From IMG/VR virus record IMGVR_UViG_3300044846_005229, positions 186,001 to 250,000 of that record: a stretch of DNA of 64,000 bases; one strand, given 5' to 3'. The translations under genes were made by a program, and so were the position numbers. Below the pieces are notes generated by a model, which saw only the letters and a list, made by a program, of their open reading frames with translations, was not told the DNA's origin and did no database searches. Each line of letters starts with the position of its first letter. Within the stretch, counting starts at the first letter, position 1. Positions 1-64,000 of the stretch are shown here, in pieces.

Positions 1-715
1 AATCACCTACCACTATTGCTTTTTCGGTTGAACACGGTGAGTCATTAGGGTATTTCGCCAACCGATCATAGCCAGGCAGGATTTTGGGCGCATGTTGGTT
101 GTTAGAGTAAGTAACCTTAAATGACGGGAACACTTTAGCTACCTCTTCCTCAGTTTGTCTTTCTATAAGAGCAGGGTCTAACGGTGTTGAAGAATCCATA
201 GTATAGTACAAGTCCGGAATAATAACATCTAAGGTTTCAGTTCGGAGTTTCAGGTCTCTCTTTCTTAATTCGTACTCTTTTGTTATATTATTAATTGTCA
301 ATTCCTCCTGCAATTTTTTACATTGCCCCTGAGTAAGGGAATCTAAAAAGTGCCAAAATTCTAAAACTTTATTCCAATTCTTTCCGAGAACTCTCTCAGG
401 TTCATTGAGTACGATGGCCGGGTTTAGGCTTGAAAGGTCGTTGAACCTTCGTAGAAGAATTGAGTGAATAACACTAATTCCTAGGGCCTTAGCTGTGATT
501 TTATCTAGATTAGGGATACCTATAGAGAGATGCCCCTTCGCTAGAAAAGCCTGAAAGTCCATCACTCCCATGCCCTTAGAGAGCATAATCGCTTCACTCT
601 GGGCACAAGGGCTGAGACATCTTTCTTCTCTCACCAGTTCGTAACCCTTACCGGGCATACCCCCAGGCTGAGACCATTTTTTAGTTAGTTTGTTTATTAG
701 TCCGGTGTTTGCCAT
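1..715 (-). CDS. hypothetical protein, 3' end runs off the window
   Basis: Manual translation from ATG at 715 (MANTGLINKL...NEPERVLGKNWNKVLEFWHFLDSL...) has no stop before position 1; absent from the ORF track because it is partial. Confidence 0.7.
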   Translation of the reverse strand, partial: MANTGLINKLTKKWSQPGGMPGKGYELVREERCLSPCAQSEAIMLSKGMGVMDFQAFLAKGHLSIGIPNLDKITAKALGISVIHSILLRRFNDLSSLNPAIVLNEPERVLGKNWNKVLEFWHFLDSLTQGQCKKLQEELTINNITKEYELRKRDLKLRTETLDVIIPDLYYTMDSSTPLDPALIERQTEEEVAKVFPSFKVTYSNNQHAPKILPGYDRLAKYPNDSPCSTEKAIVVGD

Positions 716-801
716 TTTTTTTATAGTTGTTGGTGTAGGTTGTTAATGAAAAGGATACAAATTTTGGTTACAAACCATGGTCATTATTACCCAAAGTCAA
801 A

Positions 802-891
802 TAGGCGCGTAGGGAATCGAACCCTAACTAGCCGGTAATCTGCCGGAGAGGTCTTCATAAGGGACCCTGTGCTACCGTACACCACACGCCC
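802..891 (-). tRNA. tRNA with UAU anticodon (Ile, AUA-reading) and long variable arm
   Basis: GGGCGTG/CGCGCCT acceptor, GTGT/GCAC D stem, GGTC(C)/(A)GACC anticodon stem with loop CTTATGA, CCGG-CAGATTA-CCGG variable arm, TAGGG-TTCGATT-CCCTA T arm, A73; CCA not encoded. Confidence 0.8.
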
Positions 892-1095
892 GAATTTCCA
901 GGAGTTAAACAATCGTGTTAATTACCCCGTTAGTTTCCAATTAGTTTTAATTAGGTGAAAAATCGCCCCTGGCTTTGTTAGAGCCATTGTTTAATGGTGT
1001 TTGGTTATGGACGTATCCATGGAACCATGTAGTGTATTATCAATGGGGCATTTCCTAAACGTTAATCGTTTCTACAGCGGCCAACTTAAATCAAG

Positions 1096-1245
1096 TCAAC
1101 CAGCAACATCCTGATCGTAAAGATCAAGAGCCTCTAGAACTTCTACCCCCGTCTCAGCAGCATCTAGCCGAAGAAGCAAATCTGCAGCAGCAGGATTACT
1201 TTCAGACAGTACAGCTGCCTTAGCAGCAATCAGAGCATTAGCCAT
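1096..1245 (-). CDS. small hypothetical protein (49 aa, MANALIAAKAAVLSES...)
   Basis: Manual translation; AC-rich leader (CAAAAATG) typical of genes in this window. Confidence 0.5.
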   Translation of the reverse strand: MANALIAAKAAVLSESNPAAADLLLRLDAAETGVEVLEALDLYDQDVAG

Positions 1246-1304
1246 TTTTGTTTGTTTTTGTGAGCTTTGTTTAACACTTGGTATGGCTGCATCTCAGCAA
1301 CCAA

Positions 1305-1376
1305 CACCCTGAGAGGGATTTGAACCCCCGACCGACGACTTAGAAGGTCGCTGCTCTTCCACTGAGCTACCAGGGC
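1305..1376 (-). tRNA. trnR: tRNA-Arg(UCU)
   Basis: GCCCTGG/TCAGGGT acceptor, GCTC/GAGC D stem, GCGAC-CTTCTAA-GTCGT anticodon arm, GGGGG-TTCAAAT-CCCTC T arm. Confidence 0.95.
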
Positions 1377-1427
1377 TTGATATTTGGTTGATGGCTGCGG
1401 GTGGAAGCACCCCCGGCATCTACACCT

Positions 1428-1455
1428 ATTATAGCACGTTTTTGGGCAAAGTCAA
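1428..1455 (-). promoter_or_regulatory. sigma70-like promoter upstream of tRNA-Arg
   Basis: TTGACT-16 nt-TATAAT with TG upstream of -10. Confidence 0.75.
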
Positions 1456-1495
1456 TGGGTGTTGCCGAACGCTGCCGGTCACTACCCGATACCAA

Positions 1496-1780
1496 TCAAA
1501 TAGTATAATAATGAATTAAACTGAACGATCCAGGGAATTTTCGGGTAGCATCATCCAAGGCAGCAATCTCCTGTATCTTCCCGTAGGCCCTATCCATGTT
1601 TTCCTGAGAATCCCAAAATAACAAGACCGTAACCTGACCGCCTCTAACTGAGTCTATTTGCTTTCTGATGAACCCTTGCTGTTGTCTTAGCCATGGTTCC
1701 CAAACTTTACCGTATGTGTCAAGAAAATCTGTGATGGATTGCGATGGTATAACTTGAAATGTTAAACTTTCGATTTTCAC
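1496..1780 (-). CDS. TIGR03792-like cyanobacterial protein (ABM/dimeric alpha-beta barrel)
   Basis: Pattern IESLTF...WEPWLRQQQGFIRKQ...V..LLFWDS resembles the cyanobacterial TIGR03792 family (recognised, not searched). Confidence 0.55.
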   Translation of the reverse strand: MKIESLTFQVIPSQSITDFLDTYGKVWEPWLRQQQGFIRKQIDSVRGGQVTVLLFWDSQENMDRAYGKIQEIAALDDATRKFPGSFSLIHYYTI

Positions 1781-1810
1781 TTTGGGTGTAGGTGTGTTGT
1801 TTTTCTTAAC

Positions 1811-2143
1811 TTATTTGCCATCACTATCAGATCGCTTCCATTCTGTCCAATGATCTACTGGGCACCTCATGTTCGCCATTGTCGTTTTTAGTGGCATATA
1901 GCACCCACATCGCTCACAAATTGAACTCTTTTCGTTAAACGCCCCACAAGTATTACTTTCGCAAATTGCTAACCTATCCTTTGCAACTTGGCGAGGAGCA
2001 ATTGTAGGGTCGGCCAGCAATCTAGCAGCGGTATCTCTAATAGAAGCACCGAAGCTACGGCGGCAACACTCGGGGTTTTCGTTGGTGTTTTCTAAGTTTT
2101 TTAAGTTTTTTAAGTTTTCCATAGTTGCCCTGGGTTGCCCCAA
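1811..2143 (-). CDS. Cys-rich small protein (DUF6171-like)
   Basis: RLAICESNTC...CERCGCYMPLKT...CPVDHW motif. Confidence 0.55.
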   Translation of the reverse strand: MGQPRATMENLKNLKNLENTNENPECCRRSFGASIRDTAARLLADPTIAPRQVAKDRLAICESNTCGAFNEKSSICERCGCYMPLKTTMANMRCPVDHWTEWKRSDSDGK

Positions 2144-2183
2144 TTGTTTAACATGATTACTTCCCGGTTAAATACTACCCCGA

Positions 2184-2705
2184 TCAATCTGTAAAAGAAT
2201 CCAACGTGGTTAAATGGGTATGTAAAGTCGATTCTTTGTGGAACCTGTAGACCGACGAGAATTCACCCGTTTGCTGAAAATGCCTTAGTTCATCTAGCAC
2301 CACCCTAACTACGGGGCAATCAGAAACCCATGCTTTCATCCAAAAAGTTTGGAACTTTTCCAGGTACTCCCACTTTTGGTCGTGAGGGGTCCAGACTTTT
2401 GTGTACTTTGGCGGGTTCCCCCTCCAAGGCTCACCATAAGAGGAGGGGTCATCAATAGCCAGTCCTTCAATAACATCGTGTGAATCCCTTAGAAACCTGA
2501 AAAAATAAAAGTCACCTTCAGGGATTTTCCAAGTTACATTGACTATTAGGAATGGAATATCGGGGTAGTTGCCTTTGGATTTTGTAACTCTCTCAATTAC
2601 CCTTAGGCTAGTTATTTGAGTGTCCATGATGTCATTCACCCTCATCGCCATCCTGTTCTGAATCTTCGGGCACCATACCCAAGAGCAAGCAATCAAAAAA
2701 CGCAA
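2184..2705 (-). CDS. hypothetical protein (true start probably at an internal Met)
   Basis: ORF in co-oriented array. Confidence 0.6.
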   Translation of the reverse strand: MRFLIACSWVWCPKIQNRMAMRVNDIMDTQITSLRVIERVTKSKGNYPDIPFLIVNVTWKIPEGDFYFFRFLRDSHDVIEGLAIDDPSSYGEPWRGNPPKYTKVWTPHDQKWEYLEKFQTFWMKAWVSDCPVVRVVLDELRHFQQTGEFSSVYRFHKESTLHTHLTTLDSFTD

Positions 2706-2916
2706 CTACATCAAAGCGATTAGACGGGTCCACACCGACTTTACGGCAGACTTCAATCGCTGCCTCTTCGAAGGGTAAGTAAGGGTTTGCCAATCCAAAG
2801 GTTCTGAGACGTTGTAGGAAGCAGTCTCGGATTGCAGAATATAAGGATGGTAACTCGGACTCGTCAAGTTCGACTGTGCGTTCAATGGCTGTTGGGGCTT
2901 TGTATGTGATTTGCAT
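2632..2916 (-). CDS. hypothetical protein
   Basis: ORF with AC-rich leader, acidic C-terminus. Confidence 0.65.
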   Translation of the reverse strand: MQITYKAPTAIERTVELDESELPSLYSAIRDCFLQRLRTFGLANPYLPFEEAAIEVCRKVGVDPSNRFDVVAFFDCLLLGMVPEDSEQDGDEGE

Positions 2917-3051
2917 TTTTGGTCTTTAAGTAGGAAACGAATGTTTGCGTTTGTTGCCAGGGTTAAGTCTTTTGGCATTAAGATGGTGCCACCCCTCTCG
3001 ATAAATCGGACAGATTTGAGGAAGGCATGAGGGCGGAGGTTTACAGTCATT

Positions 3052-3555
3052 TTAAGAATTCCTGGCAATAACTTCTTTCAGAAACTCCAAGCCTTCTTCA
3101 TTGCTATCATGGAAATAAGATTCAGCTTCTTCGCCCAGCAAATAGTAGCCAGCACAATCAGGCCAGTCTGAGAATCCTACTTCACCCGCCATTACTTGGG
3201 CAAATCCTGCGATGCAATGGACAGTACCGCATTCGTTAAAGGCTTCTTTGCCCTCAATGGGTTTGCCAGTTAGCGTGCGGCCCCACCGTGGACCCCATGC
3301 CTGATGGTAAAGCGCCATATCAAAGTTATCCAAATCACGCTCTACAATCCAAATCGCCACATGGAGAAGGTTAGCCTCTTGTTGCTCGGGTGTGAGCAGA
3401 ATGTCTAGGCTCTCAGGGATATGGGGCAGTGGGGGGAGGCCAGATGTGATACCCAGGTTCTGGAGGTTAAGGCGAGTGGTTTCAGTCAGGGAAAGAGTGG
3501 TAGTTGTCATTTTTGTGTTTGTGGATAATGTGGGTTTATTGATGGTGTTAGACAA
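3052..3555 (-). CDS. hypothetical phage protein
   Basis: ORF with CGTVHCIAGFAQV motif; in co-oriented array. Confidence 0.65.
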   Translation of the reverse strand: MSNTINKPTLSTNTKMTTTTLSLTETTRLNLQNLGITSGLPPLPHIPESLDILLTPEQQEANLLHVAIWIVERDLDNFDMALYHQAWGPRWGRTLTGKPIEGKEAFNECGTVHCIAGFAQVMAGEVGFSDWPDCAGYYLLGEEAESYFHDSNEEGLEFLKEVIARNS

Positions 3556-3589
3556 AGTGGTAAGAAAACTATTTCCCCCCTTTTTTATC

Positions 3590-4054
3590 TTAAAACGTTA
3601 CGACCCTGAAGGGCCTTACACTAAATTTAAAAAGTTTAGGGACAACATCATCATAATTTTGGCGGACATTCACTGCATGTGCGTCCAAGAAACTAAATTC
3701 AGATGAACTCCAATAGCGGTGGTTGCCACCGAAGAACTGAGGAATTTGTTTGTGTGCCAGGAGCAGAAGATCTTTTGACGGAATGAACCATTCTGGATCG
3801 AATTTTCTGTCCCACTCGTTCTCGTCCCAGACCCTACTCATTATGGTACCCCAATCAGACTCAAACTCTTTTTCCTTGGAGCAAACGACAATAGCGTGAT
3901 TGTCACCCTTAACCAAGACGATGCTTCCATCTTCAAGTACGTCCCCTACGCAAGCATCGGAAACTTTTTTGTAGTTGCGTAGGTCTTGCCTTAAGGTTTC
4001 TAGATGTCTCTCGGCTTCTTGAATTTTTTGAGTGATGCCAGTCAAACGATCCAT
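3590..4054 (-). CDS. DUF1566/Lcl C-terminal (C-type-lectin-like) domain protein
   Basis: WFIPSKDLL...YWSSSE...A..VN...VRPFR pattern. Confidence 0.55.
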   Translation of the reverse strand: MDRLTGITQKIQEAERHLETLRQDLRNYKKVSDACVGDVLEDGSIVLVKGDNHAIVVCSKEKEFESDWGTIMSRVWDENEWDRKFDPEWFIPSKDLLLLAHKQIPQFFGGNHRYWSSSEFSFLDAHAVNVRQNYDDVVPKLFKFSVRPFRVVTF

Positions 4055-4153
4055 GTTACTGTTTGGGTGATTTTCCTAGGGAAAAAGATGGGGAGCCAAA
4101 TGGTTTTAATCTCTACTAAAGCAATGGTCAGCAGTGGCACCATACCACAAAAC

Positions 4154-4483
4154 TCAAGGAAAGGCAATGCGGTAAGACATAATGACCCACTTCTGGATTT
4201 GGATAATTGCTTCATCTGATAGGGGCTTACCGTACAGTTGATAACTATCACGCTCATATTCCCAAAAGTCAAAACCTTGAGGGGTGGTATCCCAGTGGAA
4301 AGTTTGAGTTAACAGGGACACTTCAAATCCCGTTGGATTATCTAAAATCGACATGAGGGACTCCCTATCGAACCCCTTTGGCAAGGTGTGAGACAGCTCT
4401 TCCGCTCTTTCTGCTTCCGTTGCCACCTTAAGTTCGCTCTCAAGTTGGGCGATTTGAAGCTTGATTTGTTCTGATTTTTTCAT
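4154..4483 (-). CDS. hypothetical protein
   Basis: First ORF after the promoter at 4525-4553. Confidence 0.7.
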   Translation of the reverse strand: MKKSEQIKLQIAQLESELKVATEAERAEELSHTLPKGFDRESLMSILDNPTGFEVSLLTQTFHWDTTPQGFDFWEYERDSYQLYGKPLSDEAIIQIQKWVIMSYRIAFP

Positions 4484-4524
4484 GGGTCTTTGGGGTTGGT
4501 TTCGGCTGGTTGGTTACCAATGAT

Positions 4525-4553
4525 AGTATAGCACAAGGTTAAAACCAAGTCAA
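4525..4553 (-). promoter_or_regulatory. sigma70-like promoter
   Basis: TTGACT-17 nt-TATACT with extended TG. Confidence 0.7.
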
Positions 4554-4587
4554 GGGGGCCAACCCTAAGGTCAACCCCCCAAAGGAT

Positions 4588-5418
4588 TCAGACAGCCGCC
4601 ATTTCCAAGGCTACCCGCATCGCCCGCTGATTGATAGATACACCTTGGCCAAAATTAGCATAGTTAAAACAACCGTCGTTAGTCTTACGGACTTCGTGAC
4701 TAGAAAATTCTGTCACGCTATTGAGCGCATCATATAGGGTGTGCCCCTCGTTGCCTTTACCATTATAGAAAAGGTCGTTAAGCCTCTCAATGTTGCGAAT
4801 CTTGTCACCCTCCTTCTTATTGTAGGTAGCTTCCATGAAGCGGGTGAATTGTGCCCCGGTGCAAGTGGCATTGGCAATGGTTTCTACGTTTTGGGCATAA
4901 CGTGCCATGTCTTCATTGACGAGATCCATTACCATACTAGACCCAATAACAAGCTCGTTTACGCCCCTATTATGTCGGAATTTTTGACCAATATCCCTGT
5001 AGGCCATGGTGAACGTATTAGCACAGATAACGCGAACTGCTGATGAACCGATAGCCACCGATGCGTTGGCTGTGTGGCCGTTTAGTAGTGTAATAAAGGC
5101 ATTGTAATTCTCACCAATAACTTGGAATCCTTGGCTAATGCGAGCCTGGACGAATACCTTAGCCCCGTTCTGAAGGTGCCCCATGTTTTCCACTGTAAGA
5201 ATACCTTCTTCCACCAAGGGGCTAACTTTATTTAGAAGGACTTCGTTTTGAACAGATTCGTAGCCCGTGGTAACATACCCGAGGCGATAATCATTGTCAT
5301 CACGGTGAACAGCAACCGTGGAAGGATCAACTTCCCACTCCCCTTTGAAATTCATGGATGCGACGGCCCGATTAGAAACGGTCCAGTCTAGGTTGTCAGT
5401 GATGGCGAAAGCAGTCAT
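4588..5418 (-). CDS. DUF932 family phage/plasmid protein
   Basis: LDWTV...R.D....LG.V...Y..VQN...G.L.NG.KVF...L.N.H......VRV.C.NT pattern. Confidence 0.8.
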   Translation of the reverse strand: MTAFAITDNLDWTVSNRAVASMNFKGEWEVDPSTVAVHRDDNDYRLGYVTTGYESVQNEVLLNKVSPLVEEGILTVENMGHLQNGAKVFVQARISQGFQVIGENYNAFITLLNGHTANASVAIGSSAVRVICANTFTMAYRDIGQKFRHNRGVNELVIGSSMVMDLVNEDMARYAQNVETIANATCTGAQFTRFMEATYNKKEGDKIRNIERLNDLFYNGKGNEGHTLYDALNSVTEFSSHEVRKTNDGCFNYANFGQGVSINQRAMRVALEMAAV

Positions 5419-5625
5419 GGTTGGTTTCGGCTCGTTGGTTGCGGTTGGGTGGTTACTGGGTTATTCTAGCAGGGTTGGTCCCGGTTGTCAATGCCTGCCG
5501 GGGGGGGTGAAGGCTAACTGGGAACCAATCTCAAGGTAGTTTAGCGTGGTATGGGGTAATTGTCAATGCCTGCTAGGAGCTACGGGTTAGGGGTCGTGGG
5601 GGGTGCTAAGTTAGCGCAAAGTAAA

Positions 5626-6066
5626 TCAACAGTCATAGTCATAACCATAGGCAGAGGAAAACCTATACTCGTCGCCATCTTCCCCGTCGATTTCATCCTT
5701 AAAGCCATACTTGATTGCTGTTGCTTTGAAAAGTGGCAAACCATATTGAGCGTAATTATCATCTGGCCAATCTTCAAGTCCTTCCTCAAGAACCCAATTC
5801 CACATCTTGACGACATTGAACATTAACCCTGAGCTAATCCCACGCTGATTTAGTGCCTTCTCAAAGCCAAAGGCAACATCTTTTTCAAGCTGTGCAAGAA
5901 CATTCTCCCGTGTGTACGGAATAGCTTCATGAGTTGCGCCCTCTTGAAGGGTTAATCCAAAGTCCTTAAGCTGCTCTTGTGGGATAAACTGGGCAAGTCT
6001 ATAAATATCGCGTCCGTCGAGGGTTTCCGATTTGTAAAGCTTTTGGACCTGTTCAAGAGTTTTCAT
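5626..6066 (-). CDS. hypothetical protein (start MKTLEQ; the longer track ORF extends into a repeat)
   Basis: Protein-like composition only from the ATG at 6066. Confidence 0.7.
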   Translation of the reverse strand: MKTLEQVQKLYKSETLDGRDIYRLAQFIPQEQLKDFGLTLQEGATHEAIPYTRENVLAQLEKDVAFGFEKALNQRGISSGLMFNVVKMWNWVLEEGLEDWPDDNYAQYGLPLFKATAIKYGFKDEIDGEDGDEYRFSSAYGYDYDC

Positions 6067-6148
6067 GGTTGAAGAAATTGGTTGTAGGGCCATTGAAGCA
6101 TGGTGCGTCGGGGATGTCAATGCCCCCAGGTGCGATTGTTTGGTGTGC

Positions 6149-6205
6149 CGCCTAACGGCGCCCAAACCCGGTCGGGGGCTTGCGCCCCCTCCCGAAAATT
6201 CCGGG
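6149..6205 (-). repeat. GC-rich triple-hairpin element, copy 1 (copy 2 at 40498-40553)
   Basis: CCCGGAATTTTCGGG / GGGGGC-GCAA-GCCCCC / CGCC-GTTA-GGCG, near-identical to 40498-40553. Confidence 0.75.
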
Positions 6206-6206
6206 T

Positions 6207-6983
6207 CTATATCAGGGGGTGGAGCCTGCCATCGTGGCCAAAATACCGGAGCACCTTGGTTTCCACATCGTACAGACAAAGTTTGGTATCTTCAGGGTCG
6301 ATTTCGCTATGGGAAGACCCACCCATTTGACCGTCGAGGACGATGTTTTTCTCGCTGATGTAAACATTATGATAATGTCCAGCGACCCGGACCCATTCCT
6401 TATCATCATCTTCCAGCCACCATGGGAGGCGATCAGACGTAACTTTGCCATCTTCCAGGGTAACCTTATAGAAAGGACCATAAATCATGGTATTCAGTTC
6501 CTTGCGGGTAATAGCATTGGGCATTACTTGGTGGGTGCCATTATATTTCGGGATGGGCAATCTGCGGGGGAAACAAGCGTGAGCGCACCGGTATTCGGTC
6601 CCTTCCGCATCCCTAAATACAAAGCCATAAGGCATCGAGTCAAGCCAAGGCAATACTTCACCGACTAAGTCAATTCCGCCTCTCTCAAAGTCATCTAAGG
6701 TAGTTCGCAAGTCTTGGAAAACCTTGACCTTGTTTCCCTTGAGGCATCGAACCAGTTTATTTTGGTGATTGCTTTGTAGGATAATAGTGCCAGGAATTTC
6801 CCTTTGAATTTGCCTCACTGCATGGTAAACTCCGACAGAATCCGAGGTTTCGCACCTTGAATCAAAAAGGTCCCCCAGTAGAATCGGGGTCAATCCTTCC
6901 GACAAGCAGTGCCCTAGGGCCGCTTCCAGGGGGGGCAACTGGGAATGGATGTCACCAATGATGGCGTAACGAATGTGTGTCAT
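6207..6983 (-). CDS. calcineurin-like metallophosphoesterase (PPP/Pnkp-phosphoesterase-like)
   Basis: IIGDIHS, LLGDLFD, QSNHQ, CAHAC and AGHYH motifs. Confidence 0.8.
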   Translation of the reverse strand: MTHIRYAIIGDIHSQLPPLEAALGHCLSEGLTPILLGDLFDSRCETSDSVGVYHAVRQIQREIPGTIILQSNHQNKLVRCLKGNKVKVFQDLRTTLDDFERGGIDLVGEVLPWLDSMPYGFVFRDAEGTEYRCAHACFPRRLPIPKYNGTHQVMPNAITRKELNTMIYGPFYKVTLEDGKVTSDRLPWWLEDDDKEWVRVAGHYHNVYISEKNIVLDGQMGGSSHSEIDPEDTKLCLYDVETKVLRYFGHDGRLHPLI

Positions 6984-7137
6984 GGGCCCATTGTAGCATG
7001 TTTGATGGGGGTTGTCTTTCAGGGTATGACTGCCGGGGTATGACTGCCGGGGTCATCACTAGAGAAAGTCTGAGTCGGTACTAGATCCCCGTCCTAGCCA
7101 TTGGGGGGGTATCACTGAGGGCATTATATCCCGTGAT

Positions 7138-7599
7138 TTAATAGTCCCAGTACTCATGGTTTAAAAAGTCTAGTAAAAGTTGGATGATATTTCTTTTGCG
7201 TTTTTTGCTCTGTGGAGTAAACCTACCAAATTTCTCAAGTTCTTCGACAGATGCTTCCTGAAGCCAATAATGGAAAGAATCCATTTCCATGGAGCAAATT
7301 TCATTGAAGGCTAGGTCGGTGGCTTTCTTTGGGGGTTTGATGGACCGTGCGTAGTGGCTATTTGAATTATAAGTGTCAAAAACGCTAATTTCTTGAACTG
7401 GCTCAACCTTAACTTTTTCTTTCCCTCTTTTTGTAGGTAGAGATTTTAGTTCTAGTTCCTTTTCCAAGGCACCTATGAAGTTATTATACTTAATGTTTTC
7501 ATCAACGCGACTCAAGAAACGACTGTATTCATCGTCCATTTCATCTTCTGATTGGGAATGCTTTCTGAAATAATCAGGATCTATGATTGACATTTTCAT
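7138..7599 (-). CDS. hypothetical protein
   Basis: ORF in co-oriented array. Confidence 0.65.
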   Translation of the reverse strand: MKMSIIDPDYFRKHSQSEDEMDDEYSRFLSRVDENIKYNNFIGALEKELELKSLPTKRGKEKVKVEPVQEISVFDTYNSNSHYARSIKPPKKATDLAFNEICSMEMDSFHYWLQEASVEELEKFGRFTPQSKKRKRNIIQLLLDFLNHEYWDY

Positions 7600-7796
7600 C
7601 TAGTACGGCCTGAACAGCAAGGGAAAGATTATCCATTGGTCGGAAACTCCATCGGGATCAGAACTTGGCAATTATTTCGCCGGATAAACATCAGGGGGAT
7701 ACAACTGATTGATTGCGTCTCTAATTAGGAGAGCAGCGCTTTAAGGTTGTGATAGGCATTTTGCTGTGGGGGTTGTTTGGAACTGTTATCAGTGCC

Positions 7797-7825
7797 ACTC
7801 TAGCATGGTTGCTGCTAGGTGTCAA
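7797..7825 (-). promoter_or_regulatory. sigma70-like promoter
   Basis: TTGACA-17 nt-TAGAGT with extended TG. Confidence 0.6.
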
Positions 7826-7853
7826 CTCTTAACCAAGTTATAAATGTAGTGAA

Positions 7854-7965
7854 TGGGACCAGTAGGATTTGAACCTACACCTCTCCTTTAACGTAGGAAT
7901 TTAATTGCTGATGTATCTTTGACAAGATAACTTTCTTTAGCGCTCTGTCGTTGAGCTATGGTCCC
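7854..7965 (-). ncRNA. tRNA-like RNA with ~41-nt insert carrying a hairpin + CAGCAA between the D arm and an anticodon-like arm
   Basis: GGGACCA/TGGTCCC acceptor, GCTC/GAGC D stem, GTAGG-TTCAAAT-CCTAC T arm, TTCCT-ACGTTAA-AGGAG anticodon-like hairpin, insert containing TATCTT-GTCA-AAGATA-CAT-CAGCAA. Confidence 0.8.
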
Positions 7966-8005
7966 TTGTTTGCTTCGCAAATAGCTTGTTGAAACATGGT
8001 TTAGC

Positions 8006-8054
8006 TAGATAGTTGGTTTTCCGATTTTGAAGGGGATGGTTGCTGAACTATCTA
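8006..8054 (-). ncRNA. stand-alone CAGCAA stem-loop module
   Basis: TAGATAGTT/AACTATCTA 9-bp stem closing a 31-nt loop that starts CAGCAA and ends GAAAACC. Confidence 0.7.
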
Positions 8055-8072
8055 CGTTTGCCGAAGGCAAAG

Positions 8073-8199
8073 TCGAAGAGGCAAGATTCGAACTTGCGTA
8101 TGGCGGTTCCTTTAGCGCATTTGGTGTTGCTGAGCTACCTAAAGCATAACTAGATAGTCCTTTTGCATTACCGCCGCCTTACCACTTGGCTACTCTTCG
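8073..8199 (-). ncRNA. tRNA-like RNA (Cys-like scaffold) with enlarged anticodon loop carrying a hairpin + CAGCAA
   Basis: CGAAGAG/CTCTTCG acceptor, TAGCCAAGTGGTAAGGC D arm, GCGGT/ACCGC anticodon stem, GCAAG-TTCGAAT-CTTGC T arm; insert contains CTATCTAG/TTAGGTAG hairpin then CT-CAGCAA. Confidence 0.8.
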
Positions 8200-8233
8200 T
8201 TTTGGGTGTCTGGGTGTCTTAACCGTTAAAGGT

Positions 8234-8296
8234 CAACAAGGTGAGTTTTGCTGGATTTGAACCATTCCCCTTTGTTGCCCTGGTGAACTACCAGGG
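8234..8296 (-). ncRNA. structured element with T-loop hairpin and CAGCAA
   Basis: CCCTGGT-AGTTC-ACCAGGG hairpin; CAACAAAGG/CCTTGTTG stem enclosing TGG-TTCAAAT-CCA followed by GCAA. Confidence 0.5.
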
Positions 8297-8315
8297 AAGC
8301 TAACTTTATTTAAAC

Positions 8316-8367
8316 AAGATGGTTGGTTTTTCTGTTACAAAGAAAGGTTAGATTGCTGAACCATCTT
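8316..8367 (-). ncRNA. stand-alone CAGCAA stem-loop module
   Basis: AAGATGGTT/AACCATCTT 9-bp stem closing a 34-nt loop that starts CAGCAA and ends GAAAAACC; covaries with 8006-8054. Confidence 0.7.
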
Positions 8368-8407
8368 ACGGGATTGCCTTACTTACCGCCCATTAACCCT
8401 ATTTCCA

Positions 8408-9914
8408 TCAGGCGAATACCATACCCACAGAGTCATACCTTTCAGTATATACCGCGTCCCGCATCAGGGACAATGGGGGTAATTGCATTGCCGGTAAGAA
8501 CTGCGGTCAGGATTGACGGAGAGCAACCGCTAACGAGAGCGGTACCGGAATCATGGACCTTCATCGGGACGTTATCTGAGGAATTGACATTCCAGAAGAT
8601 GACATCAGGCAAGCTATAACCAGCTTGGGCATACTTGATTCGAATTGCTTCGTAGTTAGTGACTTTTTTTCCGCTATACCCCCAACCAGAACCAGTGCCA
8701 CCCATGACAACACAGTCATCAAACTGCATGTCTGAGACAATAATCAGTTTGCGGGGCATGTCTGACTCTGGAATGTTGTTCCGAACTGCAGTATCCAGAA
8801 TAAGGTCAAACGTCTTTTGGATGTCAGTGTTACCACCCCAATCTGCTCGGCTCAGGTTTCTAACCTTGCTGGAGAGACTATTGCCAGTCACAGTTTGTAG
8901 GGAGGGGTTACCCGAAAATGTTAGAAACTTGTTTTTCCAGATGCCAGTATTACGCTCTGCGATATACATCGCCAGAGAGATGGATACTGCCATCGGACGA
9001 CCCTCCATGGAACCGCTAACATCGGCAACAACAAGCCCATTCAATTCCTTGCCTTCCATGTAGTTGGGTAGAGCCTGCCAGAGGAGTTCAAGAGTATCGT
9101 TTGATTCGTTGTTATAGAGACACTTCTCAACGATGTCATACGGGTACAAAGTACCGGCATTGATTTTTGCCTCGCCTTTCTTGACTGCATCGAGGTAAGA
9201 CTGGTAGCGAGCACCATCATGGTTAGCAAAAGCTTTCCGATACATGAAGCCTGCACGAGAAGGCAACTTGCTATACTCAATGGCGTCCCACTCACGGGCA
9301 CACATTGGTTGTTCTACGATATTGATTTGGGTGCGAAGCGCAGTCAGGGCCTTGCGGTATTGACGCTCATTCCAACCCATTGCCTTAGCGATAAGACGGC
9401 CAACCCGCTTGGATTCCTTGCTAGAAGCGTTAATGGAAGGTAGCCATTTTGCTAGTAGTGACACTGGGTTTCCAACTTCGGTGTTCAGGTCAGTATTAAG
9501 CTGCGTCTTAATTGCTTCTAGGGCGATGACCCAAACTAGCGTCCCTTCGAGGGCCACAACATCGTCCCAGCGACCGTACTGCGGGATCAGGCCTACCAGC
9601 TTAGCTCCAATGGTCGCATCATTGCGAACCAGCTCCTTGAAGACTTCCCGGAAGATTTTTCGTTCTCCTTGCCCAATCCCCCTAATATCACGTGCCCAAA
9701 ACAGGATCCGGGTCGCAGTTTCAGGATCTTCGGCATAGGCTGACTTAAAGAGTTTAATGGCTGCATCAACATTATCACGGCAAGCTGCGATTTTACCGAA
9801 AAGGTCTAGGTTCTTTTGGCCCGTGGACCTATAGGCCTTTGCGCCGTTTGCAGTTGTGGTGATATTGGAGTTGGTATCCAGTTGGTTCTCAAGTGCATTC
9901 AAAAAGGTTGTCAT
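8408..9914 (-). CDS. DUF2828 family TROVE/Ro60-like + vWA domain protein (apparent +1 frameshift in the G5 run at 8475-8479)
   Basis: TTANGAKAYRSTG, WARDIRG.GQGER, YGRWDD, AKWLP, MIDAS VVADVSGSM, IVSDMQFD; removing one C restores the C-terminus ITPLSLMRDAVYTERYDSV. Confidence 0.85.
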
Positions 9915-10064
9915 TTTTCTTCTCTCAAGTTGATTGTTTTGTGTTTGTGTTTCGGATACAAATAATAGCTGTATCAACTTTGCCCCTAGGAGTTAATTTT
10001 AGGGGTGGTGGTGGGGGGCACTGACGGCCCCGATATTGGGCAGTTTGTAACTTAGCTGGGTCAA

Positions 10065-10265
10065 TCAGCGCAGGTTGTCCACACCGGCAATTTCTCCTTG
10101 GAGACGTTCTACGGCTTCACGGGCCATATCTTCCCAGAAGGAAGGATTGAGGGCTAGGTTAATGCCTTTTTCAATCCAATCGGTCGTCTCTGCGCTGTGG
10201 ATAGCTTCCCTTCCGGTTTTGGTAAATCGACCTCGGGATTCGTTCCAGATTTGTTCAAAATTCAT
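10065..10265 (-). CDS. small hypothetical protein
   Basis: MNFEQIW... directly after the promoter at 10305-10332. Confidence 0.6.
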   Translation of the reverse strand: MNFEQIWNESRGRFTKTGREAIHSAETTDWIEKGINLALNPSFWEDMAREAVERLQGEIAGVDNLR

Positions 10266-10304
10266 GATTGTTACTAGGGACTCAATGTTTAAGCATTCAT
10301 TGCT

Positions 10305-10332
10305 AGTATAGCATGGGTGACCCAAAAGTCAA
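10305..10332 (-). promoter_or_regulatory. sigma70-like promoter probably driving DUF2828 and the RNA cluster
   Basis: TTGACT-16 nt-TATACT with extended TG. Confidence 0.7.
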
Positions 10333-10354
10333 TGCCTGCGAGGGAATCCTACGA

Positions 10355-10897
10355 TTAGTACCCTAAATCGGGAGGAGCTTTGCCCCCAACTACAGCCGGT
10401 GAAAACCTAACTACGGTTACCTCCCCCATGTCCCCCAAATCTTCGGCAAACTTGTTCAAGCTAGCGAGAACCCTATCGGGGTTTCCACCTGCCAAACCAC
10501 ACCCAATCATTGGGAATCCGATTTTAACGGGAATTCTTGTTTCAGGGGGTAAACCCTGGCGACATACCTTAGCATATAACCTATTGAGAAATGTCTCAAA
10601 GGCTTCGTACTCAAATATGTCTTTGCCACGCCCAAATGTAAACTGGGTATAGGCGTTAATAATCGTAAAGCCACAACCATTTGCCCCCACAACGTCAACT
10701 TCGGAAAAGGTCCCGAGTTTATTCCGGGTGCCATACTTTGTCTGTCTATCGGCGATAGCCACCTCTGGCCACCTCTTCACAATTTGACCGGCGATACCGC
10801 TAGCCATCGTATGGAAGCAATTGGCACCATGACAAATAATGTCGAAGTCACCATTGTCTGCCATTGTGAGTAGGTTGTTGTCAATAATTGTTAACAT
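10355..10897 (-). CDS. macrodomain (ADP-ribose binding/hydrolase) protein
   Basis: HGANCFHTMASGIAGQI, INAYTQF, IGFPMIGCGLAGG motifs typical of phage macrodomains. Confidence 0.9.
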   Translation of the reverse strand: MLTIIDNNLLTMADNGDFDIICHGANCFHTMASGIAGQIVKRWPEVAIADRQTKYGTRNKLGTFSEVDVVGANGCGFTIINAYTQFTFGRGKDIFEYEAFETFLNRLYAKVCRQGLPPETRIPVKIGFPMIGCGLAGGNPDRVLASLNKFAEDLGDMGEVTVVRFSPAVVGGKAPPDLGY

Positions 10898-10950
10898 CCG
10901 ATTAGGTCCAATTTGGGTGGGGAATTTGTGAGATGGCGATACCCTACCAC

Positions 10951-11778
10951 TCAAAGTGGCGGGTGGTTAAGTTTATTGAGCACATATTCAAGTCTGGTGG
11001 GCTTTAGATCAAGGGGGATGTTATCTAAATTACCTGATGCGCCCGTACAATCGCCTTCTACTCCTGTGCAGTCCCCAATTAAGTTAGAGCAGTCCCCAAT
11101 TAAGTTAATTACCCTCCCGTATAAACCAGTGCAATTGCCGGTTAGGCCAGAAATAAATCCCCTCAGATTGGAGCAATCACCAAATAAATCCGGGTTAATG
11201 GTCCCTAAAGCCCCCGATAGGTCACCTGTTAATTTAGGGTTAATCATCCCTTTAACACCACTCAAGTCCCCGGTTAAGTCTTTATTAAGAGTACCGGATA
11301 AGCGTCCCCATGGGTCAATACCTAAACCCATATTACCGTACAAATTAGAAACATCCCCCTCCAATGATGGCAAGATTCTTCCCCTAAGATCGGAGTTTAT
11401 CTCACCTGTCAAATAACTCACATCTCCAATAAGCCTAGGATTGATCGTTCCACTGAGGTTAGAACAATCACCGAAGAGGAAAGGGCTTAGTTCGTCATAG
11501 GAGAGGCTCGGGTTTAACCCCTTTTGTACAGCCCCCTCACCATCTAACCAAAAAAATCTTTCGCTAGATTCAAAGAAGTCATGTATCTTGCTTCTCATTT
11601 CTAAGATTTCCGGCTCCAGGGGTATTTGAGGGGTTGCTTCAAATAAGGGTACAAGCTTGCCAACCGCTTCATCCCATGCGTAAGGTGTACGGATATTGTC
11701 ACCTAGCTTAAACCTGACTTCATTTAAGTCATAATAAAAGTCTAGCAGAACATTAAGATTGTCTTGTAACTGAGTCAT
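10951..11778 (-). CDS. protein with GD(C/V/L)S-x-L-x-G tandem repeats (probable beta-solenoid)
   Basis: About 12 imperfect repeats such as GDCSNLSG, GDVSYLTG, GDLSGVKG, GDCTGVEG. Confidence 0.7.
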   Translation of the reverse strand: MTQLQDNLNVLLDFYYDLNEVRFKLGDNIRTPYAWDEAVGKLVPLFEATPQIPLEPEILEMRSKIHDFFESSERFFWLDGEGAVQKGLNPSLSYDELSPFLFGDCSNLSGTINPRLIGDVSYLTGEINSDLRGRILPSLEGDVSNLYGNMGLGIDPWGRLSGTLNKDLTGDLSGVKGMINPKLTGDLSGALGTINPDLFGDCSNLRGFISGLTGNCTGLYGRVINLIGDCSNLIGDCTGVEGDCTGASGNLDNIPLDLKPTRLEYVLNKLNHPPL

Positions 11779-11808
11779 ATGTTGGGAGTTTGTTGGTTTG
11801 TCAATCAA

Positions 11809-11881
11809 GGGGGCAAGGAATCGAACCCCCCCCCCCCCATCAGGCAGCAATACCCTGCGATGCCAACCATCGGTATGCCCC
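11809..11881 (-). pseudogene. degenerate tRNA-like remnant containing a 13-nt homopolymer
   Basis: GGGGCA/TGCCCC acceptor-like, CGATG/CATCG D-like, CAGG/CCTG anticodon-like stem, GGTTCGATTCC T loop; geometry non-canonical. Confidence 0.4.
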
Positions 11882-12078
11882 AAGGCCGGAAGGAGAATCA
11901 GGTTCGGATGCTACGAGTTGACGAAGGGTACCAATCTGGGCCTTGCGGTTGCCTTCATAAATCACAAATACTGAAGCAAAACCGGAAACATCGTTAGTTC
12001 CGAAAAAGGCGCCGGGGGCTTGCATGGTGGTACGAATTGGGATGATGTTGTTGGTGGCGGTAGTAGCGGCGGAGGAGG

Positions 12079-12372
12079 TCATTGTGGGTTGGTAGTTTCT
12101 GAAGGGTTGAGAAGTTCAAACTTCAATTCATTGACATCATTAAGGGCACTCATTGCAGATCGAACGTAGGTATTAGAATTAGCCAACCCCCAAGTAAGAC
12201 CAGTGGCAACTTGTTCAATGGAATAACTACAAGCACCGTCTCGGTTAATTGCCCTTTCAGCCTCATCACAAGCTTCACGCATCGTTTTAATTGATAGGTG
12301 CAGATTGCGAATGATCCTTTCTTCTTGTTGTTGAAGTTGCCGCTCAATGATTATTTTGACTTTGGGATCCAT
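12079..12372 (-). CDS. hypothetical protein
   Basis: Start MDPKVK after AC-rich leader. Confidence 0.6.
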   Translation of the reverse strand: MDPKVKIIIERQLQQQEERIIRNLHLSIKTMREACDEAERAINRDGACSYSIEQVATGLTWGLANSNTYVRSAMSALNDVNELKFELLNPSETTNPQ

Positions 12373-12518
12373 TTTGATGGGTGTGTTTTTGAACAGGTGA
12401 TGTAGTCGCGGGGTCAATACCATTGTAGGGTATGCCCACCCAATAATCAAGGGCGGTAAACCGACCATTGCCCCTGGTTGAGGGTTCGGAGGAACTTAGC
12501 TGTATCCTCAATACATAC

Positions 12519-12587
12519 CATTTAGTTGGATTCCCGATAAATGGCATTTAGTTGGATTCCCGATAAATGCGATTTAGCTGGATTCCC
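12519..12587. repeat. tandem repeat of ~26-nt period (2 perfect copies + 1 partial)
   Basis: CATTTAGTTGGATTCCCGATAAATG at 12519 and 12545, degenerate copy at 12572. Confidence 0.85.
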
Positions 12588-12966
12588 TATATTTGCTCCC
12601 GTTTGCTCTAAACTTGCGGCTGAGGCGTTCAAATTCCTTGCGATCCTTTTCATCTTGACTGGCTTTTAGCTTCTTGGCGTTTTCCCTCTTGATTCTCTCA
12701 GCTTCTTGCCATGTGGCTACGCGGGCTTCAAATTCTTCGTCCGTTTCTTCTGCATAGTGCCATGCTGTAAATTCCAAATCGCCGATTAGGTAATCGTCAC
12801 CCCATACCCGTACTAATAAATTAATTTTATCGTGGCCTTCGCTCTTGGCTTGTTGCAGTTTAGAAATGACTTCATCAATGTCGATGTCATCACCATAGGT
12901 TAACAGATTAGGCAAATCTGTAAATTTGTAAATCTGCGTAAGTTTTTCAGTTGGTTTTTTAGTCAT
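12574..12966 (-). CDS. hypothetical protein, paralogous to 62661-63029 and 63081-63440
   Basis: Shared EETD(E/A)E(F/Y)E.R motif. Confidence 0.7.
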   Translation of the reverse strand: MTKKPTEKLTQIYKFTDLPNLLTYGDDIDIDEVISKLQQAKSEGHDKINLLVRVWGDDYLIGDLEFTAWHYAEETDEEFEARVATWQEAERIKRENAKKLKASQDEKDRKEFERLSRKFRANGSKYRESS

Positions 12967-12998
12967 TTTGCTATGGGAGATAGGGGGGTGGTTATGCT

Positions 12999-13223
12999 TT
13001 ATTTGACTTTGCGAATGATGAGGGTAACCCCAAAACTGCAGCCGCATCCAATCATTTGATCCGACTCTATGCCCACAAGTTCATAATCCGAATCGTCTTC
13101 GGGATCATCGGTGCAGACTAGCACATGGGCGGCGAGGCTATGGCTAGCAATCGTCCCATCCGGTTTCATACCAATGTCATCCAGAATAAGGGAATATTCT
13201 CGGTTAAAGTCTTTTAGTTCCAT
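12999..13223 (-). CDS. hypothetical protein
   Basis: ORF MELKDF... in array. Confidence 0.55.
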   Translation of the reverse strand: MELKDFNREYSLILDDIGMKPDGTIASHSLAAHVLVCTDDPEDDSDYELVGIESDQMIGCGCSFGVTLIIRKVK

Positions 13224-13262
13224 GTTATGTGGTTCAGGTTGAACTAGGCAAAGTCTAAACAA

Positions 13263-13715
13263 TCAAATCCCCATCGAAAGGTGCGCTTCATCGCGAATCC
13301 CCTCAAGGATGACCCCAAGTTTGTTGGCGCCATCTCCGGTCACAACATCAACACCCCAATAAGTGTCTCCCCAAGTGTTGCCTTCGATTAGCTTTGCGTT
13401 CCCTGTTTGTGCTAGGAGGTTTTTTAGATCTGGGTTCTGAAATTTAATGCGTAGTAACTCTTCCATAACTTTGTCTTTTCTAAGTTCCCACCCTATAGGG
13501 TCAAAGTCCTTTAAAATGCCGTTGCGGTTCCCGGCGGCTTTAGCCTCGCTTGGAGACTGCATCTTTGCGATTTGGTGGCGAGTTTCGGAGTCCTGAGTCT
13601 TAGCTGCTTGAAAGGCGTGTTCGACTGTGGGGTATTTGATCCCTTCGTATTCTAGAACGCTCTCATAAAAGTTTGACAGAAAGCTGAATTGGCCTGAGAA
13701 TTTGGTAATGGTCAT
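13263..13715 (-). CDS. NADAR family protein (YbiA-like)
   Basis: FLSNFY, YPTVEHAFQAAKT, W...K..VM...L..KF.NP.L...L..TG...L.EGNTWGD.YWG, GANKLG. Confidence 0.92.
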   Translation of the reverse strand: MTITKFSGQFSFLSNFYESVLEYEGIKYPTVEHAFQAAKTQDSETRHQIAKMQSPSEAKAAGNRNGILKDFDPIGWELRKDKVMEELLRIKFQNPDLKNLLAQTGNAKLIEGNTWGDTYWGVDVVTGDGANKLGVILEGIRDEAHLSMGI

Positions 13716-14062
13716 TTGTCTCCGAATTCGATAAACAGATTCATTTCCCAATAGTCAAATTGATCTTGGATGGCGTCCTTCGCTTCGTTGTATTCTTCCT
13801 CGGTAAGGCAGCCGGGGTTCTGATATAGGACCTTCATTCTTTCTAAAGAATTTTGCAGGCCCCGGATATATTCAGATTTGTACTTGCGTTTTTGGTATTC
13901 TTCCAAAGATTCCTTGACGCCGTCAGGCCAATAAATGGTGTCGGTTCGGGAGTCAAATCCTGGTAAGTCTCTGCTGAGGGCTTTGGAATTTTTAGCGGCT
14001 TGCTGATTGCACCATTCTTGTGCCCAGGAGAGTGGGCGAGTTGAGTCTGCTTCGAGTATCAT
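13712..14062 (-). CDS. hypothetical protein
   Basis: Coupled by ATGA overlap. Confidence 0.65.
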   Translation of the reverse strand: MILEADSTRPLSWAQEWCNQQAAKNSKALSRDLPGFDSRTDTIYWPDGVKESLEEYQKRKYKSEYIRGLQNSLERMKVLYQNPGCLTEEEYNEAKDAIQDQFDYWEMNLFIEFGDK

Positions 14063-14283
14063 TCTTTACCGTGAGGGTTGTAGTCTTTGTCGAGATTACA
14101 TGTGACCCAGTTGATTTCATCTCGCATACTATACATTCTTCCGGACACAAAACCTCTCAGAAAAGTCTCAAAGGTTGAACCCAAACGAATGTCATCTTCG
14201 GGGGTTTGTCCCCACATGGTGCGGAAGGCTTCGATTGCTTCCGGCGTGGTTCCGGGCGGATATAGGTAGGTAGTGACTGTCAT
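14059..14283 (-). CDS. hypothetical protein
   Basis: Start MTVTTY; coupled overlap with the next gene. Confidence 0.55.
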   Translation of the reverse strand: MTVTTYLYPPGTTPEAIEAFRTMWGQTPEDDIRLGSTFETFLRGFVSGRMYSMRDEINWVTCNLDKDYNPHGKE

Positions 14284-14560
14284 GTGTTGTGAATGTTGGG
14301 GCGATGAATGTAGCAGGTAAGAGCAAGGAGTGTGATGCCGTATGACACCGGGATAGAATTCACAGGGGTTGACATGACCCCTACGGCCAAGGAAATACAA
14401 GCAATCAAACAATGGAAAGCAAAAATAATTGCTAGCTCCAGAGTGGAATTTCTTTGCCTATAACGGCGAATGTGCCAGTTTGCGTAGCGAATTAGGGGGA
14501 GCATTTTATTTCAGGGATAAACTTTTGGGCATCAGCCAACGGGTCCTTTGGGCACTGGCA

Positions 14561-15652
14561 TCAGCCACTCTTCTTCCCCTTAGATAGCAACCACTCATTA
14601 CTAATGGCCTTAAAGGAAAACTCAGAGTCATTGGACTTGAATACTAAGCCCTCACGTTTAACGTTAGGATTCATGGACGGGCCATCGGCGTACGCTAGTA
14701 GCTCATCTAGGTTGGCGAAACTATCGGTTACACACATTGCGGGGTGTAGGACAGGGGCATGGGTTAAATCAGCGCCTAATGGAACCAGGTACTTGTCCAA
14801 GAGGTTCATTCTGGCCCCTGGCTTCATGTAGGTCTGGTTGTCGATATCGAAGATGTCGAACAGATATAGCCGTTGTCCCTTGATTCCTTCCTGATTGCCC
14901 TGGATGCCTTCTCCAAGGGTTTCCGACTGCAAGGCAATACTGTGACCAGTCTTCCCATTGTATGCAAGCATAGCATCGATAATGCCCTGGTCCCTAGCAG
15001 CCTTCCAGAAACTATTGCCTTCGGTTTCCTTGAGATCAAGGTTACGGCTGCAAACCCCAATGTCACCGTCTTTGACGTAAATCGTACATGAAGATCCGTC
15101 GAGCTTCAGGGTAACTTCGTAGGTCTCATTCCTGTGGGTCTCAAAGATTTCGCTAGCGATATTCTGACAACGTTCCTGGTCTGTCTTCACAAGGAAGCTC
15201 GGGAAGTTGCCTTTTGCAATGCCAGCCAAACAAGCCGGTACAGGAGCCTCCCATTTCTGAATGCCGAGAATTTCGGTTACGTCGTCTCCTTCCTGAAGGC
15301 CCCTCTCAAATGCGGTGACATAGTAACTGAAGTCTACATAGAGCTTTAGAGAAATAGGCAACAGCAACCCTTGGCTGAGTTGCCCACGGAGCTTAACGGT
15401 CTTGAGACGTTCGCCCTTCACGCCGTTATACTCACGGGGCTCTTTCCCATTAGAAAGGAAGGGCGCCAACTCGTGAGGAATAAATGAGTCGGGTTCTGCG
15501 TAAATTACCAAATCCCCTACTTCATACTTCCCCACAGAATCCACAACCCACCAGCCATTCACACGGTAGGCACAGATTCTATCGGCTTCAGGGATGGGGC
15601 GAATCTCAGCAATGCGCTGGACAGATGCAAGTTTGCGTTCGATGTTTGCCAT
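14561..15652 (-). CDS. ATP-dependent RNA ligase, DRB0094/Rnl2-like family
   Basis: RKLASVQRI N-terminal OB-like module, KTDQERCQN, motif I KLDGSS, SRN, REGLVFK, FKAISNEWL. Confidence 0.92.
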   Translation of the reverse strand: MANIERKLASVQRIAEIRPIPEADRICAYRVNGWWVVDSVGKYEVGDLVIYAEPDSFIPHELAPFLSNGKEPREYNGVKGERLKTVKLRGQLSQGLLLPISLKLYVDFSYYVTAFERGLQEGDDVTEILGIQKWEAPVPACLAGIAKGNFPSFLVKTDQERCQNIASEIFETHRNETYEVTLKLDGSSCTIYVKDGDIGVCSRNLDLKETEGNSFWKAARDQGIIDAMLAYNGKTGHSIALQSETLGEGIQGNQEGIKGQRLYLFDIFDIDNQTYMKPGARMNLLDKYLVPLGADLTHAPVLHPAMCVTDSFANLDELLAYADGPSMNPNVKREGLVFKSNDSEFSFKAISNEWLLSKGKKSG

Positions 15653-15714
15653 GTTGACTTCGGGGTTTGACTTTGGGTGTTAAGTGGGTGAAAATTTACG
15701 AACTAAGTTTATTT

Positions 15715-16008
15715 TCAGATAGGGTTCCTTGGCACTCTACGAATTTCACTATAATGGCCATCATAGCAAACTTCAAAATAGACGTAGTCCTTTGACCATG
15801 CTAGGAACTCCCTACCGCAACTAAACCCGAACCCGAACCCCATTACCTCACCACTCCCCATACTGACGGGGTTATTCATTTCCCGGTCTGACAGGGAGAT
15901 TTTCTCAATGTCGTCCAACGTCTCCCCAAATTCAGAAAGAGCTTGTTTGAACCAGTCAAGGTTAGTAATTGTTGATGATTCCATTGATCTCCTAGAAGTA
16001 AATGTCAT
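15715..16008 (-). CDS. hypothetical protein
   Basis: ORF in array. Confidence 0.65.
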   Translation of the reverse strand: MTFTSRRSMESSTITNLDWFKQALSEFGETLDDIEKISLSDREMNNPVSMGSGEVMGFGFGFSCGREFLAWSKDYVYFEVCYDGHYSEIRRVPRNPI

Positions 16009-16017
16009 TGTGGGGTT

Positions 16018-16338
16018 TTACGCCTGGGGGCCATACATAGGGCTAAGAAATGCGCCTAAGTTGCCATCCGGCTGGACTACATCCGCTACCTTCATAATTG
16101 CCCTATGGCAGTCCCGTCTTTGACGAATTCCGCCTAGTTTGTATGCAGATAGGGCGTAAGATTGGGCTAATTCTAGGAACGAATCCCGGATACCTGGTGG
16201 TAACTTTTCAATTTTGTTTCGGGTTTCCTCGGGAATACCCAACCAAAGTGCTTCTAGGTCGGCTTCCGTTTTAGGGTCGGGGATGGAAATCAGGATGTTG
16301 GTCATTGGGGGTGATGGGGATGTGGTGGGATGATGCAA
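16018..16338 (-). CDS. hypothetical protein
   Basis: ORF in array. Confidence 0.6.
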   Translation of the reverse strand: MHHPTTSPSPPMTNILISIPDPKTEADLEALWLGIPEETRNKIEKLPPGIRDSFLELAQSYALSAYKLGGIRQRRDCHRAIMKVADVVQPDGNLGAFLSPMYGPQA

Positions 16339-16363
16339 TCATCATAGCACGTTTTCCTGGAGT

Positions 16364-16732
16364 TTATGCCTGGCTAGCCTTAGCAGCTTCCACAACCTGA
16401 CGCAACCGGAACACTGTTGCGCGGTCTGGCAAGAGCCTACTGTGCCAATCGTAATTGAGGTCGAAATTAATAATATCCTCCCAAGTGTAACCATAGGCGA
16501 ACGGAAAATTACCAACCCAAAGCCTTAAGTCCCCTAACAGGATTGTGCAGACCACTCTACTATTATAACTCCGCTCCAAAATAAGGCCCGTATCAGGATC
16601 ATCCAGAAGTTGATTTATTTTTTGAGAGTGAGTTTTAGAAGTCCTATAGTTGCGTATGTATGTTCCAAAATGTGTCCAATAGAGAATTTTATCCCTAATA
16701 CTAGATTCGATAGCAATGTCAGAGATTTTCAT
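16364..16732 (-). CDS. hypothetical protein
   Basis: ORF in array. Confidence 0.65.
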   Translation of the reverse strand: MKISDIAIESSIRDKILYWTHFGTYIRNYRTSKTHSQKINQLLDDPDTGLILERSYNSRVVCTILLGDLRLWVGNFPFAYGYTWEDIINFDLNYDWHSRLLPDRATVFRLRQVVEAAKASQA

Positions 16733-16827
16733 TGTTTGTCTTTTGGTGTTTGTTTTGGTGGGGTTTACGCGGTAAACCTAGCATTTTCGCCATGCAAAAA
16801 CAAGGGTGCGAACCGAACCGGCTAGGC

Positions 16828-16837
16828 CGGTTAACCG
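16828..16837. promoter_or_regulatory. palindromic CGGTTAACCG operator-like site (also 17836, 18588, 26186, 26937, 27514, 55399; variants 12454, 46941, 57286)
   Basis: Seven exact copies, mostly at gene ends just upstream of minus-strand -35 boxes. Confidence 0.6.
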
Positions 16838-16840
16838 CTC

Positions 16841-17773
16841 TCACGCCAATAGTTCCTGGCGGACTTCTTCCCTTAACGCTGCGATTTTGCCAAGAGCAGA
16901 AGTGTAAGCAGAACGAGAAGTTTTCACGGGTGAAATACCCGACACCACCCTATAAATATCATCAAGGTCGCTAAGCACTTCTCCAGCATTTTTCAGATTT
17001 GGCTTAGTTCTGTGCTTCGCAATGAATAGTTTTACTCCGGTTTCTACTCGCTTCTGGAGCCGTTCCTTTTCGTGCTTGCACTGCTCTAACGTACCGATGA
17101 AAGCATTGGCACGAGAATAATCCATATCGTTAAACCCTAGGTAAATACCATCGATCTGTGCGAATCGAATCCCAGATTGGGTACTTCCACCCAGAGTGTA
17201 GGTTAGCTCACGGGATTCACAATAAGCCTTAAACTCTCGAACCGAAATTGCAAGGCGATCTAGAGAGTATAAGTGTGCCTTAGAGACCATTCCGGGTGCG
17301 TTCCATAGGCTCCGGATATCAGGATCTCCAGAATTCGTTCTAATCTCAGTCAGTTCGACTGTTACAGGCTCTCTTTCGAATTTGTCCTCAGTATAAACTG
17401 GAGTCCAGGTTTTGAGGAAACGTCTATAGGAGAACTCCTGGTCAAGATCCGAAAAAGAATAACAATCGCTGTACTCGCTGTCTTCTGTAGCTCCGACTAA
17501 AAGCGAACTCTTTTCCGACGTATAGGATTCAACAGATTTAATCTCCCCCTGTTCATCCACGTAATGTGAAATTACGCCAGGGATTTTTCGGACGCTTTTG
17601 ATGCTTAATGGGTCTGAAACAACGAAAGTATTTGCACTTACTGGGACCCCGTCTACTTCCAGGCTGCGATAGTCTCTAGTAACAAGGTAGCTCCCCTCAT
17701 TAACAAGGTGGATGGCTTTTAGGTTTACGGTCATTGGTTTCGGGTTGGTGTTGTCGGGAGCCCTTGTCCACAA
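16841..17773 (-). CDS. hypothetical protein (start probably MTVNLK)
   Basis: 310-aa ORF after a promoter. Confidence 0.75.
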   Translation of the reverse strand: MWTRAPDNTNPKPMTVNLKAIHLVNEGSYLVTRDYRSLEVDGVPVSANTFVVSDPLSIKSVRKIPGVISHYVDEQGEIKSVESYTSEKSSLLVGATEDSEYSDCYSFSDLDQEFSYRRFLKTWTPVYTEDKFEREPVTVELTEIRTNSGDPDIRSLWNAPGMVSKAHLYSLDRLAISVREFKAYCESRELTYTLGGSTQSGIRFAQIDGIYLGFNDMDYSRANAFIGTLEQCKHEKERLQKRVETGVKLFIAKHRTKPNLKNAGEVLSDLDDIYRVVSGISPVKTSRSAYTSALGKIAALREEVRQELLA

Positions 17774-17875
17774 TGGTCGGGGCTTTTCTTCGGAGTTTCC
17801 CCAAGTATAGGGCTTTTTCTTTGCTAAGCAAAGGGCGGTTAACCGCCCTCAGGGCAACGCGAAGAGTTGGGGGAT

Positions 17876-18187
17876 TTATTCAACGTCTAATTTGTATATA
17901 TTGTTTAAAATAACGCTAACATCAATTTCTTCTTCTGGCTCATCTTCCCCGTCAACCCGAAAGTAATCATAGTAATTCTCTAGATATGTGGCCAAGTCTT
18001 CCAGTGCCTCTTCCATCGTATGGAATCCAAACCATTTCGACTCATGGTGTCTTCTCGCAAGGTTCGAAGAAGGATTCAACTGCCAAGTCCACCGTTCCCA
18101 CCATTCACCCTCATCTCTTTTCGGAGCGTTGGAAATTGTGAAGGTGTAACCGGGTGGAAAAATATCGTAGAAGCGGTTTAGGTTCAT
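17876..18187 (-). CDS. hypothetical protein
   Basis: ORF in array. Confidence 0.65.
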   Translation of the reverse strand: MNLNRFYDIFPPGYTFTISNAPKRDEGEWWERWTWQLNPSSNLARRHHESKWFGFHTMEEALEDLATYLENYYDYFRVDGEDEPEEEIDVSVILNNIYKLDVE

Positions 18188-18205
18188 TGTTTGTCTTCAG
18201 TTACC

Positions 18206-18520
18206 TTACGAGTCAATTACAGGATACAGCAGTTTTAAGGTGTTTTCCGCGCCCCAACTTTGTATTAGGGGCCCACACTTACGTTCTGTCAGTTTCCGTT
18301 TGTCCCTGTTGTAAACCTTAAAGCATTGCACCATAGCGTAACCTGGTGCGCCGGGATGAGGGAAGTATTCCTCAACAATTTCAAAAAGTTCAAAGTCCAG
18401 GTCATCATTTTTAGTAAAGTAGCATATATGTTTCGTCTTTAATGGAGGATCATTAGTGTTTACAAAATAAACATGTGTTTGCTCTTCGTTATTCTCTGTA
18501 ACTTGTTTACGGTCAGTCAT
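18206..18520 (-). CDS. hypothetical protein
   Basis: First ORF after a promoter. Confidence 0.65.
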   Translation of the reverse strand: MTDRKQVTENNEEQTHVYFVNTNDPPLKTKHICYFTKNDDLDFELFEIVEEYFPHPGAPGYAMVQCFKVYNRDKRKLTERKCGPLIQSWGAENTLKLLYPVIDS

Positions 18521-19070
18521 TGTTAGCGATCAGAAAAGTCGGGAGTATCCAAATAAGTATAGCGGCATTGTAGACCTATGGCAAGGGCGGTTAACCGTCC
18601 TGATCCCCTCTTTTACTTTCTGGGGCCGACCGCAGACCCAAACTTATTGTAAGTCTTGACATCGACTCAAGGTCTTCACGACATCTTTTAGTTCTAAAAT
18701 TTCCAGTGAGTCTACCCGTGTGCCACCCCACTCATTAATGTAAACTTTGTGGTGATCCCCGTCATTGTAACAACGGATCGTGGATTCCCCCGTCTTTAAC
18801 CAGTGGGCAGTGTCTTCGAGCCACTCTCCGAATTTTTGCCCCAGGGTTTCAAACATAATGGCAACTAGAAGGAATCCAAATCAATACAATCGTCTAAAAT
18901 CAGTTCCTCAGGTAACAACCCCTTAGCAACAACCTCCTGATGGTCTATGCAACGATCAAAAGCCAAGGGCCTTGCCTTGTAACAATCCCATAACAACAGA
19001 TTCCGAAACCATTCACCCGGTCGCATGTCTAGTTTGGTTGCGATTTCAGGCGTTATCTTCTGGATTGGTA

Positions 19071-19463
19071 TCACAATGACTGGTTCAAGAATTTTCTCAG
19101 TAGGTCAACCCACAGATTGTCCTTAGGGTCATTAAAGTCAAAGTCAATCTCAACATAACCTAATTTACTACTGGGTAGTATAGCGTGAAACCATCCTGTT
19201 TTTTCTGGGGAAATGTCCAAGCTGGGTTGGAGCCCCGGCAGAAACCATTCCAGGACTAATCCGCCCTCAAACATCTTTATAAATAAGGTCGGGTAATCCA
19301 GCCCAGGAAAATTTTCTTTGTAAAAGTCAAAGAACCAACCTTCAAACCAATCTAGCAACTCGACTGTTGGGGCTTTCCCCTCGCCATCCCGCCACCCATC
19401 TCGCAATGAGCGGACCCTAAGTAGGTTGGCTTTGAATTTGCTTTCGGTTTTTGCTTCAATCAT
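19071..19463 (-). CDS. hypothetical protein
   Basis: L..L.DGW.DG.G.AP motif; coupled overlap. Confidence 0.65.
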   Translation of the reverse strand: MIEAKTESKFKANLLRVRSLRDGWRDGEGKAPTVELLDWFEGWFFDFYKENFPGLDYPTLFIKMFEGGLVLEWFLPGLQPSLDISPEKTGWFHAILPSSKLGYVEIDFDFNDPKDNLWVDLLRKFLNQSL

Positions 19464-20717
19464 AGTAGTTTAAGGGGAAGCCAGATTCAATCGTCAAGAA
19501 ATGCAGCCAAAACCAGGGCCAAGTGATGTGGCCGGTAAGTTCCAGACCGATAAACAAAACAGTAAGCAAACCAGAGAATCCAATCCCTGAAGAAGATGAT
19601 GATGACATTTGTGTGCGGCGGCGAGAACGGTAGGACATTTGGTGTTCTAAGAGGTAAAATCATTTGAAGTTTTCAAGTTTTCGGACAGGGAGATAATTTG
19701 ATTTTATCACCGGTGTCCTGCCCCAACCCCAACCTCTTCACTGCTTGAATGATTTCTGCAGTTTTATCGTTGACTTCGGAAAGGCTGAACCGGCCATCAA
19801 ACAAGATATCTTGAATCGCGGACTCTAGACTACCCCAAGTTGGGAGGCTACGTGTACTAAGAAAGGACTTTTTTGGGCCCAATCGTTGTACTCCTGGATA
19901 GTTAAATCTGTTTCATTTTTGTAGGGGGAACCCAGATAATTGCCTGAATACTTGAGTAATAACTCGCTCATGTCAAGGGCAATTCGTTGTAAATCTCTCG
20001 TTTTTGTCATCGATTATTACCAACCCTTGAGGGCATCATTTACCCCTTTAATGAAACGTTGGTAATTAGCCTCAGTTTCGGATTCTGAATCAAAATTCAC
20101 TTCGACTTTTTCTCCATCTGATAATACGACCCAAACAAACCCTTTCAGGCTGCTGGTGCAGAAGTGATGGGAAACTCTCTTAACATCTTTCGCTGATACT
20201 GCTTTATTTCCGATTGTGATTAGCATGGTTTTGTGTTTTAGTTAGTTAGTTAAGTGAAGCTTTTTGTCCGTCGGTCTGTTGGTGGCTAGTCTTCGGTGTT
20301 GTTTGGGGGACCGTTTTAGGCAACATCACCATTGGTAACATTCCCGATGTCATTAACTTTAAGGCAATTGCCTTGGCATGGGCATTCATAGATTTCATTT
20401 TCCATGGGTCGCCCAGCTCTGAGGTCACCTATGTAACAACAAGCTTCTCCCATTATGGTTGCCATTTCTGGCATCAACTCATCGTGATAATCTCCTAAGC
20501 AATCTTGAGCGGCTTTACAGGAAGGCAACCAGGACCAAAGATCGAAAGCTCTGTCTTGTCTTTCCTCCAATTGTTTGGAGAACCTAATTAAATCGTTTTC
20601 GAGTGACATTTTGATTGGGTGTAGGGTAGCTAAGGGGGTATGGACCCACACCCAGTATAGGAGACCCTAAGGCAAGTGACTAGTGGTGAAAACCGAACAT
20701 GCCACCCTGGCCCATAC

Positions 20718-21014
20718 CTAACTATATTTAGCGGGGGGCACCAGATTTGTCAAATCTGCAGGCAGTAGTTCTATCATATAGATTGAATTCCGGAGGATAA
20801 ACGGATTCAGCACAATTGCATTACCTTTTTCATCTTGCAAGGTATATGAGTTATCTTCCTTATGGCATCCATCCCCTAGCTCTTCCAACTCTGTGGTTAA
20901 GACTTCGTACCTCTCCCTGGAATAAGGCTCGTGTCTTGTTGCGATGATTCCGAAATCTTTTGTAATAATTTTTACTCTCATTTTGCTTGTGGGTGTGGAT
21001 TCAGTTGTTGTCAA
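20718..21014 (-). CDS. hypothetical protein
   Basis: ATGA-coupled to the upstream gene. Confidence 0.6.
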   Translation of the reverse strand: MTTTESTPTSKMRVKIITKDFGIIATRHEPYSRERYEVLTTELEELGDGCHKEDNSYTLQDEKGNAIVLNPFILRNSIYMIELLPADLTNLVPPAKYS

Positions 21015-21859
21015 TCTTCGTCGTTATCGCTGCCATCGGTATCGTACCAGCTATCGTCCCCATCGGTATCATCCTCGATGTCATCATCCCCATCGGCATC
21101 ATCATCACCACCGGTACCGTACCAGCCATCGTCCCCATCGGTATCTTCCTCGATATCGTCATCATCACTACCGGCATCATCATCATCATCAGCATCCCTA
21201 AGTCTCAAAACTCTGGCTGATCTATAATTGAAGGTCTTGTTGGGGTCCCCACCTAATTTTTTCATCCTGTTATATTGAGCTTCAATCTCACCAAATTCTA
21301 CCATTTTAGCCAACAAGTATAGCCTCTCACAAGAGGAAATAAAAGTAGTGGCCGACCCGCAGAGGTAAGTCAAACGGGCTTCTTCCATAATTTTTTCTTT
21401 ATCATCGGGGTTATCATCGAGCCAAACAAGCATCTTTTTATATGCGTCTTTGCTATTCTTGTGCCATATCTTACTAGATGTTTTTTCCTTCCCTTTCCAA
21501 GACGGCGATGGAACTTCTAGCCAATCTGGATATTCCCCTATGAAGCGACTTCGGACGATTCTGGTGATGCTTTGAGTATGCCTGGCCCCGGAAATTACCC
21601 TAATCTCTTCAATCAAGTCCTTGGCATCTTGAAATTCCTTGAATAGCTTTTTAAGACTCCTCATTGCATTAGGGTAGTTATCACTCCCCATTGCTTCGGT
21701 GAAGGCATCAAGCTTTTCTTTGTACCGGGCAAGGAGTTTAAATCTGGATTGTATTACCCTGATAGCATTAATTAGAAGCTTAGTGTCGGTTAGCTTCATT
21801 AGTTCGTCTTGAACTTCAAGGAGATAAGTCCTTGAGTATTTCATATTTTGTAACGTCAT
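21011..21859 (-). CDS. hypothetical protein with Asp-rich low-complexity C-terminal tail
   Basis: Last ~60 aa mostly D/G, built from an internal duplication (DDIE(E/D)DTDGDD.WY.T). Confidence 0.7.
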   Translation of the reverse strand: MTLQNMKYSRTYLLEVQDELMKLTDTKLLINAIRVIQSRFKLLARYKEKLDAFTEAMGSDNYPNAMRSLKKLFKEFQDAKDLIEEIRVISGARHTQSITRIVRSRFIGEYPDWLEVPSPSWKGKEKTSSKIWHKNSKDAYKKMLVWLDDNPDDKEKIMEEARLTYLCGSATTFISSCERLYLLAKMVEFGEIEAQYNRMKKLGGDPNKTFNYRSARVLRLRDADDDDDAGSDDDDIEEDTDGDDGWYGTGGDDDADGDDDIEDDTDGDDSWYDTDGSDNDED

Positions 21860-21999
21860 TTTGTTTCGTAGTAGTTTTTGTTTAAGGGGATTTTACTGCT
21901 TAGATTTTACCCCTTGCTATTGGGTTAATTGCTGTTGGGCCGAATAGGATACAGGCTGACTCTCGCCTGAGTAAGATGTTCGTCATGTGTCCAAATAGT

Positions 22000-22356
22000 T
22001 CAATCCCCGTGCCCATCACCCAATCGACTCTCAAGTAGACGCTTTATGGTATCTCCATGACAACGCTTCGGGGCGCAATGGCAGATTAGCTCTAGTGTTT
22101 GAACTTCGGGATTTCTAGCAATTGCAAGCAACTGCTGAAATTGGGTTAATTCTGCCCCTCTCTGTAACAATTTAGGTGGCAACCATTGCTCATAGGAATC
22201 ACAGACTCGGTCCCTTTCTGCTTGGCTATAGTTAGCCATTACGAACGGGTTCCCTAAAGATGTGCTGCGGTCTATCGCCACCCTGACGGTACCTTTAGGC
22301 GGTGCTAAGGGTCTTCCGCTAATGCGGCTTTTATTGACTACTTTGATTTCAGCCAT
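22000..22356 (-). CDS. DUF4326 domain protein
   Basis: IDRSTSLGNPF...RDRVC..Y..WL...L.CHCAPKRCHGD. Confidence 0.85.
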   Translation of the reverse strand: MAEIKVVNKSRISGRPLAPPKGTVRVAIDRSTSLGNPFVMANYSQAERDRVCDSYEQWLPPKLLQRGAELTQFQQLLAIARNPEVQTLELICHCAPKRCHGDTIKRLLESRLGDGHGD

Positions 22357-22830
22357 TTATGCTATGTGTTGAAAAGAACTAGGAGTGGCTACCAACAATC
22401 CCTTAAACTCACGATTGGGTGGGCAATATCGTTTTGTCAAGTCTTTGGGGTCTCCCTCATCGTAGGTAACCTTGTTACCCTCTTCATCCATCAATTTCTC
22501 AACGAATACGTGACCATTACGGACACTCTGAATAAGGTAAACAGAGTGGGTTTGAATGAATACCGATTTAAGATTGGGGAAACATACTACCATTCGCTCA
22601 GGAATAGCCCTCAGTTCTAGCATGTTTGCCCATCGCTCGGGGTACTCAAGGTCGAATTCTTCTACGGTGAGATCCACTTCGCATTTGTCAAACATCTGCT
22701 CAAGGATGTTCTTTCCACGGTATTGAAACATGTATGAAATACTGTCTCGGAGGTTCGGACGAGTAGCTACTTGAACTGTGAAGTCAATTTCTTCACCCTT
22801 CGAGTTGAGATAGTGTTGTGATTTGGTCAT
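22357..22830 (-). CDS. hypothetical protein
   Basis: ORF abutting the DUF4326 gene. Confidence 0.7.
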   Translation of the reverse strand: MTKSQHYLNSKGEEIDFTVQVATRPNLRDSISYMFQYRGKNILEQMFDKCEVDLTVEEFDLEYPERWANMLELRAIPERMVVCFPNLKSVFIQTHSVYLIQSVRNGHVFVEKLMDEEGNKVTYDEGDPKDLTKRYCPPNREFKGLLVATPSSFQHIA

Positions 22831-22843
22831 TTTTGCTAATGGG

Positions 22844-23059
22844 TTAATTGCTGTTGGGACGAATAGGATACAGGCTGACTCTTACTGTGTACCACTGATG
22901 GTGGGTCAATGTCCAAATGTCCCAATCAGCGTACCCAACACGGTAAGACTTACCATCCAGAGTTAGGAAGCTATCTCTTGCGGGGATCGCGGGGAGTTCC
23001 ACTTCGCTACAGATATAAGAATTACCATCGTCAGCGTTTGTGAATTGAATTAGAATTAT
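22844..23059 (-). CDS. 71-aa paralog of 23110-23325 with ATA in place of the start codon (non-canonical start or pseudogene)
   Basis: IILIQFTNADDGN...AIPARDSFLTLDGKSYRVGYADWDI aligns with MYEITFTNAHLGN...AIPAKGSTLALDQRHYRVGDAHWDI; same length. Confidence 0.65.
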   Translation of the reverse strand: MILIQFTNADDGNSYICSEVELPAIPARDSFLTLDGKSYRVGYADWDIWTLTHHQWYTVRVSLYPIRPNSN

Positions 23060-23109
23060 TTTGTGGTTGGTGGGGGTAGGTTGGTGCTATGGGGTTAGAA
23101 ACCGGTGAG

Positions 23110-23325
23110 TCAATCCAAGGGGAACAACTCGATTGTCACGGTGATGTTTGCCCCCATCTTGAACTTCTCAAAGCCAATATCCCAATGTGCATCACCGACA
23201 CGATAGTGTCTTTGATCCAGGGCTAACGTGCTGCCTTTTGCGGGAATAGCGTTCATCACTACCCGGTAGTCACATTCGATGACTTTATTTCCGAGGTGGG
23301 CGTTTGTGAATGTGATTTCGTACAT
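23110..23325 (-). CDS. small hypothetical protein
   Basis: Paralog of 22844-23059. Confidence 0.65.
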   Translation of the reverse strand: MYEITFTNAHLGNKVIECDYRVVMNAIPAKGSTLALDQRHYRVGDAHWDIGFEKFKMGANITVTIELFPLD

Positions 23326-23453
23326 TTTTTTGGGTAGAGTAGAGTAATTTTCAGACTGATTCAGTGGGGCTATAGCCTTTGACGTAGGTTGACATTGACA
23401 TTTTGTTGGGGAGTTGTTGGGTGTAGTGAGCAGAGTTTGAAGGTTTCAGGAAT

Positions 23454-23759
23454 TCAGCGGGGGACGTGTTCCCTCTTATCAAGTTCTGCCTTGAGGTTGT
23501 CTCTTAAGAATATGAGGTCCCTAACCTGTGAAGCTCGGTACAGGGGGTTAGGCCGGTAAATTCCTAGTTCATTCAATACTTGCTTGGGTATTATCGCAGT
23601 TTCAGGATAACCCTCCAGGCCCTTTTTGTGGACTTCATAGGCATTCCAATCCCAATCATGAAGCACGCTGAGCTGGCCACTAACCATTCGAAATACCTTA
23701 AGCAGCCTGGGTGTAGGTAGCTTCAAGAGGTAGTCTAGATTGTTGTTGTTTGGGTTCAT
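23454..23759 (-). CDS. hypothetical protein
   Basis: ORF in array. Confidence 0.65.
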   Translation of the reverse strand: MNPNNNNLDYLLKLPTPRLLKVFRMVSGQLSVLHDWDWNAYEVHKKGLEGYPETAIIPKQVLNELGIYRPNPLYRASQVRDLIFLRDNLKAELDKREHVPR

Positions 23760-23840
23760 AGTTTCGTTGGGCTCACAGGGTAAGGAATCCAGGGATTAAT
23801 CCAGGGGTCATCAACCCAGAGAAATCAATTCGGGGCCATC

Positions 23841-24950
23841 CTACCGGATCCCAAGCAGTTTGTCAAGTTGTTGGGGCCGTAGGTCTGCTAGCCACTGCCG
23901 GAAGGTAGGGTACCTGCCGGAGCGTATTGCGAAACAGGCTGCCGATACTGAGGGGGCATCTTTGAGAATTGCAATGGCGAATTCCTTTTGCGTTAAGGCT
24001 CCATACTTAAGAAGCAGAGTCTCACATAAAGATTGCATCGCGGGGATAGCAGAGTCTAGATGAATCGAAAACTTGTCTCTATATTCTGGAAAGTGCAATA
24101 GAAACTCATCTAAATCGTCACTAAGAAACAATTCCGAAAAGTCTGGGTCGCCATTGTTCCATGCCCGGTGTAGTTGGCAGTATAATCTAGACTTAATCTT
24201 AACCCTTCCAACCCCATCAAACAATACATAACCTTCATGATTTGAATCTCGCTTTTCAACTTTGGTAAGTACAGAGTCAAGGTCACTGAATTCGTAAGAT
24301 GGGGCCACCACATAGCCATACCACCCAAACTCTTCCAGATCACACTCTTCGAAGTCCTGATCTCGGTCTCGTACTGCTAGTAAGGGAAGTTTGGGCGCAT
24401 CGTAGTTAATAACATCTTTATTATCTAGGTGACATAACTCAAAGATGTAGCAAATTGACGGGTCTAGGCATTCCTTTAAGTACCCTACTTTTTCGAATAC
24501 ATCCCAGAATAATTCATCAAAGGTTTTTTTAGTTTTTCCTACTAGGCCATCCCCTGCTACTGAACCAGAAGTTGAAACGAGCCATTGCCCCCTATACTCA
24601 AACAATTTAATTAAGGAGCCGGAAAATTTCTCATAAACCTTGGTGCGAGACCAATCTAACTGATGGCAATGGCCCTCACCAATGTTAAAGAATCTATCGA
24701 ACGCATATGCAACCAGGCGGTAATACGGCGAGTGATCCCCATCGTTATCAACACGCTCGACCACAGCACCACGGCAGGCACAAACCAGCGGATTTGATTT
24801 GGATGCTAAAATCGTCCCATATTTCAAATTAAAAAGGTTCGGATACCTCTCATCGCGAGTAACACGAATGTCATACTCGGCCAGCTCGTCCAGGGCATTG
24901 TAACCCCGCTCGTTAAGCCAGTCAATCAAGTAGTGGCGCAAGTTTTCCAT
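23841..24950 (-). CDS. T4 Rnl1-like RNA ligase with motif I variant KFSGS
   Basis: CRG, FDRFFN.GE, YEKFSGSL, IFEL, EGYV, RVKIKS..Y pattern of Rnl1 family. Confidence 0.85.
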   Translation of the reverse strand: MENLRHYLIDWLNERGYNALDELAEYDIRVTRDERYPNLFNLKYGTILASKSNPLVCACRGAVVERVDNDGDHSPYYRLVAYAFDRFFNIGEGHCHQLDWSRTKVYEKFSGSLIKLFEYRGQWLVSTSGSVAGDGLVGKTKKTFDELFWDVFEKVGYLKECLDPSICYIFELCHLDNKDVINYDAPKLPLLAVRDRDQDFEECDLEEFGWYGYVVAPSYEFSDLDSVLTKVEKRDSNHEGYVLFDGVGRVKIKSRLYCQLHRAWNNGDPDFSELFLSDDLDEFLLHFPEYRDKFSIHLDSAIPAMQSLCETLLLKYGALTQKEFAIAILKDAPSVSAACFAIRSGRYPTFRQWLADLRPQQLDKLLGIR

Positions 24951-25137
24951 GGTTGTAGTATAGGTGGTTTTTTAGTTTGGTGATGCGGCTTACCGAATGA
25001 TGGTCAGTCGTTGGGGACCAGTTTGCCGTACTCGTCATGTTGACACCTCCATAAGTCAACCGCCCACTCAACACTCAATCGGGTAGAAAACTTATTAAAG
25101 GCTTCGATGGCTTTAGAAGTGGTGGAAAGAGGGTAGG

Positions 25138-25782
25138 TCATGGGCTCGGTACAGTTCGCCTTACAGGGTAAGAACGCCAATTGGTTGCGAGAGTGGCCTT
25201 CTTTTCACCATTAACCATCAAATCCAGAGTCGTAGTGCCCTCATCGTCCCATGGACCGTCATACTCACGGCCGATAGCTAAAGTGGCTCGATGCTTATAG
25301 AGCACTTGCCCTAGGTCTTTTTTGAATTCGTCCAAGTTGAATCTTTCACTAGGTTTGTACACATCGGCCTTAACTTTACCTTCCTTAATAAGTTGATCCC
25401 AGTCGAGGCAATTATAGTTCACCTTTCGGGAAGAAAAGCACTTCCCCTGGAATCCAGACTCTTTGTACTTTTCCCTCCAAGTTGATTCCAAGTTAGTGAG
25501 ACGACGCTTACTACGGATTCTCCTTAGAGTGTAACAATAAGAAGAGGGGTCAGCAGAATTTGCCGCGTTCGGGTGCATCCAAATGTCTGTGACCACGTAC
25601 AGACCGGGCTCTACAGGTTGCTGCCGAAAGTGAAGGTAAGGGACTTGGGTCTCATACTTCCAACCATCCTTTGTTTTTACGCCTACAGCCGGTACTTGGA
25701 CGCTGTCTCCTAGTTTCAATAGGATAGCTTGTGTTACAGCTTCAGGAAGCGGTTCCATGGTTTTCGGGGAAGCGTCGTTCAT
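25138..25782 (-). CDS. hypothetical protein
   Basis: ORF in array. Confidence 0.65.
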   Translation of the reverse strand: MNDASPKTMEPLPEAVTQAILLKLGDSVQVPAVGVKTKDGWKYETQVPYLHFRQQPVEPGLYVVTDIWMHPNAANSADPSSYCYTLRRIRSKRRLTNLESTWREKYKESGFQGKCFSSRKVNYNCLDWDQLIKEGKVKADVYKPSERFNLDEFKKDLGQVLYKHRATLAIGREYDGPWDDEGTTTLDLMVNGEKKATLATNWRSYPVRRTVPSP

Positions 25783-25802
25783 AAACTAAGGGTACCGTCT
25801 CT

Positions 25803-26102
25803 TCAAGGGTCAGTCAGACCCAATGCCTCTTTCTCTTCTTTTGAGAGTTTCTTGAGGGCGGCCTGCCGGACTTTTTCCTTGTCGGATTCCAGCTCAACTA
25901 TGTCGTAATCGATTACGTTAACCGGTTTGATGTACCAGTCTCCGTACTGATTCAAAGACCATTTGCCCCTTTGCCCCATGACTCCAGGTTGCTCGTCGAT
26001 GTACCTCTCAGCATGTTGCCTGTGAAGGAAAGCGAGATCTGGAACCATTGGCCCCCTACCCTCGGTTTGATCAGCGTTGCGATAAGTTTGCCAGATTTGC
26101 AT
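25803..26102 (-). CDS. hypothetical protein with C-terminal AALKKLSKEEKEALGL motif
   Basis: First ORF after a promoter. Confidence 0.65.
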   Translation of the reverse strand: MQIWQTYRNADQTEGRGPMVPDLAFLHRQHAERYIDEQPGVMGQRGKWSLNQYGDWYIKPVNVIDYDIVELESDKEKVRQAALKKLSKEEKEALGLTDP

Positions 26103-26188
26103 TGGTTTGTGCGTTGTGGTGTTTACGAAATGATTATACCGCTTTTGCCTCTCACAAACAAGGGTCTAAACCGAAGGTTTAGGTTCGG

Positions 26189-26853
26189 TTAACCGCCCTC
26201 ACCGCAAATAGCTTCTTGAACTTCTGTGGGAAACATGGCGATTCTTTGTTGGTTAATTTCATCAAAGTCATATCCAGCAACTTTCGTGTCCCCATAGTGG
26301 AGCAACCAAAGGAAAGGTTGTTTGATCCATTTTTTTTCATAAAAATCCCCGCACCCCTGTAGTTGTCAAGACGGTGTTTAAAACCCTCCCGCGCATCAAA
26401 GTTTCCACACCAGACGTATTTACCGTTCGGCCCTTCAACTGCAGTACCACTAAAGCCACCCCCATATGAATTGTCACTAGCTGGCAAATAGTTAAAGAAT
26501 GCTTTGGCACCATTTAAAGATCCCCTAAAAGAATCATAAACCACCAAAATACCATCCTTCCAGTCAATAAACCATTCGTCTTCACTATTTGGAATGAATC
26601 CACTGGCAACCGATTTGAACCCCATACTATCCATTAAAACAACAAATTCAGCAAACTCCATCCCGTAGTAAGAGTCTTTGTTGGTCTTCAGTAGTTCTTT
26701 TTTCTTTTGATTGTTGTCAACTGCCAAAAGAAGTCCAATACTGGAAGTTGCTTCATCATGTTTGTAGCTGCGGCCTGTCATGATTTCAGCTTCTTGCAAG
26801 GGGTCAAATCCTGGAAGCTCGTCCAGGTTGTCGTTGGGGAACTGTTGGGTCAT
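26189..26853 (-). CDS. hypothetical protein, apparent frameshift in the T8 run at 26330-26337
   Basis: The alternative frame after the run gives WIKQPFLWLLHYGDTK...ICGEGG* ending at 26189. Confidence 0.6.
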
Positions 26854-26902
26854 TGACTTTTGGGGTACTGGTTTGTAAAAAAAGGGGGGGTCAAATCCAA
26901 GG

Positions 26903-27454
26903 TCATCCTACACTGACTGTCTCCTGGAGTCTATGGCGGTTAACCGCCCCCCAGATAGCTGCATTCCTAGCTGAGGATAACGCAACAGGGTTACGCGAAC
27001 TATTTCCACTACCATTAAACCACTTGCAACACTCAAGGTGAAAGTCCGGCTGATCCAGTGGAGAAGCTCCAATGTAGCCCCCAGATGAACGCCACTCAGG
27101 TTGGTTTCCGCAAAAGGGGCAATTCGTATTTTTCACACCTACGATTTCAAGTATCTTCCCGTTGAGGTGGGAAATGCCAACCGGAATTTCGGCCCATTCT
27201 ATCAAACCTTCTGGTAAGAGCAGGCTGTATCCGTCCCAGTAGTCGAATTCAGGAGAAATTACGTCTCTGTAACCAGCCCATCGAGCCCGTTGTTCCGCTG
27301 TGAAGATTAATGTAAAGGATTTACTTTTGTGAAGCATTCTCCAAATGTATCGGCCTTCGGGCGGTTTGCTTTTGGAGTAATCATGAAAGACCAACCCCTC
27401 AAGACCAGGTAGGTCAGACTTAGATTCAGGCATGGGGTGAGAGGTGTCGTTCAT
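26903..27454 (-). CDS. hypothetical protein with Lar-like Zn-ribbon C-terminus
   Basis: CPFCG.QP...CC.W...A..WN-like pattern. Confidence 0.5.
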   Translation of the reverse strand: MNDTSHPMPESKSDLPGLEGLVFHDYSKSKPPEGRYIWRMLHKSKSFTLIFTAEQRARWAGYRDVISPEFDYWDGYSLLLPEGLIEWAEIPVGISHLNGKILEIVGVKNTNCPFCGNQPEWRSSGGYIGASPLDQPDFHLECCKWFNGSGNSSRNPVALSSARNAAIWGAVNRHRLQETVSVG

Positions 27455-27809
27455 ACCTATACTATACTGCCTTAGCCCCGCAAAAACAAGGGTCTAAACC
27501 GTCGATTTAGGTTCGGTTAACCGCCCACTATCCACATAGAGCGACCATCGCCCTGCCCAAATGATTCTCCCTCGGGGGTTAAAACCATTTGAAGGGTTAG
27601 AGTTAATCCACCTGAAGTTTCCGATTCCCCCAGAGTCTGAACTAATGAAGCCAAATCTGCAATCAATATGTGGTGGTAAGTTTGGCTCCCTATGGTCGTA
27701 GTTGCTAGGTATGTCCATCACCTCGAATGATGACTTTACTCGTTGAAGCCAACGAAGGAAATTTGTAAGGGGGCTCATTTTTTTAATTGCGCAGAGTAAG
27801 CTTCGTCAT

Positions 27810-28115
27810 TCAGCTAAAATAGAAACCATTGCTTTTAAACTTTACTTTGCCACCTTTCAAGGTCACAACCCACTCTTTCTTTTTATATGACAGGTATTCA
27901 CCATCGAATTTAAAAGACTTGATGGCAGTCAGGATGATGGTGTGGCTAGGGTCCCGGAGAAAGAGGCTCTTGGCATAAGAACGGGCTCGTTTCGAAGTGT
28001 CGAAAGTTTTGCTTTCATCGAGTTGTTCACCGAGTTGTTCACAAAGTTGCAAATCATCTACACTCCACCGCCCGCGTGATAGTATGTCCTTGTGTTTAAT
28101 TTTCATGGTCTTCAT
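27810..28115 (-). CDS. hypothetical protein
   Basis: ORF in array. Confidence 0.6.
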   Translation of the reverse strand: MKTMKIKHKDILSRGRWSVDDLQLCEQLGEQLDESKTFDTSKRARSYAKSLFLRDPSHTIILTAIKSFKFDGEYLSYKKKEWVVTLKGGKVKFKSNGFYFS

Positions 28116-28308
28116 TCTCGTACTCTTGTAGAACTAAGGGGATCCCTGAGGCAATTACCGTTACAGCTAGTATTATAGGTGGCCAGCCCTGTAGCAATGC
28201 TGCGAATGTTGACACTGCTGCCAAAAGTAGAAAGTAGGTAGTTTCGGCTACCCGAAAAGTTACCCTCACTGAACCTTTGGCCCCCGCTGTTTCCGCCCAT
28301 ATGGCGAG

Positions 28309-28722
28309 TCATGGTTGTAACCTCCGAGTGTCCCCCGAGTGTCCTTCGTGGGGTTTTTCTTTTTCTTTCAGCCCCATCAGCTCGTCCTTTAAGTACACTA
28401 AATCAAGCTCAGCAATGCGTAGTTCCTTTTGTTTGTCATTAAGATGCTCCCATTGCGAGGAATGACATTCTTCAAGGCATAAGCTAGGACGATACGAGCC
28501 GTTAAGCGTGCCCCAAGGGCCGCCCCCCATTGCAATACCCATCTTGCTACTGAAAAAATAGGACCCTTCGTGGAAGGCTCTTGAAATTACAGCAGCACGC
28601 ACCAAATAATGCCACTGATGAAACCAAGGCAACTCACGATTTAGATTGGACTCTAGTTCTAGAAGATCATCAAAAAGCAACTGAAGACCTTCCCCCCCTG
28701 CTGATGGTTTGACCCCATACAA
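28309..28722 (-). CDS. hypothetical protein
   Basis: ORF in array. Confidence 0.55.
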   Translation of the reverse strand: MYGVKPSAGGEGLQLLFDDLLELESNLNRELPWFHQWHYLVRAAVISRAFHEGSYFFSSKMGIAMGGGPWGTLNGSYRPSLCLEECHSSQWEHLNDKQKELRIAELDLVYLKDELMGLKEKEKPHEGHSGDTRRLQP

Positions 28723-29258
28723 TGTTTTTGCCGGTGTGGCGATAGCCTATGGACAATAGTTCTTTCGAATAATACCAGCGACCCCTACCCAACTCATCGC
28801 GCAATGGATAATATGCGCTTGGCCGAAAGGTGTTAAACCTAGTAATGATGTTTACCGCTGGGCCTAGTCGTTTTGACACGCCTTTTCCCAGGATTGGGTA
28901 GCTCATAGCTGCACCCTCCGAAACCCGATAACCCACACCCAAGGGTTCGCTTCCCATGACCCTTCACCATTTATGTATCGGTGGGAGTGCTTAGGGTAGC
29001 TATCATTTTCTGAGACCCATTGAAGGTAGTCATTTCTTTCTGTACGGTGGTCAACGTGCATCATCATTTTTGTTGTTTGTACTCGCAGCATCCAGCAAGG
29101 ACTCTACCCGAATCAACCGATTAGAAATGCTAAGCAGAATGTCCGTCAACCCCTCAATCTCCTCATGAATGTCCTGGTGGTGGAATCGTAATGGCTTTTG
29201 AATTAGCTTATTGAATTTAGATTTTTTCATCTTGGCGTAGTAATAAGGATTGTGACAA

Positions 29259-29852
29259 TCATGCGTAGATATACTCACGCCATTCCGCAACTTCAGCCAT
29301 GCTGATAGTCACTGTGATTTTATTGAATGGGGCTTTAGGGTTCCCTGCCAAGGTGGTCCCACGGCTATTTACCCTCGACTCCATCATTCCCACCTGAAAA
29401 CTATCCCAAGTGAATGGCAATGGCGCAACATTCGTAGTTTCCTTAGCAAATACCTTCTTCAAGGCCATAGCCCATTCTTCTGGGGTACGATTATCCTTGC
29501 AATTGTTGCATTCCAGGCAGCTAGTAACTAGGTTTTGCCAAGTGTCTTGGCCACCTCTGGACTTTGGAATTACGTGGTCGATTGTAAGATTAGGACCTGA
29601 ATACCCGCAATATTGGCAAACATGCCTATCTCGCTTCAGGATCAAGGAACGGGAGGGTTTCCCGGCAAAGAGTTTAGATTGGGGGACTTTGACATAGTGC
29701 TTTAGGCGGATAGTACGCTTGGACACAACGTGTGCTTTATTTTTCAACACCAAAATAGTCGCCCTCTTCCAACTCAACATCGTCAAAGGTTGATATGTAG
29801 CATTGAGTAATAAAATAGTCGAACCAACTTTGACAGGGATTTCTTTAGGCAT
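29259..29852 (-). CDS. HNH endonuclease
   Basis: LLLNATYQPL...W.RA..L, RD...CQYCG, TIDHVIPKSRGG...W.NLV..C..CNN.K. Confidence 0.92.
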   Translation of the reverse strand: MPKEIPVKVGSTILLLNATYQPLTMLSWKRATILVLKNKAHVVSKRTIRLKHYVKVPQSKLFAGKPSRSLILKRDRHVCQYCGYSGPNLTIDHVIPKSRGGQDTWQNLVTSCLECNNCKDNRTPEEWAMALKKVFAKETTNVAPLPFTWDSFQVGMMESRVNSRGTTLAGNPKAPFNKITVTISMAEVAEWREYIYA

Positions 29853-29919
29853 TCTTCGAGGTCTTTTTCAAATAGTGAGCATGTGGTTCTATTGCGCCAT
29901 TAGTCCCATGTTCTTAAGG

Positions 29920-30174
29920 CTATACAACAGGGTCCTTAACTTCCCCAATGTCAAGGTCTACCAATCGTGTAAAATCATTGGCTTCCATTTGGGTAAATGG
30001 ATTGAACCGAATTTCCCTACGGTTACCAACCTCATCAATGCTAAAATGCCTGTAGTATTCAACAGAGTCCTCATACTCAACATCAAACTGATACCCAAAC
30101 ATTGAGCCATTGCGCCCAGTAATTACGAATTTGCAATTTGCGTAACGAAAGTTGGATACGTCTGGGATTTCCAT
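29920..30174 (-). CDS. hypothetical protein
   Basis: ORF in array. Confidence 0.55.
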   Translation of the reverse strand: MEIPDVSNFRYANCKFVITGRNGSMFGYQFDVEYEDSVEYYRHFSIDEVGNRREIRFNPFTQMEANDFTRLVDLDIGEVKDPVV

Positions 30175-30589
30175 TTGGTTGGTTGTTGGTTGTTGGTTAT
30201 TGGTAGTCGGTTGTTGGCAGGTGTCTAAATAGCAATGAGTCAGAAACCGGTAGCAATCTATTGGCGGCCACTCCCGAGGTTTCTAAGGTTCTTCAAAGCC
30301 ATGGCGGCCAATGGCAAGACTATAATTCCCACAAGCAGGAAATTGACTACGGGGTCTGGCAAGTTGACGGGGTCGTTGATTGTTGTGGGTTGGATTGTTG
30401 TGGGTTGGATTGATGCAGTTCGTTGGGTGGCCATGATGGGTTGCTTGGGGGTTGTTTGGTGATTGCTGGAGGGGGAAAGTTGTCCAGTTATGGACCCACT
30501 CTAGCCTGATGCCTTGTCAATGTCAACCCCCCCCCCCCCCGAATCGCGCCAGAATTTGCGCCAAAATGGCGGGGTAGGTCCCCATCTAA

Positions 30590-32083
30590 TCAAGAGAGCA
30601 ACCGACTCCTGATATTAGCCAGACTGTTTACATCTTCGCCATATACGCGACCGTCCAGGAAAACCGTTTTTAATTCCCCTAGTCCTTCCTGCTCATGGGT
30701 TTGCTGCTCATGGAGGACAAAGTCATCTCCTTCTTTTTCAACGCGGAGTAAACCCTTGGCCGATTTTTTCGTTCCAGAGTCAGTGATTGGATCCTTAAAA
30801 ATTTCTACACCTTGACCATCAACTTGACCCCAAGTGGATTTGAAAGCCATGCCAAAAGTATCGCGAGTGTGATATTGATAGGAATAAGATCCTACACCAA
30901 GAACAACGTTGCTGCTGGCCCACTTGTTACGGTTCATATTTTCCAAGATAGAAAAAGCCCGTTGCAAGGTAATGGAATCACCGTAAATCAGACCAACCCT
31001 CGGATTAATTTCCCTGAAGCCACTTTCATTCACGGTGCCGCCAAACTCATCCCAAAGCAATTGCAGAGATCCCTTATGGGCAGGGCTGCCAGGTTCGGCA
31101 TCAGGATTACCGCAAAGGATATGTTCGGGGTTACCGCTATCACCCCTGAGTACAACCTTAGCAAGTCCCATAGCGTCCGGTTGACGGCTTAAGATAACAT
31201 CCTTAAGTTGAACAGCAATTTTAGTCAAGACATTCCAGTAATCCCAAGTGTCACTAACAATACTGACGATACCACTGGGGTACCTGTCTTGAATAAGGCG
31301 CCGGTAAGTTTCCAACTCATTATCTTTACCGCCAATGCACATTACACTGTGCTCAGTAGCAGGGACACCGCCCGCGATAAACTCAGAGCCAACATCATAG
31401 TAGTCTTCTAGGAAGTCGATCGAGGGGATATTGTCCGAACCTGTAAACGAGAAAAGATGACCAATACCATGGGCAGCCCCATCATGAATTCCACCAACAC
31501 CCCTCAACGAAAAGTCGTGCGCCTGGAAATTAACAAAGCTGGGGTCAGCTCCCGTCAATGCAGCATAACGATCTAGCAAACGACGAAACTCGTAAGCAAC
31601 GGTAGCGATATTGACTGTTTTCCAAATTTCCGACGAAAGGGCAGTTTCCACGTAGTTAGTCAACCAGTAGAATTCGTGAATAGTATTCTGGATCGTCAAA
31701 AATGGTACTCTCAAATTGACTCGGCTTCCCTCAGGCAAAGCTTTAACCCTAAGGGGCATATAGCCGAGGTCATGTAAATCAGCCAGGTGATCTACTCCAA
31801 CCGCCCCTGGGCCGAGGGCCGAATCCATACGCCTACGGTACTTTTCAAGTACTTGATCCTTTGGTTTATTGAAAAAGGAGTCATTCCACAAGTCTTGAAG
31901 ATACCATTTAAGAGTGCCTTGAATCCCTGCCACTACGATTTTATGATCGAAATCCGGTAGCATCTTAGCCAGACGGTCAGATCTAGCGGTTTGATTGGTG
32001 TATACGATTTCGGTTTTGTCAGGGTATTGGTAGATATGCCCAGTCTTGTAAAAGTCGGTTGCGTGGGGGGCAAAAAGTTTCAT
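30590..32083 (-). CDS. nadV: nicotinamide phosphoribosyltransferase-like protein (Namat of a NARP1-like pair)
   Basis: TDFYKTGH, HDFSLRG, PATEHSVM, SIVSDTWD, RGDSGNP, IYGDSIT, GVGSY, KDPITDSGTKKSAKG. Confidence 0.92.
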   Translation of the reverse strand: MKLFAPHATDFYKTGHIYQYPDKTEIVYTNQTARSDRLAKMLPDFDHKIVVAGIQGTLKWYLQDLWNDSFFNKPKDQVLEKYRRRMDSALGPGAVGVDHLADLHDLGYMPLRVKALPEGSRVNLRVPFLTIQNTIHEFYWLTNYVETALSSEIWKTVNIATVAYEFRRLLDRYAALTGADPSFVNFQAHDFSLRGVGGIHDGAAHGIGHLFSFTGSDNIPSIDFLEDYYDVGSEFIAGGVPATEHSVMCIGGKDNELETYRRLIQDRYPSGIVSIVSDTWDYWNVLTKIAVQLKDVILSRQPDAMGLAKVVLRGDSGNPEHILCGNPDAEPGSPAHKGSLQLLWDEFGGTVNESGFREINPRVGLIYGDSITLQRAFSILENMNRNKWASSNVVLGVGSYSYQYHTRDTFGMAFKSTWGQVDGQGVEIFKDPITDSGTKKSAKGLLRVEKEGDDFVLHEQQTHEQEGLGELKTVFLDGRVYGEDVNSLANIRSRLLS

Positions 32084-32148
32084 TGTTTGTTAGGGGTTTG
32101 GTTGCGTTTGGTTGCGTTTGGCGGTAGTTGCGTCCGGGTTAATAAGGC

Positions 32149-33069
32149 CTAGTTCACCCTGAGACAAGTCAAGTTGGCGGGTAGTTCCCGATAAAAGTCT
32201 CGATTCGGCAACATGTTCGCCACATAGAAGTGATCGATAAGGCCATCAAAAACCTCAAAACCCTTCGAGAAGATTCCATGGGTGATATACAAGTCGATGC
32301 GGGATGGCTCGTATTTTTTCAGAACCTTGGCAAGTTCAATAAAGGTCCGACCACCATCGCAAATATCGTCAACAATAAGAAGGTTCTTCCCTTTGTAATC
32401 GCCGTCTTGGATCTCCGTTCGCAGGATTTCCCCATTTTCAGGGTTACGGACCTTAGTGGCATACTTGACTTCAGTAGACCCTCTAAATCTAGCAGCTACT
32501 TCCGCCCGTGGCACTGCGCCTTTATCAGGGGCAATGATTACGGTGGTGGGGTCCCACTCCATGCCTGAAGGTATCAATTCAAACTTACTCAAAAGGGAAT
32601 CAACCTGATCGTTAACAAAGTTGGTGAATTCCCCAAAGATGCCCTCAGCTATAGGGCTATGAACATCCCACGTTGCCAAGAGGTCGCACTCGCCCAAATA
32701 CGGCCTGAGGGAATTAGCAAACACCGACAGGGAGAAAGCTTCGCCTTCAGCACAAACTCTATCCTGGCGGCTATAGGGGAGATAGGGGATAAAAAGTTCC
32801 AACTTCCAAGGCTTGGGGAGCCCATCCCTCACTCTTTTAATCGCATCCAAAATAAGCAAAAGTTTCACCCATTCTTCGCCTTTGCCGTCGATGTCAGCAG
32901 TGACGAAGATTTCGGAGTATTCAGACAGACTATCAAGGTTAACTCCGTCTAAGATTCTAACTTGATGCTCTCCAGCCGAGAAAGTGAAGGTTGAGTAATT
33001 GATCTCTGTAGGAGGTTTCCCCTCGATTAGATCCCTCGTTAGATTGGTTGCAGTTATGTTGATTGTCAT
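32149..33069 (-). CDS. prs: ribose-phosphate pyrophosphokinase-like protein (Adps of a NARP1-like pair)
   Basis: TFSAGE, PYLPYSRQDR, DVHS, APDKGA, K.R, IVDDICDGGRTF, THGIFSKG. Confidence 0.9.
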   Translation of the reverse strand: MTINITATNLTRDLIEGKPPTEINYSTFTFSAGEHQVRILDGVNLDSLSEYSEIFVTADIDGKGEEWVKLLLILDAIKRVRDGLPKPWKLELFIPYLPYSRQDRVCAEGEAFSLSVFANSLRPYLGECDLLATWDVHSPIAEGIFGEFTNFVNDQVDSLLSKFELIPSGMEWDPTTVIIAPDKGAVPRAEVAARFRGSTEVKYATKVRNPENGEILRTEIQDGDYKGKNLLIVDDICDGGRTFIELAKVLKKYEPSRIDLYITHGIFSKGFEVFDGLIDHFYVANMLPNRDFYRELPANLTCLRVN

Positions 33070-33220
33070 TTTGTTAGTGGTTTTAGTTGGTTTAGTTGCA
33101 ATGATGTCTCAACTGGAGCAACTATAGCGTTTTTGCCCTACAGAAACAAGGGGGAAAGCCGAAGGCTTAGGTTCGGTTCCCCCCCATACCTCTAGTTCCT
33201 ATTGGTTTGAATGATATATG

Positions 33221-33247
33221 AAAAGAAAGAGGGGGTGAGGCACCCCC
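33221..33247 (-). terminator. intrinsic terminator
   Basis: GGGGGTG-CCT-CACCCCC hairpin followed by TCTTTCTTTT. Confidence 0.8.
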
Positions 33248-33256
33248 CGGCCGCAA

Positions 33257-34111
33257 TCAGAACTTAAAGCCGAGACCGATAGTGCCGACGGGGGCGTAAG
33301 CCGTTCCAGCAACACCGTTTTCCTGAGTCGGGAACTTCAGATCAGCGAAACCAACCAGGGACGATGTAAAAGCACGCTCCACACCGGCAACGAATACAAA
33401 CTGAGAACCTTGACCAATGCTGGTCTGGTAGTTGGCTTCCCCATCGTTCGTCAATGCCCATTGGCCACCGGCACCGAGGTAGAGGTTAGTGCCACTAACG
33501 AAAGTACCACCGATGGTACGCCCAGCCAGGGAAACGTCTACGGTCCCCAGAACACCGATAGCAGAACCAATTTGGCTATCAGGGCCCGCAGCGAAGTTCA
33601 CATAGGGACGAGCTGAGATGGCAGTACCGTAGACTTCAGCCACTGGGAAACGTCCCTGAAGGGTACCACCAGCGATAGTACGATTGTTGCTATAGGTGTC
33701 GCTGCTAACGCCTTGGCGATTCAGGTTAACGCCTACGCCAACATAATTACCAACTCCAACTGCTTTCCGAGTTGCCGTATCTTCAAGGGCAGAAATACGA
33801 GCGTTGGTAACTGCGATAGCCGCACGAGCCTCGTCTGCAATGCGACGATCTGCTTGGCTCAGTGTGTCATAAACCCGGTCAACGCAAGCACTCATGAGAG
33901 CTACGCTTTCGTAGCGGGTGGTGGGATTGCTACCACGGAAAGTGCCATCGGGATAACCAGCAACGCAACCATACTTTTCAGCTAGGTTTTGAAGGGCACC
34001 GTAGGCCCAATTTGTAGGAGAAGAGTCCGTAAACCGTGGTGCGGCGAACGCAGGGGTGGTAAAGGAAGCGATAGCTGCTAATGTAGCAATAATTCGATTT
34101 TTCATTTTCAT
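33257..34111 (-). CDS. secreted SLH-domain outer-membrane beta-barrel protein (shortened cyanobacterial porin-like)
   Basis: Signal peptide ...PAFA, SLH WAYGALQNL.EKYGCVAGYPDGTFRG...TRYE, coiled coil, amphipathic strands ending GLGFKF. Confidence 0.8.
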   Translation of the reverse strand: MKMKNRIIATLAAIASFTTPAFAAPRFTDSSPTNWAYGALQNLAEKYGCVAGYPDGTFRGSNPTTRYESVALMSACVDRVYDTLSQADRRIADEARAAIAVTNARISALEDTATRKAVGVGNYVGVGVNLNRQGVSSDTYSNNRTIAGGTLQGRFPVAEVYGTAISARPYVNFAAGPDSQIGSAIGVLGTVDVSLAGRTIGGTFVSGTNLYLGAGGQWALTNDGEANYQTSIGQGSQFVFVAGVERAFTSSLVGFADLKFPTQENGVAGTAYAPVGTIGLGFKF

Positions 34112-34276
34112 TTTGTTTGTGTTTTGTCTGTACAGATCCGGGTTACAAATCCCGGAATGTGATTGTGGGGTTATGAACCCCGGTGCAAATAGCACTTTGC
34201 CCTCTCAGGGTTACAATCACCTTGCTATTGGGTCGTTTATTGGGAGATTTACCATGGGAGATTATACCATAGTTTC

Positions 34277-35266
34277 TCATATAGGGCCAAACTCATAGGT
34301 CGTTGTCCGTGAGCAATGAAAAACTTCCCCCTTCGGATAGACTTTTTGGACTTCCTGGACGACCCATTTCCTTGTCTCTTCGTTGGCTTTGAAATCCGTT
34401 AAACTGTTTTTCAGGTGGAAAAGTCTTCTAGTTACATCTTCTAGGATTTTTTTAGCTTTCCCGACGAGGATCACGTCCGTGGTACCCCGTGAGTCAAATT
34501 TTGGATATACATTGGGGGATACAAGGTCTAGAAAATCCAATGCGTCTTGAAAAGTGTTCATTGCCACACCAAGTGGCTGATAGGGATATAGCGTGCTATA
34601 TGCCATGCAATAATTTCGCAATATCGGGAAAAACAAAGTCTTCCCGTCTTTTTTAGTAATCTCTAGGATTTTACGATTCACTGGCATGAAGAAGGGGTTT
34701 TGTTTCCTAGCTTTAGACTCCGCCCGCTGAATCATGAAGGGGCTTGTAGGAGAAAGTGTTGTAACACAACGGAAGCTATCCCCCATGTCATGAACTTTGT
34801 ATGAAGCTTCGAACTTACACACTTTGCTAAAGTAACGGTCATTTTCGGTATTTTGCCTTTCCCGTAAGAATTCCCTTTGTAATTCCAAAGCTTCTGAGGA
34901 ACAACATTCTGGAAGCCGTCTAATTAAAAACAGAATTGCGTCTACCAACTCGAAGTCATCCCTGCAAGGGTGGAAATTTGTCTTAACCTCGGAAATGAAC
35001 TTTTCTAATAAAACCTTCTCACGGAAAGCTACATACATAATTGGTTCATAATAGCCCAATTCCGGCTTCCCTACTATAAACATTTGAGTGTGGGGGAAGT
35101 GATTTCCAGTGCCAAATCCTAGATCAACCGGGTCAAAATTTTGCCATCTAGTCCCAGGCGGAGGGCACGGCCTCTGATGGTAAAGGGGGAAATAAACCTC
35201 TTCTCCCCCCCCCCAATCTGTAACTTTCAAGTACTTGAAAAGAGTTTCTATTTTGAGTTGGGACAT
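34277..35266 (-). CDS. hypothetical protein
   Basis: 329-aa ORF in array. Confidence 0.7.
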   Translation of the reverse strand: MSQLKIETLFKYLKVTDWGGGEEVYFPLYHQRPCPPPGTRWQNFDPVDLGFGTGNHFPHTQMFIVGKPELGYYEPIMYVAFREKVLLEKFISEVKTNFHPCRDDFELVDAILFLIRRLPECCSSEALELQREFLRERQNTENDRYFSKVCKFEASYKVHDMGDSFRCVTTLSPTSPFMIQRAESKARKQNPFFMPVNRKILEITKKDGKTLFFPILRNYCMAYSTLYPYQPLGVAMNTFQDALDFLDLVSPNVYPKFDSRGTTDVILVGKAKKILEDVTRRLFHLKNSLTDFKANEETRKWVVQEVQKVYPKGEVFHCSRTTTYEFGPI

Positions 35267-35286
35267 TGTAGTTTGGATTATTGAAC

Positions 35287-35505
35287 TTATTTACCGGAGT
35301 CATAGGTGCAAAGTGCGGTGTAATGCCCTAGTTCATAACCTTCAGTCCAACTTCCCCCGGACCGAACACAATCACTCATTCTGTACGGACTTTTACCAGA
35401 GAGCACCCCGGCAGTAATTGAAGCAAGGATCCCCAAAATCGCCCCACAAATTAAAAGTTCAATCAGGATGAAGCCGTTAGGGGTTTGAAATTTTAATCGT
35501 GTCAT
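35287..35505 (-). CDS. small type IV pilin-like protein
   Basis: Class III signal G|FILIELL followed by a hydrophobic helix; C-terminal Cys pair. Confidence 0.7.
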   Translation of the reverse strand: MTRLKFQTPNGFILIELLICGAILGILASITAGVLSGKSPYRMSDCVRSGGSWTEGYELGHYTALCTYDSGK

Positions 35506-35559
35506 TTTAAGAAGTAAAGGAAAGAAGGGTGAGTACCAGCAAGGCATCACCCATGGCAA

Positions 35560-35928
35560 TCAGAGACGAGAAATGCAAACGTTGGCTAAACCACTGACCC
35601 CCAGGCGTTGAGCAGCTCCGTGAGCAAGGTCAATGATACGACCTCCGATGTAGGGTCCCCTATCTGAAATCCTAACATCAGCAACAAGGCCATTGTCACG
35701 ATTTACTACTCTGACCCAACTTCCAAAGGGGAGTGAAGGATGTGCTGCTGTCATTGTGTTAGGGCGCAATCTTTCACCACTAGCAGTTAAGTTTCCATAT
35801 AATCCTGGCCCATACCAACTGGCTTGGCCACACTGCTTGGCTTGAGCTGGTTCCCCAGAAAGAAGTCCGGCAGCGAGAAGGAAAGAGGATAATTTGGAAA
35901 AACGCATGAAAACATTAGGATCCAACAT
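35560..35928 (-). CDS. rlpA: RlpA-like (DPBB) lytic transglycosylase
   Basis: GQASWYGPG..G..TASGE...TAAHPSLPFG..VRV.N...V.I.DRGP....RIIDL. Confidence 0.92.
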   Translation of the reverse strand: MLDPNVFMRFSKLSSFLLAAGLLSGEPAQAKQCGQASWYGPGLYGNLTASGERLRPNTMTAAHPSLPFGSWVRVVNRDNGLVADVRISDRGPYIGGRIIDLAHGAAQRLGVSGLANVCISRL

Positions 35929-36035
35929 TATTCTAGGTTTTTGCGGTTGGCAACCACGGCCTGGTGCCTGATTACTCGGGCTAGATACCATTGTAGCTTG
36001 TTGCGGTGAGCAAGTAAAGTTCGGGAAACCGCCCA

Positions 36036-36713
36036 TCAGCTTGCCTCTTGGCGAAGATTTGCTAGGTTTTCTTCATAGAAGCGCCGCAGGTCCTCATACC
36101 TTTTAACCGGCTGACCGTAATAGCTGTTGCCGCCATAAGTCGGAAGAGATGCCCATTCCGGAGCAAGCTTTGCAATTAGCGTAGGAGTAATCTTCCCGGA
36201 ATCAGCTAGGCTCAAGGCATTGCGCTTTTCGACAAGGTACAAGGCTGCTTGGTCTTGGCTTCCGGGGCCAAAGTCCGAAAGGTTAAGTTTCTTGGATGCT
36301 TCATCCCAGGTCCCTGGCAAGAACTGATAGGCCCCAGCAGCTGCACTCGCGTAGCTCACCGAGTATTGAATTTGGTTTGGATGTTTTTCTAATGAGGATA
36401 CCATGCGCCCCCCAAACAAAATCCGGTAGCCATCTCGGCTATTTTCAGTCCAGGTTCCTTCGGCAAAGCGAATGGTATTTAAAAGGGCTCTGCGTTCTGG
36501 CGTAAGCTCATAGGCAGGGGCCGGTAAAAACTTTGTAGGATCGCAGCCTGTGCAGATGGGGTCGAGTCCTAGTGGTAGACCTGGGGAGAGACCCATGATT
36601 GCGACTTTCTGAGGTATAGGGTATTCCAGTCTGTTAAACTCAGTAAGTCCGTTTAGCGGGGTTGCAACAGTTCCAACCAGGGAAACAGCCACAAGTGTAG
36701 TGAGGTTAAGCAT
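36036..36713 (-). CDS. lambda-type lysozyme/muramidase (GH104-like) with N-terminal signal/anchor
   Basis: ALLNTIRFAEGT, SAAAGAYQFL..TW, DF.P.SQD, EWASLP..YGQ. Confidence 0.88.
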   Translation of the reverse strand: MLNLTTLVAVSLVGTVATPLNGLTEFNRLEYPIPQKVAIMGLSPGLPLGLDPICTGCDPTKFLPAPAYELTPERRALLNTIRFAEGTWTENSRDGYRILFGGRMVSSLEKHPNQIQYSVSYASAAAGAYQFLPGTWDEASKKLNLSDFGPGSQDQAALYLVEKRNALSLADSGKITPTLIAKLAPEWASLPTYGGNSYYGQPVKRYEDLRRFYEENLANLRQEAS

Positions 36714-36889
36714 TTAATTAGTTAGATACAACATCCGATTAGGATAAGGAGAAGTTCCCCGTCTCAGGGGCGAATCCCTCGGCACATTTTGTTTAAGGGC
36801 ACATTATCATGCCCCGATCCCCACTTTGCGGTTTGCAAAGAACCCCCTCATAAAGGGCGACGTTTTAGGTTCCGTCATGGGTCGTTTCT

Positions 36890-36917
36890 ATTATAGCACC
36901 CTAGATCAGAAAGTCAA
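36890..36917 (-). promoter_or_regulatory. sigma70-like promoter upstream of the lysozyme/rlpA/pilin genes
   Basis: TTGACT-16 nt-TATAAT with extended TG. Confidence 0.75.
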
Positions 36918-37148
36918 TGGGTAAGGGCGGATGGATAGGTGGATGGGCGAATGGTGACGATCCTTATAGGAAGTCGGAGCCAGGTGTATTACCAAAGTCT
37001 AAACAATATTCTCTAAACATCTCCTTGACTAATTGCCAATTTTCCCCGCTGGCATCTAACCCAAGTTTCTCAGTGGCTTGGGGGACGTTCCATTTTGCCC
37101 CATATAATTTTCCCATCGCAATTTCATAGTCCCCCTTTGAAAAAGTCA

Positions 37149-37586
37149 TTACTTGTTGCCAGGATTTTTATTGTTATTTTTCCGTTTATTGTCATTTAAC
37201 AAATTATTTATCATCTTAGTGAGAATCTTATTGACAGGCTCTGGGACCTGGTAAACGGGGATTTTTGGTTTTTTGCCGGGAGCTTTCGCTGCAGGGGCTT
37301 TCGTTTCGGGTTTTGTCACCGGGGACTTTGCTGCTGGTGACTTTGCTGCGGGTAACTTACGTTGGGCCAATATCTGATTAGCAACTTTGGTGATCGCTGG
37401 ATTTAAAGCCCAAGGAATATCAACCATGCAAACATGGTAACCCGGGATGCAAGAAGCCCCGCAAGATTTCCCCTTTTTGCATTTCTTTCTTTTTAGTTTG
37501 GGTAAATTGAGACCACCTAGCCTAGCTATTTGACCACGTTTAGCGGCATTAATTTGGCCCTCAGTTCTTCTTTCAATTAAAGGCAT
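37149..37586 (-). CDS. basic protein with KCKKGKSCGASCI...C motif and PAAK repeats
   Basis: Four-Cys motif and Lys/Pro/Ala-rich tail. Confidence 0.6.
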   Translation of the reverse strand: MPLIERRTEGQINAAKRGQIARLGGLNLPKLKRKKCKKGKSCGASCIPGYHVCMVDIPWALNPAITKVANQILAQRKLPAAKSPAAKSPVTKPETKAPAAKAPGKKPKIPVYQVPEPVNKILTKMINNLLNDNKRKNNNKNPGNK

Positions 37587-37611
37587 CTAGGGTGGATCGC
37601 TTGGTCTTATT

Positions 37612-38016
37612 TTACCCCGTTACCTTTCTTTCCTTACCCCGATAATTACCCCTAAGGGCCCTATGAATCCCCTCAAACCATCCTACCTTATGAGGATCCC
37701 CACACTTCCACAACGGTAAATGAGATAGCAAATATCGTTTTTCCTCATTAACCAAACAAGCGATTGCGCTAGGGTCATAACCTTCATAGTCGGGGTCATA
37801 GAACTTAACTACCGGTATAGAGTGGTACTCTAATGATAAGAGTAAATCTATCAGGTGCCATCTCCCCTCAACTGTTAGCCAAACGAAAGAGGGATGCTCG
37901 CCCTCAGGAACTCCCCGTAAACGGCAATACTCCAGCTGAGCATGAGCAGATTGAATAGCTTGCTGATGGGTAGGGAGATCACGCCTAGAAATGGCGTAGA
38001 AGTGTTTTGGGCTCAT
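37612..38016 (-). CDS. peptidyl-tRNA hydrolase 2-like protein
   Basis: YAISRRDL...QAIQSAHA...L.V...F.DPD...SAIA...L..LPLW pattern of PTH2-fold phage proteins. Confidence 0.6.
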   Translation of the reverse strand: MSPKHFYAISRRDLPTHQQAIQSAHAQLEYCRLRGVPEGEHPSFVWLTVEGRWHLIDLLLSLEYHSIPVVKFYDPDYEGYDPSAIACLVNEEKRYLLSHLPLWKCGDPHKVGWFEGIHRALRGNYRGKERKVTG

Positions 38017-38021
38017 ATTTC

Positions 38022-38453
38022 CTAGGTGGGTATACTAACGGAATTATCACTCTGGGTTAAGTCCACATCTGATAAATTAAAAAGTTCTTTAAAGAACTCG
38101 ACTTCACCTGAGAATTCAACTGGTACAGTAGCCAAATTAGCAAAAATTGCTGCAGCTAAGCGGTGATTACCGTCAGTGAGTATCCAATCCATAGAGTAAC
38201 CCATAGAGGGGATTCCTACGTCTAAGGAAATTGGATCCTTAAACCCATTCACAATGAAATAAGCTATTCTTGCTGCGTGGTCATTGGCCGTTGGTTTTCT
38301 ACCGTTAGCCCTAAGATTACTGATAGGAATCTCTAGCAAATTCCCGCAATTGACGGCCTTTTGTACCTTGGACTTTGGGACCTTGACACCCCAAGGATGA
38401 TATAGGTATGGGTCGCAAAGTTCTTTAAGCTTACTCACCGGGACATGGATCAT
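38022..38453 (-). CDS. ParB/Srx-like N-terminal domain protein
   Basis: PI...LTDGNHRLAAA motif. Confidence 0.65.
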   Translation of the reverse strand: MIHVPVSKLKELCDPYLYHPWGVKVPKSKVQKAVNCGNLLEIPISNLRANGRKPTANDHAARIAYFIVNGFKDPISLDVGIPSMGYSMDWILTDGNHRLAAAIFANLATVPVEFSGEVEFFKELFNLSDVDLTQSDNSVSIPT

Positions 38454-38476
38454 GTGTTTCTGAATACAAATGGCAT

Positions 38477-39184
38477 TTACTTATGGGGCTTCCCACGGAA
38501 TGACACCTTAGCATCAAACCCCTTCTGTGTCAACCGGTCCTTGTCTGAAATGTCAACTGGTGGCAAACTGTCGGGGTTATCTCTGAGGGAGGTCAAAAAC
38601 ATAGCAATCTCCTGGTACATTTGTTCAGCAGTGAACAAGGATGCAAACCCCAGTTCCCCCAAGTTTGGTACCGTTCGATTTAGGGTTATGTGGAATGGTT
38701 CCCTAAGGTGCTTGTAGTGGGGGTCTTCCAGAATGAAAACAGGAATTTGTAACTTTTTGGATACTTCAACGCAGGCTGAGTTTGGAACTCCAATTAGGTC
38801 TTTGATGTCTGGTTCTTTGTACCAATTTCCAGGAGATCTGCTGTAGACTAGGTCCAGGGAGGGGTGAGCCTCGGTAATTAGTTTATATTTGGGGAGATAC
38901 ACTCCGGGTTCATCAGACACCAGTAGGTACAACTTTCCACATACCGAGCACCATTTGTATGCCCAGGGGAATACATCTGGGTTTCTTTTCCAGAATATGC
39001 CATCTTTTGGCGACGGTTTAGCTGGTATCCCTCCTTTCACCCCAATAGAAAAGCATTTATCACTATACTCGTCCCTACCTTCCACGTCTCTACGAACATA
39101 AGTGTTAGCCGGATCCCCACCTTCTTGGCTATACAGGTATTCTACATAGTCGTAGTAATCTTTGAACTTTGATAGGATTTTCAT
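38477..39184 (-). CDS. hypothetical protein
   Basis: MKILSKFKDYYD...GF..K.SFR conserved-looking phage ORF. Confidence 0.7.
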   Translation of the reverse strand: MKILSKFKDYYDYVEYLYSQEGGDPANTYVRRDVEGRDEYSDKCFSIGVKGGIPAKPSPKDGIFWKRNPDVFPWAYKWCSVCGKLYLLVSDEPGVYLPKYKLITEAHPSLDLVYSRSPGNWYKEPDIKDLIGVPNSACVEVSKKLQIPVFILEDPHYKHLREPFHITLNRTVPNLGELGFASLFTAEQMYQEIAMFLTSLRDNPDSLPPVDISDKDRLTQKGFDAKVSFRGKPHK

Positions 39185-39513
39185 TGTTTTTGGGGTGAAA
39201 GGTGAATGAGTTTTACTTATCCCGTAAATCAGAACAATTTTCTATGGGACCTTAAGGGTTTGCAAAATCCTCCGTATGAATAGCCAGTATAGCAAACTTG
39301 CCCAAGCTGTCGTAGGTCTGGCTAACCCATTGCATCCCAGATTGTTCAAACCACCAATCGGAGGGTAATTCACAAAGATCAGCACTAACGCCAAACTCTG
39401 TGACCAACCAGCTTTCCCTATCGTATGCCCATGGAACATTTGAAAGCTCTGCTTTCCTGGCAATGTAAGTTCGACCGTCAGGCCCCTCAAGAAGTAGGTG
39501 CGTCATTTTTCAC

Positions 39514-39894
39514 TCAGTCCCAGTCCCCATCCAAACGTCTGCTAACCCTCCCCGCAGTTTCAGCAGCGTCTTCAATTTGGTTTCTTAAACTGATTATAAT
39601 TTTGGCAATGTTCGTGTAAATCGTTACTTCATTATAACTAAGGTTGTCAAAACCGCATTCGTATTCATCATTCTCTTCAATTCCAGACCCATCAAAAAAT
39701 TCTCTGAGAACCTTGTGGGTATTCCACTTATCCAGGAACTTGTAGTAATCTTTATCCAGGAACTTGTAGTAATCTTCTCCCTTTTGGAAATCACTCCAAG
39801 CTAGACCACTGTAGTCTGGGGGACCGCACTCTGATAGGATTTTCTTAACTTTCTTCTTTCCGGAAGAGGTCAATAATTTAGGGTCGATTTCCAT
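39514..39894 (-). CDS. hypothetical protein with in-frame 24-nt tandem duplication (DYYKFLDK x2)
   Basis: TTATCCAGGAACTTGTAGTAATCT at 39728 and 39752. Confidence 0.65.
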   Translation of the reverse strand: MEIDPKLLTSSGKKKVKKILSECGPPDYSGLAWSDFQKGEDYYKFLDKDYYKFLDKWNTHKVLREFFDGSGIEENDEYECGFDNLSYNEVTIYTNIAKIIISLRNQIEDAAETAGRVSRRLDGDWD

Positions 39895-39920
39895 TTTTCT
39901 ATTAGTGTTTGGGGTAGCAA

Positions 39921-40165
39921 GGGGACCGAAGCCCCCCGCAATGAGTCAGAATGCTATCGCTCAAACGGCGACGGCAGTCCTCTCGAATTTGACGATTTTG
40001 TTAGCGTCTATGTTGTGCTTATGCAAGCGGCTTTCGGTAATTGGCTTGCTGTCGGTCGATTCCAGAGCGGACCCTCGAAAGGGAAATGGATCCGGGGCGA
40101 TTCGAACGCCCGTGTCGCGCAGTAGTGACAACTACCTACACCCAGTTTTTAGCCGTATGGTAGGG
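39921..40165 (-). ncRNA. ssrA: two-piece (circularly permuted) tmRNA; tag ANKIVKFERTAVAV*
   Basis: T arm GGGCG-TTCGAAT-CGCCC (40095-40111) and 3' acceptor CGGATCC-A precede a 12-nt spacer and 5' acceptor GGGTCCG with G3-U70; TAGAC-GCT resume context; tag ORF 39961-40005; outer ends approximate. Confidence 0.92.
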
Positions 40166-40177
40166 CTTTAACAATTA

Positions 40178-40423
40178 TTACCCGTTACAGTTAAAAGTCG
40201 ATGTAATCTCATACTGCCTAAGTAAGTTAAACAACTCAGTTTGAAGGTCTTCGAAGCCGCCCACAAGTTGATCCTGAGTGACCGCATAGCAAGGACCCAC
40301 TTTAGAGCCAGCCCAAGGTATGATTTGTTTGTGCTCTAGAATCTTGTTCCTGTACTTAAGAAGTAGGGAGTTAATCCCGGAGGCTAGCTGAACTTTATCG
40401 GATAGAACTATTTGTTTTAACAT
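40178..40423 (-). CDS. hypothetical protein
   Basis: Start MLKQIV. Confidence 0.55.
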   Translation of the reverse strand: MLKQIVLSDKVQLASGINSLLLKYRNKILEHKQIIPWAGSKVGPCYAVTQDQLVGGFEDLQTELFNLLRQYEITSTFNCNG

Positions 40424-40497
40424 GGTGGGGGGGGTGTTGGTTACGGTGAGGGGTGGCAATAAAAGGTGATGTTGCAGGAGGGGTTGGGTCCGGGCAT

Positions 40498-40553
40498 CGC
40501 CTGCGGCGCCCGTCCCTGGTCGGGGGCTAACGCCCCCTCCCGAAATTTTCGGG
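40498..40553 (-). repeat. GC-rich triple-hairpin element, copy 2
   Basis: Matches 6149-6205; lies just downstream of a TTGCCT-N-TACAAT promoter (40563-40591). Confidence 0.75.
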
Positions 40554-40662
40554 CCATACCCCTATTGTAGCGCGTTTACTAGGGGAGGCAAGGCGGCTAA
40601 CCCCCCCACAACCCAGCAAGCTGCCTGGAGTCCACCCATTTAACATATATGGCTAGGCAGGT

Positions 40663-42231
40663 TCACCCTAGGGGGACCATCCGCCGTCTAATCCGAGTCG
40701 ATGGAACTTCGATATAAGTCAAATGTTCTTTGGCTCTTGTCACTTGGACATAACATAAGTTGTTTTCTTGAATAATTTCCCAATCTTTTCTCGCCCACTT
40801 ACTTGGGCTATAAGCATTCATACCTAGTGCATAAACATGACCCCATTCTTTGCCTTTAGAGCGATGCACTGTGGACAGGGTCAAAATGGACTGGCCCTTT
40901 GACGAATCGCTATCTCCAAACAACTCTTTAATTTTATCGATCAATACACTGATTGGATCATCCAGTTTGCATTGTTCCATCAAAACCCTTAAGGTTTCTG
41001 CTTGGTCTTCAATGTCATCGCATTTTGTATAATCCTCGTCGTCCCTGGCTTTGGCCATGGCTTTTATGTACCAGTTGGCTACTTTGGACTCTAGTTCGGA
41101 CACCTCATCACAATCCCATCGGTTTATTAACTTAATTAGACCATCTCCAATAGCCCGTCCCTCTACCCTGCATGAAATACCCTTCTTGATAAGCTTAAAA
41201 GCCAACTCAACCAGGGGCTTCGTTACTCTGCACAAGATAGCATCGCTCGGGCTAAGGTTGGGGCTCTTCAATAAATCTTCCAACTTTAGGGAATCTACAA
41301 TGCCGTCAGGCGCACCATCAAATGCCTTAATGTGGGGCACCCACCTTTGGGCCTCCTTGACAATGAGCTTTGGACAACGGAAAGTTGTTGTCAGCGGGAG
41401 ATTGATGGTGTTGAATTCTTTAGCAATTAAATCCATTGCATTGTGGTCAGCACCAGTGTACGCATTGATCGACTGATGGCTATCCCCAACAGCAATTAGA
41501 CGCCCATTAGGGGCAAGCATCATCTTAATGAGCTTACGTCTTACGGGGTTAGTATCCTGTGCTTCATCTAGGAGGACCCAGTCGTATTGCTTAGATTTTA
41601 ACCCCAAAAGGACTGGCCCATATACCATGTCATCGAAGTCAATTATTTTCGGGATAGCCCTATTACTTTCTTTTAGGACAGCACGAGCTTCTTTGATTCC
41701 GTCACTTAGTGATGCAAACTTAGGGAGAGCCAAATCCAGGGAAAAGTGATCAACCATGTGGTTCCAAGCCTGGGTATCATCAATGTTTGAAAAAATACCT
41801 ATCCCAATTTGTTTGGCTTTTGATGCAGTATTTATGGCAAATGTGCGCAAATAAGGGTTTTTAACGACAGAGTCTGCAATTTTTTTGAGTTTTTTGTACC
41901 CGTCTAGCTCTACCCTTGGGTAAGAAGAGCGTAAAATTTTATACCCGAAACTATGAACGGTGCCAATATTAAGTCGATCCCCGATTTGCATTGGGCTAGA
42001 TCTTACTTCAAGTTCTTTGACAATGGCTTTGTTATAGGCGCAAAAACCCACATCGCCCTTAGTTCGAGGGAGAACTCCAAGTAAAACCTTAGTTTTTCCT
42101 GACCCTGCCACAGCTTCAACAAGTGCAGATCCTTCACCTTTGACGGCCCATTCTGCTACTGCATACTGCTCAGGGGATGGGGTTGGCCCTTTGGTTGTGG
42201 TTGAATCGTCAGTAGGTTGGGGTATTAGCAT
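40663..42231 (-). CDS. UvrD/Rep-like superfamily 1 helicase
   Basis: AVAGSGKT, TVHSFG, LLDEAQD, AVGD..QSI.A..GA, L.TTFRCP, STVHRSKGKEW, YV..TRAK. Confidence 0.93.
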   Translation of the reverse strand: MLIPQPTDDSTTTKGPTPSPEQYAVAEWAVKGEGSALVEAVAGSGKTKVLLGVLPRTKGDVGFCAYNKAIVKELEVRSSPMQIGDRLNIGTVHSFGYKILRSSYPRVELDGYKKLKKIADSVVKNPYLRTFAINTASKAKQIGIGIFSNIDDTQAWNHMVDHFSLDLALPKFASLSDGIKEARAVLKESNRAIPKIIDFDDMVYGPVLLGLKSKQYDWVLLDEAQDTNPVRRKLIKMMLAPNGRLIAVGDSHQSINAYTGADHNAMDLIAKEFNTINLPLTTTFRCPKLIVKEAQRWVPHIKAFDGAPDGIVDSLKLEDLLKSPNLSPSDAILCRVTKPLVELAFKLIKKGISCRVEGRAIGDGLIKLINRWDCDEVSELESKVANWYIKAMAKARDDEDYTKCDDIEDQAETLRVLMEQCKLDDPISVLIDKIKELFGDSDSSKGQSILTLSTVHRSKGKEWGHVYALGMNAYSPSKWARKDWEIIQENNLCYVQVTRAKEHLTYIEVPSTRIRRRMVPLG

Positions 42232-42522
42232 CTTGGTTGCGGTTTGGTTGCGGTTTAGTAGTTGGTTGGTAGTTGGTTTATTGCTGGGTGTGTCAAATTA
42301 ACTTATGGCAATATGGCAATGTGGCAATGTCCCAGTGGGGATCTCCTGAAAGATCCACCCATGCGCAGTATTTGCCGTTAACTGAAACGAAGAATACTTT
42401 AGTGCCTTTCCGCTGTTCGATGTTGATGTTGGGGTTTCCACCCATTGAATTTATCAGGCGGTTCCTGGCTTTGTTTGAGATTGGAATTGCTCGGGCCATT
42501 TTCGACTTTGGAACTTACTTCT

Positions 42523-42551
42523 ATTATAGTACATGCCTGCCGTAAAGTCAA
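42523..42551 (-). promoter_or_regulatory. sigma70-like promoter
   Basis: TTGACT-17 nt-TATAAT. Confidence 0.75.
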
Positions 42552-42572
42552 TGGCCCCAAGGTTAACTACCT

Positions 42573-43058
42573 TTAGTTAAAACTAGGCTCTAGCAATAGT
42601 GCCAGCATTTCCTGAATAGTTTTGTAGACGGGGTCTTCAGGTGAGAAGGAAAACTTTTGAGTTGCTTTATTGTCGATCCATTCGCGGATGCCGGTTCCAA
42701 ACTCAGTTGACCTTGCATACCAATCACATACCATCTCAGCAACATAGACTTTCGGCATGTCGTGGATGCTACCCCAGTATTCGGGGTGATGTGGGTTCAC
42801 GGACTGATGATGTTTGATGACTTCAGAAAGTAAAGGGTCTGAATGAAAAAGGTGGGCAAACTCTATACCTTTGAATTTAGAATTATCATGGATTTGCCCG
42901 TTGGCAATTAGGTTGCGACCAAGCTCAATTTCACCACGCTTTATTAGTTTGAGCCCCAGCTTATAGCAGCCCCTTTGAACATTCTGAATGTGGTTAAAAA
43001 CAAGTTCTATTTTGTCGATGGATTCAGTTTCGATTGTCATTTGGGGAGTGCCTGGCAT
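42573..43058 (-). CDS. DUF5662-like HD-related protein
   Basis: H...V...HDNSKF...HH...NPHHPEYW...MP...V.EMVCDW. Confidence 0.7.
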   Translation of the reverse strand: MPGTPQMTIETESIDKIELVFNHIQNVQRGCYKLGLKLIKRGEIELGRNLIANGQIHDNSKFKGIEFAHLFHSDPLLSEVIKHHQSVNPHHPEYWGSIHDMPKVYVAEMVCDWYARSTEFGTGIREWIDNKATQKFSFSPEDPVYKTIQEMLALLLEPSFN

Positions 43059-43099
43059 TCATCATTGATACCTAAGCTATTACCCTGCTTTACCGGGCT

Positions 43100-44224
43100 C
43101 TAGCAATGATAGTGATAGAATTTTTCTATGGTATCACCACACAAATAGTTGATTAATTCGTCATCAATCGTGTTTGGTAAAACGCACTCATTTTTCATTA
43201 CGTGGTCGGCTTCGTCAAATAGTCGGTTTACAATAGAAATAAGTTCGCTATAGGTGACCCTACCATACTTAATATCAAGAAGGAACTCTGCGTCACCGAC
43301 CAATTTTCTATCTACGAATAACTTACCGGCCCGCATCCCTTCAATAGCCATTTTCATAAGCCTCACGCAATGACTAGCATTCTTACCATCATACCCACAA
43401 GCCCGTTCAATTTCAGATCGCTTGACATTTCTATTCGTCAACCAATCTTGATAGTTGCCCCATCTTTTTAGGTCTGCCCGGTATTGCTGACTGGAATGAA
43501 GCAAGGCCATGTATTCATCACTTGCCCTTGTGATTTTTTGTGTTTCGTCAAAGCATTGCGTTGGCAGAACACTCTGTTTCAGAATACCTTTCCAATCAAT
43601 CTGGTTGTTAAGTAGCTCATACAGCTCTGTTGAGGGTTGATAGTATTCAATTCTATCTTTAATCAACAGATACAAATACTCAATAAACGACTCGATCTGC
43701 GACGGTGTTAAGCTCGGTGAAGGAACTCCGTAGTCTTCCCACTCTGGTTTCCTTGTTGGTGGATCCCGCAGCCATTTACGGTGAGTTTCCATCTTTTTGA
43801 TTTGAGACTTTGCATACTGGACAAATGTGCCAGAGATTCTTTTGGAGATTAGTTTTGTTCGATTGTTGATCAGGGACTGCCCAAGGTAATCAAGGTAGAT
43901 ATAGCTATCGGGGGTCTGCCAAAGCATCTCCAGGATGTTGGGGTTTTGCGACCGTAACAGGCTGAGGTATCGCCTGATGCCATAAACTACTGAGTCGGAA
44001 TTGTCTAATTCAGGAAATCTTGTCCTAAAAGTTGGTTCCCCGTCATGCACCCACCCTTTATCCTTTTGCTCAAATGTTTCTAATGTAGTATAAAATCTCC
44101 TTGGTGCAACACAGATACCTTTAAAGTCAAGGTCTGACATTTCAGTATTTAGGCCATAGGCGTGACTACCTGACTTACAGAATAGAATCATTCCATCTTC
44201 AATTTCCTTTCGTGTAATTGTCAT
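43100..44224 (-). CDS. pol-beta superfamily nucleotidyltransferase (RlaP/NrdC.11-like)
   Basis: GSHAYGLNT..SD.DFKG, NPNILEML, GYDGKNASH..RL...A.E. Confidence 0.85.
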   Translation of the reverse strand: MTITRKEIEDGMILFCKSGSHAYGLNTEMSDLDFKGICVAPRRFYTTLETFEQKDKGWVHDGEPTFRTRFPELDNSDSVVYGIRRYLSLLRSQNPNILEMLWQTPDSYIYLDYLGQSLINNRTKLISKRISGTFVQYAKSQIKKMETHRKWLRDPPTRKPEWEDYGVPSPSLTPSQIESFIEYLYLLIKDRIEYYQPSTELYELLNNQIDWKGILKQSVLPTQCFDETQKITRASDEYMALLHSSQQYRADLKRWGNYQDWLTNRNVKRSEIERACGYDGKNASHCVRLMKMAIEGMRAGKLFVDRKLVGDAEFLLDIKYGRVTYSELISIVNRLFDEADHVMKNECVLPNTIDDELINYLCGDTIEKFYHYHC

Positions 44225-44241
44225 TTTGAGGGGGAGTCTCG

Positions 44242-44583
44242 TTAAGCAGGATCGTTAGCTTCTAGGAGGTACTCTGATCGGATCAAGTGCTCGTCAACTT
44301 CGTAACAAGAAAGGATAGTAATTTTGTCGTGAGGTCCATCAGAGCCAAACTCTTCTTGTACTGCAGCCCTCAGAGCATTTACAAAGGAGTCTAAACAGTC
44401 TAAATTTCCGCAAACTCCGGTATTTGTCCTGAGGCACTGGATTTCGATGGTGGCCCTATAACGTTTGATTCTCGATGCTTCGACTGAAGCAATGTCAGCT
44501 TTTAGTTTCCGAATTTGGAGGTCGGTTAGTTGAGCTAGATCAATCAATTCCATTGGGTTTTCACTTTTTTGTGTAATTGTCAT
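44242..44583 (-). CDS. hypothetical protein
   Basis: ORF in array. Confidence 0.6.
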   Translation of the reverse strand: MTITQKSENPMELIDLAQLTDLQIRKLKADIASVEASRIKRYRATIEIQCLRTNTGVCGNLDCLDSFVNALRAAVQEEFGSDGPHDKITILSCYEVDEHLIRSEYLLEANDPA

Positions 44584-44794
44584 TTTTCGTGTAATTGGTT
44601 TTAAGGTTTACCCCTTGAATGAAGAACATGACAGTAAAACAACTAGTCATAAACCACCTGAAAAGTTCTGTGGAGTGCCCCATTTTCAACGCTTGTGAGT
44701 ATGTCCCTAGAAGGAAGCAACCCGCGCCGTAAAACAACAAGCTCAAGGTACTAGGCATAGCGCCAATTTGATTTATTTAAAGGCAAAATGTAAA

Positions 44795-45055
44795 TCATTG
44801 GGTCCATTCTCTCAAGTCCACAATTTCATACCAATCATATTCCCGATTGGGGTCTTTGCTATCGCTAATGGTATAACATATTTTATTGCTTTTTAGGTGA
44901 CCCTTCATTTTACCTGAGTTGAAGAATGTCGGATAGTCAATATAATTAATTTTTTCTCGGGCTTCTGCCACTGATTCGTAGCACTTTATCCAATCCTGAT
45001 CTCCGGCTGACGGGTAAAGGTTGTCTCCAGCAATCAGCAAATAGGGTCTATTCAT
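44795..45055 (-). CDS. hypothetical protein
   Basis: YLLIAGD..YPS.G..DW motif; coupled overlap. Confidence 0.6.
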   Translation of the reverse strand: MNRPYLLIAGDNLYPSAGDQDWIKCYESVAEAREKINYIDYPTFFNSGKMKGHLKSNKICYTISDSKDPNREYDWYEIVDLREWTQ

Positions 45056-45263
45056 AGTAACACCAAATCTTCAGGGCAGCAAGATTGGGATGTGGTCCCA
45101 GCCCAGCCCAGCCTCGATACTGCTTTGTCAAACTTTACAAATACGTTTTTGCCATTATTGGATGATACGGTGCCATGTTCAACGTCAGGGTGGTTGATTT
45201 CCCCGTGGGCGTGCCCCGGAATATAAGCCACTTTGACTCCGGGTGTTGCAAGTTTGATGTCAA

Positions 45264-45512
45264 TCATTGGTTTTTAGTGTTATTTAATTTGATTTCTAAT
45301 GATAGGACTCTTAGGGTCATCTCCTCTGCCCTGGTAGCCATCTCCTCGGCTCTGAGAGCCATGCGTTCAGCTTTGTAAGCCATTTCCTCAGCCTTGAGCG
45401 CCATTTCCTCAGCTTTGAGCAACACTTCTTCGGCATTAAGAGCCGGGGTACGTTTGTTTATGGGCGGCAATGGTTGCTTCATCCACAATGGCAGATATGC
45501 TGGGCTCCACAT
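45264..45512 (-). CDS. small coiled-coil protein with (L/Y)(K/R)AE(E/R)MA heptad repeats
   Basis: 21-nt tandem repeats at about 45325-45435. Confidence 0.6.
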   Translation of the reverse strand: MWSPAYLPLWMKQPLPPINKRTPALNAEEVLLKAEEMALKAEEMAYKAERMALRAEEMATRAEEMTLRVLSLEIKLNNTKNQ

Positions 45513-45533
45513 GGGTTTAAAGGTAAGTTATAA

Positions 45534-46142
45534 TTAGTTTGAACCCAGAACGAACCGAGCGAATCGCTTCACAACGATGTTTTCTCCCACAGTAGCAGCG
45601 AAGTTCTTGGTATAAGTTTCGATAGTCATCGTGCCATCTTTGATATAAGGTTGGTCCATCAGGGACATTTCCTTAAAGCGTTTGGCTACACGACCTACAA
45701 CAATTCTGCTACGCATTGCTTCTGGCTTTTTGGCAAGGTCTTCTTTGCCCATTTCGATTCGAGTCTCGTCCAATAGGATAGACTCAGGAATGTCGGATAT
45801 TGAGACATAGCTTACAGAAGGGCACGCCGCAACTTGCATTGCCAAAGTGCGAACGAACTCTTGGAATGGCCCAGATTTTGCCACAAAATCAGTTTCGCAA
45901 TTCACTTCGATGAGTACACCGATCTTGCCACCTGTATGGATATAACTGGATACAGTCCCTTCCAGGGTTGTACGGCCAATCTTTCCATCAGCTAAGACAA
46001 TACCTTTTTGACGTAGCCAAGTGATTGCCCCGGCTTCGTCGCCTTGGGAGGCTTCCAGTGCTTCTTTGCAAAGCATCATGCCTGCCCCGGTTTTTTCACG
46101 GAGCGCTTTAATTTGTGGAATCGTGGGTTGGGTGTAAGTCAT
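45534..46142 (-). CDS. tsf: translation elongation factor Ts (short, cyanobacterial type)
   Basis: K.LREKTGAGMM.CK.AL, SYIHTGGKIGVLIEVNCETDFVAK, LAMQVAA, GENI.V.RF.RF. Confidence 0.97.
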   Translation of the reverse strand: MTYTQPTIPQIKALREKTGAGMMLCKEALEASQGDEAGAITWLRQKGIVLADGKIGRTTLEGTVSSYIHTGGKIGVLIEVNCETDFVAKSGPFQEFVRTLAMQVAACPSVSYVSISDIPESILLDETRIEMGKEDLAKKPEAMRSRIVVGRVAKRFKEMSLMDQPYIKDGTMTIETYTKNFAATVGENIVVKRFARFVLGSN

Positions 46143-46202
46143 TTTGTTTTAGGTACTTATTTGAAGAGTGGGGCATTGGGATCCACTTCGGTGCCTGTTA
46201 AT

Positions 46203-46541
46203 TCAAGCTGGGCAGGGACCTTCGGGTCCCTCATAGTCATCATCACCGTAGTCATCATCTTCCCAGTCATCGTCCTCAATATAATCAAAGGGACAATACC
46301 CAGAAGATAAATCGTGGTCTTCAAAAAGCTTTACAAACGCAAGATCATCGGATACCATTGTGATTTCGCCTTCGGTTATGACACCGGAAATTTCACTGTG
46401 CTTCCCAAGGACTTCGCCAAAGTAGATTTCTTTTTGGCTGTTAATAAGTCGCTTTACTTCTTCAGGGTCAGCTACGAAGATTCCTTCGAGGCTACCCATC
46501 CGGCCGTGGTCTTGGTGAAACTTGTAGATGGCTTTATTCAT
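46203..46541 (-). CDS. hypothetical protein with acidic tail
   Basis: D.GRMGSLEG.F...YFGEVLGKHSE motif. Confidence 0.7.
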   Translation of the reverse strand: MNKAIYKFHQDHGRMGSLEGIFVADPEEVKRLINSQKEIYFGEVLGKHSEISGVITEGEITMVSDDLAFVKLFEDHDLSSGYCPFDYIEDDDWEDDDYGDDDYEGPEGPCPA

Positions 46542-46593
46542 TTGTTTGTGTATGGTGGTACTTCAACCGCTGACTGTTAGTAAGCTAATTGAA

Positions 46594-46881
46594 TTAGATG
46601 GGGATGACTCTGACAGCAGACTGTAGAGTAAGAGGCATGTATTCATACAGGTGACGGGAATTAAGGCTTGAGTTCTCTACTCCAGCTTCTTTCCAAACAT
46701 TTCCGTCCCAATAGGCCCATACACAAAAAGTGCCCAAGGAACCAGAAGTATCACCCCAAATATACCCCTTAGCCCAAATAGGGCGGCCATCTTTCGGGGC
46801 CAGTTCAATTTTAAGGAAGCAAATAGGACGCTCCTCCGATGTTGTTTCGTGGCTTAAAGTGTCGTGTTGTTCGTCTTTCAT
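46594..46881 (-). CDS. hypothetical protein
   Basis: ORF after a promoter. Confidence 0.55.
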   Translation of the reverse strand: MKDEQHDTLSHETTSEERPICFLKIELAPKDGRPIWAKGYIWGDTSGSLGTFCVWAYWDGNVWKEAGVENSSLNSRHLYEYMPLTLQSAVRVIPI

Positions 46882-46969
46882 GGAATAAGTTTAGCGTTTC
46901 TAAGTTGCAGTAACAAGCCGGAGAACCGAACCGGGCGGGAGGGTTAACCGTCGTTTTATAAAAGTCGGA

Positions 46970-47872
46970 CTAGGTAAACTTCGGTAAGTTCCGGAAGTAG
47001 GTGATTAAGTCCATTTCCTTGAACGAGGTTCGTTTAATACTCCGGCTGGTCTTTGCGTAGGTGCCTTCGACAGCGTCGATATACATGGTGAATGTGCCGT
47101 CATTGCCCATATAGAACTTGGACCACCCTGCGTTTGTCAACAATCTCCTAATGTTAAGTTGTTCAACGGCTAGATTGTCGAACGACAAGTGGGTCTTTCC
47201 AAGGAAAGATGGTATAGTTCGATACCATTCGGTTAGCAACTGTTTGGTTTTGTCGCTATAGTACTGAATCCCTCGTCCGAACGTTTTGTACCCTAGGACC
47301 AAAGTTTTGCTGTTTTCCAGAGCGCTAAGATCCGACAAGACTTCCGGGGAATGAACCCCTGCGATCACGTGGAACACAGTGTGCGGATTGTTTTCTAGAA
47401 ATTGCTTGAGAAGAGGTAAGTTTGTACCTGTGACAGAAACTCCGATTCCTTTGACCAAGCCTTTCCTACTTAGGGTACTCAAAAGAAACTCGTAGGGTTT
47501 CAAGTGTCTTTCGTTCACAGTTAGATTTGATACTAACCCCCTGTCGCGTACTTCGGTTAAAAACGGAATGAGTTCAGGATGGGAAAGCGGGTTACCACCA
47601 CCTATGGCCAGCTCCACTCCTGCTGGCAAGGGCTTCAGTATGGAAAGCAAACGGTTCAGATCCCCAGGCTTCCCCCCAAGGGTGGAATTTTCGTGACAGT
47701 AGGGGCACGCTAGATCACAAAAGTTTGTAATTTTCACGTCAATACTCTCCGGGTGTCTCGCCCACGGGGGGTTGTTGTCAAGGGTTTCTCGGATCTTAGT
47801 CCCATTCGAGCATAAGGTAACTTTGCAGTTGCCGTTTTTGTAACTGTGAAGAATTGACTCAGTAGTTGTCAT
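46970..47872 (-). CDS. radical SAM protein
   Basis: KITNFCDLACPYCHE (CxxxCxxC), GGGNPL, NLTVN. Confidence 0.9.
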   Translation of the reverse strand: MTTTESILHSYKNGNCKVTLCSNGTKIRETLDNNPPWARHPESIDVKITNFCDLACPYCHENSTLGGKPGDLNRLLSILKPLPAGVELAIGGGNPLSHPELIPFLTEVRDRGLVSNLTVNERHLKPYEFLLSTLSRKGLVKGIGVSVTGTNLPLLKQFLENNPHTVFHVIAGVHSPEVLSDLSALENSKTLVLGYKTFGRGIQYYSDKTKQLLTEWYRTIPSFLGKTHLSFDNLAVEQLNIRRLLTNAGWSKFYMGNDGTFTMYIDAVEGTYAKTSRSIKRTSFKEMDLITYFRNLPKFT

Positions 47873-48320
47873 TGTCGGTGTGAAGGACGCTGCGGGGGTT
47901 GAAGATAAACTGTCGCAAGAGTTCGGGGTCTTCAAACAAGTAGTCTAACTGACCTCCTTCTACAGACTGGTGGTCAATGTAGGAAGGATCTTTACCTTCC
48001 TCCCACGACGTGTTAAGGTCATATACAACACTGAAGCAACCGGTTTGCTGTTTGATCACCGAATTTAGAACTTCCCTGTATTCCTCACTTTTCTCTCCTG
48101 CCCAAGATTCAACATAGATAGCCGCGTAATTAGCCTTAATGTCGGCGTCAGTGTAGTCTTCAATTCCCCAACCGAATTGACCTCCGATGAGTACAACGTT
48201 TCCCTCTTCGTCCAATGGCAGGGTGCTTAGTAGATCAGTAGAGTCACCTGAGGATATACTGAGTGAGTGAGTGCTTGAGCTATTGGTCTCAAATACTGCT
48301 TGTCGAATTTGTGTAGTCAT
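47859..48320 (-). CDS. conserved hypothetical protein (FETNSSSTHS motif), coupled to the radical SAM gene
   Basis: IR..VFETNSSSTHSL and YIDHQS motifs; 14-nt overlap with the rSAM start. Confidence 0.7.
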   Translation of the reverse strand: MTTQIRQAVFETNSSSTHSLSISSGDSTDLLSTLPLDEEGNVVLIGGQFGWGIEDYTDADIKANYAAIYVESWAGEKSEEYREVLNSVIKQQTGCFSVVYDLNTSWEEGKDPSYIDHQSVEGGQLDYLFEDPELLRQFIFNPRSVLHTDNDNY

Positions 48321-48654
48321 TTTGCTTTGGTGTTTGATAAGAAATTGGAATGTCTATATCCTTGGTAAAGGAAATTTCGGATTGAACTCAGGAAGACCCA
48401 ACCCATCCTGGAAGTTGCAAGACAATTAGCTGATCTGACTTCTCAAGAATTGTCAGGCAGTAGTTTCTCCAAAACCCATAATCAGAAGGCAGTTCAACAC
48501 CACAGTCAAAGCAAAAGTGCATGAGCAACGGTGAGAAGGCCACCAGTCCTTTCGAGGCAAGGTCGGCAAGTTCATAGGTGACGGCATCCATGCGGGTTTG
48601 TGTGACTGCAGGATTGCTATCGCCGTATGGTGCGGCTAGGTGGATTAAAGGCAT
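48289..48654 (-). pseudogene. DUF1937-like protein interrupted by an in-frame TGA at 48388-48390
   Basis: LAAPY...FSPL..H...L.LPGW..S*VQSEI.F...IPI; the frame after TGA matches the family C-terminus (expected S.GV..EI). Confidence 0.6.
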
Positions 48655-48669
48655 TTTGCTTCTCAGCTT

Positions 48670-48927
48670 CTAATCTTCATGTCGGTCATAATTAACTCCC
48701 AGGAGACTACAAAGCTCACGGGCAAAGTCAATCTCACCTACCCGGGCACCATCGTTAAAGGCATCATCATAGCTACCTGCATCTATCGGGCAGTATTCGT
48801 CTTCGTCGGACGATCGGTCTAAAGCGTGCCGCTGAGATGCTCTGAATTTAATTTTCGTGATTAAGCGGCTGATGACTAAGCCGTCAATTTTATCGCTGAA
48901 GGACAGAAGTTCAGGTTGGTTTTCCAT
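48670..48927 (-). CDS. hypothetical protein
   Basis: ORF in array. Confidence 0.6.
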   Translation of the reverse strand: MENQPELLSFSDKIDGLVISRLITKIKFRASQRHALDRSSDEDEYCPIDAGSYDDAFNDGARVGEIDFARELCSLLGVNYDRHED

Positions 48928-48933
48928 TTGCGT

Positions 48934-49281
48934 TTATTGTGATTTGAGAATGATGCCAATGCCATGTTCGGTAACTACAGGTTCGTAACTCCGGAGATCC
49001 ACAGGTTCTACGGTGTCCTCCTTGAGTGTTACCTTCCCGTCATTAAGAAACCTGAGGAAAGTTCTAGCCCTACTAATAGTCGCATTGGCTTGTCTAACTG
49101 CTTTTCTAGCCCCATAATGGTAAAGAACCCGTTCACACTCCTCCAGGCTAAATAGCATGTCAATAAACAAAGAATGGATTTCCTCTGGGGTGGCAGGTTG
49201 TTTGGTGCGTTCAGGCACGGAATTGGTTTCTGGCACACCTGTAGTATAGCATGTTAGACCCGGAAAGTCAACGGGGATCAC
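48934..49281 (-). CDS. hypothetical protein (true start probably downstream of the promoter)
   Basis: ORF overlaps the promoter at 49243-49271. Confidence 0.5.
   Translation of the reverse strand: MIPVDFPGLTCYTTGVPETNSVPERTKQPATPEEIHSLFIDMLFSLEECERVLYHYGARKAVRQANATISRARTFLRFLNDGKVTLKEDTVEPVDLRSYEPVVTEHGIGIILKSQ
49243..49271 (-). promoter_or_regulatory. sigma70-like promoter
   Basis: TTGACT-17 nt-TATACT with extended TG. Confidence 0.65.
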
Positions 49282-49370
49282 ACCCTGGTGGCACTATGGT
49301 GGGAGTCCGTGTAAATGGTTTCCATTGCAGGTTTTTTCGTACGCGGGGGCAATGCGTGTGGTGTCATGAC

Positions 49371-49455
49371 TATCGTAGGTTGTTTGCTTCCGGGTGTGGG
49401 TGCGGATTCCCGTACAAAAAGGTTCGGTAATTACACCATCGGGAGCCGAAGTCAA
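49371..49455 (-). repeat. 85-bp dispersed intergenic repeat, copy A
   Basis: Near-identical to 62114-62198 and 62580-62664. Confidence 0.9.
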
Positions 49456-49657
49456 TCAGAAGCGAAGGGTCTCTTCACCGGGTTGCATCGTTTGCGGTGG
49501 GGCGGTCATCGTCTGGGCCGAATCGGTCATCGCAGGTAATAGCAAGGCGCCCAGTAACCGGGGCTTGACCCAGATCGAGCCGGAATCCATACCCAGCGAG
49601 GCAATTGGATTGGCGTTGACGCTGGTGTGGGTTGATAGGTGTATTGGCTGCTCATGG

Positions 49658-49948
49658 CTATGCCCCCTCGGCATGGGGCAGCGGGATAGCGTGGGCGGTA
49701 ATGAACCGCGCCTGAGCATTGTTCCATCGGCATATTGCGCGATGAACCGTTCCGCATTCCTTAGTTGAAGTGTGGCCGTTGTCACAATAAACCCGCCACA
49801 TATCACGAAAATCCCAATCAAGAACCTTACCTTTTGCATTACACCTTGCACAATTAGCTATTGCCGGGGTGTGTACTTTCTGCTTCACGCTTCCACCTCC
49901 CCGGCCTGGGGCGTCAGGATAGAGAGAGTACTTACATGCTCGTTCCAT
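49658..49948 (-). CDS. Lar-like Zn-ribbon protein
   Basis: CARCNAK...V.C.NGH...A...WN pattern. Confidence 0.45.
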   Translation of the reverse strand: MERACKYSLYPDAPGRGGGSVKQKVHTPAIANCARCNAKGKVLDWDFRDMWRVYCDNGHTSTKECGTVHRAICRWNNAQARFITAHAIPLPHAEGA

Positions 49949-50265
49949 GCAGCTCGCAGATAATCTTTGTATACCTGGTAAGGGACACCCTTTTTAGAGC
50001 ACGCTTCGATTACACTCTCTGCTTTTACGCCAGGGCCCCATCTGTGTTGACAGCGACATTTAGCATAGTTACCATTATTAAAGACCCAAGTACGTGGAAA
50101 CTCTCCGCAATTAGGGCATAGATCCCACCCGGCTGTGGATTTAAGAGGTTCGTACCATTCGCCACAGCTGTCTTCCCACCTGTAGGTTTCAGTCATTGCC
50201 TGTGCGGTAGAGGTTGAATGTCGGTCAGTCATTTGGTTGGTTTTATCGCTAATAGGATTTATCAC
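49885..50265 (-). CDS. Lar-like Zn-ribbon protein
   Basis: CPNCGE.P...C.C...AWN pattern. Confidence 0.45.
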   Translation of the reverse strand: MINPISDKTNQMTDRHSTSTAQAMTETYRWEDSCGEWYEPLKSTAGWDLCPNCGEFPRTWVFNNGNYAKCRCQHRWGPGVKAESVIEACSKKGVPYQVYKDYLRAAWNEHVSTLSILTPQAGEVEA

Positions 50266-50819
50266 GACCGCACCTCCCTGGCTTGGGGAATGGTAACAAG
50301 ACCAGTAGGCGCAAGTCCACGGGCTATGCTGCCTATGACTCGCAGCACAGAAAGATCCAATTCTTCCTGGGGCCCATTATTGTCGAAATAAATATCAGCA
50401 TCACCTACTACAAGCTCCATTGAATATGCGCTTTCCGGTGGCCTGCGCTTTGAGGCGTCAACCCAGATAACGTGATCAAACAACCCAGCCTCGCGGCAGG
50501 CGTTAAATTCATCCCGTTTTCGCATTCCAACATACACATCATACCCACGGCTCAACATTGTCTTGGCCGTTCTCGTCTTGTCGGGGGTATTGTATTCGGA
50601 AATTAAGTCTGCCCATGTTTTTCGGTGGTTTACTCGATCGGCAAACATCTCATCAAAGGTTTTGTAGCGCTGGCGGCCCCATGTGGGCCAAATAAATTCC
50701 TCTCCGACAAAAAGTGAAGAAGAGGAAAACGAGAGGTCCATTTTGCCGCAGATTTTTTCGGCGACGGTATCCTTGCCGTGGCGGGCGTGGCCGATGATTA
50801 GGAGTTTGGGTTTAGTCAT
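50262..50819 (-). CDS. P-loop kinase, dNMP-kinase-like
   Basis: KLLIIGHARHGKDTVAE Walker A-like; G.R...EF...R. Confidence 0.7.
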   Translation of the reverse strand: MTKPKLLIIGHARHGKDTVAEKICGKMDLSFSSSSLFVGEEFIWPTWGRQRYKTFDEMFADRVNHRKTWADLISEYNTPDKTRTAKTMLSRGYDVYVGMRKRDEFNACREAGLFDHVIWVDASKRRPPESAYSMELVVGDADIYFDNNGPQEELDLSVLRVIGSIARGLAPTGLVTIPQAREVRS

Positions 50820-51002
50820 TTTGGATAAGTGGTGTGGTCGCTCATGGCTGGGACTCCACGGCATGGGGTAAAGGAATGGCATTGTGAGGGAGCGTGTGGG
50901 TTTCTTGACCGTTTGACCGGCTATAGCTCCAGTTGCTATACCTTGAGTCACTCTCCGGGTGAAACCTCCAGCACTGCCCTTCCGCATCGTAATACTCCTC
51001 CT

Positions 51003-51731
51003 CTAATGGCTGTTCACTCGTTGCCACCGGCACCCCGCCGGGGCGGGCTTGGCTATTGCCAGGCGAACCTCGGTAGCCACGTCCAGTAAGAACGAGTCCG
51101 AGCAGCTCTGATTCACTAGCCCGCCAACGGCCTGGCCGCAGTCAATCAAAACATATCGAAGAAAGGCAGCACGCGATTCCTGCTGCTGAAGCAACGTGGC
51201 GGCGCGGGCGAGCTTGGCGCTTGCGTCGGGGTACTCATCAGCGGTCTTGGCAACCCCTTCCCCTAGCCACGTCACCAACTCCCTTACCTCCGCAGCGAGC
51301 ACCTCTGGCGCTGGCAAGGTGGCGGGACGGCCCCAATGCTCCAGCGCCTCGCCGATCAGCGCAGTTAGCTGGCTCTGGGCCACGGCGGGCCAACCATCGG
51401 GCCAGTCAGGGCGGCTTTCAATCCCCCGATCAATAGCAACATCGCCGTCGTCTGTTTCCGGCGCTGGTGGGGTGGCGGGGGTACGGTTCAGCGCTCGGAC
51501 AACCTCCTCGATCGGAACCATCGCCCCATCAAAAAGAATTGCGGCGCCGTCTCCGCAGACACCTTCAGACCAGCGACCCTCCCCCCCCGGCTGAGCCAGG
51601 GCGGCTCGGGCGCGGGTGATCAGATCGCGGTATTCGTGATAGGGGTTGGCGCCGTCGTATTCAGCCAACGGTTGCAATAGCTCGGCACACAGTGCGCGAA
51701 AGTCAGTGTTAATGTCTGGGTTAGTCATCAT
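51003..51731 (-). CDS. hypothetical protein (GC-rich segment)
   Basis: Start MMTNPDINTDFRALCAELL. Confidence 0.6.
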   Translation of the reverse strand: MMTNPDINTDFRALCAELLQPLAEYDGANPYHEYRDLITRARAALAQPGGEGRWSEGVCGDGAAILFDGAMVPIEEVVRALNRTPATPPAPETDDGDVAIDRGIESRPDWPDGWPAVAQSQLTALIGEALEHWGRPATLPAPEVLAAEVRELVTWLGEGVAKTADEYPDASAKLARAATLLQQQESRAAFLRYVLIDCGQAVGGLVNQSCSDSFLLDVATEVRLAIAKPAPAGCRWQRVNSH

Positions 51732-52174
51732 AGTAAGTTTTCGGGTTCCAGGGGTGGAACGGTAAGGTTTCCCCAACGGGCGAGAATGGCGCGGGCAAAG
51801 GCGATCACGTGGTAACTGTGCGTTGCATGGCTCCACGTAGCAAGCCACAAAGCGTCTAGCTCGGCTGTAGTCGGCATCTCCCCCTCCGGCTCGGCCAAAG
51901 CAGCGGGCGGCACCAGCCACTCCAGGTTGCACTGCTCGCACTGGGAGATAAATGCTTCCAGCGATTCGGCCCAAACGTGGCCGATCCCGCGTGATCCAAC
52001 CTGCACAAGCTCGGGAGACCATTCGGGTGAATGAACGGTTCTGGCTATGTCTCGGCAAGTGTCAGCCTTGCCATGATCCAAGTCAACAATACAGACGATT
52101 GCTGCGGTATGGGCCAGTTCCCAAAGCTGGCGATAATCGCGTGAGGTTGGGTAGTTGGCAGTTGGGACGATCAT
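51728..52174 (-). CDS. hypothetical protein
   Basis: ATGA-coupled. Confidence 0.65.
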   Translation of the reverse strand: MIVPTANYPTSRDYRQLWELAHTAAIVCIVDLDHGKADTCRDIARTVHSPEWSPELVQVGSRGIGHVWAESLEAFISQCEQCNLEWLVPPAALAEPEGEMPTTAELDALWLATWSHATHSYHVIAFARAILARWGNLTVPPLEPENLL

Positions 52175-52608
52175 GGTGCCTCCGTTGCGGTGATTTGCTG
52201 TTGCTCTAATCCTGAGGCAATAAATACCCCCCTCAACTTATCAACTACATCTGTTTTGAACGTCTCAACCTGCGAACGCAACTCTTCCAAAGAGTCGCAT
52301 TCAAACGGTTTCTCTTGCATTTCTTCGCCCAGGATCAATACAGTCACGGTGCCATCCCATTTTGGTCCGTAGTGGGTCTTTGGGGGATAGAAGCGACTGC
52401 TAAAACTAACCACTGGCCCGTCATAGTCCAATTTAAATCCGCAATCCCATCTCCAGGTCGGCTCATGCAGCTTGTAACTATTGGTGTTGGCCTGTGATTC
52501 CCATTGGTAGGCCTGGTCCCAACTGGTTGGGCAATCTCCCAAAGGTTCACCGCCATCGAAAATAATTTGGTTGTTTGTGGTGGGCATGTCAATGTGGTTG
52601 GTGCTCAT
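52171..52608 (-). CDS. hypothetical protein
   Basis: ATGA-coupled. Confidence 0.65.
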   Translation of the reverse strand: MSTNHIDMPTTNNQIIFDGGEPLGDCPTSWDQAYQWESQANTNSYKLHEPTWRWDCGFKLDYDGPVVSFSSRFYPPKTHYGPKWDGTVTVLILGEEMQEKPFECDSLEELRSQVETFKTDVVDKLRGVFIASGLEQQQITATEAP

Positions 52609-52856
52609 GTTGCCTCCTTAATTGGAATACACAGCCAGTAGCGATGCTGTTCGTTGACGCGGTGGCTAGGCCTTTCTGGGTCGATATCCCAGGTTGTACG
52701 CGCCTCCATCAATGGATAGTCAGCGCCGGGAAAGCCATAGCTAGTAAACATATCGCATTCAAATGATGCTGTGCCAAATGGCACAAGCTCAGGGTGCCGA
52801 GCGCGAATCGCTGCGAAGACTCTGAGGCTGGTTTCGATTGTTCTGTAGTCCTTCAT
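52605..52856 (-). CDS. hypothetical protein
   Basis: ATGA-coupled. Confidence 0.6.
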   Translation of the reverse strand: MKDYRTIETSLRVFAAIRARHPELVPFGTASFECDMFTSYGFPGADYPLMEARTTWDIDPERPSHRVNEQHRYWLCIPIKEAT

Positions 52857-53908
52857 CGGTCAACCTCCCGGCGAAGATCATTGGCGCTGCCTTTGTTCCC
52901 GACAAGATCAAGCCAGGCCGCTACCTCGCGGATTGCGGCGCGGGTTGCCTCTTCATCGCTGGTCGCCATGCCTTTCCAGAAAGAGTGTAAGGCACTCTTC
53001 ACCAATCCCCCGGCAGGCAAGACCGGTGAAGCAGGTTGGGCGACAACATCAGATTGCCCCCACCGATTGATTTCGGCCCACTCTTGGTCAGTGTATTCGC
53101 TCTCGCCATTCACATGGGGGGCGGCAAGTTGGGTAACTGGCGGGGCAAGCTCCCGTAGGTCAACCAGGGACTGCGCCGCAGGATCTCCCCACTTTGCTTG
53201 CTTGTTTATGAAGGCCCACGCCTTTGCGTCCAGATCTTGTTCTGAATAGGGGCCAGGCGGGATTTGCTCCGATTCGGGCTGGGTCAGGGCACCCCGCTCT
53301 TCCCCCGGATACGGATCGCAAACCTCCAACCGTGCGCATGTCATTGCAGTCTGCTCCAAAACATCACCCCAGGGGATACCGGCGTTTTCCGTAATCGACA
53401 TTAATACCAGCAAAACATCAGCAGCTTCACTGAGCGGATCGCCATGCTTGCCCCGGAGGGCTTCGGTCAACTCGGAAGCTTCCAGGTGAAGGTACACGCC
53501 TCGGCTAGACCAACTAAGGTCCCACCCGCGCTTTTTGCACATGGCCAACACACGGGCTGGCAGTGCGTTTGGGGGCTGAGCGGCTCCGAAGTCGTTTGCC
53601 TCTATTAAATCAATGGCGTCCAGAATCCGAGAACAATGCCATACTCGTTCGTTATAGTCCTCTGATTCGTCTGCCAACACGGCACGCAAACCGATAACAA
53701 TTCCTTCCCATGTCATTCCAGTTCCCCCAGGGGGCTGAGTGGCGGCCTCTGACGAGGCCAAAGCGTCTTCAATCTCAGACAAAGTCTTCTGTACGTCAAG
53801 CAACTGAGCGTCCTTGGATTCTGCTGAGACGCAGCAAAGGCCCTCAGACACCTCATTCAATGCCTCTTTAACCTTCTCGGAGCATAGTGCCATAAGATTG
53901 CTATTCAT
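52853..53908 (-). CDS. multidomain protein with central MazG-like NTP pyrophosphohydrolase domain
   Basis: LHLEASELTEALR...LSEAADVLL (E-xx-E...E-xx-D). Confidence 0.65.
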   Translation of the reverse strand: MNSNLMALCSEKVKEALNEVSEGLCCVSAESKDAQLLDVQKTLSEIEDALASSEAATQPPGGTGMTWEGIVIGLRAVLADESEDYNERVWHCSRILDAIDLIEANDFGAAQPPNALPARVLAMCKKRGWDLSWSSRGVYLHLEASELTEALRGKHGDPLSEAADVLLVLMSITENAGIPWGDVLEQTAMTCARLEVCDPYPGEERGALTQPESEQIPPGPYSEQDLDAKAWAFINKQAKWGDPAAQSLVDLRELAPPVTQLAAPHVNGESEYTDQEWAEINRWGQSDVVAQPASPVLPAGGLVKSALHSFWKGMATSDEEATRAAIREVAAWLDLVGNKGSANDLRREVDR

Positions 53909-54801
53909 GGTTTTTCTGATTGGTAATTGGTGGTTGATTGTTGATGGTTTAATAAAGCTTTCAACTCAGCTATTTCAGCGGCCTGTCGTTGTTCAAGAGT
54001 GGGGGGCTTGGGTATCGCACGGTACGCGGCTAGGGCGTCTTCTTTCGTGGGCCAACTGAATTTATTTAGGAATTCTAGGTATGTAAGGGAGTTGGGCAAC
54101 CACCATTCACTTTCTTTATTTAAATAGTGGTTCCGGTCTCTTACTACCCACTTTGTGTTCCCACGGTCACACGCTTCAATATAAATTTCGCTGTGATGGT
54201 GTGTATAATGGAACCTAAAAGGTACTGGCTCCGGTATGGCCCCCGAAAAAGAAGGCTCTTTGATCCAACGGACTAAGCCCAAAAGGGTATCCGTAGCATC
54301 CATTGATTCCCAATCGTCATCTCCGTCGTACCTATTGAGTCGTTCAGTGTAAACCCAGCGTAGTGTACCGTCCACATTTTGTTCTAAATCACCATCAATA
54401 AACCCCTGACCAGCCAAAAAGCGTAGAATCTCGTCGTCAGTCCTAGTATATTTGGTACCACCAGAAAGCTCAGAAATTCTATCATCTTGCTTCGAGATGA
54501 ATTCAGAGGCTCGGCGAAGTAGGCCAGGAGAAACCTCGTGGCACTGACCAAAGTAATCTAAACTGTGGGCCGTCACCCATAGAGAAGACACGAGATCTAT
54601 TAGCTCCTTTTCATCTATTGGGTTCGTTTGGTTTGTGGTGTTGTCAATCTCGCTTAGCAAGGCAGTTCTATACTGCCCCATTGATTGAAAACTCATAGCG
54701 AAATCATCGTCAGCGATTAGGCTTCGAATATCGTTTGTCATGTTTGTTTTAGGGGTTACAAGGTTTGTCAGAAAAGGTTTAATGCCATCGCCTGGGCCCA
54801 A
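53905..54801 (-). CDS. hypothetical protein (start probably MTNDIR)
   Basis: ORF in array. Confidence 0.65.
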   Translation of the reverse strand: MGPGDGIKPFLTNLVTPKTNMTNDIRSLIADDDFAMSFQSMGQYRTALLSEIDNTTNQTNPIDEKELIDLVSSLWVTAHSLDYFGQCHEVSPGLLRRASEFISKQDDRISELSGGTKYTRTDDEILRFLAGQGFIDGDLEQNVDGTLRWVYTERLNRYDGDDDWESMDATDTLLGLVRWIKEPSFSGAIPEPVPFRFHYTHHHSEIYIEACDRGNTKWVVRDRNHYLNKESEWWLPNSLTYLEFLNKFSWPTKEDALAAYRAIPKPPTLEQRQAAEIAELKALLNHQQSTTNYQSEKP

Positions 54802-55410
54802 TACAGGATCAGGGTCTAAAGGGCAATTATGACGTTGAGTTTATTACCAGTGGGGACATCAAAATAAATTTCAAAGTCCGGGGAGTGTTTAGTTGCCATT
54901 TCCCCAAAGCTCTTCATAAGTTTGCTTGATGGTGTCTTCCTTATTAAGTGGGTGATTGTCACTCCATTCGCCAATTTCTTTTGATTGAATAGACATTATC
55001 TTTGGGTAGAGGTGCCTTATGTTTTCAATGAAATACACAATATCATCTTCAGGCATGTCCTCAAAACCCAATACTAAAACTTCAACTTTGTATGCTTTCA
55101 TTGTCCCCCGGTTGCTTCGAAACACCCCTGATCGTAACCTTCGTCGTACATTTCTTGGGCAAATTTTAGAAGTCCATGGAGGAGCTTAGATTTTACGACG
55201 AATGACGATGGTTCAATTCTTACTAGGTCACCCATGCCATCTATAGCTGACCCCTTTCTGATAAAGTTGAAGTGTTGACTAGCAATCTCAAAAATTTGTT
55301 CGTCAGTCATTATCGAAATAGTGTAGGTTGGTTTGGGGGGGGGGGGGGGGGGTTCCCCATGTAGCTATGGTACTCTAATCGATGGGCCAGGTAAAGGCCG
55401 GTTAACCGCC

Positions 55411-55662
55411 CTACCCGTCAAACTCTGAAAGTTCTTTCTTAGCGGCTTCCTTCCCAAGCAATCTCCTTTCTTTTTTATGCAAGACCTTTCCATGAGAACA
55501 AAGTTTGCATCGTGGGTTTCCGCAATCGAGTGGGTCTTTGCTATAGACCTTGCCAAAAGTGATGCAATCAGGGTTAATGCCGTTATTCAAACTACCTAGC
55601 AATCTTAACCATTTATTCCTCAAACGTTCCGCATGGTGGCGTCTTCGGGCTGACTTTGCCAT
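55411..55662 (-). CDS. small basic hypothetical protein
   Basis: CGNPRC..C motif. Confidence 0.6.
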   Translation of the reverse strand: MAKSARRRHHAERLRNKWLRLLGSLNNGINPDCITFGKVYSKDPLDCGNPRCKLCSHGKVLHKKERRLLGKEAAKKELSEFDG

Positions 55663-55964
55663 TTTGGTTCTAGGGCCCTGGACAATTGATTAAACTACTG
55701 GGGCTATGGACGAAGAGGACCAGCTCGTCCTGATCCAAGTAACCAGCCACCAATAAGACTAAAAAAATGTGCCAAAAAAATGTGTCAGGGAAAGGTCCTG
55801 GAATTGCGAAGCCAATGGAGACTAAAAGGGTTGCGACAGTGAGTAGAATGTAAGGGTTAGGCATTGGGTTTTGTAGAGGGGTGATCCGATGCCATTATAG
55901 GGCAAGTTTTCCCTGGGGAAACGGTCGGTTTTCCGAACCCATGGTTAAAACTCCGAAGCCAAAA

Positions 55965-56046
55965 TACCGAATGTCGGACTCGAACCGACACGCCTTGCGG
56001 CAATCGCTTTTGAGGCGGCCATGACTACCAATTCCATCAATTCGGC
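55965..56046 (-). tRNA. trnL: tRNA-Leu(CAA)
   Basis: GCCGAAT/ATTCGGT acceptor, loop CTCAAAA, long variable arm, GTCGG-TTCGAGT-CCGAC T arm, A73. Confidence 0.92.
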
Positions 56047-56120
56047 ATTTGCCCTGAGTAGCCAGCTCAAGGACTTTTTGGATGTTTGAACCGTCGCTCA
56101 TTTCACCCTCCATTTTGATA

Positions 56121-56262
56121 TGGGAGATGGGCTCCTTTAAGGAGTTAACTCCCGAGCAAGTTACTGATTGCTCACCGATAGAATTTTGCTAACCTAAGTT
56201 AACAATGCACAGGTATTAATACCTGAGGGGCTATCTCCCAAAGTCTCAAGAATTCTTGAGAC
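56121..56262. repeat. cluster of palindromes and hairpins between the two tRNA-Leu genes
   Basis: GGAGTTAACTCC, GAGCAA/TTGCTC, CAGGTATTAATACCTG and GTCTCAAGAATTCTTGAGAC; the first three are enclosed by TGGGAGAT/ATCTCCCA. Confidence 0.7.
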
Positions 56263-56325
56263 GCTTTTTACCCAGATATTCCGGGCACACCGTCTCTTTT
56301 TGGCTGGCCCAGAGAAGACGGGCTA

Positions 56326-56406
56326 TGGGGGCAGGGGGACTCGAACCCCCACGGCCGAAGCCAGAAGTTTTTAAGACTTCCGTGTCTACCATTCCACCAT
56401 GCTCCC
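56326..56406 (-). tRNA. trnL: tRNA-Leu(UAA)
   Basis: GGGAGCA/TGCCCCC acceptor, GAAGT-CTTAAAA-ACTTC anticodon arm, GGC-TTCG-GCC variable arm, GGGGG-TTCGAGT-CCCCC T arm. Confidence 0.95.
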
Positions 56407-56763
56407 TTGTGTGCCCCATCATAGCACCCCTTGGGTAAAAGTCGGGGCCTTTGGGGTTAGTTCGTGGCTAAATCCGAAGATGAACTAAACCCAAAGCAAA
56501 CCCCTAGCCAATCAACCAATACTCAAGTAAGCCCTAGCCTCTACAATTTCCAAGCCATCCCCACCAAAGGTAAACGAAGTTTGGACTCCCCTGTGATTTG
56601 AAAATGGGCTAGAGATTGTCACCGTTAGGGAATTAGGGTTATCTAACTCCCCATAGGAAACTCTGCCCAGGGTCAACCAGTTAGATTGGAATCTATTGAT
56701 GATAGACTCTTTTGAAAGTCGTGGGTATTGGAATTGCATTTGTTTGCTAAGGCTGCCCCTAAA

Positions 56764-57207
56764 TCAGGCAGTGAGTACACATGGGGTAGATTTACCCAAC
56801 TTGCTGAAATTGGCTGTTGTCACTAGTTTTACTGATTGACTGCCGGACATCTTGGCATCCGATTGAGCACCAGCCAGCAATTTCATTTGCTTGAGGGTAG
56901 CCAGCATTTCGGTAGCTTCCTTGGCGCCATCACGGTTGGCGATAGCAAGTTTGGAATGGTTTTTGCGGGCAGAGCCATAATCACTCCCATATTGCGCCCA
57001 CCAAGCATCTTGCTGCTCGATGTCCCAATCATAGGAAAACACAGGCACATCAGAGACGGCGTGTTGGTTGGTGCGGATTTGATTTTTGCGGTTGCGTTGG
57101 CCCTGGCTGAGTTGGCTGTAGGCTTGTTTCCAGTCGGCAATGGCTTGAAGGTAGGTTTCCTTAGTAGTGAAGGCGGTGAAGGTGGTGAATGCGGCTAGAG
57201 TTGTCAT
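56764..57207 (-). CDS. hypothetical protein
   Basis: FTTKETYL...W...Y motif; AC-rich leader. Confidence 0.65.
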   Translation of the reverse strand: MTTLAAFTTFTAFTTKETYLQAIADWKQAYSQLSQGQRNRKNQIRTNQHAVSDVPVFSYDWDIEQQDAWWAQYGSDYGSARKNHSKLAIANRDGAKEATEMLATLKQMKLLAGAQSDAKMSGSQSVKLVTTANFSKLGKSTPCVLTA

Positions 57208-57302
57208 TGTTTTTGTTGTGTGTGTGTGTTTCGGTGTGGGCTATCGACCGAGTTAGTGTAAGATGGGCCCGTGGTCGGGGCAATACGGTAAACCGACCAG
57301 GT

Positions 57303-57857
57303 TCATTTAGGGTGGGTGTCTGCTGATCTAAAACCCACTTGAGTGGGCCTGCTGTTCGGACCCTTGAACGGCACATTAACTCTGTGATCCACTATCGTTA
57401 CCGGTGAATCTAAACTCAAAGTGTTACCCCCCAGATTAATTCTTTTCACTTGGACATACTCTGCAACTTTTTGCAGATCTTCAAGTACCGCGCCACCGTT
57501 GGCCACGACCATGTCAGCAACTGCCATCAGGCTCCGGTACTGCTTATCGTCAAACTTTAAGCCGTTGGCTTCTTTGAGAATACACAGAATAACTTTTTCT
57601 GGCCTTTTATTACTATCATCTACTACCTCAGCAATAGAGTAAAACCCTTTTATTTCAGGCGTAATGACATAGAGGCAAAAATCGCAATTTTTTCTTTGCT
57701 CAATTTCCTCAAGCCGTGCCCTGTCTGTCCATTCTTCGACTACGGGGTTAAAATATCCCAGCAGCCGCTGCTCCAGTAGGATTATAAGTTCTTCGCGCCA
57801 AGTGGATCCATTACAAGTGCCCCCAAGGAACACTTTTGTTTGATTGTCTGAAGTCAT
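57303..57857 (-). CDS. nucleoside 2-deoxyribosyltransferase-like (Nuc_deoxyri_tr2) protein
   Basis: KVFLGGTCN.S.WR..LI...YFNPVV..W...E......CD..LYVITP...G.YSIAE. Confidence 0.8.
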   Translation of the reverse strand: MTSDNQTKVFLGGTCNGSTWREELIILLEQRLLGYFNPVVEEWTDRARLEEIEQRKNCDFCLYVITPEIKGFYSIAEVVDDSNKRPEKVILCILKEANGLKFDDKQYRSLMAVADMVVANGGAVLEDLQKVAEYVQVKRINLGGNTLSLDSPVTIVDHRVNVPFKGPNSRPTQVGFRSADTHPK

Positions 57858-57966
57858 TTTGCTGGTGTTTGTATGTTGGTGAACTTGCTGTTAAAGCTGT
57901 GTTTGTTACGAGCCTATTGTAGCTTAAAGGGGGAGCTGAGTCAAGGGGGAGGCCAAACCCCGACCA

Positions 57967-59199
57967 TCACTCAATCCAATGGGGGACCACTCGGCTTGTG
58001 TCAAGGACAATCGGCCGGTCATGATCCCTAATGATGATGCCTGCGGGTTCATTACCGACAACCCAAGACCCGATGACTGCCCGATTGTCGCCGTCCTGGA
58101 AAAGATCGGCTTTTTTCTGGTAGATGCGGGGTCCATCATACATGCCAGTAGTTCTAGAGGTTACCACACCTGACTCAACAATGTCAATGTTGGCCCCTTC
58201 CCGGCTCAGCATAGGCTTTACCACGTAGGATGTGGGATTTAGTTTTCCGGATGAAAACGCCTCTAATTGTTCTGGTGTTCCATGCTCCCGGAGATTCAGC
58301 CAATCCCAATCATCCACCGGGATGCCACCCTCAGTGAAACTGGCTGGAAGGATGTTAGGGTGGTCTGGAAACATCTCATGGAGAATAGGCAAGATGCCCT
58401 TATTGCTCAGGATTGATTTCCAGATTGGCTCTACAATTCCAGAGGAACCTTTAATAGTGTGTAATCCAAACTCATCTCCCATCATCCATTCCCATGGGTA
58501 TAGCTTGAACCAATACTTAATCGGATTCTCTTGGATGTCAGTGAAGTTTTCTCCATTCCAGCCAATGTCCCCCAAATCAATAAAATCTGTAGTTAACCCA
58601 GCCTGAGTAGCTAAATCTTGGAAGTAAACCAGGGTCTGATACTCCTCTAGGCTTTCAGAATAACCTGCAAATACAAACTTGTGGCCGAACGGTACCCTTT
58701 GCCTGATTTCCTTGAATTGGTCAATAAGTTTTTCATGCAAAGAGTTGAATTGGTCTTTTCCGGGCTTAACATCCTGCAACCAGAACCATTGCATTAGCGC
58801 CGATTCAATAACCATTGTAGGAGTGTCTGCATTGTATTCCAACATCTTAGGTTGGCTGTCCCCCGTATATGCAAAGTCAAACCTGCCATATAAAGATGGG
58901 TCGCATTGCTTCCAGGATTTGGAAATCGCGGAGTGGTATGCTGAGGGAATTCCGATTTTTGCCATTAACTCTGAATCACCCACAACCTTGTCCACAGCAT
59001 CGAGGCACCGGAGTTGGCATTCCCGTGTGGCATCTTCAAGTTCGTCAATTTCAGCCATAGAAAACTCATAGGCCACAGATTCATCCCAATAGGTTCCCTC
59101 CCCATCTTTTGATGAGGTACCCGATGTGTGGTAGGTGAACCCAATCTCTTCAGCTTTTTCTTGCCAATTAACGCGAGGTTGTAGGGTGTGACGTTTCAT
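57967..59199 (-). CDS. glutathionylspermidine synthase family ATP-grasp ligase (YgiC/YjfC-like)
   Basis: YW.E...Y.F, SLYGRFDF, KMLEYNADTPT, KLYPWEW, EP.WK..LSNK..L..L...FP.HPN.LP, SREGAN, GSW. Confidence 0.92.
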   Translation of the reverse strand: MKRHTLQPRVNWQEKAEEIGFTYHTSGTSSKDGEGTYWDESVAYEFSMAEIDELEDATRECQLRCLDAVDKVVGDSELMAKIGIPSAYHSAISKSWKQCDPSLYGRFDFAYTGDSQPKMLEYNADTPTMVIESALMQWFWLQDVKPGKDQFNSLHEKLIDQFKEIRQRVPFGHKFVFAGYSESLEEYQTLVYFQDLATQAGLTTDFIDLGDIGWNGENFTDIQENPIKYWFKLYPWEWMMGDEFGLHTIKGSSGIVEPIWKSILSNKGILPILHEMFPDHPNILPASFTEGGIPVDDWDWLNLREHGTPEQLEAFSSGKLNPTSYVVKPMLSREGANIDIVESGVVTSRTTGMYDGPRIYQKKADLFQDGDNRAVIGSWVVGNEPAGIIIRDHDRPIVLDTSRVVPHWIE

Positions 59200-59283
59200 T
59201 TTGCTGTTTGGGTTGGCGGGTTGGTGCCCGGTATGATAATTTGGGAGTCTACCCAGCCACTATAGCACAGCTTAACCCTGCAA

Positions 59284-60048
59284 TCAACTCCCACTGCCAA
59301 ACCCTCGACCGCCCCCACCGAATCCGCTCCGGGCAGATGCTGACCGAGACGACGTAAACGATGAGCGTCCATAACCTCCCACAGAGCCCCTAATCGATGC
59401 ACTACGGGCAGATGGCACATAGTTGCTGCTTAAGGCCAAAGATCGCCCACTAGATGGGTTGGCGCGAATGTAGGAGGTTCGCATTCCTTCCGTCAGGGAA
59501 TTGGATCTGATTCCGGAGAACCCATACGAGTAATAATAAGGAGTCGGATACCAACCGCCAAGAACAACAACTGAGGTTCGATCATAATCGTCGTCCTGAT
59601 TATCAAAGACCGATGGCCCCGCAACTACGGCTCGCTCCTTAAGCTCATCAGCAGTAAGGGGCCGCTCGTTGATATAGCCTTCTTCATCTTCGTATTCTGC
59701 TGTTTTTTGATCGTAGCCTTGGAGATATACAGGGCGACTATTCGCCATGAAACCAACCATTTTAGGCAACCAAACTGTGGCACCGTCTAAAGTTACTTCG
59801 GAACATTCCTGATGACCTGCCGTCTTGCAATTAGCAGTGCTGGGGTAGCGAGGTGCCTTGAGCAGGTGGCTAAATGCTGCCCGATCATAATGCTGCTTGC
59901 AATCTTTGGTTCCAAACTTTTCACATTCTTCTATAGTTGAAAAAATCTTCTGACCTTCCAAGCTGGGTTGGGGTTTGGAGCAAGCTGTCAATGTGATGGC
60001 CGTCATGGATGCAATGAGGACCAAAGAGATGGATTGTGTGTGTTTCAT
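59284..60048 (-). CDS. lipoprotein, DUF1190/YgiB-like
   Basis: Lipobox LTAC, F.T.E.C...C, APRY...C...C, W.P.M.GF, Gly/Ser/Arg tail ending RSGFGGGGRGFGS. Confidence 0.75.
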   Translation of the reverse strand: MKHTQSISLVLIASMTAITLTACSKPQPSLEGQKIFSTIEECEKFGTKDCKQHYDRAAFSHLLKAPRYPSTANCKTAGHQECSEVTLDGATVWLPKMVGFMANSRPVYLQGYDQKTAEYEDEEGYINERPLTADELKERAVVAGPSVFDNQDDDYDRTSVVVLGGWYPTPYYYSYGFSGIRSNSLTEGMRTSYIRANPSSGRSLALSSNYVPSARSASIRGSVGGYGRSSFTSSRSASARSGFGGGGRGFGSGS

Positions 60049-60473
60049 TGGTGGTGTTTGGACTTTGTATGTATGGTAAGGCCTATAGGGGGTTTAGAAA
60101 CCCATTGAAGTTAGGCGCTAAACCAGCAAGTACCACCATGGCGAAACTCAGCTTGAATCTGCTTGTAGGTGCAGCGTTTATTGTCCGCAGGACTAACCCT
60201 TGACAACCCTTCAGGAAGCTCCGTATACTCGGAGAGAAGTTTGACTTCAATGTCTTTGGTACTAATGTCAGGAATCATCTTGGTTTTAATGTCAGGAATT
60301 GCTTTTTGGACAAGCTTTTTTTAAAGCCATGATGGCGGAAAGGGTGTTTCGAACTTCAGTCGGGGTTCTGCACCACCCTAAAGCATTGGAAACTTGTTTG
60401 CGGCTGGAGCATAACTCTTCGGCCCAAAATCTAAACAGTTCGGCATCTTTGTCATCGTTGGGGGCATCCATAT

Positions 60474-60794
60474 TTAGTCTTTGTGTCCTGAATCTGCATT
60501 CCGCTCAAAACCCGAAGCAATAGATCTGATATAACTTTGAGTCTTCTCAGTCACACCAAAATTACAGATGTTTGGAGGGGCACCTGCCGCCCAGCGTGCA
60601 ATCAGTTCGTCTTCCAATTCCGGGGTGTGGCGTGAGCGGGTACGCAAGTACCAAACATCATGAGCACAATTCACGGAAACACCAAGTTCGGTTGCTAGGT
60701 CTCTCATGTATTGCTCCAACTCCTCGTAGTATTCGTTGAGAATGTCCTCGTCAAATACGGTGGAAGCTTCGTTGGAGATTTGCTCAGGTGTCAT
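60474..60794 (-). CDS. hypothetical protein
   Basis: YLRTRSR...LE..LI motif. Confidence 0.65.
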   Translation of the reverse strand: MTPEQISNEASTVFDEDILNEYYEELEQYMRDLATELGVSVNCAHDVWYLRTRSRHTPELEDELIARWAAGAPPNICNFGVTEKTQSYIRSIASGFERNADSGHKD

Positions 60795-61618
60795 TTTGCG
60801 GTTGGGTGATGATTGGTTAGCTGAAGGTATCGTATTGGTTTTGGCCTAAAGGGTCAAGGTTCGGGAACCCCGCCTTCAACATTGTTTGGCGTACTTTCCT
60901 TCGGTATGAACTTTGGTTTTGATTCCAGAATAGACGGGCATATAGATTTGTCCACCGATGAAACCCAATCTAAAATAGTTCCTAACTAGAAAATTTTCAA
61001 AGTTTGTTTCTGTTAGGGACGTAACTTGGTGCATTGTTTCCAAGGTGCTGCATTGGGTTTGAAGCCGTGTGTTTTGGCACCGGAGTTCCTGGTTAAGGTC
61101 GTCCCAATTCAAAAGATAAGGTTTCGTGTGCTTCATGACTGATTGCCACGGGAGATTCTCGCAAGGATTGCCTTACCGATTTATTGCCAAATAGTTAAGG
61201 GTTTCGGTGGCTAGGGTACCCATTGGTTTTGGGCTTTGCAGTTCCAGTCAAAATTTTGATAAGGGGGGAGGTTAACTTCTATGCAATAGGCCCCGCAAAG
61301 GTTGCAAAACCTCCATTTATCTTGTAATTCTCGGGAGCTAAAGTCACCAGGGGTGCTGTGGCCGCATGTAGAGCAGTTTTTGATTGGGAGTTCGCTCATT
61401 GTTCTTAGTGTGGGGAATCGAATGCGGGACTTTGATTGGCCCTGATGGTCTGTGGCGGGGTAAATTCTTAGCGCCTTAACTTAGCTACTATAGGTTGTTT
61501 TCTCCGGGGTTACCAGGGCGGTTATCCCTACTAAAAGGGACGGTAATTACACCATCGGAAGGGGGGAGCACCCTGCCGCATGGGGGACGAACCCTGTGCA
61601 TCATCACCGATAAGGCAA

Positions 61619-62077
61619 TCAAAGCCCTAGAAGTTTACGATCTTCGGGGTCGAGTTTTGAAAGGGCAGCTTGTCGTTTACGGTGGTTTTCTTCTACTTCA
61701 AGACGAGAGCGTCTAATGTACTCAATCACTGAGAAGGCATTATCGATTTCGTATACTAAATTACAGTAGTCAGAGTAAGAGTAGCTATCTTGATACAACG
61801 CAAGATTAAGGCTGTTACCTGAGAGGCTGAAGTTTGAATTATGGATGGTAAGTTTGAATATATTGGGTTCCGGTTGTTTTAGGGTATAATCAATGACCTC
61901 TTTATCTAGTTCTGAGAGCAAATTAAGGATAATACCAGGAAAAGCATGGAAGTAGGAATCCATTTCCTTCTTTTGAATCTGAGCAGCGGCGGCCTTTAAT
62001 TCAGCTTCTTTTTCCAGACGTTGCTGCTTGCGGAGAGCTTTTTCTTCGTCGGATAGTGGTTGCTTGGGGCTTGGCAT
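61619..62077 (-). CDS. hypothetical protein with C-terminal ALSKLDPEDRKLLGL motif
   Basis: First ORF after repeat copy B. Confidence 0.7.
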   Translation of the reverse strand: MPSPKQPLSDEEKALRKQQRLEKEAELKAAAAQIQKKEMDSYFHAFPGIILNLLSELDKEVIDYTLKQPEPNIFKLTIHNSNFSLSGNSLNLALYQDSYSYSDYCNLVYEIDNAFSVIEYIRRSRLEVEENHRKRQAALSKLDPEDRKLLGL

Positions 62078-62113
62078 AGTCTGCTTAGGGTTTGGGGTCG
62101 GGGGTGTTGGTGC

Positions 62114-62198
62114 TATTATAGGTCGTTTACTTTCGGGTGTGGGTGCGGATTCCCGTACAAAAAGGTTCGGTAATTACACCATCGGGAGCCGAAGTCAA
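62114..62198 (-). repeat. 85-bp dispersed intergenic repeat, copy B
   Basis: TTGACTTCGGCTCCCGATGG...GTACGGGAATCC...GACCTATAATA. Confidence 0.9.
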
Positions 62199-62548
62199 AA
62201 CCCTGGTAGGCCACATTCCTTAAGCCAACCATCATACCAAATCTGAGCCGAACCACGGATCACTTCGTCAACCATGTCCGTCAGGATCCACTCTTGGCTT
62301 GAATGAAATGGTGCGCTTCTTAGATGCACATACCGGTGACCTGCCCAGTAGTCTAGAAACGTCCGGTCTTCGTTCGGGAAGATATCAAAAAGTAGCTGAC
62401 TCATGAGCGGACGCTTATCGATGCCTCGACTCATTTTGTCAAGCGTAACTTTGACGGCCGCTAGTTGGTCTTTGGTAAGGGTGTTTTTCGGGATTGCATC
62501 AAGGTTGACTTTTCCGGTAGGGGTCGTTGCTAGTGGATGATAAGGCAT
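62195..62548 (-). CDS. hypothetical protein bracketed by repeat copies B and C
   Basis: Its stop codon overlaps the TTGA of copy B. Confidence 0.7.
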   Translation of the reverse strand: MPYHPLATTPTGKVNLDAIPKNTLTKDQLAAVKVTLDKMSRGIDKRPLMSQLLFDIFPNEDRTFLDYWAGHRYVHLRSAPFHSSQEWILTDMVDEVIRGSAQIWYDGWLKECGLPGF

Positions 62549-62579
62549 TGGCTCGGGGGTATGACGGGAGTGTTGGTAC

Positions 62580-62664
62580 TATTATAGGTCGTTTACTTTC
62601 GGGTGTGGGTGTGGATTCCCGTACTTTTAGGTTCGGTAATTACGCCATCGGGAGCCGAAGTCAA
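62580..62664 (-). repeat. 85-bp dispersed intergenic repeat, copy C
   Basis: Near-identical to copies A and B. Confidence 0.9.
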
Positions 62665-63029
62665 CGAATCCCAAGTGCGTCCCTTTGCTCAGGAGTCAAC
62701 GCTTCCTTTGCTACCCTCCTTGCTTCCGCCTTAACTTTTTCCGCTTCCTTTTGTTTTCGGTGGCTTTCACGCCGCTTCTCATATTCCTCGTCGGTCTCCT
62801 CTCTAATTTTGTAATACTTAGTTTCACACATTGCGTACTCATGGCCGTAGTCGTTATCGATCCACTTTTCGCTATCTATGTGGGTGAAACCCTCGTTTAA
62901 GATATCTTGAAGATACGCAATAACTGCTGAAATTTCCCTACTGAAAACATCAGTGGCATTATCCGTGTATTGCTCTTTTTTAGACTGCATTTTGTAGTCA
63001 GTTACAGTTAGCCTTTTGAGTTTTGCCAT
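62661..63029 (-). CDS. hypothetical protein (tandem paralog of 63081-63440)
   Basis: L..EGFT..D...EETDEEYE.R...LTPEQRDALGI. Confidence 0.72.
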   Translation of the reverse strand: MAKLKRLTVTDYKMQSKKEQYTDNATDVFSREISAVIAYLQDILNEGFTHIDSEKWIDNDYGHEYAMCETKYYKIREETDEEYEKRRESHRKQKEAEKVKAEARRVAKEALTPEQRDALGIR

Positions 63030-63080
63030 TTTGCCTTTGTTTTTGTTTTCAAAAGAACTTTAAAGGAATGCCATAACAGA

Positions 63081-63440
63081 TTATTGACTAATACCCAAAG
63101 CCTCTCTTTGCTCCTGAGATAGTCCCGCAATAGTCACCCTCCGTCTTTCCGCTTTTTCTTCCCTTTCTAATTCAACTTTCAGTCGTGCCTGATACTCTGC
63201 GTCAGTTTCCTCTCTTTCTTTGAAATAGGAAAGATAAGCTGTACCGAGTCCATCCCATCCAGAGATGTCTACGTCTAAGGTCGTAAAACCTTCATCTATG
63301 AGAGACTCGATATAGTCCGCAAGTTCCCTTAGGTTTCTAGGGAGGTACCTCAAGTCATCTTCAAGTTTTTCTTGTCTGTGGATGTTGTGGGTGAATAACC
63401 CTAACTTGTATTCTTTAATTAGTTTCTTTGTTTTTTCCAT
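63081..63440 (-). CDS. hypothetical protein (tandem paralog of 62661-63029)
   Basis: L..EGFT..D...EETDAEYQAR...LSQEQREALGI. Confidence 0.72.
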   Translation of the reverse strand: MEKTKKLIKEYKLGLFTHNIHRQEKLEDDLRYLPRNLRELADYIESLIDEGFTTLDVDISGWDGLGTAYLSYFKEREETDAEYQARLKVELEREEKAERRRVTIAGLSQEQREALGISQ

Positions 63441-63658
63441 TTTGGTTTAGTGATTTGTTGTGTAGGGAGCCTATCCCTTTGTGTCCCAACCAGTGTAAAG
63501 CACCCTGTACATGACTTAATGGGAACCTAGTGGCATGCAACTTTAAGCAACCAAATGGAATGGACGATGCCAAACACAAATGCCACGCCAATTAGTCCAC
63601 TGACCCAACCAACTCTGCGCCCATGTTCGTGAATTTTGGTGTCCGCTGGGGTTGGCAA

Positions 63659-63982
63659 TTAGCATCTCATGATGGGACCATTTTGTGGGGGCCTTTGAGC
63701 AGGGTTTGTTGGCGGGACAGGCACTGAAGACCCTGAGTGAATCTCATTCAAGGCACCCTGAGCCTCAGGACCCCCAAAGCTCGGGTCAATCTCATGGTAG
63801 AAAACCATGTTGAGGTGGTTGCGGATAACTTGGATTTGGTCCGGAGTAAGAGATTCAGGGTTCCCAAGTTCAAAGAGCCCTTGTAGCCAATAGCAAAAGT
63901 TGCGGGATGTCATTTTGGTTGCGGGAAGGTTAATGGTTGGTGTAGCAGTTGAGACCAAGGGATTTAGGGTCATCAAGTTCAA
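63659..63982 (-). CDS. conserved phage hypothetical protein (start probably MTSRNFCYWLQG)
   Basis: FCYWLQG.FEL...Q...I..HL..VF motif. Confidence 0.65.
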   Translation of the reverse strand: MNLMTLNPLVSTATPTINLPATKMTSRNFCYWLQGLFELGNPESLTPDQIQVIRNHLNMVFYHEIDPSFGGPEAQGALNEIHSGSSVPVPPTNPAQRPPQNGPIMRC

Positions 63983-64000
63983 AGAGTCTTTGAAGCCAGT

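What the first reader, a model, noticed from the sequence alone, without database searches (positions are those of the whole stretch)
8006..8367. Circular permutation and covariation of the CAGCAA module
Seen: the free modules read [stem 5' strand]-CAGCAA-31 to 34 nt loop-(G)AAAACC-[stem 3' strand]. Their stems are AAGATGGTT/AACCATCTT and TAGATAGTT/AACTATCTA, two compensatory base-pair changes. In the tRNA-like RNAs the same helix appears in reverse order, AAA(A)G..-[ATCT(A/T)G strand]-short loop-[AG(A/G)T strand]-CAGCAA, so the tRNA body closes the big loop. Inference: selection preserves a helix flanked by CAGCAA and an A-rich strand regardless of where the backbone is broken, which points to a protein-recognised junction rather than a DNA repeat.
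Basis: partly seen in the sequence, partly recalled or inferred. Interest (0 to 1): 0.8.

Follow-up and report, generated by a model that had tools for sequence, protein, structure and literature searches.

The report
Ro-like protein's RNA tag, permuted
A short RNA hairpin followed by the letters (A)CAGCAA recurs, alone or built into tRNA-shaped RNAs, beside a phage gene whose predicted protein folds like the RNA-binding Ro60 protein. It is most likely that protein's undescribed partner RNA, found in phages of many bacterial groups.

Summary
On the minus strand, two free hairpins (8369..8314 and 8060..8006) read stem-CAGCAA-loop-A-rich-stem. Two tRNA-like RNAs (8199..8073 and 7965..7854) carry the same helix and CAGCAA in circularly permuted order. 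A third free copy (CAGCUA variant, 9979..9925) lies just before the neighbouring gene.

That gene (9914..8442, Pfam DUF2828+DUF7788) gives a confident AlphaFold model. Its nine best PDB matches are all Ro60/TROVE proteins.

The helix covaries: 94.5% of cells pair against 30-49% in slid controls, and 9 of 11 pairs change on both sides. G.U outnumbers A.C 48 to 3, so the pairing is RNA on the gene's strand.

The stem-(A)CAGCAA hairpin recurs beside homologous genes:
- 10 of 14 sampled cultured phage lineages, with a weaker copy in an eleventh: 24 hits on the gene strand, 1 opposite, 3.4 expected.
- 67 of 80 bacterial or archaeal genome contigs: 162 hits against 20.

Sometimes a tRNA-like domain sits inside the loop. 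Rfam 15 and the searched literature hold no such motif.

Best reading: a new Y-RNA-like partner family for a Ro60-like phage protein, set here among RNA-repair genes. Binding and function are inferred, not shown.

The parts
9925..9979 (-). Leader copy of the module, ending 10 nt before the start codon of the Ro-like gene: AAGUUGAU-A-CAGCUA-loop-AAAACA-AUCAACUU.
   Evidence: Model R1 hit at 40.2 bits, E 1.4e-6; sequence. The same AAGUUGAU/AUCAACUU stem lies just before the gene in L001, L011, L019, L021, L025 and Synechococcus phage B3.
8442..9914 (-). Gene for a 490-aa Ro60-like protein: helical N-domain (DUF2828) plus a C-terminal vWA domain (DUF7788) with a MIDAS motif. The likely start is ATG 9914; the ORF list extends to TTG 9977.
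   Evidence: Pfam DUF7788 4e-48 and DUF2828 2e-34. PHROG 850 'RNA-binding protein' 5e-145. AF2 pLDDT 89.7, pTM 0.87. The nine best Foldseek PDB hits are all Ro60/TROVE, TM 0.50-0.58 over the full length.
8314..8369 (-). Free module 1: an 11-bp closing stem, CAGCAA at the 5' side of the loop and AAAAACC at the 3' side.
   Evidence: R1 53.6 bits.
8205..8312 (-). Unassigned stretch between module 1 and tRNA-like RNA 1. It has a 7-bp hairpin and a T-arm-like UGG-UUCAAAU-CCA that runs into GCAAAAC. It may be a decayed tRNA-like unit.
   Evidence: No Rfam hit and a fold no better than shuffles. Relatives have CAGCUA plus a T-arm here.
8073..8199 (-). tRNA-like RNA 1 (acceptor CGAAGAG). It has intact acceptor, D and T arms and a 5-6 bp anticodon stem. 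The loop of that stem is replaced by 62 nt holding the permuted module; helix plus CAGCAA lie at 8157..8127.
   Evidence: Rfam tRNA 47.6 bits, model 1-71 with a 62-nt insert; folds; orthologues; helix statistics.
8006..8060 (-). Free module 2: a 9-11 bp stem, CAGCAA and AAAACC. It sits between the two tRNA-like RNAs and is flanked by small hairpins.
   Evidence: R1 39.4 bits.
7854..7965 (-). tRNA-like RNA 2 (acceptor GGGACCA). The permuted module (7929..7905) is inserted between the D arm and an anticodon-arm-like hairpin, UCCU-ACGUUAA-AGGA.
   Evidence: Rfam tRNA 47.8 bits with a 54-nt insert. Fold z = -3.8. Orthologue alignment A4.
7797..7825 (-). Promoter-like site (TTGACA-17-TAGAGT with TG) whose spacer contains a CAGCAA. 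It is not a module.
10355..10954 (-). Neighbouring gene with a weak Macro-domain match, as context.
   Evidence: Pfam Macro E 4e-4, 20.7 bits, below the 22-bit cut-off. Sinorhizobium phage phiM7 has an Appr-1-p processing gene in the same relative place.
13263..13751 (-). NADAR-domain gene, as context.
   Evidence: Pfam NADAR 2.8e-25.
14561..15652 (-). RNA ligase gene (PF09414 with an N-terminal OB fold), as context.
23841..24950 (-). T4 Rnl1-type RNA ligase gene, as context.
   Evidence: Pfam RNA_lig_T4_1 1.3e-14.

Best explanation
The CAGCAA module is the recognition element of a previously undescribed family of Y-RNA-like small RNAs. These RNAs partner the Ro60-like (DUF2828 + vWA) protein encoded next to them.

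The element is a 7-11 bp helix with a conserved distal end (WAGR/YCUW). Its 3'-side strand runs, after 0-4 nt, into single-stranded (A)CAGCAA. In cyanophages an A-rich strand enters the other side.

Because only this junction matters, it occurs in several backbone topologies:
- as a minimal hairpin RNA lying between tRNA-like genes, which would be released if the usual tRNA-end processing acts there (inferred);
- as an extra arm inside a complete tRNA-shaped RNA, at position 26/27 or in the anticodon loop;
- in other lineages, as the closing stem around a tRNA-like domain.

The protein is inferred to bind the junction as Ro60 binds the Y RNA stem. The tRNA-shaped part would then act as the effector or tether module, as in bacterial YrlA. 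A copy placed immediately before the protein's start codon probably allows co-expression or autoregulation.

In this phage the RNP sits among RNA-repair genes: two RNA ligases, a NADAR gene, a phosphoesterase and a weak Macro-domain match. It probably acts in tRNA or RNA damage control or in counter-defence during infection.

Shown: motif, helix covariation, permutation, strandedness, Ro60-like fold, and co-location across lineages. Inferred: binding, processing, and function.
For: Anatomy and permutation.

Helix covariation with controls.

RNA-strand asymmetry, G.U 48 against A.C 3.

Specificity inside the window, with 3 model hits in 64 kb all flanking the gene.

Protein fold. The AF2 model has pLDDT 89.7. 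The nine best PDB hits are all Ro60/TROVE, including phage phiLo Ro60 9kop and Xenopus Ro60-RNA complexes. Public phage records annotate homologues as 'Ro-like RNA binding protein'.

Co-location in relatives. 28 viral contigs at 41-100% protein identity carry module clusters. These include L027 at 41%, which has a completely different stem. Synechococcus phage B3 has modules on both sides of its gene, and its embedded copy is annotated 'tRNA-Pseudo'.

Co-location in distant lineages. The lineages with rule hits beside the gene are Synechococcus B3, E. coli Felixounavirus, Mycobacterium cluster L, Listeria, Bacillus, Campylobacter, Staphylococcus, Enterococcus, Klebsiella and Sinorhizobium phages. 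A weaker 6-bp copy lies over the start of the Vibrio nt-1 gene. Counts are 24 hits on the gene strand, 1 opposite and 3.4 +/- 1.6 in shuffles. In 80 genome contigs there are 162 hits against 20, with 67 of 80 loci positive and a pile-up just upstream of the gene.

tRNA-like domains inside module loops.

RNA-repair neighbourhood; RtcB lies near the Listeria homologue.

Literature. Y RNAs pair with Ro60, are encoded next to it and mimic tRNA (PMC4201824). Felixounavirus Bas63 gp130 is Ro60-like, lies upstream of tRNAs and counters the ppl defence; its authors guessed that some of the tRNAs are Y RNAs (PMC11482910).
Against: No binding or expression data exist. The metatranscriptome contigs that matched are 90-95% relatives and cannot show transcript ends.

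The protein has no Pfam TROVE match even at E <= 10.

The motif differs from known Ro-binding motifs, GGUCCGA and GNCGAAN0-1G. No Rfam Y RNA model matches.

Folding energies of single modules are only modestly better than shuffles, z from -2 to +0.5.

Three of 14 phage lineages (an Erwinia jumbo phage, Stenotrophomonas DLP_6, Aeromonas Ah1) show no module within 3 kb.

Adjacency to tRNA arrays could by itself explain some co-location.

The rule-based scan selects for pairing, so only its strand and shuffle contrasts are unbiased.
Confidence: 0.65

Rival explanations
1. The modules are processing or punctuation signals for polycistronic tRNA-array transcripts. A host or phage endoribonuclease would recognise them, or they would stabilise precursors, with no role for the Ro-like protein.
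For: Free modules sit exactly between tRNA(-like) genes, within 0-5 nt of the tRNA ends. The gene family is usually embedded in or beside tRNA arrays.
Against: In the window, the other tRNA genes (802-1376 and 55964-56406) have no modules. In Mycobacterium, Staphylococcus and many gut contigs, modules flank the gene with few or no tRNAs in the stretch fetched. A processing signal would not need to be built into the tRNA body, nor to lie over the gene's ribosome-binding site.
Confidence: 0.1
2. The module is only a cis-regulatory leader or operator through which the protein, or another factor, controls translation of the Ro-like mRNA. The other copies would be decoys or evolutionary by-products.
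For: A copy ends 10-25 nt before the start codon in the window, in phage B3 and in Campylobacter and Sinorhizobium phages. A weak 6-bp stem spans the AUG in Vibrio nt-1. Hits in gut contigs pile up in the 750 nt before the gene.
Against: Most copies lie downstream of the gene or inside tRNA-like RNAs, often several per locus. This reading is also compatible with, and largely contained in, the main explanation, since the protein would still bind the motif.
Confidence: 0.1
3. The embedded modules are protein-dependent introns, or insertions of a small mobile element, in real tRNA genes. They would be removed with the help of the phage RNA ligases. The free copies would be solo or excised forms.
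For: Removing the insert from the 26/27-type RNAs would leave a roughly 72-nt cloverleaf with an anticodon-like arm. Two RNA ligase genes are nearby. The permutation resembles what circularisation of an excised piece would give.
Against: There is no group I or other intron hit in Rfam. The anticodon-like loops are irregular: C33, C37, or 6-9 nt. Their triplets differ between orthologues with identical acceptor stems (UAC/UCC/CAU, UGU/GGU, GUU/UUU), which is unlike real tRNAs. Canonical tRNAs with the same anticodons exist in the same arrays. The motif is also common with no tRNA around it.
Confidence: 0.07
4. A DNA-level feature: inverted repeats bound by a DNA-binding protein, recombination sites, or promoter elements.
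For: The stems are inverted repeats. One CAGCAA (7814..7809) does lie in a promoter-like site. In several relatives a TTGACA...TAAGAT promoter-like sequence precedes the first free module.
Against: Stem sequences change by compensatory substitutions while the asymmetric flanks stay fixed. G.U is tolerated and A.C is not, 48 to 3. There is a strong strand bias relative to the gene. The loop can hold a whole tRNA-like domain.
Confidence: 0.03

Closest known systems
Bacterial Y RNAs (YrlA, Yrn1) with Ro60/Rsr
   Same: Small RNAs are encoded next to a ring-plus-vWA RNA-binding protein gene, often in several copies. The closing stem is formed by the RNA ends and carries the protein-binding site. 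A tRNA-like domain (T and D arms) serves as a second module (PMC4201824).
   Different: The protein here is DUF2828-type and has no Pfam TROVE match. The motif is (A)CAGCAA placed 3' of the 5' stem strand, not GNCGAAN0-1G. No Rfam Y RNA model matches. The module also exists without any tRNA-like part. It also occurs as an arm inside an otherwise complete tRNA with free acceptor ends, the reverse of YrlA's arrangement.
Thermus phage phiLo Ro60 with Yrl1 and Yrl2 (PDB 9KOP; PMC12135203)
   Same: A phage-encoded Ro60-type protein has partner RNAs encoded beside the gene. It is the best structural match of the model.
   Different: phiLo Ro60 is a canonical TROVE protein, and its Yrl RNAs were found through the CGAA motif. 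There is no CAGCAA motif, no permuted forms and no tRNA-array context.
Felixounavirus Bas63 gp130 (PhageMaP preprint, PMC11482910)
   Same: It has the same described features as the Alf5 homologue sampled here (L030): a Ro60-like protein encoded directly upstream of the tRNA array in a Felixounavirus. It was shown to counter the ppl defence system. The authors suggested that some of the 'tRNAs' might be Y RNAs.
   Different: No RNA partner or motif was identified there. Here the hairpins lie between the tRNAs (L030 4713-4778, 4879-4936, 5334-5400) rather than being the annotated tRNAs themselves. I did not compare gp130 with the window's protein directly.
Ordinary phage tRNA genes and tRNA pseudogenes
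   Same: Acceptor, D and T arms are intact. Public records annotate an embedded copy as 'tRNA-Pseudo'.
   Different: A conserved 45-55 nt structured insert with a fixed motif is maintained across orthologues, which is not decay. The anticodon-like loops are irregular and hypervariable.

Membership tests
Y RNA / YrlA (Ro60-associated ncRNA) | Encoded adjacent to a Ro60-type (helical ring + vWA) protein gene | tested here: met
   The gene at 9914..8442 has a Ro60-like fold. Modules flank it and flank its homologues.
Y RNA / YrlA (Ro60-associated ncRNA) | Stem formed by the 5' and 3' ends enclosing a large internal loop | tested here: met
   The free modules meet this. The embedded copies are circular permutations and do not.
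Y RNA / YrlA (Ro60-associated ncRNA) | Conserved Ro-binding motif GGUCCGA (animals) or GNCGAAN0-1G (bacteria) in the stem | tested here: not met
   The conserved motif is (A)CAGCAA after the 5' strand. The known motifs are taken from PMC4201824.
Y RNA / YrlA (Ro60-associated ncRNA) | Match to a curated Rfam Y RNA model | tested here: not met
   cmscan of 7600-8460 at E <= 10 gives only tRNA and chance hits. The same holds for distant loci.
Y RNA / YrlA (Ro60-associated ncRNA) | tRNA-like domain with T and D arms | tested here: met
   Present in the embedded copies and in loop-borne copies in other lineages. Absent from the minimal free modules.
Y RNA / YrlA (Ro60-associated ncRNA) | Physical binding to the Ro-type protein | not testable with these tools
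   Needs EMSA, RIP or a solved structure.
Ro60 / TROVE protein | Sequence match to the Pfam TROVE domain | tested here: not met
   There is no TROVE hit at E <= 10, and no PDB sequence hit to Ro60.
Ro60 / TROVE protein | Alpha-helical repeat domain followed by a vWA domain with MIDAS, superposable on Ro60 | tested here: met
   The nine best Foldseek hits are all Ro60/TROVE, TM 0.50-0.58 over about 500-570 aligned columns. D298, S300 and S302 are invariant in 68 homologues.
tRNA | Cloverleaf with acceptor, D and T arms | tested here: met
   Rfam tRNA 47.6 and 47.8 bits over model positions 1-71. All 32 distinct copies have perfect or near-perfect 7-bp acceptor stems.
tRNA | Standard anticodon arm (5-bp stem, 7-nt loop, U33, purine 37) contiguous with the D arm | tested here: not met
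   There is a 54-62 nt insert, and ARAGORN does not call them. The loops are irregular and differ between orthologues.
tRNA intron (group I or bulge-helix-bulge) | Recognisable intron structure whose removal restores a canonical tRNA | tested here: inconclusive
   There is no intron family hit. Removal would leave a cloverleaf in the 26/27-type RNAs, but with atypical loops. Splicing itself cannot be tested here.

The most novel reading that the evidence does not exclude
The (A)CAGCAA helix is a universal tag by which Ro60-like proteins of many phages hold a set of tRNA-shaped RNAs. The anticodon-like loops of these RNAs diversify rapidly. The RNAs would act as baits or decoys for host tRNA-targeting defences such as anticodon nucleases, or as sensors of tRNA damage coupled to the neighbouring RNA ligases. 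That would make this a widespread, modular, RNA-guided counter-defence RNP, not a housekeeping Y RNA system.
Probability: 0.2. Interest if true: 0.9.

Novelty: new variant of a known kind. Interest (0 to 1): 0.78.

Why it matters
DUF2828 proteins occur in at least 701 sequenced phages, including the Felix O1, P100/A511-like, Tsamsa, KVP40-like and mycobacteriophage cluster L groups. The family has thousands of metagenomic clusters. One member has been reported to counter a bacterial defence system, yet no RNA partner has been described.

A short, searchable motif that marks the partner RNAs makes the system directly testable:
- it says which RNAs to pull down and which nucleotides to mutate;
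- it explains why 'pseudo-tRNAs' and unannotated gaps sit next to these genes;
- it corrects annotation, since several records place small hypothetical CDSs in these noncoding stretches.

The natural circular permutations are a ready-made experiment. They show that the helix-CAGCAA junction, not the RNA's connectivity, is what is conserved. They also extend the Ro-Y RNA pairing to a second, sequence-unrelated branch of Ro-like proteins.

Tried and rejected
- Megablast of 25 kb of the window against sequenced phages found nothing. The closest cultured relatives appear only at protein level.
- Rfam at permissive thresholds gave no family other than tRNA for the modules.
- Sequence searches of the protein against the PDB and the Pfam TROVE model found only a weak vWA similarity. 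The Ro60 link needed a structure prediction.
- Metatranscriptome runs hold only 90-95% relatives as contigs, with no direction or ends, so expression and processing remain open.
- Thermodynamic stability is a weak argument: z-scores run from -2 to +0.5 for single modules.
- The small hairpin at about 7836..7795 with CAGCAA was first counted as a module. I rejected it because it coincides with a strong promoter-like site.
- No intrinsic terminator was found in the cluster.
- The intron and mobile-element reading was considered and ranked low, because the anticodon-like loops vary between orthologues and the motif is frequent without tRNAs.
- The stretch 8312..8205 could not be assigned.
- Literature searches for DUF2828, for CAGCAA with phage and tRNA-like, for Ro-like proteins and for Ro60 anti-defence found no description of this RNA.

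Full report
**What is in the window**

The window is part of a 279-kb viral contig (L002 is identical to it). The contig recurs in lake-water metagenomes. All genes near the finding are on the minus strand.

Read on that strand, the finding's region is a cluster of small RNA-like units directly downstream of a 490-aa gene (9914..8442):
- free module 1, 8369..8314
- an unassigned stretch, 8312..8205
- tRNA-like RNA 1, 8199..8073
- free module 2, 8060..8006
- tRNA-like RNA 2, 7965..7854

The two free modules read stem, CAGCAA, loop, AAAA(A)CC, stem.

Rfam's tRNA model matches both tRNA-like RNAs end to end but must skip 62 and 54 nt at the anticodon region. ARAGORN does not call them. Inside the inserts the order is A-rich strand, helix strand a, short loop, helix strand b, 2-3 nt, CAGCAA. 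That is a circular permutation of the free module, with the tRNA body taking the place of the big loop.

**Further copies and specificity**

A covariance model built from free modules finds only three places in the whole 64 kb at E <= 1. Two are the modules above. The third is at 9981..9926, with CAGCUA instead of CAGCAA, and ends 10 nt before the most likely start codon of the gene. One further CAGCAA, at 7814..7809, lies in a promoter-like TTGACA-17-TAGAGT and is not a module.

**The helix is under selection as RNA**

I fetched 28 viral contigs encoding homologues of the neighbouring protein at 41-100% identity. Nearly all carry clusters of the same units next to the gene.

On an alignment of 34 distinct free modules, the helix pairs in 94.5% of cells, against 30-49% when partners are slid by 1-3 columns. 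Nine of 11 pairs change on both sides, and no shuffle reaches the observed score.

For 28 embedded copies the helix pairs in 89%, against 28-47%, with 4 of 8 pairs changing on both sides.

G.U pairs outnumber A.C 48 to 3. So the pairing is read on the gene's strand as RNA, not as a DNA palindrome.

Single-module folding energies are only modestly better than shuffles. The case therefore rests on comparison, not thermodynamics.

**The tRNA-like carriers**

I found 32 distinct module-bearing tRNA-like RNAs. All have 7-bp acceptor stems, U8, a D arm and a GGUUCRANNCC T arm.

In most of them the module sits between the D arm and a short hairpin that looks like an anticodon arm. In the CGAAGAG family, to which window RNA 1 belongs, it sits inside the loop of the anticodon stem.

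The anticodon-like loops are irregular. Their central triplets differ between orthologues that share the same acceptor stem: UAC/UCC/CAU, UGU/GGU, AGG/GAG, GUU/UUU. The rest of each RNA is highly conserved. Canonical tRNAs with the same anticodons occur in the same arrays. These RNAs are therefore unlikely to be ordinary decoders.

Free modules lie exactly between such genes, within a few nucleotides of the tRNA ends. Ordinary tRNA-end processing would release them as about 55-nt hairpins; this step is inferred.

**The neighbouring protein**

Pfam names only DUF2828 and DUF7788, with weak vWA similarity. PHROG 850 calls the family 'RNA-binding protein'.

An AlphaFold model built on 68 diverse homologues is confident, with pLDDT 89.7 and pTM 0.87. 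Its nine best PDB matches are all Ro60/TROVE structures, aligned over the full length at TM 0.50-0.58. They include the Thermus phage phiLo Ro60 and Xenopus and human Ro60 with bound RNAs. The next matches are isolated vWA domains. The vWA MIDAS residues are invariant in the family.

So the protein is a Ro60-like ring-plus-vWA protein that sequence methods do not connect to TROVE. Homologues occur in 701 sequenced phages, and some records already say 'Ro-like RNA binding protein'.

**The motif follows the gene family**

The closest cultured relative is Synechococcus phage B3, at 58% identity. It has modules before and after its gene, and one embedded copy is annotated as a pseudo-tRNA.

I then sampled 14 annotated phage lineages. 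A simple rule was used: stem of at least 7 bp, 0-3 nt, CAGCAA, loop of 12-80 nt. It gives 24 hits on the gene's strand, 1 on the other strand and 3.4 +/- 1.6 in dinucleotide shuffles. Twenty of the 24 lie in noncoding DNA next to the gene.

Lineages with rule hits beside the gene are Synechococcus B3 and phages of E. coli (Felixounavirus), Mycobacterium (cluster L), Listeria, Bacillus, Campylobacter, Staphylococcus, Enterococcus, Klebsiella and Sinorhizobium. Vibrio nt-1 has only a weaker 6-bp copy spanning its start codon. An Erwinia jumbo phage, Stenotrophomonas DLP_6 and Aeromonas Ah1 show none within 3 kb.

In 80 contigs from bacterial and archaeal genome assemblies the counts are 162 against 20. 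Sixty-seven loci are positive, and hits pile up in the 750 nt before the gene. In 134 of the 162 an A precedes CAGCAA. In 110 the stem begins WARR, for example AAGGCAC...GUGCCUU.

Stems are otherwise unrelated between lineages, for example AGACCAA, UGAGCGC, AGGAAUC, UAGACAC and AUGGUACU. That is covariation on a large scale.

In several gut-derived loci Rfam and ARAGORN call a tRNA inside the module's loop. This is a third topology, in which the module helix encloses the D, anticodon and T arms.

**Interpretation**

The simplest account is that the helix-(A)CAGCAA junction is the binding site of the adjacent Ro60-like protein. These RNAs would then be its Y-RNA-like partners.

This parallels what is established for Ro60. 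Y RNAs are encoded next to the gene, bind through a conserved stem, and in bacteria carry a tRNA-like domain (PMC4201824; phage example PMC12135203).

It differs in three ways:
- the protein branch (no TROVE sequence signature);
- the motif (known ones are GGUCCGA and GNCGAAN0-1G);
- the modular, permuted architecture.

A copy just before the start codon in several lineages suggests co-transcription or autoregulation.

Function is inferred from context. The window has two RNA ligase genes, a NADAR gene, a phosphoesterase and a weak Macro-domain match around the locus. The Listeria homologue lies 1.3 kb from RtcB. The Bas63 homologue is reported to counter the ppl defence system, and its authors speculated that some neighbouring tRNAs are Y RNAs (PMC11482910).

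**Rivals**

- A pure tRNA-processing signal is unlikely. Other tRNAs in the window lack the motif, and the motif occurs with few or no tRNAs in the stretch fetched in some lineages.
- A purely cis-regulatory leader does not explain the downstream and embedded copies.
- An intron or mobile insertion is not excluded for the 26/27-type RNAs. It is disfavoured by the variable, irregular anticodon-like loops and the lack of any intron signature.
- A DNA-level repeat is contradicted by the strand bias, the G.U asymmetry and the compensatory changes.

**Novelty**

Rfam 15 has no matching family. The searched literature has no description of an RNA partner for DUF2828 proteins. The Ro-like nature of the protein is already noted in annotations and in one preprint. 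I therefore rate this as a new variant of a known kind (Ro-Y RNA ribonucleoproteins) with a new, widely distributed RNA motif.

**Limits**

There are no binding, expression or end-mapping data (one search was inconclusive). The rule-based scans select for pairing, so only their strand and shuffle contrasts count. The sampled lineages are a small, non-random subset. The E-values of my covariance model are rough.

Noticed in passing
window 39921-40183 (-): A cyanobacterial-type, two-piece (permuted) tmRNA gene is encoded by this phage contig (Rfam cyano_tmRNA 72.8 bits; tmRNA_permuted 56.1 bits).
   Followed up: no
window 802-891 (-); also L015 8294-8381 and L019 1456-1545: A 90-nt tRNA-Ile(UAU) has an extra hairpin in the variable region and a 9-nt anticodon loop in the predicted fold. 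It is conserved in length in relatives.
   Followed up: partly
A4 columns about 78-92 (window 7888..7874 in tRNA-like RNA 2): The anticodon-like loops of orthologous module-bearing tRNA-like RNAs carry different triplets (UAC/UCC/CAU, UGU/GGU, AGG/GAG, GUU/UUU), while the rest of each RNA is nearly invariant. This may reflect diversifying selection.
   Followed up: partly
window 8205-8312 (-): An unassigned stretch has a 7-bp hairpin and a T-arm-like UGG-UUCAAAU-CCA that overlaps a CAGCAA. Relatives have CAGCUA plus a T arm here. It may be a decayed unit.
   Followed up: partly
window 6207-6983, 10355-10954, 13263-13751, 14561-15652, 23841-24950 (all -): An RNA-repair-type neighbourhood surrounds the locus: a metallophosphoesterase, a weak (sub-threshold) Macro-domain match, a NADAR gene, an RNA ligase with an OB fold and a T4 Rnl1-type RNA ligase.
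   Followed up: partly
L019 7285-7387, L015 9093-9189, L023 4635-4736: The wcaG RNA motif (Rfam RF01761) lies a few kb downstream of the locus in related viral contigs.
   Followed up: no
L027 5657-5730; L039 6647-6722: There are suppressor-type tRNAs near the Ro-like gene. ARAGORN calls a tRNA with anticodon CUA in a 41%-identity relative. Sinorhizobium phage phiM7 has an annotated 'tRNA-TERM'.
   Followed up: no
L030 5321-5644; L038 4515-4975; L036 4519-4608: Public phage records place small hypothetical CDSs, often on the opposite strand, over or beside stretches that hold CAGCAA hairpins or unannotated tRNA-like RNAs. These CDSs are probably spurious. Rfam also finds an unannotated tRNA at L030 4952-5025.
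   Followed up: partly
L017, L021, L025 and L029 (for example L029 5215-5245): A near-consensus TTGACA-17-TAAGAT promoter-like site lies just upstream of the first downstream free module in several relatives. This suggests that the RNA cluster has its own promoter there. The window has only a weak equivalent, at 8473..8444.
   Followed up: partly
window 8072..8058 and 7988..7972 (-): Small hairpins bracket free module 2: UUUGCC-UUCG-GGCAAA and UUUGC-GAA-GCAAA. Their role is unknown.
   Followed up: no

What the first reader, a model, noticed from the sequence alone, without database searches (positions are those of the whole stretch)
8073..8199. tRNA-Cys-like body with ~55 extra nt in the anticodon loop: mimic or spliced precursor?
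Seen: the D arm TAGCCAAGTGGTAAGGC, GCGGT/ACCGC stem and T arm are canonical, and TGCAAAA (Cys GCA context) survives at the 5' side of the enlarged loop. The insert is far too short for a group I intron. Inference: either a non-decoding tRNA mimic, or an intron-like insert removed by a nuclease and sealed by one of the two RNA ligases in this window, which would be unusual for a bacterial virus.
Basis: partly seen in the sequence, partly recalled or inferred. Interest (0 to 1): 0.65.

Follow-up and report, generated by a model that had tools for sequence, protein, structure and literature searches.

The report
Phage tRNA mimic beside Ro-like gene
This 127-base gene is neither a broken nor an intron-bearing tRNA-Cys: it belongs to a conserved family of tRNA look-alikes, with a fixed hairpin-plus-CAGCAAU module where the anticodon loop should be, that freshwater cyanophages encode directly behind a Ro60-like RNA-binding protein, so it is probably a new kind of phage Y RNA.

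Summary
Window 8073-8199 (minus strand) scores as a full tRNA in Rfam (47.6 bits), with 62 nt where the 7-nt anticodon loop should be.

It is not a one-off:
- A second insert-bearing tRNA-like lies at 7854-7965.
- A decayed third lies at 8240-8300.
- 25 of 27 related phage loci carry 1-4 such genes.
- At least 63 unique sequences with at least 25 different acceptor stems were found.

All share one module: a 7-8 bp helix (AGAU/AUCU core, compensatory changes), then CAGCAAU, plus an A-rich strand. The same module also occurs free-standing as stem-bulge-stem hairpins in the spacers around these RNAs and after true tRNAs.

The array always lies just downstream of, and on the same strand as, a DUF2828/vWA protein gene. 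Its predicted fold matches Ro60/TROVE full-length (Z 15.6 to phage phiLo Ro60).

No insert-less allele exists (0 versus 13 contigs). The genome has no tRNA-splicing endonuclease, and no ribozyme or intron family matches. Cutting out the insert would not restore an anticodon loop.

Best reading: a non-decoding tRNA mimic, analogous to YrlA Y RNAs but with unpermuted topology and a different motif. Binding and expression are untested.

The parts
8073..8199 (-). The finding: a 127-nt tRNA-like RNA ('type c'). Acceptor 8193-8199/8074-8080; D arm 8176-8190; anticodon-type stem 8170-8174/8103-8107; variable loop 8098-8102; T arm 8081-8097; discriminator A at 8073.
   Evidence: Rfam tRNA 47.6 bits, full model. 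The MFE and RNAalifold structures are both a cloverleaf with an extended anticodon arm. All elbow nucleotides are present (read).
8108..8169 (-). The 62-nt module that replaces the anticodon loop. A-rich strand 8158-8169; helix P1 8151-8157 pairing with 8135-8141, capped by 8142-8150; conserved UCAGCAAC 8126-8133; 3' tail 8108-8125 ending in UAAAGGA.
   Evidence: P1 keeps pairing through changes on both sides in orthologues and paralogues. C-A/U-G-C-A is invariant or nearly so in 28 capped copies. Model R2 hits here (29.3 bits, E 1.4e-4 genome-wide).
7854..7965 (-). Second tRNA-like RNA ('type b', 112 nt). The same module (P1 7913-7931, UCAGCAAU 7904-7911) sits between the D arm and an anticodon-like stem-loop at 7883-7899 (loop ACGUUAA).
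   Evidence: Rfam tRNA 47.8 bits. Model R2 47.1 bits. Orthologues in 12 or more loci.
8317..8366 (-). Free-standing spacer module A. AGAUGGUU pairs with AACCAUCU; the internal loop starts with CAGCAAU; there is a distal stem with a 7-nt loop and an A-rich return strand.
   Evidence: Model R1 56.6 bits. Helix covariation.
8007..8053 (-). Free-standing spacer module B. It starts 19 nt after the 3' end of the finding's RNA, and a small hairpin (8057-8071) lies between them.
   Evidence: Model R1 44.5 bits. Orthologous copies occur in relatives.
8442..9977 (-). Gene for a Ro60-fold protein (DUF2828 + DUF7788/vWA; PHROG 850 'RNA-binding protein'), immediately upstream on the same strand. The true start is probably a little inside this ORF, because homologues are about 487-490 aa.
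   Evidence: Pfam and PHROGs. AF2 model with pLDDT 71. The Foldseek top 13 hits are all Ro60/TROVE. VIA-align Z 15.6, 13.3 and 12.9 to phiLo, human and D. radiodurans Ro60 over model residues 54-511. The MIDAS-type residues D319, S321 and S323 are invariant.
8240..8300 (-). Decayed remnant of a third tRNA-like gene. A 5' acceptor strand is fused to a T-loop-like GGUUCAAAUCC, and there is no 3' acceptor strand.
   Evidence: Comparison with the intact 118-nt homologue at L001:4856-4973.

Best explanation
The 127-nt RNA is a non-decoding tRNA mimic. It keeps the acceptor, D and T arms and every elbow-forming nucleotide, so it should fold into the tRNA L-shape and be handled by tRNA enzymes (RNase P/Z, the CCA-adding enzyme, modification enzymes). 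Its anticodon stem does not end in a 7-nt loop. It opens into a large internal loop (an A-rich 5' strand, and a 3' strand that begins with the conserved CAGCAAY) closed by a 7-bp hairpin. This stem-bulge-stem module is a portable unit. The phage lineage uses it in three circular permutations: capping the anticodon stem (this RNA), inserted between the D arm and the anticodon arm (the neighbouring RNA), and free-standing in the spacers of tRNA and tRNA-like arrays. I propose that the module is the docking site for the Ro60-fold ring protein encoded directly upstream. On that view these RNAs are functional analogues of Y RNAs (YrlA for the tRNA-like form, YrlB-like for the spacer hairpins). They would link the Ro-like ring to tRNA-handling or RNA-repair and decay enzymes during infection, in a genome that also carries Rnl1, Rnl2, a CCA-adding-type enzyme, a tmRNA and 20 or more tRNAs. 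Shown: the tRNA-like fold, the module and its covariation, family-wide conservation, fixed synteny with the gene, and the Ro60-like fold of the protein. Inferred: transcription and processing, protein-RNA binding, and the downstream function.
For: (1) tRNA body: Rfam 47.6 bits over the full model; cloverleaf with an extended arm. (2) Family: 25 of 27 loci that encode a homologue of the upstream protein (61% identity or more) carry 1-4 tRNA-likes of 112-128 nt within about 2.5 kb downstream on the same strand. Across 103 loci there are 63 unique sequences with at least 25 acceptor stems. (3) Module structure: the capped helix is 94% paired, with both-side changes at 4 of 7 pairs. The spacer helix is 96% paired, with 3 covarying pairs. 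In an unbiased test, 45 motif hits had an exact 7-nt partner, against 0.2 of 63 control triplets. The enclosing anticodon-type stem is kept with different sequences: GCGGU/ACCGC, CUGGU/ACCGG, GAGCU/AGCUU and others. (4) Location: genome-wide model searches in four genomes of about 250-280 kb place every copy within about 5 kb of the Ro-like gene. The exception is three copies in this genome's tRNA cluster. All copies in this genome are on the transcribed strand. (5) Protein: Ro60/TROVE are the top full-length fold matches. The family is annotated 'Ro-like RNA binding protein' in mycobacteriophages. In phage Tyson, Rfam YrlA hits 125 nt downstream of it (36.4 bits, E 1.6e-6 locally). (6) Precedent: YrlA RNAs lie within 4 kb of Ro60 on the same strand and mimic tRNA (PMC4201824). 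Thermus phage phiLo Ro60 binds two adjacent stem-bulge-stem Y-like RNAs (PMC12135203). (7) Cultured relative: Synechococcus phage B3 has the same layout (promoter, two spacer modules, a 110-nt tRNA-like annotated 'tRNA-Pseudo-GCA', another module, then normal tRNAs) right after its homologue gp345.
Against: There are no binding, expression or end-mapping data; the two metatranscriptome runs hold no contig over 8073-8199. The protein matches Ro60 only at fold level (TM about 0.45-0.5 on a model of pLDDT 71). Pfam TROVE and PDB sequence and profile searches find nothing. Rfam YrlA does not match here even at E 10, and the motif CAGCAAU differs from the Y-RNA GNCGAA/CGAA motif. Three spacer copies lie 64 kb away in the tRNA cluster, so the module may serve tRNA processing independently of the protein. 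The gene-RNA co-occurrence (15 of 16 records) comes from one phage lineage and is not independent evidence. More distant homologues of the protein (41% identity and below, e.g. KVP40, a Felixounavirus, Listeria AG20) lack this RNA type.
Confidence: 0.6

Rival explanations
1. Module as a processing signal, independent of the Ro-like protein. The AGAU/AUCU helix plus CAGCAAU would be recognised and cut by a host or phage endoribonuclease, or be a small unrecognised ribozyme, that separates tRNAs from polycistronic precursors. Copies inside the tRNA-likes would then yield tRNA halves or fragments.
For: Spacer copies start 2-5 nt after tRNA 3' ends and end 2-4 nt before the next tRNA-like. Three follow true tRNAs 64 kb from the Ro-like gene. 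The first copy follows a TTGACA-17-TAAGAT promoter in relatives.
Against: No Rfam ribozyme family matches even at E 10. The helix is too short for RNase III. It does not explain why intact tRNA bodies with varied acceptor stems are kept around the module, or why the array stays next to the Ro-like gene. It could also coexist with Ro-like binding.
Confidence: 0.15
2. Decoy or sponge for tRNA-targeting host defences. The tRNA-likes would present tRNA bodies, some with anticodon-like loops, to anticodon nucleases or other tRNA-binding toxins. The module would merely block decoding.
For: RNA-repair and translation-rescue context: Rnl1, Rnl2, tmRNA, many tRNAs. Type-b members carry 7-nt, mostly U33-containing loops with varied triplets.
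Against: The finding's own RNA has no anticodon loop. The strict conservation of CAGCAAU and P1 implies a specific ligand for the module itself. No nuclease target can be named.
Confidence: 0.1
3. Dead tRNA genes disrupted by a small palindromic mobile repeat (MITE-like, with terminal inverted repeats AGAU.../...AUCU).
For: The module has inverted-repeat ends and several copies per genome. GenBank annotates the B3 copy as a tRNA pseudogene. One copy in the window is clearly decayed.
Against: All copies in this genome are on one strand and confined to two loci. The copies inside tRNA-likes are circular permutations, not simple insertions. The tRNA bodies keep all stems through compensatory changes, and the elbow nucleotides are retained over protein divergence from 93% to 57% identity. 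No insert-less alleles exist.
Confidence: 0.07
4. Spliced precursor: the insert is an intron, cut out and re-ligated (by Rnl1 or Rnl2) to give a decoding tRNA-Cys.
For: Two RNA ligases are encoded 6-16 kb away. GCA occurs in the 5' linker. A genuine presence/absence hairpin insert exists in the anticodon loop of tRNA-Ile(UAU) in some relatives, so small inserts in tRNA loops do occur in this phage group.
Against: No junction restores a 7-nt loop with U33. The discriminator is A, not the U of Cys tRNAs and of the phage's own tRNA-Cys. There is no splicing endonuclease and no RtcB, and no group I or other intron family matches. Alleles: 0 insert-less versus 13 insert-bearing contigs. In most family members the module lies outside the anticodon loop.
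Confidence: 0.05

Closest known systems
YrlA-type bacterial and phage Y RNAs (Rfam RF02553; Chen et al. 2014, PMC4201824)
   Same: A non-coding RNA with a tRNA-like acceptor/T/D domain joined to a stem-internal loop-stem. It is encoded within a few kb of a Ro60-type gene on the same strand. There are several paralogues per locus, including short forms that lack the tRNA part (YrlB; compare the spacer hairpins here).
   Different: The topology is the circular permutation. Here the ends are at the acceptor stem and the module is closed by a hairpin. In YrlA the ends form the Ro-binding stem and the acceptor is closed by a loop. The conserved motif is CAGCAAU, not GNCGAAN0-1G. There is no Rfam match. 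The partner protein is the DUF2828 type, which is not recognised by Pfam TROVE.
Thermus phage phiLo Ro60 with Yrl1/Yrl2 (PMC12135203; PDB 9KOP, 9L5Y)
   Same: A phage-encoded Ro60-fold protein (the best structural match, Z 15.6) with adjacent small RNAs built as a 5'-3' stem flanking a bulge that carries a short conserved motif. This is the architecture of the spacer modules here.
   Different: The phiLo RNAs lie upstream of the gene, carry CGAA and are not tRNA-like. Binding is demonstrated there and not here.
Intron-containing tRNAs (cyanobacterial group I introns in tRNA-Leu/fMet; archaeal bulge-helix-bulge introns)
   Same: A tRNA gene with extra sequence in the anticodon arm.
   Different: At 55 nt the insert is far too short for group I, and no Rfam match was found. 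The genome has no splicing endonuclease. The insert is fixed and sequence-conserved, and cutting it out would not leave a working loop.
'tRNA-Pseudo-GCA' annotated in Synechococcus phage B3 (MN695334.1, b3_0347)
   Same: A homologous family member in a cultured phage, at the same position behind the Ro-like gene gp345.
   Different: It is filed there as a pseudogene. The GCA call comes from the module's CUGCAAU variant, not from an anticodon loop.

Membership tests
Decoding tRNA-Cys | Cloverleaf with conserved elbow nucleotides; score above the Rfam tRNA threshold | tested here: met
   47.6 bits against a gathering score of 29, model positions 1-71. U8, A14, G18, G19, U54, U55, C56, A58 and G15:C48 are present.
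Decoding tRNA-Cys | 7-nt anticodon loop with U33 and a GCA anticodon | tested here: not met
   62 nt lie between the stem strands. GCA is out of register, because the loop starts A-A-U-G-C-A.
Decoding tRNA-Cys | Discriminator U73 (Cys identity element; established knowledge) | tested here: not met
   The discriminator is A at 8073. The phage's real tRNA-Cys(GCA), at genome 255377-255452, ends in U.
Intron-bearing tRNA | Recognisable intron class (group I or II, or another self-splicing RNA) | tested here: not met
   No Rfam family other than tRNA matches at E up to 10 in 7000-9500.
Intron-bearing tRNA | Splicing endonuclease available (archaeal or eukaryal type) | tested here: not met
   PF01974 is absent from the 279-kb phage genome. 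The host was not tested.
Intron-bearing tRNA | Intron-less alleles or orthologues exist; excision restores a canonical loop | tested here: not met
   0 insert-less versus 13 insert-bearing contigs in IMG/VR for the same body. No junction gives U33-NNN-R37.
Intron-bearing tRNA | A joined mature RNA is made | tested here: inconclusive
   Only assembled contigs of two metatranscriptomes were available, and none covers the site.
YrlA / Y RNA | Match to the Rfam YrlA covariance model | tested here: not met
   No hit at E up to 10. The same model does hit next to a homologous protein gene in phage Tyson.
YrlA / Y RNA | tRNA-like T arm, D arm and acceptor stem | tested here: met
YrlA / Y RNA | Encoded within about 4 kb of a Ro60 orthologue, on the same strand | tested here: met
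   The RNA starts 243 nt after the stop codon of the Ro60-fold ORF, on the same strand. The same holds in 25 of 27 related loci and in phage B3.
YrlA / Y RNA | 5' and 3' ends pair to form the Ro-binding stem; acceptor closed by a loop | tested here: not met
   The order is the normal tRNA order with a free acceptor stem. Only the free-standing spacer modules have a terminal 5'-3' stem.
YrlA / Y RNA | GNCGAAN0-1G / CGAA motif | tested here: not met
   The conserved motif is (N)CAGCAAU(U).
YrlA / Y RNA | Physically bound by the Ro60 protein | not testable with these tools
   No protein-RNA docking or experimental data are available.
Ro60/TROVE protein (the neighbouring gene) | HEAT-repeat ring plus C-terminal vWA domain with a MIDAS motif | tested here: met
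   Full-length structural matches to Ro60 (Foldseek E 1e-8; VIA Z 15.6, 388 residues aligned). A DxSxS motif is invariant. The model is of medium quality (pLDDT 71).
Ro60/TROVE protein (the neighbouring gene) | Sequence match to Pfam TROVE (PF05731) or to solved Ro60 sequences | tested here: not met
   It belongs to DUF2828/DUF7788 instead.

The most novel reading that the evidence does not exclude
The CAGCAAU stem-bulge-stem module is a portable docking site for a DUF2828-type Ro-like ring. Cyanophages build it into unpermuted tRNA mimics and also into the spacers of their tRNA operons. This would be the first RNA partner assigned to the large DUF2828 'Ro-like' phage protein family. It would also be the first Y-RNA-type system with normal tRNA topology. 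It would tie a Ro-like particle directly to the processing, quality control or repair of phage tRNAs.
Probability: 0.4. Interest if true: 0.8.

Novelty: new variant of a known kind. Interest (0 to 1): 0.65.

Why it matters
Ro60-Y RNA particles are conserved from bacteria to humans, but what they do in phages is barely explored. DUF2828 'Ro-like' proteins occur in at least 694 sequenced phages, including Felixounavirus, Listeria, Staphylococcus, Vibrio and mycobacteriophages, and I found no RNA partner described for them in the literature searched. A clearly delimited, covarying RNA module next to that gene gives a directly testable ligand. A cultured system, Synechococcus phage B3, carries the same arrangement. 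The result also matters for annotation. These genes are currently missed, called pseudo-tRNAs, or given arbitrary anticodons with 'introns', which distorts phage tRNA inventories. Finally, the three permutations of one module show how tRNA mimics can be assembled by duplication and permutation.

Tried and rejected
- ARAGORN's default run and Rfam's gathering run both miss the RNA. ARAGORN with introns allowed gives arbitrary anticodon and intron calls, different for each orthologue. These were not used for identity.
- I looked by eye for hammerhead, HDV-like, twister or pistol cores in the module on both strands. None fits, and Rfam gives no ribozyme hit.
- Sequence and profile searches of the protein against PDB, and Pfam TROVE on the genome, found no Ro60 match. 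Only the fold comparison links them.
- RNA evidence: 24 runs hold the DNA and 2 are RNA libraries. Their contigs cover only neighbouring ORFs or a spacer of relatives, not the tRNA-like. No joints were relevant, so the RNA evidence settles nothing about expression or splicing.
- An insert-less allele search in IMG/VR found nothing.
- Pairing between CAGCAAU and the A-rich strand: RNAalifold proposes a 3-bp UGC/GCA helix in the Cys-like subfamily, but it is invariant and absent from other subfamilies. I left it open.
- A MAFFT alignment of all type-c members misaligns the 5' strand of the anticodon-type stem. I tabulated that stem with a script instead; its register choice is noisy for a few rows.
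- A literature search for DUF2828, Ro-like phage RNAs and cyanophage pseudo-tRNAs found no description of this family.

Full report
**Where the window comes from.** The window is bases 186001-250000 of a 279,339-bp IMG/VR phage record with direct terminal repeats. Small ORFs run almost all on the minus strand. The genome has 22 tRNA matches and a cyanobacterial-type permuted tmRNA. Its nearest cultured relatives are the freshwater Synechococcus phages B3 and B23, family Kyanoviridae. The DNA of the region occurs in at least 22 lake or freshwater metagenome runs.

**The observation.** Read on the minus strand, 8199 to 8073 is a complete tRNA body:
- a 7-bp acceptor stem, U8 and A9;
- a D arm with G18 and G19, then G26;
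- a 5-bp anticodon-type stem, GCGGU/ACCGC;
- a 5-nt variable loop;
- a canonical T arm (UUCGAAU) and discriminator A.

Between the two strands of the anticodon stem lie 62 nt instead of 7. Rfam's tRNA model aligns end to end at 47.6 bits. ARAGORN's default run and Rfam's default filters miss it. The sequence UGCAAAA is there, but not in anticodon-loop register.

**It is not alone.** A second tRNA-like with a 41-nt insert lies at 7965-7854 (47.8 bits). A decayed third lies at 8300-8240. Both inserts share a 17-nt motif, AG(A/G)UA-N2-3-UCAGCAAY. The same motif occurs in five hairpins elsewhere in the genome: two flank these RNAs (8366-8317 and 8053-8007), and three follow true tRNAs (Met, Phe, Leu) in the main tRNA cluster.

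**The neighbouring gene.**
- The ORF directly upstream on the same strand (8442-9977) is DUF2828 + DUF7788 with weak vWA matches. PHROGs places it in family 850, 'RNA-binding protein'.
- An AlphaFold model built on 17 homologues (pLDDT 71) gives Ro60/TROVE structures as its 13 best Foldseek hits over the full length.
- VIA-align gives Z 15.6 (phage phiLo Ro60), 13.3 (human Ro60) and 12.9 (D. radiodurans Rsr) across model residues 54-511. This is well above the vWA-only matches, which reach at most Z 8.8.
- A DxSxS MIDAS-type motif is invariant.
- Sequence methods do not connect the protein to TROVE.
- The family occurs in 694 INPHARED phage records and is often annotated 'Ro-like RNA binding protein'.
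- In Mycobacterium phage Tyson, the Rfam YrlA model hits 125 nt downstream of it (36.4 bits, below the gathering score; E 1.6e-6 locally).

**Comparative evidence.**
- A search of IMG/VR with the protein returned 27 loci. In all 25 loci with 61% identity or more, ARAGORN with introns allowed finds 1-4 'intron' tRNAs of 112-128 nt within about 2.5 kb downstream on the same strand. The anticodon calls are arbitrary. These gave 32 unique sequences.
- After further pattern scans the census was 63 unique module-bearing tRNA-likes with at least 25 different acceptor strands.
- The intergenic DNA between them is not alignable. Only the tRNA-likes and the hairpins are conserved.
- Phage B3 has the same layout after its homologue gp345: a TTGACA-17-TAAGAT promoter, two spacer hairpins, a 110-nt tRNA-like that GenBank labels 'tRNA-Pseudo-GCA', another hairpin, then normal tRNAs.

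**Anatomy of the module.** All copies share these features:
- helix P1, whose 5'-AGAUNNN strand runs straight into (N)CAGCAAU(U);
- a linker;
- a second helix, P2;
- an A-rich strand that returns to the NNNAUCU strand of P1.

Three permutations exist:
- (a) Spacer form. P1 is formed by the two ends, and P2 is a small stem, often with a 7-nt loop. This is the classic Y-RNA shape.
- (b) Majority tRNA-like form. P1 is capped by a 4-6-nt loop. The tRNA body lies between P2 and the A-rich strand, so the module appears inserted between tRNA positions 26 and 27, and P2 looks like an anticodon arm. Its loop triplets vary: UGU, AGG, GUU, GGU, UUU and others.
- (c) The finding's form. P2 is the anticodon-type stem itself, capped by the tRNA body.

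The structure is supported as follows:
- Spacer P1: 96% of cells are paired, with both-side changes at 3 pairs. No shuffle or slid control reached this. That alignment was selected for pairing, so I also ran an unbiased count: 45 motif hits had an exact 7-nt partner, against 0.2 of 63 control triplets.
- Capped P1: 94% of cells are paired, with both-side changes at 4 of 7 pairs.
- The enclosing stem of type c is kept with different sequences.
- Within the Cys-like orthologues, the acceptor stem and P1 show compensatory changes.

**Distribution.** Covariance models of the spacer form (R1) and the capped form (R2) were searched over four whole genomes.
- This genome: 5 R1 hits and 2 R2 hits, and nothing else in 279 kb.
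- Two complete relatives and phage B3: every hit lies within about 5 kb of the Ro-like gene.
- All copies in this genome are on the transcribed strand.

A pattern scan for one spacer variant found 40 stretches. 15 of the 16 larger records among them encode the Ro-like protein; the exception is a 30%-complete fragment. All these records belong to one lineage, so this shows stable linkage, not independent association.

**Against splicing.**
- Nothing but tRNA matches in Rfam.
- The genome has no tRNA-splicing endonuclease and no RtcB.
- The same tRNA body never occurs without the insert in IMG/VR: 0 versus 13 contigs.
- No excision restores U33-NNN-R37.
- In most family members the module is not in the anticodon loop at all.

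**Against Cys identity.**
- A normal tRNA-Cys(GCA) with discriminator U exists elsewhere in the genome, whereas this RNA has discriminator A.
- Its D arm is identical to that of the phage's tRNA-His.

RNA-level data could not be obtained. Two metatranscriptomes hold only contigs of neighbouring sequence from relatives.

**Interpretation.** The RNA is a non-decoding tRNA mimic and a member of a conserved phage family (high confidence). Most probably it is the RNA partner of the adjacent Ro60-fold protein, analogous to YrlA/YrlB and to the phiLo Yrl RNAs (PMC4201824, PMC12135203). The module would be the docking site, and the tRNA-like body the handle for tRNA enzymes (moderate confidence, inferred). 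The context fits an RNA-repair or translation-rescue island: Rnl2-like 14561-15652, Rnl1-like 23841-24950, macro/phosphatase and metallophosphoesterase genes, tmRNA, and a CCA-adding-type enzyme just outside the window. The main rival is that the module is a precursor-processing signal unrelated to the protein.

**Novelty.** It differs from YrlA in topology (a circular permutation), in motif and in protein subfamily, and it fails the Rfam YrlA model. I therefore file it as a new variant of the Y-RNA/tRNA-mimic kind, not as a YrlA member. I found no published description.

Noticed in passing
window 39921-40183 (-): Phage-encoded tmRNA of the cyanobacterial permuted (two-piece) type: Rfam RF01851 72.8 bits and RF04321 56.1 bits. 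It points to a cyanobacterial host and adds to the translation-rescue gene set.
   Followed up: no
window 802-891 (-): A 90-nt tRNA-Ile(UAU) with an unusually long variable arm (a 4-bp stem with a 7-nt loop). Similar 88-90-nt copies occur in relatives (L014, L018).
   Followed up: partly
window 8240-8300 (-): Decayed third tRNA-like. Its 5' acceptor strand is fused to a T-loop-like sequence and it has no 3' acceptor strand. The intact 118-nt homologue is at L001:4856-4973.
   Followed up: yes
L038, L041, L051, L068 (relatives of 224-258 kb): A tRNA-Ile(UAU) nearly identical to phage B3's intact tRNA-Ile-TAT carries a hairpin insert of about 49 nt inside its anticodon loop, with no CAGCAAU module. 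This is a true presence/absence insertion and a better candidate for a small tRNA intron or an inactivating insertion in this phage group.
   Followed up: partly
window 8057-8071 (-); genome 258045-258063 and 258584-258602 region (-): A small conserved hairpin, UUUGC-N3-5-GCAAA, sits between a tRNA (or tRNA-like) 3' end and the following spacer module in this genome.
   Followed up: no
L030:4550-4658 (+), Mycobacterium phage Tyson: A sub-threshold but full-length Rfam YrlA match (36.4 bits) lies in the unannotated 370-nt gap right after the 'Ro-like RNA binding protein' gene (DUF2828 family).
   Followed up: partly
L031:1470-2021 (+), Listeria phage AG20; L026:1831-2047 (+): A ROOL RNA match (90.1 bits, just under gathering) lies about 1 kb upstream of the Ro-like gene of a Listeria phage. 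A short RNase P class A-like match (67 bits) lies in an IMG/VR relative. In L026 a tRNA with a CUA anticodon directly follows the Ro-like gene.
   Followed up: no
L018:4336-4388, L024:6258-6310: In some spacer modules a T-arm-like hairpin (GGUUCGAUUCC) takes the place of the distal stem. These are intermediate forms between the bare module and the tRNA-like RNAs.
   Followed up: no
genome 179217-179633 (-), just upstream of the window: A CCA-adding-type nucleotidyltransferase (PF01743, 63.8 bits) is encoded by the phage. None of the tRNA-likes encodes a 3' CCA.
   Followed up: no
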